This document shows, piece after piece, positions 1 through 64,000 of a stretch of 64,000 nucleotides of DNA (the stretch's first letter is position 1; each line of letters starts with the position of its first letter). The notes under the pieces were generated by a model. The model was not told where the DNA came from and searched no databases. It saw only the letters and a list, made by a program, of their open reading frames with translations. The stretch spans positions 4,442,784-4,506,783 of the forward strand of contig CM121341.1 in NCBI GenBank assembly GCA_051530055.1, written 5' to 3'. Origin of the DNA: Neoechinorhynchus agilis. Lineage: Eukaryota; Animalia; Acanthocephala. Both the position numbers and the translations under genes were made by a program.

Positions 1-3
1 CAT

Positions 4-312
4 ACAATTCACATTGACCGCAATCGAGATTATTTTATGAGATTTACAAAGTATTTTCTGCACGTAAAGTCCTGATGCTCACGTTTAGGCTAGTAAATCT
101 TAGGAACTTTAATAAAAGCAAATCCACCAAAACAATATGTTAAATTTTATTTGCATTTGAACAATGCTTTTGTTCATATCTTTTAGACGTTATTCATCAG
201 GGCGTTTTTTAGCAGACAATTCGCATTGACCGCAATCGAGATTATTTTATGAGATTTACAAAGTATTTTCTGCACGGAAAGTCCTGATGCTCACGTTTAG
301 GCTAGTAAATCT
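4..312. repeat. Direct repeat with about 212-bp period (roughly 97 bp visible twice); probably the end of an array continuing left of the window
   Basis: acaattc(a/g)cattgaccgcaatcgagattattttatgag...gctagtaaatctt occurs at 4 and 216. Confidence 0.85.
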
Positions 313-925
313 TAAAACGAAAGTTTTAATTCAAACTAGAATTTAAATGATTTTTCCAACGGAGTATCGTATCCGTTTGAAGATTTTAAAATTTATTGTC
401 TTGCAAAATAAGGTAATCTGATGAGCCTTGAGCAATCTTCTTGTAAAACTACCTTTATTTCCGAGAAAAAGAATTTGCGATCATTTCTATATTCGAAAAT
501 CGTTCGAATTAATGGAAAAAATAGTTCCTGATAAGAGGCGTTTGCTGAGTTTGTATCACGTTTCGATCGATTCAATCCTCCGAAAATGAGTATTTAGTTC
601 AAGCGAAAGATCGACGTTGAACTTTTCTTTTATGGCCCTTCTTTTTGTCTGTAGCGAGTACAATTTCTTCATTCACCAAATATTACTGAATAGAAAAATT
701 AGGAACCTTAATTTAAAAGTCAAGCCTGAAATCAGCTATTTTTCTCTACTTATAAACTTTTTGCCGCCATATTAAACTTTGGCGCAACTATAAGATTTAA
801 TGAAATGAAACTCTTTTTCGTTAAAATTGTAAGGGTCCCAAAAATCTCAATTTCTGTACTATTACTAACGTTGGGGCGATTGATCCAGCGAAAAATCAAT
901 GAATAATAAGAAAAACCTAGAATAT

Positions 926-1945
926 TTAGGACACTTCATCAATCAGAATTTCTTTGATACGTTTTCCTTGCCATAATTTATGTTCCTTTAATCCCAGGAG
1001 ATAAAATACCGTCGGCAAAATATCGCCACCGCTGACCCAGTTCTGGATAATGTAATTCTCCTTCACTCCGGCACCAGCAAACATTACCGGAATCCTCAAT
1101 GTCTGATCGGATGTCTTTGAATGACCAAACTCTTCACCGCCATGGTCCGAGGAAAGGACAATGAGCGTTTGGGAAGAGTCGATTTCATCGAGAATTAACC
1201 CCAGTGAGTCGTCCACTCTTTTAAGAGCTTCGAGATATTCTTGAGAACACCAGCCATGCGAATGACCAGCGGCATCGACTTCATTGAAATATTCTCGAGT
1301 AGGTATCGAAAAGGAAGCCTTCGAAACCTTCTCGGCATAAATGAACGAATAAGATAACGGAATTTGTTTATCATTCATTACAGTCTTAAGAAACCTCACA
1401 GCATTTGTGGCAATCTCCAAACTGTGATCTTTGCATTTCTCCGATCGATCGCTATAGAATTCCCAATCAATGCTTCCTTTGATCGATTCGCTTCCCAGAT
1501 ACTTAAACCACGGCCAATCATATATCAAAGCTGTTTTAGCTTTGGGATTGGCTTGTTTTAGAACTCGAAATGCAGTAGGCAAATAACCGCCATCATCGAG
1601 TACTGAACTCACCAAATTAGAATGATTGAACGGTGGCCAAGGTGGAATCCAGGAATTATCGAGCATTCCGGTTCGCTCCACGTTCATTGAACACAACTGA
1701 AGCGCCCAGCACGGAGCGCTATAAGTTATTGGAGATGTGAGCCCCTTCTCAAGGGTCAAGGATCCTCGTCGTCCGATTCGGTGCATTATATTGTCCGGTT
1801 TGTTTTGACCAATATCCAAGCAATTCGGTTTGAGGCCATCAATTCCGATGTGAAGAACGTGTTTGATTTTAGTAGAGTTTGGCATCGCGCAGGAGCAAGC
1901 GATAAGCAATTCCACTACGCCGAGGAGGAGGAAATTCTTCATCAC
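926..1945 (-). CDS. Alkaline phosphatase / phosphodiesterase superfamily enzyme with signal peptide
   Basis: Hydrophobic N-terminus; HVLHIGIDGL, EVDAAGHSHGW and LIVLSSDHGG metal-binding motifs; 339-aa open frame. Confidence 0.85.
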   Translation of the reverse strand: MMKNFLLLGVVELLIACSCAMPNSTKIKHVLHIGIDGLKPNCLDIGQNKPDNIMHRIGRRGSLTLEKGLTSPITYSAPCWALQLCSMNVERTGMLDNSWIPPWPPFNHSNLVSSVLDDGGYLPTAFRVLKQANPKAKTALIYDWPWFKYLGSESIKGSIDWEFYSDRSEKCKDHSLEIATNAVRFLKTVMNDKQIPLSYSFIYAEKVSKASFSIPTREYFNEVDAAGHSHGWCSQEYLEALKRVDDSLGLILDEIDSSQTLIVLSSDHGGEEFGHSKTSDQTLRIPVMFAGAGVKENYIIQNWVSGGDILPTVFYLLGLKEHKLWQGKRIKEILIDEVS

Positions 1946-2399
1946 GAATCAGCGATGAGAGGAATTCGCAAACGCAAGAAGTCTTATATTTTATTGTAAA
2001 TCGTGAAATTTGGGATATAATAAAGTATCCGAATTTATGTGCGCGTCGAAATGGGCGAAGGATAGGTTGTTGGGATCAGAAAATTACTGGCACTTTCGCA
2101 ATTAAGCTTTGATTTTAAAATCGTGTTTCGTGAATTGCGATGATTGGGTGCACTTTGTTTATTTAAAAAATGCCACATAGACACGTTTTAAAAATTAATT
2201 TAACAACAATCAGAGGCATAAGAACAAGACTGAGTGTCGGATTGATCTCAAATTCCTCAGTCTTTTCCTGTTGCTGTCAAGACTTGTTTGGCCTCTTAAC
2301 AACATCTTATTACTCTGACCGCTATATTCGAATCCACTGTCAGGCATTTGGCTGGTGGATAAAGGCCACATTGTTGTACTCGCTTTCCAATTCGATTCT

Positions 2400-3060
2400 A
2401 AAACTAATATCAATAATCCGTAGTTCTCAACTCCAGGGCTAAATCGAGGTATTTCGCCGTTTTCCTTCCACAGCGCTCGCTGCACCTCCAGCTCGAACCG
2501 CCGAGAACTTGAGATTGCTGGCTTCGAGTTTGTGGACACAAGTGGCGTCCTAGAGGAGGCATTTACCCTCCAGCCACGGAAATGTGGTGACTGTCTCGAG
2601 TATGTTTTAAATGCCCAGCTTTCGCATTCAATCATCCACCAACGAATTCGCAAGCGATGATACGAAAACTATCCAACTTCTCAGAGAGACATATCCTCGA
2701 CCCACTGGTCATCTAGAATATTCGGAGATGATCCCCTCGTGCACCCCGTTAGAGTTTTCGGTTGATGTTGTTAAGAAAGCCGTTTCTTCGTTCGCAAATG
2801 GGTCAGCCGATGGGATCGACGGGCTTCCGTAGGTGATCCATCCAATGTTCTCCTGAACGCCTTGACTCGGTTAGTCGACGTTTTCTCTGGAGACAACCTG
2901 TCCCCCCAAGCGATCGAATTGTTTTTTTGCGCTTCCCTCCGCGCTTTAGAAAAGAAGGACGGTGGGATTCGTCCCATCGCGATTGGCTCTACATTGAGAC
3001 GACCAGCAGGGAAAGTGATTTCTAGGCGAGTCTCAAAAGGTGTTGCTGAAATTCTTTGTC
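2400..3060 (+). mobile_element. Degenerate CRE-type non-LTR retrotransposon RT fragment
   Basis: AVSSFANGSADGIDGL and ALEKKDGGIRPIAIGSTLRR; closely resembles the RT at 63700-64000; contains stops; ends approximate. Confidence 0.8.
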
Positions 3061-3799
3061 CAGTTCAACTAGACTGCTGCACTCCTTGTGGGCGCGGAAG
3101 CCATAGTCCACGAACAAATACAAAGGATTTCATTGGAGACGAATTTAAATTTAAAATGATGATCATGAAAGTGTTCATAGAGCGAATGCGAAATGCTTAT
3201 TTTACTTTAAAGCTTTCCTTGAGCACCTTCTTTATCCGTCATCATTTTGAGATTCAATTCGTTTCCAGCCACGGAAATACGGTTTCCCCATCAGGTCTAC
3301 GCCGGTCGTCCCTACAGAAGTTAACAGGTTCCAAAATATTTTGGAACCCGCCTACAGAAGTTGACAGGTTCCAAAATATTTAGGGTATTTGAGGCGTAAC
3401 AAGTGCCCGGCTCAGCACCATGTTAATTTCGGAATGTCTATTTAAAGAATTTACAACCTTCGATGGTAGTACTCGAAATGTTATCGTTTGAAATATGACT
3501 TTTTAGTATAAAGATGGTCGATAAAGTATTTGTCCCTAGTCAAAAGATTTTATATCTATTTTTATGCATTTAAGAATTACAGAAAAATAACGCAGTCATC
3601 TCGTGTCTCGAACAAATACTGGTTCGTAAATCAACTAATTTTTCAGACTAAAATAATCCCACAATTTTAAGCTTATTGTCACGAATAAACATATAAAAAT
3701 CAATAAATTAGTTGTCCACTTACGCCGGATCCATAAATTATATTTATAAAGCTTAACATCTTATTGAGTTTAGATAATTTTGCCCTACAAAATTTTTCT

Positions 3800-4687
3800 C
3801 GTTGCATGCCATTAAACGGTTTCTGCCCCTTTCTTAAACCCTTTTGAATCACACGATCATTTACACTGGTAATGTTTCATTATTTTGGTTTAAAAAGTTT
3901 AATATTTCATTTCGATACTCAACCACCAAAAGCGAATTAATTTTTCCTCCGCCACTCATCAAGTCCCGGACATAATTTCGTTCTGCGAAATACCATCGAT
4001 TTTGGCATCGTGATCGCGCTCTTAAAATGCGACAAAGCTATCGTTTCATAGTATTTCCAAATCTCTTCGATTTTCCTTTGGTCTGGATAAACCCGAATTC
4101 CCGCGAATGATTAATGATTTCTTATCTTAAAAACTTCGCATCATCCCACAATTAAAGATAAAAAATCATCTTTAGGAATGAGCTTCCATGATTAGCAATA
4201 TTAGGTCTGAAGCATTCGACCGTGAGTTCAGCTCAACAATATTCTCATCGCAAGATTTTTCGCCCTCAACCGCTGCATTCATGTAAACGATGTTCCAATC
4301 CTTTATGCCGTCCAGAACATAAAGGAAATTTATACTTGTAAGAATTTGTTCACAATTTGAGTATAAACTTCAGGCGTAAATAACAACGTTTCTATATCCA
4401 TTCCAGATAACATAATCGCGGACGCCAATGGCACAAATAGAGCTCAATTTATATTTGTCCTCATCTCTTAGTTTAAACTTAATCTGGCCGAACTGCTGTA
4501 TTCGGAGTTCACTTCCACATTTGTCGAAGTTAAGAGAAGGGTTCGTAAGACTTTCTTTAAGAATAAAGAATGAGTCGACCTTTTCTGGTTTTTCTTGAAG
4601 TGTCTCTATGTCTTTTTTATAGATTGAGAAGGAAGGACAGGCGAACGGAATTATGGCCCAGAACTTAAACACCAAAGCCGTTAACAT
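3800..4687 (-). CDS. Interrupted glycosyltransferase-like gene (GT25-like LIMEDDA motif after joining); could be a pseudogene
   Basis: N-terminal hydrophobic segment; removing 41-nt and 38-nt hairpin segments yields ENLAMRILLIMEDDA; 3' end uncertain. Confidence 0.45.
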
Positions 4688-5107
4688 CTTTTGCTAGGAT
4701 TTCAACTGCTCGTGAACTTAGCGACAAACGTCAGTTTGAGGTGCATTACTCATTAAAATCTCTATTTTATAAAATGAGTAAATGAAAACTTTATTCACAT
4801 ATTTTTCGAAAGCAAGTTTCGCTTTCCGTTGAGTCCAGTTTTTTATTTTGGGATCTTTTATTAAGATTTTTTAGATGAGATTGTTCAAAGCACATCACGA
4901 ACCTTTCATAAACGAGAAACTGTTATGATTGAGCTTTAAGATTTATTTTTAAAATGCGACACATGATCATCTTCTAAAAATTCGAATACCATTCAGCTTT
5001 GAGGTTCACAAAATACACAGGAAATTGATATTTTTATTAACCACATTTTTTTTTCAGCAAATGGCAACACCAACATTGCACACCAATAAATATTTATTAT
5101 TAAAATT

Positions 5108-6415
5108 TCACTCAAACTCTAGACCCTCAAAACGTTTGTGTGATCCATACATTAGTTCATGACTATTAGAAAATGGATATCGTCCTTGATCAGGAAAATC
5201 TTCAGCCAGAATTCTTTTAAAACTTTCATCATCAATGTGAGCTTCAATAATCAGCTGCAGTCCTTTTTGCGATGGAACTAATAAAAATTCTTTGCTGCGA
5301 TTCCGATCATTCACGAGATAAGCCATATGATTGAAAAGTTTATGAATGATGCGAATAAGATAATCGTAGCTTTCATCAGTGGCGTTATTTAATTCATCAA
5401 CAACCTTTATCATTTCACTATAAATGTTATTTTTATCCAACAAAGAGTTCAATAACTTCACTGTCAGTTTTTTGTCAGCGTTGTACTCGTCAAAATCAGA
5501 GCATTGTGTTTCAAATGTCCGATAATATTTTAAGATCATTAAAGCAACTTCACCGATCGATTGTATAGTTTGGGCAAATTTCCGAGAAGCAAACATTTCT
5601 TGAGATTGAAGATCGACAATCTCGTTTGATATCAATTCCGCTTCTCGTAAACTTAAGCAAGGCTTCATCATTTTCTCCGATGTACTGAAAGTAACTTGAT
5701 CCACCTTAATATCGAGAATCTTACGGTTGCAATTATTTATTTGCTTCAATAATATTGATTTAATTCGATCAGCTTGACGCTTCCTGTCTCTTAAAAGCTT
5801 AATCGTAGAAGCCCAGGAAATATGTTGCTCTTTATTTAGTTTATCTTTATACTTTAATCGCTTTTCCGTTGCAACCTTTAATTGAACCTCCCATTCAGAA
5901 CACTCACCTTCCAATCTAACAACCTCAGATTCTATTGCATGTATTTTATCCTGCTTCTGATTGAGAATCTCCATTAAATGAAGTCTATGATCCTCCAAAT
6001 CAGACACTTTTAAAAGTGCGGATTCTCTTTTGGAACCGATCGCATTTACCGACTTGCCAACTCTTTTTCTTGCCATTTGAAGTTCGAATTGCTTCGATCT
6101 TAAAACGTGTTCACTCTTTTGGTATTCGTGATTATTCGATTTTGCCATTAATTGAAGATCTCTGATTGTTTGGGCAAACCGTTTTGATTCTACTTTTAGT
6201 AAAAATGAACGAACAACGCTTGTTTCTCTATTTTTCTCAAGAGAAGTTAGCCGCGATCGCAAATCATTGTTCGTAGTTTCCAATCGAACATACAGCTCAG
6301 TCTTATCTCGATTTGTATCATCCAAAACTGCTGATTTACGCCTTAAATCATTAAACATCATTCTGAGATTTTGGATCTCACGAGAAGTCTCGATCTTCGT
6401 CGTTATGCCCTGCAA
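5108..6415 (-). CDS. Long coiled-coil protein (possibly the 3' part of the 6606-7928 gene)
   Basis: 435-codon open frame, K/E/L/Q-rich; no ATG at the 5' edge of the open frame. Confidence 0.7.
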   Translation of the reverse strand: MQGITTKIETSREIQNLRMMFNDLRRKSAVLDDTNRDKTELYVRLETTNNDLRSRLTSLEKNRETSVVRSFLLKVESKRFAQTIRDLQLMAKSNNHEYQKSEHVLRSKQFELQMARKRVGKSVNAIGSKRESALLKVSDLEDHRLHLMEILNQKQDKIHAIESEVVRLEGECSEWEVQLKVATEKRLKYKDKLNKEQHISWASTIKLLRDRKRQADRIKSILLKQINNCNRKILDIKVDQVTFSTSEKMMKPCLSLREAELISNEIVDLQSQEMFASRKFAQTIQSIGEVALMILKYYRTFETQCSDFDEYNADKKLTVKLLNSLLDKNNIYSEMIKVVDELNNATDESYDYLIRIIHKLFNHMAYLVNDRNRSKEFLLVPSQKGLQLIIEAHIDDESFKRILAEDFPDQGRYPFSNSHELMYGSHKRFEGLEFE

Positions 6416-6605
6416 CTCATCTTTGGCAATAAATAGTCAGTTTGTTGAGAGAAAAGAGAAAACTAGTAAATTCAGATGGTAGGACAAGTGAATAATCTAA
6501 AATGGTTGGCCATTGGTTTATCACGAGACCGGAGAGTTCGCTACTTTTCAAAAAAAACAAATGGTAGAAATATTCGCTTGATTTCTAAAATGATGGTCAA
6601 CAAAC

Positions 6606-7928
6606 TTACAATGTCATAAGTAAGGCATCTTTATCTTTGCGATGATTTCGCTTCAACAACTCAAGATCAGATTCACTCGATTCCGTGGCTCGTTTAGCGG
6701 CCACTAATTTGTCATGAAGCAATAATTTCTTCTCTTGAAAAGGTTCTAACTCAGCTTGCTTTTTAAGCACCTTAGAAATAAGAATTTCGATTTCCATTCG
6801 GATCTTAAACATCGATTCCCATGATTCATTGTCCGATTGACTTTTAAGCATTTCCAAAGTCGTAAAAAGTTTAGAATTTCGTTCGTTTTTAATGCTCTTT
6901 GTATTTTGTAGTCGATCGGCTATCTGCTGTTCCAGAGCAGCAATACTTCGACGAGCTTGACTGCACTCGTCCATTATTGAGATTATTTGTTTATGCGTTT
7001 CGTCGGATGTTCTTTTCATTTTGCTCATTTCCTCTTTTGAATTTCTTAAATTTAATTTAGTGTTTACCTTTTGCTTCTTAAGGTCGTTAATTTTAGCTAT
7101 GATTTGCTTCGAAGCGTTTTCGGTCAATTTGAGTGTTTCGTTTTGCACCTTCAGCTCAGATTGATTTTGAGTCAACAGTCTTTGTTTTTGCCCAAATCTC
7201 CACTTTACGTTGGAAACATCTTCGTTTAGCTTTGCATTTACCACGTCTAACTCATTCATCTTCTTTGTGAGTATTCCGATCCACCGAATTATTTCGCTAC
7301 TTTCCCTTTGCTGATTTCCAATATCCATATCAATGGCCGTTATTTTGGTTTCATAATTTCCAACTTCAATTCCGACTGCTTTTAACCTCGAAAACTCATT
7401 CTCCGTAGACCGATGAATCGTTTCTAAGACGTTATTCTGCATCTTTCGCTGTTCATCCAACGTCTTCAAATTAAACATCTCCTTGCCTAGTAATTGCTTC
7501 GCATTCTTATACTCTTCAAGCAGCTTTTCTCGATCCTTTCCAAACCGCTCAATAGTTAGGTTAAACCTTTTAACCTCCTTCTCAGTCTCATACGTTGCTC
7601 TCTTCTTCTCCTTTAAAAGTTTTGCAGCCTCTTTCATGAAATTCAAAATTTCCGTTTTTTTCCTCGTCGTATCGATCAATAACTCTTCAGCTCTTTCCAC
7701 CTTTTTCTTTATTTTCACCAAAGACGAAGTGTTCAAATATTTATTTTTCAAGAGTTTTGTCTCCTTTTTCACCTCCCGCAAACTCGATTGTTGAACGCAC
7801 ATTGAACGTCCAAGAGCTTTGGTCTCCTCCTTTACACCTTTGAGCATTATTTGCGTGCGATGCGATAATGCTCGAATGTGACTGATTTTATCTCGCAACG
7901 ATTGCTTATATGCCGATTTTGGATCCAT
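6606..7928 (-). CDS. Long coiled-coil protein
   Basis: 440-codon open frame from ATG, heptad-like K/E/L-rich composition; a GTAAGT donor overlaps its stop. Confidence 0.75.
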   Translation of the reverse strand: MDPKSAYKQSLRDKISHIRALSHRTQIMLKGVKEETKALGRSMCVQQSSLREVKKETKLLKNKYLNTSSLVKIKKKVERAEELLIDTTRKKTEILNFMKEAAKLLKEKKRATYETEKEVKRFNLTIERFGKDREKLLEEYKNAKQLLGKEMFNLKTLDEQRKMQNNVLETIHRSTENEFSRLKAVGIEVGNYETKITAIDMDIGNQQRESSEIIRWIGILTKKMNELDVVNAKLNEDVSNVKWRFGQKQRLLTQNQSELKVQNETLKLTENASKQIIAKINDLKKQKVNTKLNLRNSKEEMSKMKRTSDETHKQIISIMDECSQARRSIAALEQQIADRLQNTKSIKNERNSKLFTTLEMLKSQSDNESWESMFKIRMEIEILISKVLKKQAELEPFQEKKLLLHDKLVAAKRATESSESDLELLKRNHRKDKDALLMTL

Positions 7929-8589
7929 AATTTTCTATATCTTCTCTGATGACTTTTTTCTCTCTCGAAAAACCCCATTTATGAGGATTTTATTCAGACG
8001 AGTTTCTATAGCGACCGGTAATGGGGGGGGGCGGAACGCTTTTTATACCGATACAATACACTGATCGCTTTTTAATAAAATTAAAGAAAAAAAACTCGTG
8101 TGTTCGCATAGGCCACCAAAGTCCGATTATGAGAGTTTTCGTTTGAACAACATTTTCGTGATTTTTTTGTTTAAAAAAATCAAGTGATGAGCGTTTTTAC
8201 TAAATCGATGGAGATCGAAAAAGGAATAACGAAACGTATCAGTTGTTTGATCAAACGACAATTGATGAAAATTGAACAACTTCAACTTCGTCCTTAATAG
8301 GATTTGTTTTCGAGATATATACTCTTTTGTACTACTGTTAGCCTGCAACATTGAACCGATATCCTGATTTTACTAAACAAATGGCCTAATGGACAAAGAA
8401 CAACCATTAGTATTACTTCGATCAATTATATTTAATCTATATTGGTAATACGAATTTGAACCTCTGAACAATCATTATCGTCATTCACAAATAAACGAGA
8501 CAACTACACTCATTTCGAGTTGCGAAATTTAAACCTGAACAAATCTCGACAGTTTTATCGAGTTTAAACTCTTATTTTCAGAATTCATA

Positions 8590-14010
<5,421 letters not shown>

Positions 14011-14427
14011 TGGATTCGTGATAACCAGAAGGATTTCTATAAACTTTCTTAAACGCAAAAACGTTTTGAGTGTTTTTTAAGAAACTGAAGCTACGCCTCA
14101 AAGATTTAAACAACGCCATAAGTTTAATGCGGGGCATGTGAGTAACAAAAAAAATGAACTTGTTTCAAAACGACATTTACGGCCCAAAGAAAACTAACTT
14201 TCAAAAAAATTAATTTTGGTCAAATCTAAGAATATACAAGAGTCATTCTAGGCTTGATGATTTGCCCAGTAAACGTTATTTGACTGCAAAATAAGTTAGA
14301 GTACGCGAATGTGATCATGGGCTATTTATTTTCGAAAAATATTGCGAAGTATGGAAAAAAATTTAAATGTGAATACATTTTACATTGAATCATCCGGTTC
14401 GAATTTTAGGATTATGCAGAAATTCCT

Positions 14428-16139
14428 ATTTTAAATAATTCATCGTCGCTATTTTAATGCTGAATTCTTCATTAAACTGTAAGATTTGCATATTTAATAC
14501 CAAAAAGAAACTAAGACGATTGTCGTAAGAGTAAAACCCAATAAAAATCGAGCGATCAAAATTGTTCTCTTAATAATTAATTCCTCCCATTTGTAGAAAA
14601 TTATCGAAAAGTAACACTTTTTTTCCAGTTAACTTCGAGCTTCGAATTTCTAATAAAACTTCTTAGCTTTAAAAGTTGAAAATTGAACCTCCAGAAAAAA
14701 GGCTTGAACGGAAATTTTAAATAATTCATCGTCGCTATTTTAATGCTGAATTCTTCATTAAACTGTAAGATTTGCATATTTAATACCAAAAAGAAACTAA
14801 GACGATTGTCGTAAGAGTAAAACCCAATAAAAATCGAGCGATCAAAATTGTTCTCTTAATAATTAATTCCTCCAGTTTGTAGAAAATTATCGAAAAGTAA
14901 CACTTTTTTTCCAGTTAACTTCGAGCTTCGAATTTCTAATAAAACTTCTTAGCTTTAAAAGTTGAAAATTGAACCTCCAGAAAAAAGGCTTGAACGGAAA
15001 TTTTAAATAATTCATCGTCGCTATTTTAATGCTGAATTCTTCATTAAACTGTAAGATTTGCATATTTAATACCAAAAAGAAACTAAGACGATTGTCGTAA
15101 GAGTAAAACCCAATAAAAATCGAGCGATCAAAATTGTTCTCTTAATAATTAATTCCTCCAGTTTGTAGAAAATTATCGAAAAGTAACTTTTTTTCCAGTT
15201 AACTTCGAGCTTCGAATTTCTAATAAAACTTCTTAGCTTTAAAAGTTGAAAATTGAACTCCAGAAAAAAAGGCTTGAACGGAAATTTTAAATAATTCACC
15301 GTCGCCATTTTAATGCTGAATTCTTCATTAAACTGTAAGATTTGCATATTTAATACCAAAAAGAAACTAAGACGATTGTCGTAAGAGTAAAACCCAATAA
15401 AAATCGAGCGATCAAAATTGTTCTCTTAATAATTAATTCCTCCAGTTTGTAGAAAATTATCGAAAAGTAACATTTCTTTTCCAGTTAACTTCGAGCTTCG
15501 AATTTCTAATAAAACTTCTTAGGTTTAAAAGTTGAAAATTGAACCTCCAGAAAAAAGGCTTGAACGAAAAAATAATTCATCGTCGCTATTTTAATGCTGA
15601 ATTCTTCATTAAACTGTAAGATTTGCATATTTAATACCAAAAAGAAACTAAGACGATTGTCGTAAGAGTAAAACCCAATAAAAATCGAGCGATCAAAATT
15701 GTTCTCTTAATAATTAATTCCTCCCATTTGTAGAAAATTATCGAAAAGTAACATTTCTTTTCCAGTTAACTTCGAGCTTCGAATTTCTAATAAAACTTCT
15801 TAGGTTTAAAAGTTGAAAATTGAACTCCAGAAAAAAGGCTTGAACGGAAATTTTAAATAATTCATCGTCGCCATTTTAATGCTGAATTCTTCATTAAACT
15901 GTAAGATTTGCATATTTAATACCAAAAAGAAACTAAGACGATTGTCGTAAGAGTAAAACCCAATAAAAATCGAGCGATCAAAATTGTTCTCTTAATAATT
16001 AATTCCTCCAGTTTGTAGAAAATTATCGAAAAGTAACACTTTTTTTCCAGTTAACTTCGAGCTTCGAATTTCTAATAAAACTTCTTAGGTTTAAAAGTTG
16101 AAAATTGAACCTCCAGAAAATAGGCTTCAACTGAAATTC
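14428..16139. repeat. Tandem array, 286-bp unit, about 6 copies
   Basis: attttaaataattcatcgtcg recurs at 14428, 14714, 15000 and onward. Confidence 0.95.
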
Positions 16140-16664
16140 GAGATTGTCTGATCGATTCGGTCAAATTATCGCGATCAATAAAGTTGTTAGTACTCAAGAT
16201 CACTTGTCATTTATGCAATTTATCTTCTTTCGTTTTAGGAATTTTTGAACTTGATTAATTGTTCTTCAAACCTCAGTTAAGCTATAAAGACCTGCTCTTT
16301 ACCATTTTATCTTCCTGGACTTCTCTTCCATCGCTCCCAAAATTCAATTTGAGATATTCCTTAATATTTTTTCTGGGACCAAGTGGTTTAATTAACATTT
16401 ATTCGATAGATGAAATCAGAAAAGGTTATGGATCGCTCAATCGATGGCCTAACACACGGCTCTCGGACTTCGGCGTCGTTAATGAAATCCATTTAACTCA
16501 CTGGAATGCGTTTGGGATAATTGGGGATGATAGTTCAATTATCACGTTTCTTAACTTTCTAATGCTGACATCTCTGACTTTAAGCATTTCCGGTACACAT
16601 TGAACGAAATCACTTCGAAATTGGAATCTTAGTTTTGAGACAATCATGAATTTCATTTTCGTCT

Positions 16665-18541
16665 GCTTGTAAATTGATAAAGAAAAAATTTCATACGAGC
16701 TTCGAGAGGATAATGTGCTGGCACTTGGACTGAAATTTCATTTGTTAAAGTATTGGCACAACATCATTTTAAAACGAACGCTCATCAATCACAAACATTG
16801 GATTTCTTGAGCGAAAGATACATTTATAAATTTTTCCTCAAATTTCCATTATTTGTTTGGTAGTTTTCTAGCTGTCCGAGATGTTACACCCGCATTATTT
16901 CGTCCTTTTAAGACATTCGAACGATTACTAAATGAACTAATCGAACACAATATGTTTTCCAATCATATCGAGAAAATCTATCGGGAAAGTAAATTTTGAC
17001 TTGTGGTGAAGAAAAATAAATGATGAGGCAAGGTTTCTTCTCTTTCGAAATATTTCCTAATAATAAAATAATTTCTAATCGGGCGAATATATTCATAACA
17101 CAAGTCAAAAATACGTCTAAATCCAATTAACTTTAAGATTTATTGCTCTGCTTGTAAATTGATAAAGAAAAAATTTCATACGAGCTTCGAGAGGATAATG
17201 TGCTGGCACTTGGACTAAAATTTCATTTGTTAAAGTATTGGCACAACATCATTTTAAAACGAACGCTCATCAATCACAAACATTGGATTTCTTGAGCGAA
17301 AGATACATTTATAAATTTTTCCTCAAATTTCCATTATTTGTTTGGTAGTTTTCTAGCTGTCCGAGATGTTACACCCGCATTATTTCGTCCTTTTAAGACA
17401 TTCGAACGATTACTAAATGAAATAATCGAACACAATATGTTTTCCAATCATATCGAGAAAATCTATCGGGAAGGTAAATTTTGACTTGTGGTGAAGAAAA
17501 ATAAATGATGAGGCAAGGTTTCTTCTCTTTCGAAATATTTCCTAATAATAAAATAATTTCTAATCGGGCGAATATATTCATAACACAAGTCAAAAATACG
17601 TCTAAATCCAATTAACTTTAAGATTTATTGCTCTGCTTGTAAATTGATAAAGAAAAAATTTCATACGAGCTTCGAGAGGATAATGTGCTGGCACTTGGAC
17701 TGAAATTTCATTTGTTAAAGTATTGGCACAACATCATTTTAAAACGAACGCTCATCAATCACAAACATTGGATTTCTTGAGCGAAAGATACATTTATAAA
17801 TTTTTCCTCAAATTTCCATTATTTGTTTGGTAGTTTTCTAGCTGTCCGAGATGTTACACCCGCATTATTTCGTCCTTTTAAGACATTCGAACGATTACTA
17901 AATGAACTAATCGAACACAATATGTTTTCCAATCATATCGAGAAAATCTATCGGGAAAGTAAATTTTGACTTGTGGTGAAGAAAAATAAATGATGAGGCA
18001 AGGTTTCTTCTCTTTCGAAATATTTCCTAATAATAAAATAATTTCTAATCGGGCGAATATATTCATAACACAAGTCAAAAATACGTCTAAATCCAATTAA
18101 CTTTAAGATTTATTGCTCTGCTTGTAAATTGATAAAGAAAAAATTTCATACGAGCTTCGAGAGGATAATGTGCTGGCACTTGGACTGAAATTTCATTTGT
18201 TAAAGTATTGGCACAACATCATTTTAAAACGAACGCTCATCAATCACAAACATTGGATTTCTTGAGCGAAAGATACATTTATAAATTTTTCCTCAAATTT
18301 CCATTATTTGTTTGGTAGTTTTCTAGCTGTCCGAGATGTTACACCCGCATTATTTCGTCCTTTTAAGACATTCGAACGATTACTAAATGAAATAATCGAA
18401 CACAATATGTTTTCCAATCATATCGAGAAAATCTATCGGGAAAGTAAATTTTGACTTGTGGTGAAGAAAAATAAATGATGAGGCAAGGTTTCTTCTCTTT
18501 CGAAATATTTCCTAATAATAAAATAATTTCTAATCGGGCGA
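16665..18541. repeat. Tandem array, 485-bp unit, about 3.9 copies
   Basis: Near-identical ORFs at 16908, 17393 and 17878; each unit contains a ttttgacttgtg...cacaagtcaaaa mini-element. Confidence 0.95.
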
Positions 18542-19055
18542 AGTCAACATTTAAGTTTGCTTGGAGTTTGGCGATTGTTGGTGTTGATCATTTATTTAAA
18601 ATATTTCTTATGCTTTTGCTTACATCTTGTTTTTAAATATCTCTATGACTTAAGTTTGCTTTCTTTTTCTTAGTTGTGCCACCTTCTCGGGCGGTTTAAA
18701 TCTCCACTAATCTATATTTCCCCGATATTTCACCTGTCGGTTAATCTCCAAGGTTTGCCCCCTGGACTCGCCTTCTCAATGGCAATTTTAAACTGGCTCT
18801 ATTACCTTCCATCGGTTGAACTGAGCAGTTTATTACGATGGCTTCCATTATCAAACGATTCCGTAAATATGGCTATACACTTATCACACATTCGCTTAAT
18901 CAATATAAATTTGATTTCCACAATTCACCGCATGATTTGATATGGTTTAGGAAGCATCATAACGCCCACATGCAGCAATTGGCAGTTAAAACTTCAACAA
19001 AAGGAAAATAGTATTGTTCTCGGCTAAAATTTGTTGTAAAGAAATTATTCATTGT

Positions 19056-19218
19056 AGTTTCAATTAGCGATGTTTGATTAAGAATATAGATTTATCTTGA
19101 AAATTTTCGGCCGTTCGTCGTAAACACTTGCAAGCAATTTACTGAAGAAGGCAAACGAAAAGGCCGAAAATTTTCAAGATAAATCTATTTTCTTAATCAA
19201 ACATCGCTAATTGAAACT
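19056..19218. mobile_element. Foldback/MITE-like element with 57-bp near-perfect inverted arms
   Basis: 19056-19112 is the reverse complement of 19162-19218 with one mismatch; no clean TSD. Confidence 0.75.
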
Positions 19219-19986
19219 GAAGCTAAAATTTGAATCTCTCTGCCTACTGTCCATTGTAAATTTGGAGAAAACGCAACTTAATATGAAGATTTTTTGGTTC
19301 TTTGAGTCTAAACAACAAAAAATTCGTTTATAATTGACGATGAATATGGATTAGGGAAGGTAGCTATAATTTTTACGTCATTAATTACTAAATGTAAGAA
19401 GATTATTCCGATCATTTTTACTGTTGATAATTGAGCTTGAGCGATCGGCGTTAAACACGTCAGAGATCTAATGATTTTTGTAGCAACGTCGAATTTACTA
19501 GTTGAATTCTAATTGGCTGCTTAGTCTCAAATAAAGCTAAAGTAATTTCAGTAATTCTTAAGATTTTTTAAATCGCATTTTTCGTGTGAGAACAATACAT
19601 TGTTTACTTGAAAACTATTTAACTGACATTTCAAATCACGGTGATTACTGAAATTTTAAATTATTTATACTGCATCATCATTCGCAATTTTGAGGCCGTT
19701 TTAAATATTATTCGTAGGAATGAAAGGGCTTATGCAACAGAACGCTTATCAAAAATAATTGCGAAAACTCAAACATATGCAATTTCTTTCAAAATGATTG
19801 AGATCCGATTTGATCTTATATGTATTTAATTATCTCTTGCTGCGTCCACTGTTTAGCTGGGAAATCTCAACAAAGATTCTGTTTAAAAAACAACCAAAGT
19901 TCATTTTTAAAACATCGACCCACAAAATCGATGGGTCTTTCAAACGTATACAACATACATCAAATCATCTTCGAAACGTCTCAGAA

Positions 19987-22719
19987 TCATTTTTTGAGGT
20001 TGTACGATGCTATTAAAGGCATGAGAGTCAACTCGAAAAAGCTACGAATCCTCGTCAATTCATCGACTGTCATTGTCAAGCGATTATCGAGTTTATACAT
20101 TATTGCAAAAGCTAACGCCACAACCACACCGCTGCCTTCCTCGGGACGCAAATCAATTAGTTTTGAGAGAAAACTTTTAATTGTAGGTACCATTGAATTA
20201 ATATATTGGGAAATATCTTTAATTTGGGTAGAATCTAATTGGAGAATTTAGAAAATTAAATTTTTAGAGCAAGCTTAACCTGGAATCGGGTTATGCACAT
20301 TTTCTGGAGTAGTACAGCTTCCTCTTTGTAGTAGTAACCATCCTTCACGTGCTCGCTTCAGTATTAACAAGGACAATGTTCGTCGACGTTTAAAATGAGA
20401 GAGTTGACAAGCGGAATCTGATTCGGTTCGCATTTCAGAAAGACGCCGATTTTCGCGATTACTTGTGAACCGGTTTTCTTGGGAAAATCTCGACCTCCAG
20501 GATTCCTGTTTTAGAATTAGCGGTGCATTAACTTCGTGTTCCCAAATTTGTTGATAACTGATCGGTTTAGAATTGCTTTCTGTGGTCTGGTTGGATTTAT
20601 TTGATTTTTCCGGATACTGTTGACAAGACTGATTAGTTTGTTTAGCTTCTGATCTAGTCCATTCGAAGCGGTTTTGCGTCAATGATGGCAAAATTGAAGA
20701 ACGTGTCCTTTGTAAACGTTTATAACCTCCAATGTTCCGTACTCTTGATTGTAGTTGAGAATATCGTTGTTGGTGGTGGTGGTGGTGATTGTCGTAGGTC
20801 ACGGGCCAAGCAATCTTTTGTCGGAAATCGGGTACTCGTTGTGGCAATCCCGTAAATGTAGAATTCGGTGGACGGTTTATATTTGGTTTAAAGGGAGCAT
20901 TAACAGAAAAAGGGATCGACTGATATCGTCGATACCTCGGGAAATTTGTATTTGCAAACGAACGTCCTTGATAAGATCTCGGTCCCGAAGAAGGATAATT
21001 CGAGCCTGTCGCATTTGAGCGATACGATCTAGACAAATTCATGGGCGAACGAGATCTATATACTTGTTTATAGCGATTGTCAACGGGCCGAAAGTTATAA
21101 TTCTGTGAATGTCCATTTGTTAGCGGTAAATGTCGATTGTATGAACTGTGCGATTTATCCCACAATTTAGTAAAAGAACAATGTTGACGACCGTAGTAAT
21201 AGTGCTCCGACTGTGAGACTTCATCTTGAAATATTTTTCGTCTTAGTATCGAAAAGTCTCGTGCACATGAATTTAACTTTTTTGTCGAAGATAATGGACC
21301 TGATTTGTTCATAGTTTCATTGTTAGATCGATTTCTATAAGGAAATGAGCGACAAGTATCCGGTGAAGTCCTATTTTCTTGACTGATCCTTCCTTTTTCT
21401 GAACCCAATTCTGTTGGGGAACGAGTAGACGTACTCTCAATCGACATAGAAGTTTGTGAATATGGTTCTCGAGCGCCGAAATCAAACTTTAGACCATCCT
21501 GGGTATACTCCCCGTTGACGTTCAATATGTGCTCCTTCTCGTGTCGAATGTTCAATTGTCTAGAAGTATATTCGATTTTCTTTGGCGCCGACATTCCCGA
21601 AGCTTTGCGAAAGTTGCTTTTATTTTTGTTTCGAAGATCGGACCAACGATCGAGGTTACATCTTGGAGGTTGTACCTGTGACTCTGATGGCTTAGTCTGG
21701 TTCATCGATACAACATCTCTATCGGTAACTAAGAGGCCGGTTGGTTGATCCTCTTTGGCTGGCGACTCTTTCTCTTGATGAAGTGATTTCCATTCAGGAA
21801 GAGAATACTCAACTGCGGTGAAAAATGGTATATTCAATTCTAACAAATTGTATTGTTCAATGATGCAGGATAGTTTTGTATTATCTTTAAGACGCTGTAA
21901 GTTTTCATGTTTCATTTTGTCGGTTATCGCATCTTTATCTTGATGTAATGCGGATTCTTTGTTGAACGAATCGAACAAATCCATCCGTGGTGGAGAAAAG
22001 TCCGAGTTAGTATGTAGCCGGTGAGGTTCGTATTTTCTAGGATTCAGATTTTGACGCGCATTTTGCTTATTTCCCAGATATTTCCGAAATAACGATCCGG
22101 GTAAAGATTCCGACCGCTTGCGAGGTATGGAAGTCGGTCTACTAACGAGCCCGGCGTATAGTTGAAGTCCAGGAATCTCTTTTGCACAATCGATGCTTGG
22201 ATTTTCATCAGAGACTTTATCTGGATCAGGTGCTAAAGATGAATATAAAAAATATAGCTGCGAAAATATTTAATACTTACAAGAAGGTTTTACTGCCCGT
22301 AAAATGCGTTTAGCCTCTTCACAAATCATTTCATTAAATTTTTCGATATTCTCAGAGGTCGGTGATAATGTGAAGGTGTTAGTTACTTCAGAAAGGATTT
22401 TCTGGGACTTCTGTGAGTCATGTATCTTCGTCGTACTAGTTCGATTTGTACATTGGAGTAAAATATCGCAAAATGCTGTAATTGCAATTTGGTATTCATT
22501 GTAAGTTGCACAGGAATGATAAATAGTCATTTCTATATCCAGCGCTTTTCTGGCACAATGGGTATCATACTGTTTCATTAATGATTGTCTATTTGCTCGA
22601 ATTGAATGAGATATCATTTGAATGGGTCGAACTTACAAAAAAGATAGAATTCTCATACGGCAACCTAATATCCACTGATTTATATGATCCGTTGATTTTA
22701 CTTGCTCGTTTGGAATCAT
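19987..22719 (-). CDS. MED15-like protein A (KIX domain, long low-complexity region, C-terminus truncated or degenerate)
   Basis: Spliced KIX CRMRILSFLQSLMKQ...ALDIEMTIYHSCATYNEY; three canonical introns; SMVPTIKSFL and FFELTLMPLIASY match paralog B. Confidence 0.65.
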
Positions 22720-23224
22720 CTTTAAATACGAGTGAAACTGTTTTTATGACAAAATGAACTAATTTATCGAATCCAATGTTTCGGAGGCACAATCTTGGGG
22801 CACAAGATTATGTCTCCGAAACATCGGATCCAATAAATTACTTCATTTTGTTGTAGCCACATAAAAACATGAACAATTCTTAAAGATACCCGAGTTCAAT
22901 AGTTAGTTTGTGATCAACCTTAACAGCAGCGATGAATTTAGTGCAATTTTACGTTCATAAGTACGCATTTCGGGTGCGTTAAAGTGAATTGTAAATTAAA
23001 GTTAGTTTCGAACCGTTGCGATTATCAAAAGACATTCGTTGGCGTCCCGAGGAATGAGTGTCCTTTGTCGACTATTATTTCCAGGAACTGTACAATTATT
23101 AATCCCATTTCTCACACTTTCCCGGATGCAAAGTAACACCTAAAATCCTTTATCTCAAGGATTTCTTTAAAAAGTTTAATTTTGTAAACTCGAGACATCA
23201 TGTTTTTTTCCGACATGAAATCAT

Positions 23225-24500
23225 TCACACCACCGCTCTGGATCACTCAACTGCTGTTCTGGTGTAACGGTCGAAAGGACGGATGCAGCGTTCCTTCCCG
23301 TTGCACAGCCAGGCTTTTGTTTTGGAAGAAGAATGCTCCTGCACTCGGATCGCCAATGATTCGTCCATGTTTCTTGGACAATCTGCTGACCAGGTACTGT
23401 GCCGCGGTACCAAACGACCCGAGTTTCTCGATGCCAAAAAGAACGAAATAATCATTTTCACCCGAGTTCCTGTATTTGGTCTTTTTGCGTCCTCAGCGGC
23501 GGTTGCTGCTCTTCCTGGTTTAATAATCTAGGCATTTGCCTCCCCTCGCCACGGGAATACTGTGACACCGTCCGGTATACAGCCATCGAGTCGGCAAAGA
23601 TTGCTGGGCTCTCGGATGTTTGGCGCATTCACAGTATTCAGGGCACGGCTCGGAATTGCGTTCATTTCGGCACGTCGTGAGTATTTTCCGCCTGATTCCC
23701 GATAGACGAGAGCATTTCGTCCCGATGGTTCCACGGTCGCTCCGCTACTTCAGCGATGAGATGTGCCCATCTGTACCTCAAGTCTTAGGGACATTGCAAT
23801 CCTTATTGTCTCGCCTGAGAGAAGGATACCCACAGAAGCGATTGGGAGAGCGTTGAGCCAAACCCCCGATTCTCTTGTATAGACTGCCGCCAGTGGAGTT
23901 TGGTTCATTAGGTTACGAGAATCTGAAATTAAAGAGTTATGAATTCTCGCTACCAGGGGTAAGTCCTAAACTGATTGTTTGCAACCATTGACGGGTACTT
24001 GCTCGCTGCCTAAGAGCCTCTACGAAATCTTCATCCAAGGTGGAATTCTCACCAAGAACGGATTTAACTACTTTGCAGCCTGCTTCATACGATTCAACGC
24101 CTCTTTCTGACCATAAAACGTGGTTATTGAACAACAAGGGAGTTGGAGTCCCATAAATATTAACGAAACAGCGAAATGCTTCTGGTGCGTGATCTCTAAA
24201 AACTTCGAGCAAATCTGCTCCGTGAACCGCTCCTTGCCGTATTTTTAGCATTTTAATGGGTGGCTCAGCCGGTAAAAATATATATAAAAGGACTAACGGC
24301 TGAGCCACATATAAAATTTCTAAAAAAAATCGGAAAGCTTATCCAGGCTAAAGTGGCGAAGTTTGTGCATTCTGTAGTTGTGCTGAGGGAGTCAAGTGGA
24401 CTAATGCTCCAGATCCCACACAACCAAAAAGAGGACGAAATACTGCTGAAGGGAAGGAACTCACCGATGAATCCCGCCTCCCCGGGATGTATCTGAGAAT
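23225..24500 (-). mobile_element. Degenerate CRE-type non-LTR retrotransposon
   Basis: REPSNLCRLDGCIPDGVTVFPW, QRGNAASVL C-terminal motif and RT remnants; frameshifted. Confidence 0.8.
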
Positions 24501-24556
24501 CCGGAGGGATTCTTACAAACTTATAACCGTACGGTCTTGGGGCATTGAGCGCAGAC

Positions 24557-24625
24557 CAGCGCTTCCCAGACCGAAATCGATGGACTGCGGGTGTCCATTG
24601 GGCCGTGTGTTAAAAAAATAAAAAT
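24557..24625 (+). mobile_element. Solo hAT-like terminal sequence
   Basis: cagcgcttcccagaccgaaatcg..., similar copy at 35152; no matching opposite end found. Confidence 0.45.
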
Positions 24626-25039
24626 ATCTATCCTTACCGTATGTTTTTGAGAGTCTAAGTGATTCAATCACTTCTCTGATGTAAGAGATCAATGTGGCTT
24701 CATGCCAAGAGGAAGGGATGTCCTAAATCTGAAGCAAAATGGTATTTTTTAATTTAGAACATATTTAACGCATTGGATGGTCGTTCTGCCTAAACCCAAC
24801 GAGCAATCAGAAATATTTCCAAACTTTTAATTAGCATTCTCATTTCATTCAGATAGTAAGAAAATCTACACAATGTTTTAAATAATGTCAACGCATTTTC
24901 CCATTCTACATAGTTGAATCGCACTTTTCTAATTTGAAATTCAGAGTTGACATTCAGGGGTCACCCACAAATCGTTTTCGAAGTTTTACTCCTTCAGTCG
25001 TCATTGACCGTATTTCTAAATTGAAATTTCAATCACTGA

Positions 25040-26290
25040 AAAACACATCCAATCTTCAAAGTTAGAGTTAGAACAGAGTTCAGCGATGAATGAAACTTCT
25101 CAGACTATGAATTTAAAAATTCGGTAGCAAACTTATTCGACTGCAATCCTGGAAACTTCTTCATTGGCCTTTTTTTGTAAATTGAAATTTCAATCAGCTT
25201 TGATTGCTTCGCATCAGAATACGGGCAATAATCCATGATGACCTCTTCTTTTATTCTGTTCCAAACGCCATTATTTTTGTTAAAGATTAAGCCGAATTCC
25301 CCCCCCAGGAAATGATCGATTATCGTTCGTTTAAGCGCATTGAAGCGACTTTGAGTTCACCGACTTTGTCGAGTTTTCCATAGAAGCTGGCGGACTGCTA
25401 ATTTCAAGGAGACGGGAGGTGACTTTGCAAGAGAAAACCGTCATACGCTTAAATGTTGTTTGGTTCCTTCTTTTCGATTGTCGTCGGACCAACATTTTCG
25501 GAGCTTTATTCTTTTTTTGCAGAGTCCTGAAAAACACATTCAATCTTCAAAAGTAGAGTTGGAACGGAGTTCAGCGATGAATGATACTTCTCAGACTATG
25601 AATTTAAAAATTCGGTAGCAAATTTATTCGACTGCAGTCCTGGAAACTTCTTCATTGACCTTTTTTGTAAATTGAAATTCCAATCAGCTTTGATTGCTTC
25701 GCATCAGAATACGGGCAATAATCCATGATGACCTCTCGTTTTATTCTGGTCCAAACGCCATTATTTTTGTTAAAGATTAAGCCGAATTTCCCCTCGGAAA
25801 TGATCGATTATCGTTCGTTTAAGCGCATTGAAGCGACTTTGAGTTCACCGACTTTGTCGAGTTTTCCATAGAAGCTGGCGGACTGCTAATTTCGAGGAGA
25901 CGGGAGGTGACTTTGCAAGAGAAAACCCACATAAGCTTAAATGTTTTTTGGTTTCTTCTTTTCGATTGTCGTCGGACCAACATTTTCGGAGCTTTATTCT
26001 TTTTTTGCAGAGTCCTGAAAAACACACCCAATCTTCAAAGTTAGAGTTAGAACAGAGTTCAGCGAGAAAGGGCACTTCTCAGACTATGAATTTAAAAATT
26101 CGGTAGCAAACTTATTCGACTGCAATCCTGGAAACTTCTTCATTGACCTTTTTTTGTAAATTGAAATTTCAATCAGCTTTGATTGCTTCGCATCAGAATA
26201 CGGGCAATAATCCTTGACGACCTCTCGTTATATTCTGGTCCAAACGCCATTATTTTTGATAAAGATTTCCTTCGATTGTCGCTGGACCGG
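25040..26290. repeat. Tandem array, 488-bp unit, about 2.5 copies (same family as 41552-43256)
   Basis: Near-identical ORFs at 25331 and 25819; sequence shared with the 41.5-43.2 kb array. Confidence 0.95.
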
Positions 26291-26474
26291 CATTTTCGGA
26301 GTATTGAAAAACAAGATCAATTCGGATTTTTGGTTAAGCACAGTAACGCGTCTTACGTTGGTTGTCGTCGTCTCGTGCCTACGCGAGATGGTTTAAATGC
26401 TTCGATCGCCAGTGACCTGGAAGAATCATCAAGAATGATGGCTATGTGTAAATGATGTTTTGCGTAACGGACGA

Positions 26475-27458
26475 ATGGATGGGAACGATTTTGAATCATT
26501 TGACGACGATCCATATCGGATGGACTCATCGTATTTTCTGGACGATCTTGATGAAAGTACGGAAGGTGGTGAGCAGATTCGGGGTGAGAAGAGTCTTGGT
26601 AAGCTGACTATAAAGTTTATGGATATGCTCCGAGCTTCCCCTAGTGGAATTCTGGATCTTCGTGAAGTAGCGGATACATTAGCCCCTCGCCAGAAGCGGA
26701 GAATTTACGACATTACTAACGTTCTCGAAGGAACTGGTTTAATTGAGAAGCGATCGAAAAATAGCATCCAGTGGCGGGGAATGGCATGCGGCGGTTCAAC
26801 GGTCGATACTTACAACAAATTGTCGGAACTGAAGAAGCAAGTGAAATTGGCTCAAGAGACTGAGAAGTCGTTGGACGAGCAGATTGAAGCCTTGGATAAT
26901 TTCCAGCGTTACATTGAAGAAAATGATCGGATGTTGTTCTGTAGTCATCAGGAAATAAAAGATGCGTGTCCTGAAGGTCTTATTATACCACTTCCTGAAT
27001 GTGAAATCAAAGTTTTACTTGCTAAGGAACCTCCATCTAACGACGAAGGACAAGAAACGAAACCTCCTCGTACAATGTACATCTACGATATTTCGCTCAA
27101 ATCGACTCGTGGTCCTCTACAGGCGATCTCACGCAGTAGTGATAAAATCGCGTATAAATATAAAAGCGACGATTCCTTTGAAGAACCCAATTTCGTTAAT
27201 TTAATCGGAAGAGATAGCGATTGGTTGATCGGGACGAGTGGTGGTGATGATGATAATCATCATCATGGAGTCACTGTTCTGCCCATTTCTGTTTCATTTC
27301 CTGGAAATCGACATGAACTCAAATCATTTCTTGGAACTGAAAGTATGTCCGAAGAAATGGACGTTGCTGCCCATGAAGAAGTAGTTACAGTAAAAGAGGA
27401 AGCTGCAGTTGATCAACTGCCGGATCCGAATTTTGATTGGGACTTTGACGAAGCGTAA
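26475..27458 (+). CDS. E2F: E2F transcription factor (E2F4/5-like), intronless
   Basis: [42 protein letters not shown]-binding domain; coiled-coil and marked-box region. Confidence 0.93.
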
Positions 27459-28149
27459 ACCAAGGTTAACTCACATCGGATCATGTTTTTTCTTCATAAA
27501 TTGTATTTGGCTCATCGTCATTCATCTCCCTAAATACTTCTCAGTTAATTATTTTCCAATTTTTTAGTTTACTTTCTTGGATCTAAAATTGACTAATTCA
27601 TTTCCCCGCTATTTCACGTTGGATAATTCCGTCGCAAATTTTTACGACGTATTTGTCAATCTAAATCCGGTTCAGGAGTATTTTAATTGGAGTCTAAAAT
27701 CGTAAAATCTCTAAGTGACTCAATTGGTTATTGATTTTTAAAAATTTATAAAGCTAAGATCACGATTCCGGCCTAAATTTCCTGTAGTTTCTCGAGAATG
27801 CAAAATCGTACTTTTTAATAATTTTGTTACTCTAAAAACACAACAATATAGAACGCTGATCGATTAAATTTTAGATGCGAATATGACCTTCATCGAATTC
27901 GCATATTTTTGAACGAACTTTAGAAAAACTGTGTTACGCCGCATTCTCATTTGCGATTATCTTAGTTACTAATTCCGATTAAATCAAAATATTCGACTTG
28001 TTTGCCTTTCTGTTCCGCGCATTCAGGCTTGATAAAAAACTATTTGTAATATTAGTCGACTGTTTCGAAGACATTTAAAAAAATCTAATTCTTCTCACTC
28101 ACGCATTTTTCTCTCATGAGAGGTTGCGATTCCCTCGACAAGCAATTTA

Positions 28150-28800
28150 TCCTATTTGATACAATCTACCCATCGTTTCCTCGTCGGTGATTTCCCTTTC
28201 TGCGCAGTATGCGATCTGCTTCGCACTTCGAAACTTTATTGTGCCAGCGCAACCTTCTTTGGACGATCAACTCTGAACAGCGGCAAGTGCCGAACAGCTC
28301 CGTCCTCATCTCGTTCGTTTCTAATCTTCTGAGGTCGTTTTGCTAGGTCGTCCAAGCTTCTACGCCATATAAAATGGCTGGTCGAACCACGATCTCGAAC
28401 ACCAGAGTTTCGGTGAGATTCTTTTGCCGCATAGTACAATAGACATCTTCCTCCAATTGAGCCACCCGCTTTGTATACGAGCAGTTATTTCGGGTTCGAG
28501 GGAATTTGTCACATTTTCTTCGCTTCCTAGATATTTCACTGTTCTTCTCATCGTCAAATCCACACCTTCTAACTTGCTTCCGGTCCCATGCATTTTACCT
28601 TAAGACCGTTGGTTTCCAATGCCTCACGCCGCCCTTCAGGACTTCGCTGAGCAAGTGTTTCAGTTCATCAGCGACCAATAGTGTTCATGGAGGCTTTCGG
28701 ACGATTTGCTTAGAACCCAAGACATCCATGATAGTGACGAATAGGAACGGACTGAGGGCTGATCCCTGATGCAATCCAACTGTAACCTCAAAATAGTTTG
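28150..28800 (-). mobile_element. Degenerate RTE-clade non-LTR fragment
   Basis: GLHQGSALSPFLFVTIMDVL and ITARIQSGWLNWRKMSIVLC motifs, with stops and frameshifts. Confidence 0.85.
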
Positions 28801-28977
28801 TCGCTCCAACACTGCATCTGACACAAGTACAGGATCCTTAATTGAAAAACACAAACCTGCTTGGTGTTAGAAAGCACTTTCTCGAAATTCTTGCACTCGT
28901 TTGAAGCTTTATTTATATATTTAGTGAAATCGTATTTATTGGCATGATGTGAAGAAACGCTTCGTTGCGTTTACTAA

Positions 28978-29290
28978 GAGCAATAAATCTTAAAGCTAAT
29001 TGGATTCGGACGTATTTTTGACTTGGTGATTATATTCGCCCGATTAGAAAACATTTTATTCTTCTGAAATATTTCAAAAGAGAAGAAACCTCGCCTTATC
29101 AATCATTACTCTTGTCGAGTTTTTAAATATTTTAGTTCGACTATTCAAAAATTTACAAGCAATGATTGATAAGGCGAAATTTCTTCTCTTTCGAAATATT
29201 TCAGAAGAATAAAATGTTTTCTAATCGGGTGAATATATTCACCACAAGTCAAAATTTACCATCCCCAATGGATTTTCTCTCGATATGACT
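28978..29290. mobile_element. MITE-like element with about 95-bp inverted arms, homologous to part of the 485-bp satellite unit
   Basis: ttttgacttgg...ccttatcaatcatt pairs with aatgattgataagg...cacaagtcaaaa; flanks also match the 485-bp unit in reverse. Confidence 0.8.
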
Positions 29291-29299
29291 TGGACGTAG

Positions 29300-29520
29300 A
29301 ATTGCACTGATTCATAATTTCCTCGCGTTCTTTTAATAGATTCAACATCGCGATGATAAGTGCTATTTAGAACTCTTCACCCGATAAAGAACCTTTTTAT
29401 TCAAGACATTTCGAACCTCGTCGGATTCATCATCAGTTCTTGGATATCATAACTCGAAATGAACCTGAGGAAAGATCCAACATCACAAACTCTCCTCGAA
29501 GCGAATAATCGCCAATTTTA
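29300..29520 (+). mobile_element. 3' fragment of the CR1/L2-like family seen at 46255-47480
   Basis: ggatatcataactcgaaatgaacctgag... matches 50463-50530 and the reverse strand near 46300. Confidence 0.6.
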
Positions 29521-30854
29521 ATAAGCCGACCGGATTAATCAACCCGAAGGTGCATGGATCCGATTCTTTGCTCCTTCAAAAAATTTGTTATTATTAAAAG
29601 ACGCTTAACAAACTAATAATGTAGCTAACAAGATTCGAAACGTTTTTTGGAATAAAAAACGCCTTACCGGGTAAAGACCTCTAAATAATACTTCCAATAG
29701 ACAATGGAATAATGTACCGCGACTATAAAAAAAGGAATAATTCCACAGAGTTGTATTGTGTGAATTAACGAAAAATCAAGGAGGTGTGATGAGGTTCGGC
29801 ATGGAAATATAACAATGATTGGCACTTCAGGTTTGAAATTCTTCTAATTTCGACTTCTGTACATCAGTGCGCGTCGTGGCGATTTGCTAAAAAGAACCGA
29901 ACGATTAAATAAAGCTCAACGAAATTGTGGAAGAAGTCAAGATCACCTCCCATTTAAACAAACAACATAAATACAAGACGAGTGCAATACACATAAACAA
30001 TGGGAGAAATCCTTTTAAATATTATATAAAGACGGTGATAGCATAAGATTAAATAAAGTACAACGAAATGTATAGTAGTCTCCAAACATACAGCTTAATT
30101 GGATGACGAATTCATCTTTCTTGTAATCACGAAAATGTTCTCCAGAATTAGTATGAGAAATTTAGATGGAAAACACGAAAAATGCAGATTCTCAAATACA
30201 TTAATTTCTTAATTAGCTCGCTGAAGATATATTTTCCCTCCTCCTTAGTTATTTTGCCAAGTATTATTCTTGAATTGCAATATAACTGAGGAGGAGGGAA
30301 AATATATCTTCAACAATCTTGTTAAGAAATTAAAGTTATTAACAAAAATCACCCTTGACATCCCATTTTTACAGGCTTGTCTCATCAGGGAACTTTTACT
30401 AAAGTTCGTAAACTTCAAACTAAATGACTTTGAAGCTAAAGAGGATGTATATCGATGAAGACCTTCAAAAAAGCCGAGAGGGAACTCTGCAAGAAAAAAA
30501 GGAAGACGAATTTGATTAAAATCCGAAATATTGGCACCGACATAAAAGACTTCGCTTTTATGTAAATTCTATTCAAAAATAGTACTTGAAAAAATAACTG
30601 AGGAGGAGGGAAAATACAGATTCTCAAATACAATTAAAACGTCGGATTTATCGGGGTATATGATAAACCGTATTGTTTTAATAGATAAACAAACTATGAT
30701 GAATACGACGAGGTTCGAGACGTTTTTAATAAAAAAATTATTTACCTTGTAAAGACTTCTAAACAATAAGTCTAACAATTAAAACGTTAAAGTTACTAAC
30801 TTACCCACAAGTTAATCAGACAAAAAATCGACGGATTTATTTTCTATAGTTAAG

Positions 30855-31372
30855 CTAAAAATGGATTTGATCAATTATCTCTGTCCCTTGTTCTTAAACA
30901 TTTCCACCATAAATACAAAATACTCCGTCCAGCTAACCTATAACGCCGAAAAGTTTTAATACTATTAAATCAAATCTGCACTTACGGCTCCATCTCTATT
31001 AGTGTCCATTTTGTTGATTTGATTTTGGACGGTTACCGGATCTGCAGAAATACCGTTGGACAGCAAAGCGTTATACATTTCATCTTTTACAACATATCCC
31101 GACTTGTCTAAATCGAATGCCATAAACGTCGATGCAATATTAACCATTTCCATTGGTGTAAGAAATGGGTAGATGTCCAACTTTAAATCTGGGTAAGTAA
31201 GTGTCACAGTGTGATCACTGCCTCCAAATTGGGGTTGCTTGTAGCCTCCCACTGCTGGTGGTGGTTGCGGTGAAGGTTGAGCATTGTAACCGCCTGGTGC
31301 CTGTGTTGGAGTTCCGTATCCTCCTGGTGGCGGATTGACACCAAATCCTGCCGGTTGTTGACCGAGCGACAT
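30855..31372 (-). CDS. G/P/Q-rich N-terminus plus two EF-hands
   Basis: DLDKSGYVVKDE and DTNRDGAVSWTE after a canonical intron (gcc|gtaagt...ttatag|gtt). Confidence 0.85.
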
Positions 31373-31654
31373 TTTAGAAGTTTTTTTAGGATGCTCGGAG
31401 TTTTTGAGAAAAGCTTACTCTTTTATGTCTGACTTTTTAGTACTTTAAACATGTCATAATGACACATCGCTTGTACATGAAGACGAGTCATTTCGTTCAA
31501 CAATCGTGTAGAGAAAAAGATTCTAAGCTTAAAAACGCAAATCCGAGAGGGAAAAATGAGTGTCCTGTAATGTTTTGTGAGTACTTCTTGGTATGATTTT
31601 ATCTGTGATCTCTTTCACGATGATATCTAAGATTGCGATTCAAAGCTAAAAATT

Positions 31655-31725
31655 CCCTTCCAAATCTTACCCGCCTTTCTGGATCACTCAGCTCCCGTCC
31701 TTGTGTAATGGTCGAACGGACAGAG
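31655..31725 (-). mobile_element. Short CRE-type 3'-end fragment
   Basis: tctggatcactca...gtgtaatggtcgaa matches the ends at 23230 and 51060. Confidence 0.55.
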
Positions 31726-32608
31726 TGCCTTTTTTTACAGAATAAGTCAATTGTTCAAAACTAATCAATTTTTGCACCGAAACAAAATACAACAGGAGAA
31801 AAGTTGCAAATAGTGAATCAATTTTCGCTGTAGGAATTTATCTTATAGTTCCACAATATTAAATTATGTTAATTTACAATGATCAGCAACAAATAAAGCT
31901 GAATCTCGTCAAATGAACAACCTAAAAAAACGAGTTATACTGATTCACCTACCGAGACTCAGAAGCGTCAACATATTAAGTAAAACATATAGACAAAAAT
32001 ATCACTGATTTCATATTCACGCGAAAATATTGGTCAGTATTGGTTCGTTCCGATTGAGGAGTAATGAGTCGTAAAATACAATGGACAGATTAACAAATGG
32101 TTGCTCGAATTAGTTTCTAAATATGAGGATCTCTAGTTTAAAATGTCGATCATTTATAGATAGTGGCAGACCGGTTACATTTTTTTTCTGAATGTTAAAA
32201 TGATCATCGCTACATTGCTGATTAGTTTCGTTAGGCACATGACCTACCGATCTTTGCCAGGGAAGCGAATGAAATCATTAGGAGTTTGTACATTGGTCCG
32301 GATCTTCATATACCTCCCGAGAAGGCGTCCCTTTTCATTATGAGGCATCGACGATCATGGGTTTGAACTCTTTGATCAAAAAAGGGAGGATCTACGGGAA
32401 TGTACAAACCCGCAACCAAGTGATTTTAAGCGCTTCCCTGACCCAGATCAGCCAAGAAATCAGTCGTGTAAGGGATGCTCACTTAAAATTTATAGATATT
32501 TTTGATTTTTTCGCTAAATTGAGCCAATCTTCAAGCAGTGACCGTTCAACTTTTACTTTATCGCTAATCAAATGTTAATTACGGTAACAAAGATATCATT
32601 GCATAATC

Positions 32609-34817
32609 TTATTCCTTCAGAATATAGTCGAGTAGTTCAGTTAAGCTGACTGGCTCGGTGAGTGATTCTAGTTTTTCCCTTAACGCCATTATCCCGGCTT
32701 GATTTACTAAAAGAAGTTAATTATTGCACGTGTGAGCTTTTATGGCTCTTAAAAGCTCACCGTTGGAGCAATTTTCAAATGAACAATATGCATGGTACTT
32801 TTTGTAACCATTTTCATCAAGTCTTAGATTGATTTCAAAGGCAGGAATCCATTTTTTAAAGGATCGTGGGTCTAAAGATGTAATGATGAGAGTAACTAGA
32901 TAACTAAACCCATTTGTTGCTAGTTAAAACCATTGCACCTATTTGTGTTTTCAGTCTTTTAGATTCAATAATTAACTGTACCACAACCCTCAGAACAAAT
33001 TTTTGTAAACAAGATTATTAAAGGAACTTGGAAACTTAGCATTTAAAATGCAAAGGCCAAAAACTTCGCATCAATACAGTTTTCTTAAAATAAGAATGAA
33101 TATTAACGATAGAAAAATGAGATCGTCGATCAATCAAATATAAAATAATTTCAAGGCCAAACTTGAGGCACACTAACCTAACCGGCACCTTAGTATACAA
33201 TCACTAAGTGGACAAATCGGATAGCTGACAAGGTCCAGTTTAGCGAGGCCATTGAACGTCTTTGCTATCTCGAGCTCTTTGTTTAGAGCGTGCAAAATCG
33301 ATTCTCTGTCAATATCAATTTTTGGAAAAGGTGATTGTTCTTCTTTGGGTTTCTCTGATTGTTCTCTGCGTTGAGAATAAAAAGAAATAGTACGCTTTAA
33401 GAAATCGAAATCCTTCATTCCGCGTTTTAGTAGATCATCCCTTACTTTATCCTTCACGAGCTCTTGATCATCAGCCGGACGCTTCCTTAGCTTTGCAACG
33501 GAAGCACGAAATCCGCTTATATCAAATTTCCGTTCAGCGAGACAAATCGATTGATTCTCAATCGAATCAGATACGGTTGAAGACGATTGTGGTTGCTGAT
33601 CGATAGATGTAGGCTTAGGTGGGGTAGTGGTTTCAACTGATGGTACGGATGAAGCGGACTGTGGGCCGTGTTGAGGTGTGGATAATTGTAGAAGAGTAAC
33701 ATAGGCAGCTTGCAACTGCGTTAGTGGATCATGAGCACGTTCAAGACCGATTCCATAAGATGCCATCAAAGGCATGAGCGACTGTTCAAGGAAATGACGA
33801 ACTCTCATTAATGGAGTCAGCTGAATGACCCCTCTACGCTCGAAATGATCTACAACAGCTCGAGATCTAGTCACGATTGTGTCATTCACTCCTAATGAAT
33901 TCCAATTATACGATCACTGTACCTTAAAACATGACCTACCATGAATTTGCCTCTTTATATACTGGTTTAGGAAACTTCGAATGGTTGGAATCATTGACGT
34001 ACATTCTTGGTAAATAGTTGCTTTTTCAGCTTCCATTGAATCTCCTAAAGTTAGACAAAAAACATTTCTGTTTTATCGTTAAGCGCTTTAAATACCTTGA
34101 GCAGGTCGCGAAGTCATTAGTGATTGCTGATTTACTTGTCCTACGGGACGTTGACAAGTAGGTGTTACCGACGATTGATTTGAAAGGCTTGCGTGGACGC
34201 TTTGTGGTTGTTGTTGTCGGCACGAATCTTGTGAATGAATGAACGATTGTGTCGCATTTCTTTGAGGAGGTGTTCGAGGGATTGATGATGTAGGAGTTGA
34301 ACCACTTGGCATAGGACGTGGTTGAATGTTAATCAGAGGACGTGCTCTCTGTGGAGCCATTTGTTGACCTCGCACAGATTGCGGTGTGTTCAATCGACCA
34401 TCCATCGGCGAGAAGTGCTGATTTTGTTGAACATACGTGGATTGATGACCGGCCTGGACTCGGTTCATACTTTGGATGGGCACATTCGGTCTTATTTGTC
34501 GTCCAGGGTCGCGATTACTTTGCGTGCCTTCTTGGAGTTTATTGCAGAACATCTTTATAAAATTCTGGTAGTCATTATAAGTCGCAGCTCGATCGAAGAT
34601 TGTCCTTTCAAGATCTGCAGCTTGGTTGACCATGTGATGCCCACACTGCTCCATTGTCGTTCGTCTGTATACCAAGATAAAAAGCGGATATTGTACATTC
34701 ACATAGAACTTACAAGAGGTTTACGACCTTCGTTCGGTACTCCGATGGGATGTTCAGCTGATTGCTGACCGATGGGACACTCTTTTGTTGAGCTTGTGGG
34801 GGTTGACCAGGATTCAT
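32609..34817 (-). CDS. MED15: Mediator subunit 15-like protein B (complete)
   Basis: KIX YRTKVVNLLRTTMEQCG...AADLERTIFDRAATYNDY, Q/P-rich middle, C-terminal ILRCRL...LRGKLESLTEPVSLTELLD; five canonical introns join in frame. Confidence 0.75.
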
Positions 34818-35151
34818 GGAATATCAAATCTTGAAAACTCAGCTTTTAACAAATAAACGAACAACAGAGCTTTGAGCTTTCTGAAATACCACAAAAACGA
34901 GATTATTGAATATATATATACTTATTGTGAGAGTTGAACAAATTTCGAATTGAGCTCTGTGATTACACAATATCTAAGTAAACTTACAGCGCAACCAAAG
35001 TGAATTGCTGTCGCGTTATGATTCAAGTGAGCGAGAAGACGTTCAGGAAGAGATGAATGAATTCGAAAGCAACGCGGTTAAATTTCATAGACCATGTTTC
35101 CGAAAAGTTTTTAAATTGATCGATGACTATAGATAAACTCTAGGAGCAGAC

Positions 35152-35220
35152 CAGCGCTTTCCCAGACCGAAATCGGTGGACTATGTGTCCATTTAGTCGT
35201 ATATGGGAAAAAATAACCTT
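35152..35220 (+). mobile_element. Solo hAT-like terminal sequence
   Basis: cagcgctttcccagaccgaaatcgg..., similar to 24557. Confidence 0.45.
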
Positions 35221-36034
35221 AAACATATCTATCAACTTCAATGGTGCCCATGGGTAAACTTTGTCCGTTTTAAATAGCCGTTTTCGAAGATCGCAGACAT
35301 TTACCATAATATTTCTGGTAGATCGCCTCCGATCGCACTTTCGTTACTTCTGAGGATACTTAAGTACATTTCTAGACCGGCAGTACACAACGAACGTGTG
35401 GTCGACAGGTTGCCCATTCAGGTTTTTATTCGGCTAATCCTTGCAGATAGTGACCACATTTAATAATTAAATCTAATGAGGGCTGCTTGTTTTCGGGTCG
35501 ATTTTTCACGTGAAAACATAAATCGATAAGTATATATTCGAAATTACTCAAACCCTTTATTGGCCGATTTGAGCTAGCTATTCGCTGGACGGCGCAAAAT
35601 ACCCATCAGGATAAATCAATGAGTATCTTTCAGCTGCATTCGAACCCCTTGACCTAAAGAGGAGATCCCGAGGACCTTATGATTTGGCTAAAATAGATAG
35701 GCAGTATGCCCAAATTCAGCCGAGTTAAAAAGGATTGAGTAACGTCAAATATAAAAAGTCGATTGTTGGGTTAATCGGGCCTCATAGGGACACGATCGTT
35801 ATGTAGCCTAATAAGCGGCTGGTTCCATTAACCGCATTTGACTGTATTAAAAAAATATGAAACCGGCTGAGCTACACATAGGCTAATAAATCGTTTAATT
35901 TGTAGATTTACGTCTTTTGCCTACAAGCGACAAAAACCTATTTTTTAAATACAAAAAATAAAACTGCAAGGCCACGCGGTAAAGTTTCGTCCAGGTATGT
36001 TTCAACCCAATACCAACGACTAAGTGTTTGCCAC

Positions 36035-39000
36035 AGTTTATGACTTTCCAAAAAGCAAACGGAACAACTAACAAGAGTGCCACATTTTTTCAACCACTGG
36101 AGCGCTAAATACGATTATTCGTTTTATCGAAACAATAAAAAAAACTGCGATCGAACGAGCAGTCTATTTTGGTTACAACAATCGTAAGATCAACGCTCAA
36201 TCGCAACTAACCATAACGAGAACATTACTATCGATTGCTTTTAATCAAACATAAATTAAACAGTAGATGACTTTCCAAAAAGCGAACGGAACAACTAACA
36301 AGAGTGCCAGAGACACAGTTTTCAACCACTGGAGCGATCAATACGATTATTCGTTCTATCGTAACAAAAACCACACTGCGATCAAATGTGCAGTATATTT
36401 TGGTTACAACAATCGTAGGATCAACGCTCAATCGCAACTAACCATAACGAGAACATTACTATCGATTGCTTTTAATCAAACATAGATTAAAAAGTTTATT
36501 ACCTTCCAAAAAGCGAACGGAACGATCAAAAAGAGTGCCAGAGACACAGTTTTCAACCACTGGAGCGATCAATACGATTATTCGTTCTATCGCAACAATA
36601 ACAACACTGCGATCGAACGAGCAGTATATTTTGGTTACAACAATCGTAGGATCAACGCTCAATCGCAACTAACAATAACGAGATCATTACTATCGATTGC
36701 TTTTAATCAAACATAGATTAAAAAAGTTTATTACCTTCCAAAAAGCGAACGGAACGATCAACAAGAGTGCCGGAGACACAGTTTTCAATCACTGGAGCGA
36801 TCAATGCGATTATTGGTTTTATCGCAACAAAAACCGCACTGCGATCAAATGTGCAGTATATTTTGGTTACAACAATCGTAGGATCAACGCTCAATCGCAA
36901 CTAACCATAACGAGAACATTACTATCGATTGCTTTTAATCAAACATAAATTAAACAGTTTATTACTTTCCAAAAAGCGAACGGAGCGATCAACAAGAGTG
37001 CCAGAGACACAGTTTTGAACCACTGGAGCGATCAATGCGATTATTGGTTTTATCGCAACAATAACAACACTGCGATCGAACGAGCAGTCTATTTTGGTTA
37101 CAACAATCGTAGGATCAGCGCTCAATCGCAACTAACCATAACGAGAACATTACTATCGATTGCTTTTAATCAAACATAAATTAAACAGTTGATGACTTTC
37201 CAAAAAGCGAACGGAACAACTAACAAGAGTGCCAGAGACACAGTTTTCAACCACTGGAGCGATCAATACGATTATTCGTTCTATCGCAACAATAACAACA
37301 CTGTGATCAAATGTGCAGTATATTTTGGTGACAACAATCGTAGGATCAACGCTCAATCGCAACTAACAATAACGAGATCATTACTATCGATTGCTTTTAA
37401 TCAAACATAGATTAAAAAGTATATTACCTTCCAAAAAGCGAACGGAACGATCAAAAAGAGTGCCAGAGACACAGTTTTCAATCACTGGAGCGATCAATAC
37501 GATTATTCGTTCTATCGCAACAATAACAACACTGTGATCGAACGAGCAGTATATTTTGGTTACAACAATCGTAGGATCAACGCTCAATCGCAACTAACCA
37601 TAACGAGAACATTACTATCGATTGCTTTTAATCAAACACAGATTAAACAGTTGATGACTTTCCAAAAAGCGAACGGAACAACTAACAAGAGTGCCAGAGA
37701 CACAGTTTTGAACCACTGGAGCAATCAATGCGATTATCCGTTTTATCGCAACAAAAACCACACTGCGATCAAATGTGCAGTCTATTTTGGTTACAACAAT
37801 CGTAGGATCAGCGCTCAATCGCAACTAACCATAACGAGAACATTACTATCGATTGCTTTTAATCAAACATAAATTAAACAGTTGATGACTTTCCAAAAAG
37901 CGAACGGAACAACTAACAAGAGTGCCAGAGACACAGTTTTCAACCACTGGAGCGATCAATGCGATTATTCGTTTTATCGCAACAATAACAACACTGCGAT
38001 CAAATGTGCAGTATATTTTGGTTACAACAATCGTAGGATCAACGCTCAATCGCAACTAACAATAACGAGATCATTACTATCGATTGCTTTTAATCAAACA
38101 TAGATTAAAAAGTTTATTACCTTCCAAAAAGCGAACGGAACGATCAACAAGAGTGCCAGAGACACAGTTTTCAATCACTGGAGCGATCAATACGATTATT
38201 GGTTCTATCGCAACAATAACAACACTGCGATCAAATGTGCAGTATATTTTGGTTACAACAATCGTAGGATCAACGCTCAATCGCAACTAACAATAACGAG
38301 ATCATTACTATCGATTGCTTTTAATCAAACATAGATTAAAAAGTTTATTACCTTCCAAAAAGCGAACGGAACGATCAACAAGAGTGCCAGAGACACAGTT
38401 TTCAATCACTGGAGCGATCAATGCGATTATTGGTTTTATCGCAACAAAAACCGCACTGCGATCAAATGTGCAGTATATTTTGGTTACAACAATCGTAGGA
38501 TCAACGCTCAATCGCAACTAACCATAACGAGAACATTACTATCGATTGCTTTTAATCAAACACAGATTAAACAGTTGATGACTTTCCAAAACGAACGGAG
38601 CGATCAACAAGAGTGCCAGAGACCCAGTTTTGAATCACTGGAGCGATCAATGCGATTATTGGTTTTATCGCAACAAAAACCACACTGCGATCAAATGTGC
38701 AGTATATTTTGGTTACAACAATCGTAGGATCAACGCTCAATCGCAACTAACCATAACGAGAACATTACTATCGATTGCTTTTAATCAAACATAAATTAAA
38801 CAGTTTATTACTTTCCAAAAAGCGAACGGAGCGATCAACAAGAGTGCCAGAGACCCAGTTTTGAATCACTGGAGCGATCAATGCGATTATTGGTTTTATC
38901 GCAACAATAACAACACTGCGATCGAACGAGCAGTCTATTTTGGTTACAACAATCGTAGGATCAACGCTCAATCGCAACTAACAATAACGAGATCATTACT

Positions 39001-40163
39001 ATCGATTGCTTTTAATCAAACATAGATTAAAAAGTTTATTACCTTCCAAAAAGCGAACGGAACGATCAACAAGAGTGCCAGAGACACAGTTTTCAATCAC
39101 TGGAGCGATCAATACGATTATTCGTTCTATCGCAACAAAAACCACACTGCGATCAAATGTGCAGTATATTTTGGTTACAACAATCGTAGGATCAACGCTC
39201 AATCGCAACTAACCATAACGAGAACATTACTATCGATTGCTTTTAATCAAACATAGATTAAACAGTTGATGACTTTCCAAAAAGCGAACGGAGCGATCAA
39301 CAAGAGTGCCAGAGACCCAGTTTTGAATCACTGGAGCGATCAATGCGATTATTCGTTCTATCGCAACAAAAACCACACTGCGATCAAATGTGCAGTATAT
39401 TTTGGTTACAACAATCGTAGGATCAACGCTCAATCGCAACTAACCATAACGAGAACATTACTATCGATTGCTTTTAATCAAACACAGATTAAACAGTTGA
39501 TGACTTTCCAAAAAGCGAACGGAGCGATCAACAAGAGTGCCAGAGACCCAGTTTTGAATCACTGGAGCGATCAATGCGATTATTGGTTTTATCGCAACAA
39601 AAACCGCACTGCGATCAATGTGCAGTATATTTTGGTTACAACAATCGTAGGATCAACGCTCAATCGCAACTAACCATAACGAGAACATTACTATCGATTG
39701 CTTTTAATCAAACATAGATTAAACAGTTTATTACTTTCCAAAAAGGAACGGAGCGATCAACAAGAGTGCAGAGACCCAGTTTTGAATCACTGGAGCGATC
39801 AATGCGATTATTGGTTTTATCGCAACAAAACCACACTGCGATCAAATGTGCAGTATATTTTGGTTACAACAATCGTAGGATCAACGCTCAATCGCAACTA
39901 ACCATAACGAGAACATTACTATCGATTGCTTTTAATCAAACACAGATTAAACAGTTGATGACTTTCCAAAAAGCGAACGGAGCGATCAACAAGAGTGCCA
40001 GAGACCCAGTTTTGAATCACTGGAGCGATCAATGCGATTATTGGTTTTATCGCAACAAAAACCGCACTGCGATCAAAATTGCAGTATATTTTGGTTACAA
40101 CAATCGTAGGATCAACGCTCAATCGCAACTAACCATAAGGAGAACATTACTATCGATTGCTTT
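36035..40163. repeat. Tandem array, 231-bp unit, about 18 copies
   Basis: Repeated ORFs every 231 bp (36228, 36459, ...); ends approximate. Confidence 0.97.
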
Positions 40164-40410
40164 TATGGAAAAACGGGAACAAACTATCTCGATTTTTCCG
40201 AACAAGTAGTTCCGATCATTACCAACACGCGACACTGAGAACGAAGGAGCAGTCGAAAGAAGGAGAATACGACGACATCGCAACAAAGAAATAACCAAGA
40301 CTGTCAGTTTCTACACTTTACGACAATAAAAAAGCGATTTTGGCTTCTTCCGGACGGAAAGGATAAGAGATGACAGCAAGTTTTTGATCATCATTTTGTT
40401 GAAATTCTAA

Positions 40411-43400
40411 ATGTCGTTGGGTTTTAGTGTGCCGATCGTTGAGTCTGGTAGTGTTGTTACTGTCAATGCGGAATCAGAGAATGATGAATTCGGCGACGAT
40501 TGGGCTTTGTTCCAAATCAATCGATATATGATTGATACGAACAATAGCCAGAAGCTTAGACGAAACTTGGATTCGTTCTTTTATCCGGGAACTGATAAGC
40601 CTCGTTGTTTGAACGTTACATCTTTTAGTGTAAATGTTCAATTCTGTAAAAAGAAAACCAAATAAAAAGAAGAAGAATAGAGATTGAATCTATATTAATT
40701 CCCAATATTTCGTCTGTTTCGTCGGACGTCTTCAGGTTTTCGGAAACGTGACGAAGTCCGACAAGGCGGCCGAAATATTGGGAATTCGTGCAGAATCAAT
40801 CTCTATTTTTATTCTAAATCACACCAAAAATACAAAAAAACCCATCATTGTCAGCTTTGAACAAAAAAGTTGCCAATTCTTTAAAGAAACATTGAACATT
40901 TACGTGTAAGGGTATTCCAATGGAAGATATTGGTGAAAACGCCAATAAACAGCCGAACACACAATCGATCGGTACTTGTGGTTCCTCGACAACGGTCCGG
41001 GACCTTCATTCTGGAAAGTTCCAGAGATTTCATCTTACCTCGGATCTCCTGGACAATATTCGTCTTCAATTGGAACGATGCGATTCAGTCGCTCAAGCTG
41101 ACCTACAGCAATCATCAGGCGCCCCGTGGAGTGATAGCGTAGCTTCGTTTTTAGCCGAAATCGCATTTGCCTACCGAGATGAGTACTCGATACCTTCATC
41201 GAAAATATCGATTTGGTTGCCGAGACCACCGAAGATGTATAAACCGTTAGATGGTTTAAGCGTCTTGTCGAATACGTGTTCCATCAAACGAGTTTTTGAC
41301 TCATTATTCAAAATGGACTTCCCGACAATTTCTGGTTGTTTTTAATCCTCTATCGGCGTTTAATGTGACCTTTGATCTGTTCCAAATATCAAATCATCGA
41401 GTCCAATGTTTAAAAACGGAGCAATAACAAAAACACACACAATTGCTCAATTGCTTCTCAATCTATCAAAAGGATTGTCGACTGATCTCTCAACCGCATG
41501 TTATCTTTTCAAATTATCCTTATTTGAGCACTATACGCGGTTGTGGATTAATATTTTCGGATCTTTATTCTTTTTTTGCAGAGTCCTGAAAAACACACCC
41601 AATCTTCAAAGTTAGAGTTAGAACAGAGTTCAGCGAGAAAGGGCACTTCTCAGACTATGAATTTAAAAATTCGGTAGCAAATTTATTCGACTGCAGTCCT
41701 GGAAACTTCTTCATTGACCTTTTCTGTAAATTGAAATTTCAATCAGCTTTGATTGCTTCGCATCAGAATACGGGCAATAATCCATGATGACCTCTCGTTT
41801 TATTCTGGTCCAAACGCCATTATTTTTGATAAAGATTAAGCCGAATTTCCCCTCGGAAATGATCGATTATCGTTCGTTCAAGTGCATTGAAGCGATTTTG
41901 AGTTCACCGACTTTGTCGAGTTTTCCATAGAAGCTGGCGGACTGCTAATTTCGAGGAGACGGGAGGTGACTTTGCAAGAGAAAACCCTCATAAGCTTAAA
42001 TGTTTTTTGGTTTCTTCTTTTCGATTGTCGTCGGACCAACATTTTCGGAGCTTTATTCTTTTTTTGCAGAGTCCTGAAAAACACATTCAATCTTCAAAGT
42101 TAGAGTTAGAACAGAGTTCAGCGATGAATGAAACTTCTCAGACTATGAATTTAAAAATTCGGTAGCAAATTTATTCGACTGCAGTCCTGGAAACTTCTTC
42201 ATTGACCTTTTTTGTAAATTGAAATTCCAATCAGCTTTGATTGCTTCGCATCAGAATACGGGCAATAATCCTTGACGACCTCTCTTGTTTTATTCTGGTC
42301 CAAACGCCATTATTTTTGTTAAAGATTAAGCCGAATTTCCCCTCGGAAATGATCGATTATCGTTCGTTCAAGTGCATTGAAGCGATTTTGAGTTCACCGA
42401 CTTTGTCGAGTTTTCCATAGAAGCTGGCGGACTGCTAATTTCGAGGAGACGGGAGGTGACTTTGAAGAGCCTCTGTTTGTTTTTTGGTTTTTTTTCGATT
42501 GTCGTCGGAAACATTTTCGATTTATTCTTTTTTTGCAGAGTTGAAATTGTTGTGTGTTTTTTGTTTTTTGTTTGTTTGTTTGTTGTTGTGTGGGTTTGGT
42601 TTTTTATTCTGTCAAACCCATTATTTTTGTTAAAGATTAAGCCGAATTTCCCCTCGGAAATGATCGATTATCGTTCGTTAAGGCATTGAAGCGATTTGAG
42701 TTCACCGACTTTGTCGAGTTTTCCATAGAAGCTGGCGGACTGCTAATTTCGAGGAGACGGGAGGTGACTTTGCAAGAGAAAACCCTCATAAGCTTAAATG
42801 TTTTTTGGTTTCTTCTTTTCGATTGTCGTCGGACCAACATTTTCGGAGCTTTATTCTTTTTTTGCAGAGTCCTGAAAAACACATTCAATCTTCAAAGTTA
42901 GAGTTAGAACAGAGTTCAGCGATGAATGATACTTCTCAGACTATGAATTTAAAAATTCGGTAGCAAACTTATTCGACTGCAGTCCTGGAAACTTCTTCAT
43001 TGACCTTTTTTGTAAATTGAAATTTCAATCAGCTTTGATTGCTTCGCATCAGAATACGGGCAATAATCCATGATGACCTCTTGTTTTATTCTGTTCCAAA
43101 CGCCATTATTTTTGTTAAAGATTAAGCCGAATTTCCCCTCGGAAATGATCGATTATCGTTCGTTCAAGCGCATTGAAGCGACTTTGAGTTCACCGACTTT
43201 GTCGAGTTTTCCATAGAAGCTGGTGGATTGCTAATCTGGGAGACCGGAGGTGACTTACAAACTCAACTAACACGACACTGTCTCAAATCTTCACACTCAG
43301 GGGTGTTTCATAAAGCACGACGAACGAACGTACCATTGTTCGAAGCAGCCGAAACCAGCTATTGTCAAAGTGTTGAAATCGATCGATCAAAGCAACATAT

Positions 43401-43707
43401 TCAATTTTATGTGAGTCGCGGAGGTTCTCCATCTGAGACAATGAATCATGACTATGCGTACAATGCCCCTATATTCTTGAGAAACCAAATGAATCAAAAT
43501 GAAGTTATTGCTCAACCATTTAGTGCTTGTCTACACACTCATGCCAATATCGCCGATTGCCTTATGGAATTTAGTGAATGTTTAAAGTATAAAAACAATT
43601 TCAAGAAAAGTTTGCATTTGCTCGACGTGGGAACGGACGAAATCGATGATTGTATTGCCACATTCGCTCTCATTCAAGAATGTCTAAGAACTTCTACGAG
43701 CTATTGA
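40411..43707 (+). CDS. MSTO1: Misato/DML1 tubulin-like protein, interrupted by a MITE-like intron and a satellite array
   Basis: LLDNIRLQLERCD...RDEY, PNIKSSSPMFKNGAI, YCQSVEIDRSKQH and LLDVGTDEIDD resemble Misato motifs; junctions at 41330-41390 and around the array unresolved. Confidence 0.65.
40630..40910 (+). mobile_element. MITE-like element coinciding with a GT-AG intron in Misato
   Basis: Perfect 13-bp TIR gtaaatgttcaat/attgaacatttac plus inner inverted arms; ttt agt|gt...ag|ggt joins the two Misato frames. Confidence 0.75.
41552..43256. repeat. Tandem array, 488-bp unit, about 3.5 copies, inside the Misato gene
   Basis: Same unit as 25040-26290; one copy garbled at about 42455-42630. 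Confidence 0.93.
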
Positions 43708-44992
43708 CTGATCTATGAGGCGAAATCTTGTTAATAAGATCAAGTCTCTCAATTTGTACGCCTTGAACATCATCGAGCGAGAAAATCCTTCGAGATAATC
43801 CTCGGATAAAACATATTTTAATATAAAGTTTTGCTTTTAAATGGACACTTGGACTGGCTGTTGTAATGATTAAGAAAATCTTTATTTCCGAGAGCTTTCA
43901 CCGTCTTATTTTCAGCAATCCTCTACAAAAGGCTAGTGGAAATGATGTCCGGAACTCTGCCTCGCATTTCCAACCGCCGAATCTAAAGATTTTCTGTTTT
44001 GCCATTACAAAAAACCGTCCAAGTGTCATTTAAAATATGTTTCATCCGAGGGTTTCACTAGATATTCCCGACAGTTCAACCAAACGACGTTTTGAAAACA
44101 AAAGGCTATTCTAATGCAGGTATCTTGACAATTTATTGATTTAATTCTACTCGTAAAAATCAATCACGACCTTGGCTTAAATTGTGTTAGTCTGATGTCA
44201 CGATTAAAATAATACCGCAATCAAAAGAACTAGTATTTCTATCAATGGCGAAAATAAAATTCCTTCAATTTTCCGCCAGAAACAAACATGAATAATTCAA
44301 TCTTCAAGCATATACGGCAGATTTACGGCGAATTTGCTACAAAACTTACAAGCAACCCTGAAATATCGGATTTAATAAAATTCCTTCAACCGGATACGCT
44401 ATATTTTGGGCGTACAGAATTAAGGTTAAATTTATTTTGTCCTATATATAAAGTGATATCAAAAATAGATCTCGTTTCTCTGGTCGAATCATCTTTACTT
44501 TTAAATTAACTGAATAAAATTAAACTTTTATCAAAATGAAGAGACATCAATCAGCTCTTTACGGAATTGAGATCACCTTAAACTCGATAGTTCCCCATTA
44601 CGACTGAACAAACCGAATGGAATAATATAAATGCTAAACTTGTATTTAAAGATGAATGTTCGCCCCAAGACCCGGTTATTTGCCACTTACCTAACTCCGT
44701 ACGATGTGGCTACTGTTTTGCTTGTATATTAAATGGATATTTAGTTTTGTATGAGGAAGCACAATTTTTTGTTTCTCTCAAGAAGCTGGGCTTTTCCGAA
44801 CCGTACATTTCAATGTGATACATCACGAATTCCCGGAATCATATTTCCCACAAAACGAATTACTCACTTTCACATTTCTTCAATGGAGGCGTCATTACTC
44901 GCTCTTGCAACCTAAGTTTGGAACACAAACGAATCTCCTTTTTGGATTAAGCAAACTCACTTCTCTTTCGAAGAAAAAGACTCCATTCCATA

Positions 44993-45847
44993 ATGAGACT
45001 TATAATTGAACGCGATCCATTGGGTGTGGCAGAATGGTCGGCGAGGTACATAATGAAAAGGATCAATGATTTCAAACCTGGACCAGATCGATATTTTGTA
45101 CTAGGCTTGCCGACTGGTAAGTTATTCCTCTTCATTTGAGTTCATTGATCACTTAGCGTACAATAAGGTGGAACCCCGGTGCTTACATATCAGAAATTAA
45201 TAGGATTCAATCGCGAGAATAAAGTGTCATTCAAGTACGTAAAGACCTTCAATATGGATGAATACGTCGGTCTTCCCCAAAATCATCCAGAATCGTACCA
45301 TTCATTTATGTTCAATAATTTTTTCCAACACATTGACATCAATCCAAAGAATGTTCATTTGCTAAATGGAAACGCCGACGATTTGGACAAGGAGTGTCAG
45401 GACTATGAAAGGAAAATCAAAGAAGCTGGTGGGATTGAGTTGTTTTTAGGGGGAATCGGTCCTGATGGGCATATCGCTTTTAATGAGCCCGCTTCGAGTC
45501 TGGCATCAAGAACACGAGTTAAGACTCTCACTGCAGATACTTTAGCTGCAAATGCCCGGTTCTTCGATAATGATGTTTCAAAAGTTCCTAAAATGGCTCT
45601 CACCGTTGGCGTTGGAACTGTAATGGAAGCCAATGAAGTAGTAATACTCATCACAGGACTATCAAAAGCTTATGCACTTCATAAGGCTGTCGAGTGCGGG
45701 GTGAATTGTATGTGGACCGTTTCAGCTTTTCAATTGCATAAGAAACTCGTTATTATCTGCGATGACGATGCTACTGACGAATTGAAGGTAAAAACAGTTA
45801 AGTACTTTAAAATGCTCAGACCGGTTCACGATACTCTAATTGAATAA
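44993..45847 (+). CDS. GNPDA: Glucosamine-6-phosphate deaminase
   Basis: MRLII...FVLGLPTG|GTP (canonical intron 45117-45167), [24 protein letters not shown]. Confidence 0.95.
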
Positions 45848-45916
45848 ATTCTGCTTTTAGATTGCGTTAAAAACCACCAATTTGTCCGCGAATGTATCAC
45901 TGAATCATTTGATGGT

Positions 45917-46252
45917 TTGGAGGGTGGTGAACATAATCCCGGTTAAAGATTCTTTTATTGTATTGTACGTTAGCAAATCCTGTCCCCGGTGTTGTCGCTA
46001 CTCATTTATTTGAGAAATATTTCGCAAGCTTTTCCTTGCCTCTTCAGTCTCTATCTAAAATGGAGATGACATAAACAGCATGCACAGCCGGTCATGTCTG
46101 GATGTAGCTCAGATCCGCGATTTCAAAAGAGAAAATTTCGCCTCATCGTTGAAATAACTTTCAAACAATGACTGATTAGGCGAGGTTTCCTCTTTCGAAA
46201 TATTTCATAACAATAAAAGAATCTTTAACCAGGATTATGTTCACCACCCTCC
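45917..46252. mobile_element. MITE-like element related to 28978-29290, with an insert in its left arm
   Basis: ggagggtggtgaacataatcc...ttttattg pairs with caataaaag...ggattatgttcaccaccctcc. Confidence 0.65.
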
Positions 46253-46254
46253 AG

Positions 46255-47480
46255 ATATTGTTTGCAGGAGCGCTTGTAAGGTTGGTCTTTCCTCATAATC
46301 ATTTCAAGTTCTGATATCCGAGAAGATTGGGCAGGATGAAACGAATTAGGATTACGAGTGTTGTGCTCGTGTGAAAAGGGAGCGATATGTGAAAGAAATC
46401 GTGGTGGTAGGGTTGAGAGGTGTTTTGTTTGTTTTATTAAAATAGCATCAAGGCATTCAGCGAGAAAGAGAAAGTCAGCTGTGCAGATTTTAGATGCTCT
46501 TTTGTGAAGAATTTCAAGACGACGGATCAGCGATTTGGAATGTATGCAGAAGACGGGGTAACCGTAGGTGAGGGAAGGTAAAATAAAGATGAAGTAAAAT
46601 TTGTAGAGATCAGGCGGAGGCGTTTGAGGAGCTAAACTTTAAAGGTGTTCAGCTTGAGGGAGAGAGTGATGTGCGAGTCCCATTTCAAGTTTGATTGAAA
46701 TTGGATACCCAGAATTCTCAGGGAGGTGACTAGTAGGATGTCATTTAGAAGCTCAGGGGATGATGTGGTGTTGCGGGAGAGAGGAGATCATTTCGAAGCA
46801 TTTTGAGAAATTGAGATGGAGTTTGTGATTGGTGCAGAAATCTTTTATGTGTGTGATTTCTTTAGAGGTTAAGGAAAGGGAGAGGTGGGATGGTGAATGC
46901 TTGATGAGGGTGATATCGTCGGGGTTTGAGGTTGCTGAGGAAAATATTAAAGAGAAGTGGTGACAGCACAGCACCTTGAGGTACGCCTTTGGTGAGGCTG
47001 ATGGAGGAGATAGAACGGCAGTGAATGTATTGCTCGCGATTGTAAAGATAAGATTCGAGCCAGCAGATCTACCACAAGTTGAGACCACAATCGGAGCAGA
47101 TCCGAAGAAGGAGTGAATGGTCCACGGAGTCGGATGCTTTCGATAAATCCAGTTGAATGAGAAGGGTGACGTGGGAGGGACTATTGTCGAGGTTTCTTAG
47201 GAGTGTGTCATAAATGCAAAGTATGGCGTCGGTTGCAGAAAATCTGGGTCGGAAACCAAATTGCAGGGGCGATACCTTTTCTTTGAGAAGTGAAAGAAGG
47301 CGAGATTTAAACATTTTTCGATGATTTTTGAAAGAACGGCGGGCAGAATCGGAAATGGGATGTCCTTTTTTGGAAGAAGGATATCTATAGCATTTTTCAG
47401 GCATGAGGGGTAGATGCTATATAAAAAGCTGAGGTTTATAATGTGGGTAAAAGGGTCAATGATTTCGGGGATGATGTAGC
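46255..47480 (-). mobile_element. Degenerate CR1/L2-like non-LTR RT and 3' region
   Basis: LQFGFRPRFSATDA, LIQLDLSKASDSVDHSLLL, KLHLNFSKC, FILPSLTYGYPV; frameshifts. Confidence 0.85.
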
Positions 47481-48012
47481 GAAGCTGTAGTACTTCGTAT
47501 GACGAAACTAAGGGGAGTATCGGCGAGTTGTCAAAAACTTCAGTGAAAGATTGTGTGGTGTCTAATGTTCAGCAGTGATTGTAAATTGAGTCAGGGCAGA
47601 GGTTCTGATTGATGGAATTAAGAACCTGTTTAGTTCTTCCGTGCTTATTACGACATTGATTTAAAAGATTGTGATTATACATTTTATTATGCTTGAAATT
47701 AGTGAATTCAAATCTGTCAGTTCTTAAATGTTACTGACAATTCGAGCCTTTTTGATTTAGGTTATTATATCCGTTCCTCGGCTTAGGGGAAGACAACGGT
47801 GAACCTTGGTGCCGTGGCGTCATGCCAAAAAGCCGAGGGACGGATTTAATAACCTCCTGAATACTTTTTTTTAAGATGTATTCAATCAACCTTCATTTCT
47901 CGACAATTAACACACTCACCACCTCCTGCCGAATTCCAGCTTTAAATAAGGCGGTGAATTTTTTGGAAGGCTATAATCAGAAACAATGATTTTGCTATTA
48001 GTTTTGTTAAAA

Positions 48013-48205
48013 TTAATCTCTATTTTTATTCTAAATCACATCCAAAACGAATTCATGAAAGGTATTTTATTTGGTGATTGAAAAAATAGAGATTCGTGAT
48101 CCTTTGAATATCTACAGCAAAAAATAGGTAAAATCCGACGAGACGTACGAAATATTAATATAGAATTAATCTCTATTTTTTTTCTAAATCACAAAATATA
48201 ATTTT
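48013..48205. mobile_element. Remnants related to the Misato-intron MITE
   Basis: aatctctatttttattctaaatcac in direct and inverted copies, as at about 40797-40821. Confidence 0.55.
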
Positions 48206-48260
48206 TAATCGTACTATGTCATGAATTTATTGTTTATGGAATCCCATCGATTTTTGAGAT

Positions 48261-49179
48261 ATGCTTGAAAGATTATTGTTGAAGCTTTATCGATACCGTT
48301 TTCTACTGTATCGGCGAATGATACTTAAACCTCGTTACATAACTCCAATGGACCCAATCCGAGTATTATATGCAGATAAGGATTTTGTTGTTATAGATAA
48401 AGATTGTGGAGTTGCTGTTCAAAAGACTTCAGGCGTTACTGGTGGTTATGTGAACCTAATGGACCAGCTCCATAATTCTGGTCTTGGTACCCTTCTACAT
48501 TGTCATAGGCTTGATGCGACGACAAGTGGATGCCTCCTTTTGGCTACGAATCCTTGTGCTTGTTTACTTGCAATGGAAATGTTTAGACGTCGTAATACCA
48601 TTAAACTGTACTTGGCTCTTGTCCGAGGTCATCTCGATTCTAATGTTCCTATTCATATAAACCGTCCGATTGGATTAGATCGATCAGATTCGACATGTAG
48701 ATTACAAAGTTGTGCCGATGATGCTATTGGACCCAAAAGTGCCGAGACCTGCGTTTATCCTTTGTCCAAAGGAACATATTTAGGACAAAATGTTACTAAG
48801 GTCTTAGTTCGTATTTTCACTGGCCGCACGCATCAAATAAGAGTTCATTTGTCGCATATCGGTCACCACGTTGTTGGAGATTTTATTTATTCTTATCGAA
48901 GAGATTACAAAGCTCCTCGTCTCATGTTGCATTCGTACCACAAAAGCTATCCGGCTCATCTTTGAGTGAGAAGCTTTTGAAGAAAACAGACTGAAAGTAA
49001 GTTTCAAAAATCGCTCATATATTGACGTCTTTTCAAATGACCGGTTCGTGACGATACGTGATCCAAAATGGATAGAATCTGAAGATAAAAATGATCTAAA
49101 AAGCGCTGTTCGACTATTATCTCAAAGAAGACCCGAAGCAATTGGTTCATGGGCACATTCTGCTCGAATAATACGTTAA
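48261..49179 (+). CDS. RluA-family RNA pseudouridine synthase (RPUSD1-like)
   Basis: HRLDATTSGCLLLA, GRTHQIRVHL, RLMLHS; C-terminal exon LKVSFKNRSYIDVFSNDRF... follows a 49-55 nt gap. Confidence 0.85.
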
Positions 49180-49339
49180 ATTTGAGTATTTTTTCTAAGT
49201 GCAAGGGTTGTTTGGGTGTTTTGTTTAAACCAGCACTGCCCAACACACGCTCCTATGCGGTTCATTGAATAACTTCTAAAAGAAAATCGAGGTAGCGTAG
49301 AGGCCTTAATATTTCCCATAAGCCACATTTTATCTTTCG

Positions 49340-50560
49340 CTTCCTTAATGAACCTTCTTATGTATTCCTACCGAGATTCCTCTCTCCTCACCAACGGCTA
49401 TCCCTTGTTTTGTTACCTTTCCCAATCACAAATCCGTCGTCTTGAAACGTTTCACAGAGAAGAGCATCTAAAATTTGCACAGTTAATTTTCAATCAAGGT
49501 TATTTGTGAAAAACAATTTAATTGGTCAGATACAATCACCACCGCCCGCAAAATCTTAACTTCTCTCATTCCTCGGCTGTCGCTATCACGTTAGCAGCAT
49601 TGCCTCGTTGTACTGCGATCGAGATATTTTGTCGCAGGAATACACCTGCTCGTGCGTCGCCGGTCGCTTTTCTCAATTTATTCGAGAGATCCTGGAGCAG
49701 AGCGCAGAGCTGCCAAGCGCTCCATTCGTCTCTACTGCGAAGGGGTGGGCCCTTGCTAAATCGCTATATTTTCGTACCTTCCTCCTTTCCGCTGCACCTT
49801 CAGCGATTTCGAGAGAGTAGGGAATGTTGCTCACTGCGAGGGACGTTGCGTCCCAGAGAAGGCATTTGCCCTCCCGCCACAAAAAGATCGAAATTCCGTC
49901 AGGTCGACAAAAATGGGCGGGTTCCAAGATGTTGAGGAAGTTCACCGTTCTCAACGCCCGAGAAATTACGCTGTTGATCTCAGAATGGCGTAAGAACCTT
50001 CCTCCTGACTTTTGGCAAACGAAGCCGTGTCGCCCTCAACCAAAGACCCACATCGACAGCGATTGGGCGTGGATATCGGGAGACCAAGTCTTAAGGATAC
50101 TGCGATTCTCGTTACCTCGTCAGTAAGAAGAGTTCCCACAGATGCCAGAGGAACAGCCTCCAACCACGCCCCAGATTCTCGTGTTGAAACTGCCAACAGT
50201 CTAGCTCGGACGACTCCATCGCGAGAACCTGAAAGTAGAGAGCTGTGAGGTCTCGCGACTAGAGGTTTGTCCCAGATCGACCGTACCGTTCACCGAATGC
50301 TTCATAAAATTTTCAACGAACATTCAAAACGCCTCTCAACCTCACCACCATAATTTCTATCCCATTATATTCCCCTTTTCGCATGAACACAACACTCGCA
50401 ATCCGAAATCCTTTCATCTTCCCTCTATTTCCTCTCCTTTTCCTACACTGCCCAATTTTCTCGGATATCATAACTTGAAATGAACCTGAGAAGAGACCCA
50501 ACCTCACAAACTCTCCTCGAAGCGAATAATCACCAACTTTCCAACCGAACCCGTAATCCC
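49340..50560 (+). mobile_element. CR1/L2-like 3' fragment split by a nested CRE-type insertion
   Basis: atccgtcgtcttgaaa...agagcatctaaaat before and cctctcaacc...cacaacactcg after the CRE segment both match the reverse strand of 46360-46560. Confidence 0.7.
49530..50270 (-). mobile_element. 5'-truncated CRE-type retrotransposon (zinc knuckle and RLE region)
   Basis: ESGAWLEAVP, NRCRCG, RPDGISIFLW, WDATSL, FAVETNG, QRGNAANVI. Confidence 0.85.
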
Positions 50561-50876
50561 CTCCTAAATCAACAACCGCATTCATTTCTCTAATCAGAAC
50601 TTGAGTGTTCACGAGGACTGAAAGGTACATGGGCCTATTCTTTGTTAATTAACAAATAAACGTGCAGTTATTAATAAATCACCAAATGATGAGTATCCTT
50701 GCTTTAAGAAGCAGTAGAACAAGTTTAATTTCTAAATATTTGCCTTAAAAGTTTGCATACCTTTTGGCCCGGGCACTTTGTTGTGTTTCATACATCTTAA
50801 ATACTGCCTACATTTTACTTAGCGAATCGCTTAATCTCTTCAACGTGCAGGTGATTACATTTGATGGGCTCACGAG

Positions 50877-50949
50877 GGGGGTGTAGCTCAAATGGTAGAG
50901 CGCTCGCTTAGCATGCGAGAGGCACCGGGATCGATACCCGGCATCTCCA
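50877..50949 (+). tRNA. tRNA-Ala (anticodon AGC)
   Basis: 73-nt cloverleaf; acceptor stem GGGGGTG/CATCTCC with G3:U70 alanine identity pair; anticodon loop TTAGCAT; discriminator A. Confidence 0.96.
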
Positions 50950-51049
50950 AACATTTATCTCAAGTAATTCCAGACTTCAGGAGATAAAGTTTTCCGTTTT
51001 TTTGCAGCAACGAATTCAATAGTGAAATAATCTCGATCAAATCTTACCA

Positions 51050-52180
51050 ACATCCACACCACCGCTCTGGATCACTCAACTGCCGTTCTGGTGTAATGGT
51101 CGAAAGGACAGATGCAACTGCAGGCTTTTGTTTTGGAGGAGGAATGCTCCTGCGCTCGGATCGCCAATGATTCGTCCATGTTTCTTGGACAATTTATTGA
51201 CCAGGTACTGTGCCGCGGTACCAAACGACCCGAGCTTCTCGACGCCAAAAAGAACGAAATAATCATTTTCACCCGAGTTCCCGTATTTAATCTTTTTGCG
51301 TCCTCAGCGACGGTGGCGAATTTTATGTTGCTGGCTGCGAATGGCGTTCCAGAGAAGGCATTTTCCTTCTCGCCACGATCGGCAAAGATTGCTCGGCTCT
51401 TGGATGTTGGGCGCATTCACAGTATTCAGGGCACGACTAAGAATTGCGTTCATTTCGGCGTGCCGTGAGTACCTTCCGCCTGATTGCCGACAGCAATCCT
51501 TACTGTCTCATCGGAGGGAAGGGTACCCACAGAATCCATTGGGATAGCGTTGAGCCTAGCACCCGATTCTCTTGTAGAGACTGCCGCCAATCGAGTTCGG
51601 TTCACCAAGTCACCCTCACATAGCGCGGGGACGACACGTTCCTCGCTTCGCTCGGAACCTCGATGCTAGACCCCTAAGTGAAGAGAACAACGTCAATGTG
51701 ATTATTTCAACTTCATCAGCCAAGGGGACCACCACACGACCGAGCTTCTCAACAGGACTCTGTTAGGTTTGTGATTGGATTTTCTCCCCGATGAAAACAG
51801 GAGTTCTTAAGATCCATGGACCCCTTAATTCACGATGCTGCGGTTCCGGTTCACCCAAACAAATCCATTGATGGTGTGCGCCAAAATCCTATAACGACAT
51901 CACCAATACGAAATGAAATTCCATTTGTAGAGAATATTGTGAGCGCGTCCTGCCCAAGGATGTTCTGAAAAGAATCCCAAGGGCCGCGCGATATCAGGCC
52001 GCAAAGAGATTCATCTCTCGATTGACAGACTGCATCGAGATTAAATCAGAGTTTTCGTGGATGCGTATCTTTGTGTTCCCTAGACTGGTGCTTTCCGCTG
52101 GTGATGTTTCCAAGGGTTCTCTGACCACAAAAATAAAAGAGCGAATAAATTCTGTTGACAAAAAGTTTTGTAAATATCCC
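51050..52180 (-). mobile_element. Degenerate CRE-type retrotransposon, same subfamily as 23225-24500
   Basis: Long nucleotide match to 23225-23900; thumb-region remnant further 5'. Confidence 0.8.
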
Positions 52181-53298
52181 ATTGCTCAAAATTCAAATGG
52201 GAACGGCATCTCCAAGTTCTTTTCGCAATAATTATTTCAGAGACTTTTTACGAATTGAGCGATTCAAGCTGGCGAAATATTGGATTTAACCAAAATTCCT
52301 TTAAATTTTACGCGTTTTTTATTCCGTTTTTTATTTTTATATGATATATTTTAGCACTTTCGGCGGTCGAATTTTATGTTTTACATCAGAGAAGTGATAT
52401 GACCAAATGAACTTTGATGAACAGTTACGAGTTCGTACATTTCTCCGGGTCCTCAGATACCTCCCGAGGAGGCGGGACTCTCATTGATGAGTTTCCTCCC
52501 TTCAGCAATATTTCGTCCCCTTTGGTCGTGCGTCATTGGCGATGAGGAGACAACAACCACAGACATTGGCGGCGGGGGTGAAACAACTACGGAAGAGACA
52601 ACAACTACAGAGGGCAACGGAGGTGGTGAAACAACTGTGAACGACTTGGATCTCATTTTCAGCATTTTAGGTTCAATGGTGAACGAATTAAATAAACTGC
52701 ATTTTTCCGGCTTGCTTCAATGAAAGATTCTACTTTTTTCACCAATAAAGTAATTTTTTGATGATCACAAAACAGAGGTTCGGGGCTCAAGTCCACAAGA
52801 CCACCTCAACACAACTACGAAATGTACAAACTCAGCCGACAGAATCGGTTTGCTCAACCGCATGCGAGAAAATCTGCTAACAATCCAACGAATGACCAGT
52901 TTTTTTAAATATCAAATCGCTCAAAGTACTAATTTTTGAACGGCAATCGAGTATACGCCATTCCCATTCAAAAATCGCTCACTCCCTGTTATTTTCCAAG
53001 GTTAAAATTTCTGCTTGGTCCAAATGGCGAGATATATTTAAAACGTAGAGCGAGACAGATCGAGGCATTTGTATTTCTCCCGTTTTTCGCCGGTTCCTGG
53101 AAGCCTTTTGGTATGTTTAATATTTGTCTTTGCCGACTTTTTTCCTGCGTGCCATTCCAGATAATTTAGGAGAAGCCATTAGTGTATGCGAGAATGCCAC
53201 ACAAAAGCGTGACATTGCTCGAATGGAAAAATCTATGCGCTTATTAGGAAGCAAAAGGGATTTTCCTCGTTATCCGTTTTTGTTAGGCGAGGAAATCA

Positions 53299-54077
53299 AT
53301 GTCTAATAAATCGGAAGGATCACATGTCGCTCTTAAAACTTCGGATAAACAGCAACTGTGCAAAGAGTTTGCTCTTAATGACGAAACTTTGACAAGTGAG
53401 TTGGTCCGATTTTTTTCGTTGTTTGATGATTTAAAGAGAAGGCTACCAAGAATCGTTCAACTTGTTCGACAAAGACGGTGATGGCCGCATAACTCCTGAG
53501 GAGATTAGTGTTCTTTGTAAATCTCTCGGTTATACTATGAGCAAGGCATCAATCCGGAACATGATGATGCTTTGTGATATTGATGGTGAGTGCAGATAAA
53601 TGGAGATACGGTGAGATTTCTTTTTCAGGTAATGGGATTTTGGATTTTAAGGAATTCTTACAGTTGTTAACGAGTGGACGACAAAGGTGCCAAGTAAAAG
53701 ACGAAAATGAGCTCGATGAAATATTCAAGGTTAGATATGATCGCGACAGGGAGAGATATCGACTTTCGTATTAAGGTCTTTGATGCCAATCACGATGGAT
53801 ATATTGATGAGAAGGAGTTGTCTTCTGTTCTACGAAGATTAGGCGAGACTTTGAATGAGCATGAAATTAAGGAAATGATTGTAGTGGCCGATACTGAAGG
53901 AATAGGAAAAGTCAGCTTGAAAGGTACGAATTCTTTGACCTTTTTTATTTTGAAGATTTTCAATTAACCTCTAAAATGAAATCGTATTTTTTTCTAAAAC
54001 TTCCACAGCGCTACTTCTTTTTTGAGGCGGTTCTCTTCTTTAAAAGACGACACAAAGAGTGGGCAAAAAATAGCTAA
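53299..54077 (+). CDS. Calmodulin-like four-EF-hand protein
   Basis: YQESFNLFDKDGDGRI, DIDGNGILDFKEF, VFDANHDGYIDEKE, DTEGIGKVSLKD; four canonical introns; 3' end tentative. Confidence 0.85.
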
Positions 54078-54313
54078 ATAATTAATGGAAACCAAATAAG
54101 GGAAATTTGGATGGCTAATAAGTTGAGACGATTTCTGCACGTTCTAGAAAAGTCGTTGAAACGAATCTGATAAACACATTCTGCCACTTGTTCCTCATTT
54201 AGATTTCAAGAAGATACTGACAAGTAGAAATTCGATTCATTAATAGTCCAGAAGTCTCGGTCAATAAAAACATTATCGTTTTCATCAGATGTATGAGTAT
54301 GCGTCCATCTCGT

Positions 54314-57300
54314 TCACTCAATCAATTCTCCACGCTTCCCTAGTCTTACCGAATATTTCATTCGATCACTGGAAGATTTATGAATTGCGTCGAAGTTGCT
54401 TTCGTTTTTGACTCGATATATCCTAACAATCCAATGTTCGGAAGTGAAAACTTCTTCCAAATATTTCAACTTGATTTGTTTTCGCCCAATTTCAGCTTGT
54501 CGGTTCTGATCATATCCTGGAGGAAGACGCATCGATTGTCGTACGTCTCCGAATCTATAATAACTTAACGAGTACATGAGAGAATTTAGAAGAGCGGGGG
54601 CACCGCCGGCGTCAACTCTAAACTCCCCACGTTCCGTAAAATAATCCGTTTCTCGAATCTCATCGGGAAACTCGCCTTCTGCGATGCGTACCATCCATAG
54701 AAACTTGTTAAGATCATCTCCAGAATATCCAATAAGTCCACCAAAGATCACCAACACATAATCAACGTCATGTTGTCTTAGAATTCGAATGGCTTTACTC
54801 TCGGGTGAAGACATGGCCTTGCCAACCATCGCAATGTGCGTATTGTTCCATGTATTGTTGTCCACGAGAGTGGTCCGGTTACCAAGACCCGCTATCTGGT
54901 ATCCATAATCCCACCAGCTCATTATCCTTGCGTCCGGAGCTGTGTTTCGGCTTAACCACCAGTAACCTTCACGGTAGTCGTCAATAATATGCCGAGATCC
55001 ATCTGAACCATAAGTGCTTATTGATAGAATACGCCTTTGAGGAGAATATTTGTTGGGAAAATTTGAGGGAAGAAATAAATCAGTGATCAATTTAAATCGT
55101 TAGAGATCAAAGCAAAACTAAGATCCAAGTTTGTAGAAGTTTTGACTTTTCTTAGTTTCTCTCTCTAACGATTTAAATTCACCACTGATTTATTTCCGAT
55201 ACTTCAATCATTAGCAAAATTTGAGGGAAGACATAAATCAGTGGTGAATTTAAATCGTTAGAGAAAGGCAAAACTAAAAAAAGTCAACATTTTTACCAAT
55301 TTGGATCTTAGTTTTGCTTTGATCTCTAACGATTTAAATTCATCACTGATTTATTGCTTCCCTCAAATTTTCCCAACTATTAAAGTATCCCAGACGTGAA
55401 ATATCGGAAATAAATCAGTGGTGAATTTAAATCGTTAGAGAAAGGCAAAACTAAGATCCAAATTGGTAAAAATATTGACTTTTTTTAGTTTCTCTCTCTA
55501 ACGATTTAAATTCACCACTGATTTATTTCCGATACTTCAATCATTAGCAAAATTTGAGGGAAGACATAAATCAGTGGTGAATTTATATCGTTAGAGAAAA
55601 GCAAAACTAAGATCCAAATTGGTAAAAATATTGACTTTTCTTAGTTTTGCAGTGATCTCTAACGATTTAAATTCACCACTGATTTATTTCTTCCCTCGAA
55701 TTTTCTCAACTATTGAAGTATCGGAAATAAATCAGTGATGAATTTAACTCATTTTTAGAGAAGAACTGTCATGGAACCACCATAGTGTTTGTCGTGAATC
55801 ACCGCAGTCCGTCGGTCGAGCCTTTGGATGCTCCAACGGACTCATTCGACGGAGACAAACAAATGTGTCCTTTTTTTAGGAATCATCTATAAAAATCGAT
55901 TTCTAAAAAAAGGATAGACTCGAGAAACAATAGGTCCCTGTGTGTGTTAGGCGTAATTCAGTCGTGTAAGATAATACTTGGACTTGAATAGGCGTGACTG
56001 GAGATCCAAGTACAATGCATAAAGAAGGGTCCGACTAAAACAACGAGGACTCCAATGACAAAGAACTTGAAATTGGCATCATCTTCAGTTCGTTTGGTTT
56101 TTTTATCTTCGGTTCGAATGGCGATATAACCTCGGATGAGTCGACTGAGTGCATAAGCTGCGAGGACGCAAACGACTGGAGTGAGTGTGAGCATGAGCCT
56201 GACCATGACACCGGCGAAATAGGAAGCGAAAAGTGCGTAAAGGACGATGAATACACGATGGTCATTGGAATCTCGGATGGCGAACCAAACTCCGGCCGGA
56301 AAAAGGCAGATGAGTACATGTAGATCGAAGTAGAACGAAGTCCACGTTGTTGGTTGATGTTCGGAGACGGACGTGATGATGGGAATGTGGATCTTTGCGT
56401 ATCCGGTGTCCCATAAAGAATAGAATCGACCGGACCAAGGAGCTATGACACCGGCATAAGTGAGTGAGACGACTAAAACGAAAACGACGCCGGCACATGC
56501 TCCCAATGAAAGAAGGAAAAGTCGTTGAACGAGCTTCTGACGTTCTTGTCGTTTAAGTGCGATTTCTTTGATCCACACTAAGAGTTGGTAGGCTTGGATG
56601 AGTCCGAAAGTACCAAGAGCTGCCATGTGCTCGCTTGTTCTGACTGGCTGGAAACCAACAAACGGGATTTGCATGCTTAGCAGTGTCCCGAGAACAAAGA
56701 AAACACTATAAGATCGGTATAGACCAATGGTTCCCAATGTAGTCCAGGTATTCGGGCAAAAAAGTTTTTATTAGCTCAAAAATTACATGATTTATTTGCC
56801 AAATTTAACGAAAGTTGTTTAAATTTTAATTATGTAGAAAAAAATCGTGTACAAAAACTTGGAAGAGCAGAATGTTCTAAAATTTAGAAAATCTTTCGAT
56901 ATTACAGCTATTCGTACTCGGATATTGCCAACTGGTTGTTGAACACTTTTGCGTGTAAACAAACTCAAATCCCAAATAAAGATGAATCAATACTCATCCA
57001 AGAGTTGCTTGCTGAAAAACTGAAACAAGTTTTTAGAACAAAAAATTGTGAATCTCCCGTTTTCGTATTTTTCTAACGGAAAGTGAATTCAGTGGCGTTA
57101 TGGACCTTATAAAAAACGAAGGATCAATGGTAATGCTCGTGGGGATTTACATTTGCTGCTCATTGATCCGGACATGAATACCCTTATCCCATCCAATTCA
57201 TGCAAGTCGTTAAAATTGGGATTTGTTTTAAACGAAGGTTTTTAAATTACGAATTTAGTGGGTTTTTATAAAAAACAGGAAGGATCCATGGACACTTTTT

Positions 57301-60300
57301 TAACTTGAAAAAGGGTCACAGGGCCAAAAAAAGTGTTTTGAAACCACTGGTCTACTCATTGGAGACGAAGGTGCAAATGTGCAGATCCATAAATGGAAAG
57401 AAAGTGTCAGCATCGCCAAATCTGATGCTTTAATGAACCTCCAGATCGTATTTTATAGAAGAATTATTCTTCTGATCGACGAATAAAAAATCGGAGCCTG
57501 TATAAAGACTACTTTCAACGAAATGCAAAAAAATTGAAAGTTCCATTAAAGCTCTGGGTCTTCGTTTTCCTTTGAGGATACCAAAAGGAGAAAAATTGCA
57601 AATGTAAAAGGATCAGTTCGTCTTTGGGTTTAACTTTTTCACCCTTTTGATGGTTCTTTTTATGCCTGAAAAATGTTCAGTGGGCGAAAAAAGTGTAGCT
57701 CTGATTCTTCGCTCCCCCCCCAATGGCCACAACAACGACAAATTCAATCGAAAACAAAGCGACCCGTCGTTTTAAAAGGATTTGGACCAGTTTTAAAGAC
57801 TATTTTCAACGAAATGCAAAAGTAGGAAGTTCCATTAAAGCTCTAATTCTTCGTTTCCCCAGGATGTTTGAGAAGACAAAAGACCCAACTGTTTTGATGG
57901 TTCTTTTTTCTGCCTCCAAAATGCTCCCTGGGCGAAAAAAGTGTAGCTCTGATTCTTCGTTCCCCCCGATGGCCACAACAACGACAAATTCAATCGAAAA
58001 CAAAGCGACCCGTCGTTTTAAAAGGATTTGGACCAGTTTTAAAGACTATTTTCAACGAAATGCAAAAGTAGGAAGTTCCATTAAAGCTCTAATTCTTCGT
58101 TTCAGGATGTTTGAGAAGACAAAAGACCCAACTGTTTTGATGGTTCTTTTTTCTGCCTCCAAAATGCTCCCTGGGCGAAAAAAGTGTAGCTCTGATTCTT
58201 CGTTCCCCCCGATGGCCACAACAACGACAAATTCAATCGAAAACAAAGCGACCCGTCGTTTTAAAAGGATTTGGACCAGTTTTAAAGACTATTTTCAACG
58301 AAATGCAAAAGTAGGAAGTTCCATTAAAGCTCTAATTCTTCGTTTCCCCAGGATGTTTGAGAAGACAAAAGACCCAACTGTTTTGATGGTTCTTTTTTCT
58401 GCCTCCAAAATGCTCCCTGGGCGAAAAAAGTGTAGCTCTGATTCTTCGTTCCCCCCGATGGCCACAACAACGACAAATTCAATCGAAAACAAAGCGACCC
58501 GTCGTTTTAAAAGGATTTGGACCAGTTTTAAAGACTATTTTCAACGAAATGCAAAAGTAGGAAGTTCCATTAAAGCTCTAATTCTTCGTTTCCCCAGGAT
58601 GTTTGAGAAGACAAAAGACCCAACTGTTTTGATGGTTCTTTTTTCTGCCTCCAAAATGCTCCCTGGGCGAAAAAAGTGTAGCTCTGATTCTTCGTTCCCC
58701 CCGATGGCCACAACAACGACAAATTCAATCGAAAACAAAGCGACCCGTCGTTTTAAAAGGATTTGGACCAGTTTTAAAGACTATTTTCAACGAAATGCAA
58801 AAGTAGGAAGTTCCATTAAAGCTCTAATTCTTCGTTTCCCCAGGATGTTTGAGAAGACAAAAGACCCAACTGTTTTGATGGTTCTTTTCTGCCTCCAAAA
58901 TGCTCCCTGGGCGAAAAAAGTGTAGCTCTGATTCTTCGTTCCCCCCGATGGCCACAACAACGACAAATTCAATCGAAACAAAGCGACCCGTCGTTTTAAA
59001 AGGATTTGGACCAGTTTTAAAGACTATTTTCAACGAAATGCAAAAGTAGGAAGTTCCATTAAAGCTCTAGTTCTTCGTTTCCCCAGATGTTTGAGAAGAC
59101 AAAAGACCCAACTGTTTTGATGGTTCTTTTTTCTGCCTCCAAAATGCTCCCTGGGGAAAAAAGTGTAGCTCTGATTCTTCGTTCCCCCCGATGGCCACAA
59201 CAACGACAAATTCAATCGAAAACAAAGCGACCCGTCGTTTTAAAAGGATTTGGACCAGTTTTAAAGACTATTTTCAACGAAATGCAAAAGTAGGAAGTTC
59301 CATTAAAGCTCTAATTCTTCGTTTCCCCAGGATGTTTGAGAAGACAAAAGACCCATGCTTTGATGGTTCTTTTTTCTGCCTGAAAAATGTTCCCTGGGCG
59401 AAAAAAGTGTAGCTCTGATTCTTCGTTCCCCGATGGCCACAACAACGACAAATTCAATCGAAAACAAAGCGACCCGTCGTTTTAAAAGGATTTGGACCAG
59501 TTTTAAAGACTATTTTCAACGAAATGCAAAAGTAGGAAGTTCCATTAAAGCTCTAATTCTTCGTTTCCCCGATGTTTGAGAAGAAAAGACCCAACTGTTT
59601 TGATGGTTCTTTTTCTGCCTCCAAAATGCTCCCTGGGCGAAAAAAGTGTAGCTCTGATTCTTCGTTCCCCCCGATGGCCACAACAACGACAAATTCAATC
59701 GAAAACAAAGCGACCCGTCGTTTTAAAAGGATTTGGACCAGTTTTAAAGACTATTTTCAACGAAATGCAAAAGTAGGAAGTTCCATTAAAGCTCTAATTC
59801 TTCGTTTCCCCAGGATGTTTGAGAAGACAAAAGACCCAACTGTTTTGATGGTTCTTTTTTCTGCCTCCAAAATGTTCCCTGGGCGAAAAAAGTGTAGCTC
59901 TGATTCTTCGCTCTCCCCCCGATGGCCACAACAACGACAAATTCAATCGAAAACAAAGCGACCCTCGTTTTAAAAGGATTTGGACCAGTTTTAAAGACTA
60001 TTTTCAACGAAATGCAAAAGTAGGAAGTTCCATTAAAGCTCTAATTCTTCGTTTCCCCAGGATGTTTGAGAAGACAAAAGACCCAACTGTTTTGATGGTT
60101 CTTTTTTCTGCCTCCAAAATGTTCCCTGGGCGAAAAAAGTGTAGCTCTGATTCTTCGTTCCCCCCGATGGCCACAACAACGACAAATTCAATCGAAAACA
60201 AAGCGACCCTCGTTTTTAAAAGGATTTGGACCAGTTTTAAAGACTATTTTCAACGAAATGCAAAAGTAGGAAGTTCCATTAAAGCTCTAATTCTTCGTTT

Positions 60301-61663
60301 CCCCAGGATGTTTGAGAAGACAAAAGACCCAACTGTTTTGATGGTTCTTTCTGCCTCCAAAATGCTCCCTGGGCGAAAAAAGTGTAGCTCTGATTCTTCG
60401 TTCCCCCCGATGGCCACAACAACGACAAATTCAATCGAAAACAAAGCGACCCGTCGTTTTAAAAGGATTTGGACCAGTTTTAAAGACTATTTTCAACGAA
60501 ATGCAAAAGTAGGAAGTTCCATTAAAGCTCTAATTCTTCGTTTCCCCAGATGTTTGAGAAGACAAAAGACCCAACTGTTTTGATGGTTCTTTTTTCTGCC
60601 TCCAAAATGTTCCCTGGGCGAAAAAAGTGTAGCTCTGATTCTTCGTTCCCCCCGATGGCCACAACAACGACAAATTCAATCGAAAACAAAGCGACCCGTC
60701 GTTTTTAAAAGGATTTGGACCAGTTTTAAAGACTATTTTCAACGAAATGCAAAAGTAGGAAGTTCCATTAAAGCTCTGGGTCTTCGTTTTCCTTTGAGGA
60801 TACCAAAATGGAAAATTGCAAGTAGAAAAGGGTCAGTTAGTCTTTGGATTTAATTTTTCACCCTTTTGATGGTTCTTTTTTCTGCCTGAAAAAGATCGAT
60901 AATTTGGGAATCATTGGTATAGACGATTAGTGTAGCGGCCCATTAGAATGAGAACGAAGGCATGTAGAGGAATCATGTTGATAATGAACACGTATCCTCC
61001 CCATGCTGAGACCATGTAAGCATAGGACAAAGACGTTAGGACGGCATAGAGTATCCGGCCGGTTTTGAGAGACTTTATCCACAGAAAAAAGGTGAACATC
61101 ATAGCGAATATGGCGATTCCTTCGTTATCGTAGCTTCCGGCGACCGATCTACTCAAGTATCCCGGCGCAACCGCGACGAACAAGGCTGCAAGGAGACCGC
61201 TGGACTGGTCAAACAATTCGTTCGTTAGTAGATAAGTGGCCACGGCTGTAAGTCCGCTGAACACGGGTGCCAGAAACACGCAGATTTCTCGAATATGGAG
61301 CGGAATCCCAATCAAGTGGGATATCGAGTGAAGAAGCGATGACGTCAGCATTAGACCTGGGAACACAGTTCCGCCGACTATTCTTCCCAGCGGATACCAT
61401 GCCCTTTCGTCGAACCAATCGACAAAAGGATAGAATCCCCGTTCAACCATAAATCGAGTAGAACGGTAATTAAACCAAGGATCGTACTCATGGATGATAC
61501 TCTCGAATCGAAGTACGCTGAATAATCGAATTCCAAATCCAAGAAAACATATGAGGACAAGAGATGCGATTCGAAGCAAGTTTTGGGATTCTTGCGATGA
61601 TACCAAACACAGAAGTCGGCCATGTAATGATTTCCGCTCTGAGATCGATTCCATTGATCGCAT
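54314..61663 (-). CDS. STT3B: Oligosaccharyltransferase catalytic subunit, STT3B-type, in three open segments (60917-61663, 55967-56724, 54314-55020)
   Basis: [58 protein letters not shown]; no stops or frameshifts within the segments. Confidence 0.93.
55021..55966. mobile_element. 946-bp TA-flanked insertion with degenerate TIRs and internal palindromic modules, inside STT3B coding sequence
   Basis: TA at 55019-55020 and 55967-55968; ends ttgatagaatacgcct / aggcgtaattcagtcgtg. Confidence 0.8.
56725..60916. mobile_element. 4192-bp non-autonomous hAT-like element carrying a satellite, inside STT3B coding sequence
   Basis: TIR caatggttcccaa / ttgggaatcattg (12/13 match); perfect 8-bp TSD gtatagac at 56717-56724 and 60917-60924. 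Confidence 0.93.
57500..60895. repeat. Tandem array, about 245-bp unit, 13 near-identical copies plus degenerate edges
   Basis: atggccacaacaacgac recurs at 57723, 57969, 58212, ... 60654. Confidence 0.97.
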
Positions 61664-61761
61664 TTGTGTGTGTTTTAGGATTTAAACAGATTTTTTGTCG
61701 CACTCGATCCGGAAGAATTTTAAGAAATGTGACGTCATTCTAGAAACCTTTTGTTTCAGTT

Positions 61762-61836
61762 AGGCAATGTTGCTAACGTGATAGCAACAGCCGAGGAAGG
61801 AGAGAAGTTAAGATTCTGCGGACGGTGGTGATTGCA
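61762..61836 (+). mobile_element. Very short 3'-end fragment of the CRE subfamily at 49530
   Basis: ggcaatgttgctaacgtgatagcaacagccgagg...ggtggtgattg matches the reverse complement of about 49534-49605. Confidence 0.8.
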
Positions 61837-61848
61837 CGTTTTGTACTT

Positions 61849-61880
61849 TATTATTAGATTATATTATTATTATTATTATT
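61849..61880. repeat. (ATT)n microsatellite between two tail-to-tail CRE 3' ends
   Basis: ttattattagattatattattattattattatt. Confidence 0.8.
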
Positions 61881-62086
61881 TCGCGCCTCATACAACATAC
61901 GCACAATCAATCTCTTAATTCCTCTTTCTTGCTTGATCTAATGTCTCGGGCCCAAGATGGCTGTGAGTTGTGGGACGATCTCTTAAATCATTATTAGATT
62001 GCAGCTGTGTTTTGAAAAAAATAGCGGTGTTTGATTCAGAAATTTTTTTTAAATAATAAGCATTTTTTTTAAAAAGTTAACTTATA

Positions 62087-64000
62087 TTATTCTGAATTGT
62101 CCTTCACCGTCCCCAAGACACTCGCTGCGTTTCCTCGCTGGATAGCCAAGGATATGTTCTGTACTAGGAACGAGCGAGCCCTCCTGTCATTGGTCGAGTT
62201 GATCAGTCGATGCCCCAGTTCGAGAACAAAACTCCTCGCCGCACGTTTGAAAGCTCCTAAGGTTTCCACTGCGAAGGGGACAAAATGATGAGAATTCGTA
62301 AAATCAGCGTATTTTGCAACCTTACGGAGCTCAGCTGCTGATGCGGCTCCCCCAGCCCCGGAGGATGCATCTCGCAGATTGCTGGCTGCAAGGGAGTCGA
62401 CGCATGTTGCGTCCCATAGGAGACATCTCCCCCTGCTCCAAGGAAAAACGGTAACTCCATCCGGCCTACGCCCATCGATCCTGCAGATGTTGCTAGGCTC
62501 GAGGATATTCGGAGAGTTAGCCGTTTTCAAAGCGCGGCTCAGCAATGCGTTTATTTCGGCGTGTCTAGCAAAACGGCCACTTGAGCATTTACAGGCTAAT
62601 CCGTGCCTGCCCGAGGGGTCAACTTCCGTCCCGCATCGGCAGGTGTGAGGGATACAAACCGGGAGCCCGAGCCTCAGAGACACTGCGATTCTGAGAGCCT
62701 CGCCGTCTAATCTCGAACCGAGATTTGCTGATGGTACAGCTTTCAACCAGGCGCCGGACTCTTTGCAGGAAACTGCAGTTAATCGCGTTCTATCCACGTC
62801 GGAGAGCGAGTCAAAAAGTGAGGTGTGAACACGCTCCACTAACGGAATGTCCCACGATTTCTGTTTTTCCGGGAGGTCTGGAATCTTGTCGAGGTTAGAC
62901 AGGGACATCCAAAGATGAAGAGCGGGCTCCAGGCTGATGTCCTCCTCAAAATTATGTTTCAAAATCAATCTGGAAAGGCGCTTGGACCTACTAAGAGACG
63001 ATAGAAAGGCTGGAAGCGCAATGGCTGAGCTGGCACGAATACCGATCCCTCCGTAGCTTGTGGGCAAAGATGCCTGGGTCCAGCCAGTGTCGGGGAGCTT
63101 AATATTAAGGATCTTGCATAGACCATCCCTTAAAGAACCATCAATCTCTCTCAATTCGGGCTGACATTGAAAGGAAGGGGTTGACCGCAGTTTATGGAGG
63201 ATGCGTGGAATGAAGATGCAATTTTTTAAAAGGAAGAGAGCATCGTGAGGGAAAAGTTCAGAGGCCCTTGAACAGATGAGATCAATGGAAGGTCTGATTT
63301 TCCTGATATCAGCCTGCATATTCTCCTCGAGAACGCAGCTTCCCAGCAGTTCTAAGCTGGACTTGGTGATAAGTCGGATATTAGGTGCGGCCTTTTCAAA
63401 CTCTCTCAAAATTTGTGCGCGTTCCTCGTCCCCACAATTCAAAACCAAAATTTCGCACTTGCTTGGGTTCAGTTTGAGGCCAATTTTTTTACATTCTTCT
63501 AAAAGAACCGTTAAATCTTGTAGGACTTCAGACGGGGAACCTCCTAGAGTAGCGTCATCCAGATACCAGGCGTTGAATGGTGATCGAAGAGATTGCGCCA
63601 GATTGTTTGTCGTCAGAGCAAAACCTAAAGGCCCCAGAGGGTCCCCTTGCTGCACACCCGATTGAGACCAGATTAGTTCATTATTATATACGAGCGGGGT
63701 GTGAGAGCAATATGCTGACTGAAAGTAGGGGAGAAGCTCTGGAATAGTGTTTCCGACTGCTGAAATTAAGATGCCTCGATCGATAGTGTTGAAGGCATTT
63801 GCGAAATCGCACTTCAGGATTACCTGAACGCCTGTACCAGAATTAATAAAAGAACGCAGCGCGTGGACTATAGCTTCTGCTCCACAAGGAGAGCAACATC
63901 CGAACTGGACGGGCCTAAGGATCTGGCCTGCTTTTTCCGCGACCCTTTTTGACAGAATCTTTCCGGTGAGACGGCGAAGGGTAGTTCCGATTGCTATGGG
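62087..64000 (-). mobile_element. CRE-type (RLE) non-LTR retrotransposon with an open ORF extending beyond the window
   Basis: Frame open from 64000 to the stop at 62087: DFANAFN, QQGDPLG, WYLDDA, QASLP..YGGIG, HTCRCG..HGLAC, RPDG, WDAT, FAVETLG. Confidence 0.93.

Follow-up and report, generated by a model that had tools for sequence, protein, structure and literature searches.

The STT3B gene of Neoechinorhynchus agilis, a parasitic worm of the phylum Acanthocephala, is interrupted within a codon by a 4192-bp element that is missing from the mRNA, and it is very likely that this element is removed exactly, at the RNA level and at non-GT-AG sites. All coordinates given here are positions in the window, which is the 64,000-nt stretch of N. 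agilis DNA that was analyzed. The element lies at 56725–60916 on the minus strand, from which the gene is read; it was skipped by RNA contigs and contained in DNA contigs and reads. It behaves as a non-canonical intron whose exact loss lets the gene still work.

The first part of the interrupted coding exon (60917–61663, minus strand) is an open reading frame that starts with an ATG at 61663 and ends in the first copy of the target-site duplication. Its best solved-structure match was residues 69–291 of human STT3B (E = 1.5e-98), and the Pfam STT3 domain (PF02516) was found on its called product. The second part (55967–56716, minus strand) matched residues 293–569 of human STT3B (E = 1e-92), and the last coding exon (54314–55018, minus strand) is an open reading frame with the catalytic motif WWDYG. 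Both interrupted pieces matched human STT3B best, with 333 and 314 bits vs 313 and 215 bits for STT3A. The full-length colinear similarity and the WWDYG motif point to STT3B as the interrupted gene. The end of part 1, ..GRYTNRLY, was aligned with ..QRYSKRVY291 of the human protein, and the next piece begins at residue 293. The alignment is therefore gapless once the element and one duplication copy are taken out; together with the exact RNA join described below, this agrees with the preliminary description of this DNA, which had claimed that such a removal restores STT3. The joined reading frame of 2202 nt (733 aa) is intact and carries both WWDYG and DNNTWN. A single product, a 250-aa STT3 fragment, was called from this locus, and a search for other DNA contigs with the truncated exon-1 product returned the window's own record alone. 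The preliminary description had also argued that STT3 is normally essential and that tolerance of the insertion implies either precise removal or a second copy. The essentiality was overstated, as not all systems strictly require STT3B, animals usually having STT3A as well; the implication is supported by an mRNA that lacks exactly the element and one duplication copy.

The two copies of the 8-bp duplication, GTCTATAC on the gene strand, are located at 60917–60924 and 56717–56724 (both minus strand) and are identical. Each copy is followed by a further C, making the direct repeat effectively 9 nt. On the minus strand, the sequence reads ..aatcGTCTATAC/CAATGATTCCCAA.. at one end of the element and ..TTGGGAACCATTG/GTCTATACcgatct.. 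at the other. The inverted ends are 13 bp long with 12 matching positions, and consist of CAATGATTCCCAA on the 5′ side of the gene strand (60904–60916, minus strand) and CAATGGTTCCCAA, read on the plus strand, on the 3′ side (56725–56737). Most of the interior is occupied by a tandem array at 57645–60789, composed of 12.9 copies of a 246-bp unit with 97% matches, whose DNA read depth summed over the array was approximately threefold that of single-copy sequence; the unique 0.9-kb part showed single-copy DNA depth at ≥95% identity. The element contains no transposase ORF and no Pfam domain, and no ORF longer than 50 aa was found outside the array. A transposase remnant in the array ORF was considered and rejected, as the Pfam hits were summed noise with no stretch passing. 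A search of the window for the inverted-end pattern without mismatch gave no further occurrence, and neither other copies of the element nor an autonomous partner with the same ends were found there. In an Rfam scan of 54000–62000, the element matched neither a ribozyme nor any other known RNA family. Members of the hAT superfamily insert at targets of the consensus nTnnnnAn, and their short inverted ends start with YARNG. In the duplication GTCTATAC, position 2 is T and position 7 is A, and the inverted ends start with CAATG, both of which fit this consensus; 8-bp duplications are also made by P elements and a few other superfamilies. The term hAT-like is hence used here for a candidate membership based on the signature of an element that lacks a transposase. 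The claim of a 4.2-kb hAT-like element splitting an STT3B codon was confirmed at these coordinates, and the element is best explained as a young non-autonomous hAT-like DNA transposon that inserted into the STT3B coding exon.

RNA was represented by contigs assembled from public poly-A reads of two worms (runs X1 and X7), which were labeled “RNA?” and whose RNA nature rests on exon-only coverage. The contigs of X1 (2855 nt, depth 182) and X7 (depth 538) both joined position 60916 to 56715 with no letters in between and with a 9-nt ambiguity. Exactly 4200 nt were skipped, which correspond to the element and one duplication copy, and this exact loss restores the 733-aa reading frame with an uninterrupted codon series. 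The RNA depth over the exons was 155–182 for X1 and 350–732 for X7, namely 182 and approximately 350–573 in part 1, and 155–182 and 665–732 in part 2. Inside the element, the X1 depth was 0 in most bins and 2–7 in three, and the X7 depth was 0–7 in the unique part and up to 16–22 in the repeat bins. An unspliced X7 contig at 56695–57016 had a depth of 6.8 vs 538, or approximately 1%. These are contigs, which drop rare isoforms, so that minor imprecise products may exist. The preliminary description had proposed RT-PCR across 56600–61000, and the public RNA reads already show the exact join over this interval. Of the outcomes that it had named as speaking against it, expression from an empty allele only and a canonical splice deleting transmembrane residues did not occur.

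Owing to the direct repeat, the 4200-nt deletion can be written in ten equivalent registers, of which the first five are GT/TG, TC/GG, CT/GT, TA/TC, and AT/CT, and the last five are TA/TA, AC/AT, CC/TA, CA/AC, and AA/CC. None of the ten is GT-AG, GC-AG, or AT-AC. A U2-type GT-AG or GC-AG intron was rejected because no register of the RNA-defined deletion qualifies, and a U12-type AT-AC intron was rejected because the register starting with AT ends with CT and the register ending with AC starts with CA. All GT-AG, GC-AG, and AT-AC pairs within approximately 100 nt of the junctions were further enumerated, and none of these canonical pairs reproduced the RNA join; any in-frame, stop-free GT-AG or GC-AG pair in this range would remove 81 nt or more, and hence no fewer than 27 residues. 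The ten registers and this enumeration agree with the earlier claim that no usable AG acceptor exists and that the GT donor is paired with TG. Nested (stwintron-like) splicing was rejected by reasoning over the same registers, as was A-to-I editing as a source of an AG or GT, since neither can supply the missing 3′ AG. The cut register is not readable from the sequence, and the one register with GT..TG ends leaves room for a spliceosome acting with a non-AG 3′ site. Normal recognition of splice sites appears to be intact, given the ordinary short GTGAGT...YAG introns of the neighboring EF-hand gene.

A second non-GT-AG intervening sequence is present in the same gene at 55019–55966 (minus strand). 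It is 948 nt long with TA at both junctions and is also exactly removed, as the RNA contigs of X1 and X7 go from 55967 straight to 55018 downwards. Its ends can be read as CA..TA, AC..AT, or TA..AA, with no register starting with GT, and an AG following a pyrimidine tract approximately 16 nt upstream of the junction used is left unused. Pairing between its ends is weak (z = −1.9). Sub-threshold hairpin matches to plant microRNA families were recorded by Rfam inside this second insert only. Two RNA-verified inserts with different duplication lengths in one gene constrain any mechanism, since a fixed sequence rule does not fit both.

The rival that survives best is removal by the ordinary U2-type spliceosome with relaxed end recognition, as in the tunicate Fritillaria, whereby the element would be a GT..TG intron (register 0) and the hairpin would merely approximate the sites. 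This register begins with GT, a YTRAY-like CTAAT and a pyrimidine run are located 28–48 nt before the 3′ junction, and the single exact product is what a spliceosome would give; furthermore, tunicate transposon-derived introns with inverted ends and duplications use a modified U2 spliceosome. However, the 5′ site GTCTAT poorly matches GTGAGT and GTTAGA of the neighboring ordinary introns, and the 3′ end is TG, yet a good AG (cttatag) 19 nt downstream is unused. The second insert offers no GT-starting register and skips its AG after the pyrimidine tract, and neither insert shows the AG..AC or AG..AT ends typical of Fritillaria. We regard the relaxed spliceosome as unlikely, though it is the only rival to retain appreciable weight.

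Whether the removal occurs in RNA was evaluated with DNA from two samples (X6 and X13), which are other than the RNA worms. X6 DNA contigs with depths of 113–117 crossed both junctions (55750–57567 and 60760–61700). In the raw X13 DNA reads, no joint or loose end reached the listing threshold of 3 reads at either junction, and the depth of the single-copy part of the element (approximately 13–20) was equal to that of the exons (approximately 7–22). The insertion was present in essentially all DNA copies sampled and appears to be fixed. The crossing of both junctions by DNA with no empty site indicates removal at the RNA level rather than heterozygosity or DNA excision, which answers the question of heterozygosity raised in the preliminary description. 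A polymorphic insertion, with the mRNA derived from the empty allele alone and the transcripts of the interrupted allele degraded, would be compatible with the difference between the DNA and RNA samples and with the element-bearing allele being polymorphic in the DNA pool. Nevertheless, an empty allele at 50% should have given approximately 7 reads with an empty-site joint or clipped end in X13, where none reached 3 at approximately 13–19× (Poisson p ~0.02), and the X6 contig (117×) passes unbranched through the junction with the element depth equal to the exon depth. The exact join was found in both RNA worms, and the unspliced junction at 1% in X7 indicates that this worm carries and transcribes the interrupted allele. 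A 100-fold loss of transcript, moreover, is rarely achieved by nonsense-mediated decay. This explanation is thus very improbable.

Somatic removal from DNA, whether through excision by a transposase or through programmed DNA elimination, with the mRNA transcribed from the repaired gene, is just as improbable. An exact loss bounded by TA or by the duplication does recall the eliminated sequences of ciliates. The DNA was nevertheless extracted from whole worms, which are mostly somatic, and neither of the two samples showed an empty site; footprints, rather than an exact restoration, are what hAT excision normally leaves, and unspliced RNA across the junction exists. The weakest explanation ascribes the join to a chimeric contig or to reverse-transcriptase template switching between the 9-nt direct repeats, for which direct repeats beside a hairpin are the classic setting. 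It has a nearly negligible probability, because the same join was obtained in two independent runs of poly-A RNA with junction contigs as deep as the exons, the interior of the element was at approximately 0 in most bins and at most approximately 4% of the exon depth, other fragments should still have contributed interior reads had a jump occurred in cDNA synthesis, and, if the libraries are those of PMC12690905, their kit fragments the RNA before reverse transcription.

Rather than a relaxed spliceosome, we favor excision guided by pairing of the element ends, which would resemble SOS splicing or the introns of euglenids. The ends were predicted to pair at −31.6 kcal/mol vs −14.9 ± 2.9 kcal/mol for shuffled sequences (z = −5.8), and the predicted stem extends through the duplication into the exon flanks. 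In the pre-mRNA, both junctions would be brought together by the paired inverted ends along with the adjoining duplication copies and exon flanks, which are partly self-complementary. The cut and rejoining would then be set by the paired structure rather than by GT/AG recognition. That the route is structure-guided and spliceosome-independent is close to an even chance, whereas the explanation as a whole, in which a hAT-like insertion is lost exactly at the RNA level with end pairing guiding the cut, seems to us reasonably probable. More tentatively, acanthocephalans may possess a dedicated, exact, hairpin-guided RNA cut-and-ligate pathway, independent of the spliceosome, that removes any inverted-end transposon together with one duplication copy. 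Such a pathway would represent either SOS splicing that has evolved precision or the animal equivalent of nonconventional splicing in euglenids, and would be indifferent to the terminal dinucleotides, to the duplication length (2 or 8 bp), and to the size of the insert (tens of nt to 4.2 kb).

Exonic elements of the hAT family are lost from RNA also in maize, where Ds is reportedly spliced from the wx and adh1 transcripts, as studied by Wessler and colleagues in 1987–1991. That removal is said to use cryptic GT-AG sites in and near the element ends and to be imprecise, with a few codons left or deleted, unlike the exact removal without GT-AG observed here. SOS splicing removes DNA transposons from mRNA (C. 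elegans Tc1, Tc3, and Tc4, and human HSMAR2), is triggered by pairing of the inverted ends at non-GU-AG sites with an efficiency that can exceed 99%, depends on AKAP17A, CAAP1, and RTCB, and resists spliceosome inhibition (Zhao et al., Nature 2025, PMC12779559). It was found with mutant alleles and reporters, and is imprecise, with numerous sites used within or close to the inverted ends and with indels and many out-of-frame products as a result (PMC12779559). The STT3B element resembles these cases as an exonic inverted-end DNA transposon lost from RNA at non-GU-AG sites with ends able to pair. It differs in that one exact junction was the sole product detected in two runs, though among contigs, which drop rare isoforms, and in that a conserved gene carries the apparently fixed insertion. 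The SOS elements are of Tc1/mariner types; no hAT-type element having an 8-bp duplication was reported among them.

In Fritillaria borealis and its relatives, approximately 95% of introns are non-canonical, mostly with AG..AC or AG..AT ends, and are processed by a modified U2 spliceosome, in which U2AF is divergent and the methylation of snRNAs is changed (Henriet et al. 2019; PMC13326754; review PMC11282704). These tunicates resemble the present case as animals whose genomes hold transposon-derived inserts with inverted ends and target duplications, at species-specific positions, that are exactly removed without GT-AG, but the STT3B element has no AG-starting register, the neighboring gene has ordinary GT-AG introns, and the phylum is different. 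The nonconventional introns of euglenids, whose mechanism is unknown, coexist with conventional ones, range in length from tens to thousands of nucleotides, and have variable non-canonical borders, duplication-like junction repeats, and paired ends by which the junctions are brought together (PMC11282704, PMC12501133). Their pairing involves characteristic CAG/CTG positions, and they leave as full-length circles once the conventional introns have been excised. The STT3B element shares with them the non-canonical borders, the pairable ends, and the direct repeats at the junctions; the CAG/CTG positions and the circular product are described for the euglenid introns, whose hosts are protists. 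Introners of Micromonas, Aureococcus, dinoflagellates, and Amoebophrya occur in large families and supply or co-opt canonical GT/GC-AG sites (PMC11282704, PMC7789003). They are likewise inverted-end DNA transposons with target duplications that turned into introns upon insertion, whereas the STT3B element has no usable canonical pair and its unique part has single-copy DNA depth. Our literature search found no publication describing such an intron class and no paper on Acanthocephala that deals with non-canonical introns; in the two N. agilis genome papers, the word “intron” does not occur.

If it holds, the present case is a natural, apparently fixed bilaterian example of a kilobase-sized exonic transposon neutralized by exact RNA-level removal, which needs no canonical splice signals. 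It links three so far separate subjects, namely SOS splicing, the spliceosomal non-canonical introns of tunicates with their specific ends, and the nonconventional introns of euglenids. If the dedicated pathway is true, DNA transposons could become fixed in coding exons of conserved genes. Interrupted genes of this kind will be broken by predictors that insist on GT-AG, as exemplified by the 250-aa STT3 fragment called at this locus, and such broken predictions may make the reported gene loss in this lineage look larger than it is.

The 4192-bp element (56725-60916) that splits a minus-strand STT3B codon was lost from RNA exactly, together with one copy of its target-site duplication, with ~99% efficiency. 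Four runs were mapped to 55750-61700 of the window, namely X1 and X7 (both labelled "RNA?"), X13 (Illumina WGS raw reads), and X6 (DNA contigs, possibly of the source sample). The metadata of the read runs (many single-sample RNA runs of 2025, WGS, and Hi-C) fit PMC12690905, to which the coded runs may belong. X1 gave a 2855-nt contig (depth 182) whose letters 78-864 correspond to 61700-60916 and letters 865-1613 to 56715-55967. Exactly 4200 nt were skipped at this joint, with zero letters between the two parts and a 9-nt ambiguity, and the identical joint was obtained for X7 at a depth of 538. Exon bins showed depths of 155-182 (X1) and 350-732 (X7). Within the element, the X1 depth was 0 in most bins and 2-7 in three, and that of X7 was 0-7 in the unique part, with repeat bins reaching 16-22. 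This confinement of coverage to exons indicates that X1 and X7 are genuinely RNA. The X7 graph branches at 56724/56725, where an unspliced contig (56695-57016) has a depth of 6.8 versus 538 for the spliced one (~1%); the RNA evidence consists of contigs rather than reads, in which minor isoforms would not show. Template switching of reverse transcriptase is an unlikely source of the joint, because the element interior is essentially absent from RNA and the junction depth matches that of the exons in two runs; an artefact in general is very improbable.

The STT3B frame runs on the minus strand from an ATG at 61663 to AAT CGT CTA TAC, after which the element begins with CAATGATTCCCAA from 60916 and ends, 4192 bp on, with TTGGGAACCATTG at 56725. 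The second duplication copy, GTCTATAC (56724-56717), follows, and the frame resumes with CGA TCT TAT AGT. Human STT3B is the best match of each flanking piece (residues 69-291, E 1.5e-98, and residues 293-569, E 1e-92), and the join falls without a gap between residues 291 and 292. When 61663-60917, 56716-55967, and 55018-54314 were joined, a single 2202-nt ORF of 733 aa was obtained, which contains the WWDYG and DNNTWN motifs. The 5' UTR adjoining the ATG upstream is polymorphic (61664-61668), with G>A at 61668 and a TG insertion behind 61664 that was seen in X1 RNA, X6 DNA, and 16 of 28 X13 reads, the assembly having the minority form at the insertion site. One X6 DNA contig departs from exon 1 at 61182 into unrelated sequence, near a local depth bump in X6 (253 vs. 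113) that is absent from the raw-read run; a chimeric contig, a partially duplicated copy, and a further insertion allele are candidate explanations. Immediately upstream of STT3B lies a 522-aa reverse-transcriptase-like ORF of a non-LTR retrotransposon (62087-63655, minus strand), and fragments resembling it occur at 49.8-51.7 kb.

In DNA, which came from different samples than the RNA, the insertion was present. X6 contigs of 1907 nt (depth 117, 55750-57567) and 1018 nt (depth 113, 60760-61700) run straight across the junctions. X13 exhibited no 4200-nt joint and no loose ends at either junction at a listing threshold of 3 reads, and its depth over the element's single-copy portion (~13-20) equalled that over the exons (~7-22). 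A 50% empty allele at ~15x would yield ~7 joint reads, for which the Poisson probability of observing ≤2 is ~0.02. The modest X13 depth is alone compatible with an empty allele below ~20%, but the unbranched 117x X6 contig speaks against one. The insertion is hence at or near fixation in the sampled DNA, and the removal occurs in RNA. An mRNA from an empty allele is highly improbable, and so is somatic DNA excision.

The duplication copies (60917-60924 and 56717-56724) are identical at 8/8 positions, and a C that follows each copy raises the effective length to 9 nt. Between the inverted ends, 12 of 13 positions agree, with no further mismatch-free occurrence of these ends within the window. 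In the interior, a tandem array (57645-60789; 246-bp unit, 12.9 copies, 97% matches) accompanies ~0.9 kb of AT-rich, unique sequence; no transposase ORF or domain and no matching Rfam family were found in the element. Since the 8-bp duplication fits nTnnnnAn and the ends start with CAATG (YARNG), the element is by signature a non-autonomous hAT-type transposon, a membership that would take a transposase to prove. The array unit equals 82 open codons, giving a repetitive 400-aa ORF antisense to STT3B (plus strand, 57723-58925); its Pfam matches were rejected as summed noise, and the frame is probably open by chance. A 33-nt insertion variant at 56915 (3-4 DNA reads) and a unit-to-unit skip of 2934 nt (57764-60699, 3 DNA reads), likely a short-array allele, were detected in the worm pool, indicating that the element-bearing allele is itself polymorphic.

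The ten equivalent cut placements start/end with GT/TG, TC/GG, CT/GT, TA/TC, AT/CT, TA/TA, AC/AT, CC/TA, CA/AC, and AA/CC. No canonical pair (GT-AG, GC-AG, or AT-AC) reproduces the observed join, and the stop-free in-frame GT-AG or GC-AG pairs nearby each delete at least 81 nt. The observed join ignores a good acceptor (cttatag, with the cut after it), located 19 nt downstream from the junction of register 0. Nested two-step splicing and A-to-I editing were rejected by reasoning from the register sequences, as a terminal AG is obtainable in no register. A second insert of 948 nt (55019-55966) was also removed exactly from RNA, with TA at both junctions; X1 and X7 contigs join 55967 directly to sequence starting at 55018. 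Its registers are CA/TA, AC/AT, and TA/AA, and an AG after a pyrimidine tract ~16 nt upstream of the used junction is skipped. Its interior comprises foldback repeats, with sub-threshold Rfam matches to plant microRNA hairpins.

A structure-guided, spliceosome-independent cut-and-ligate route is our tentative reading, at just under an even chance. The element ends are predicted to form a duplex of -31.6 kcal/mol (shuffles -14.9 ± 2.9, z -5.8), which comprises the inverted ends, two + two more pairs in the facing duplication copies, and the exon-flank ATCG/CGAT. Such paired ends would draw the junctions together and set the cut positions. A spliceosome with relaxed ends is a less likely route. 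The cut register may be the spliceosome-like GT/TG or AC/AT, the latter being the only terminal pair common to both inserts. A fixed sequence rule is disfavored by the unlike ends of the two inserts and their duplications of 8 vs. 2 bp.

No paper on non-canonical introns was found for Acanthocephala or rotifers, and neither of the two N. agilis genome papers mentions introns. SOS splicing, the RNA-level removal of exonic DNA transposons, shares the trigger, non-GU-AG sites, and efficiency with the STT3B element, but is explicitly imprecise (PMC12779559). Fritillaria introns likewise derive from transposons and are removed exactly, and differ in their AG..AC/AT ends and remodelled spliceosome. 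The closest phenomenology is that of euglenid nonconventional introns, with paired ends, junction direct repeats, and any length; these occur in protists. Introners, unlike the STT3B element, supply canonical sites. Maize Ds is removed via cryptic GT-AG sites. Within 3 kb of the non-canonical introns there are also canonical ones, as a plus-strand calmodulin-like EF-hand gene has three GT-AG introns of 41-46 nt (53396-53436, 53586-53628, and 53730-53775; GTGAGT/GTTAGA...YAG), whose excision, judged from sequence, restores the DxDxDG EF-hand loops. From these ordinary introns, standard splice-site use seems to be intact in N. agilis.
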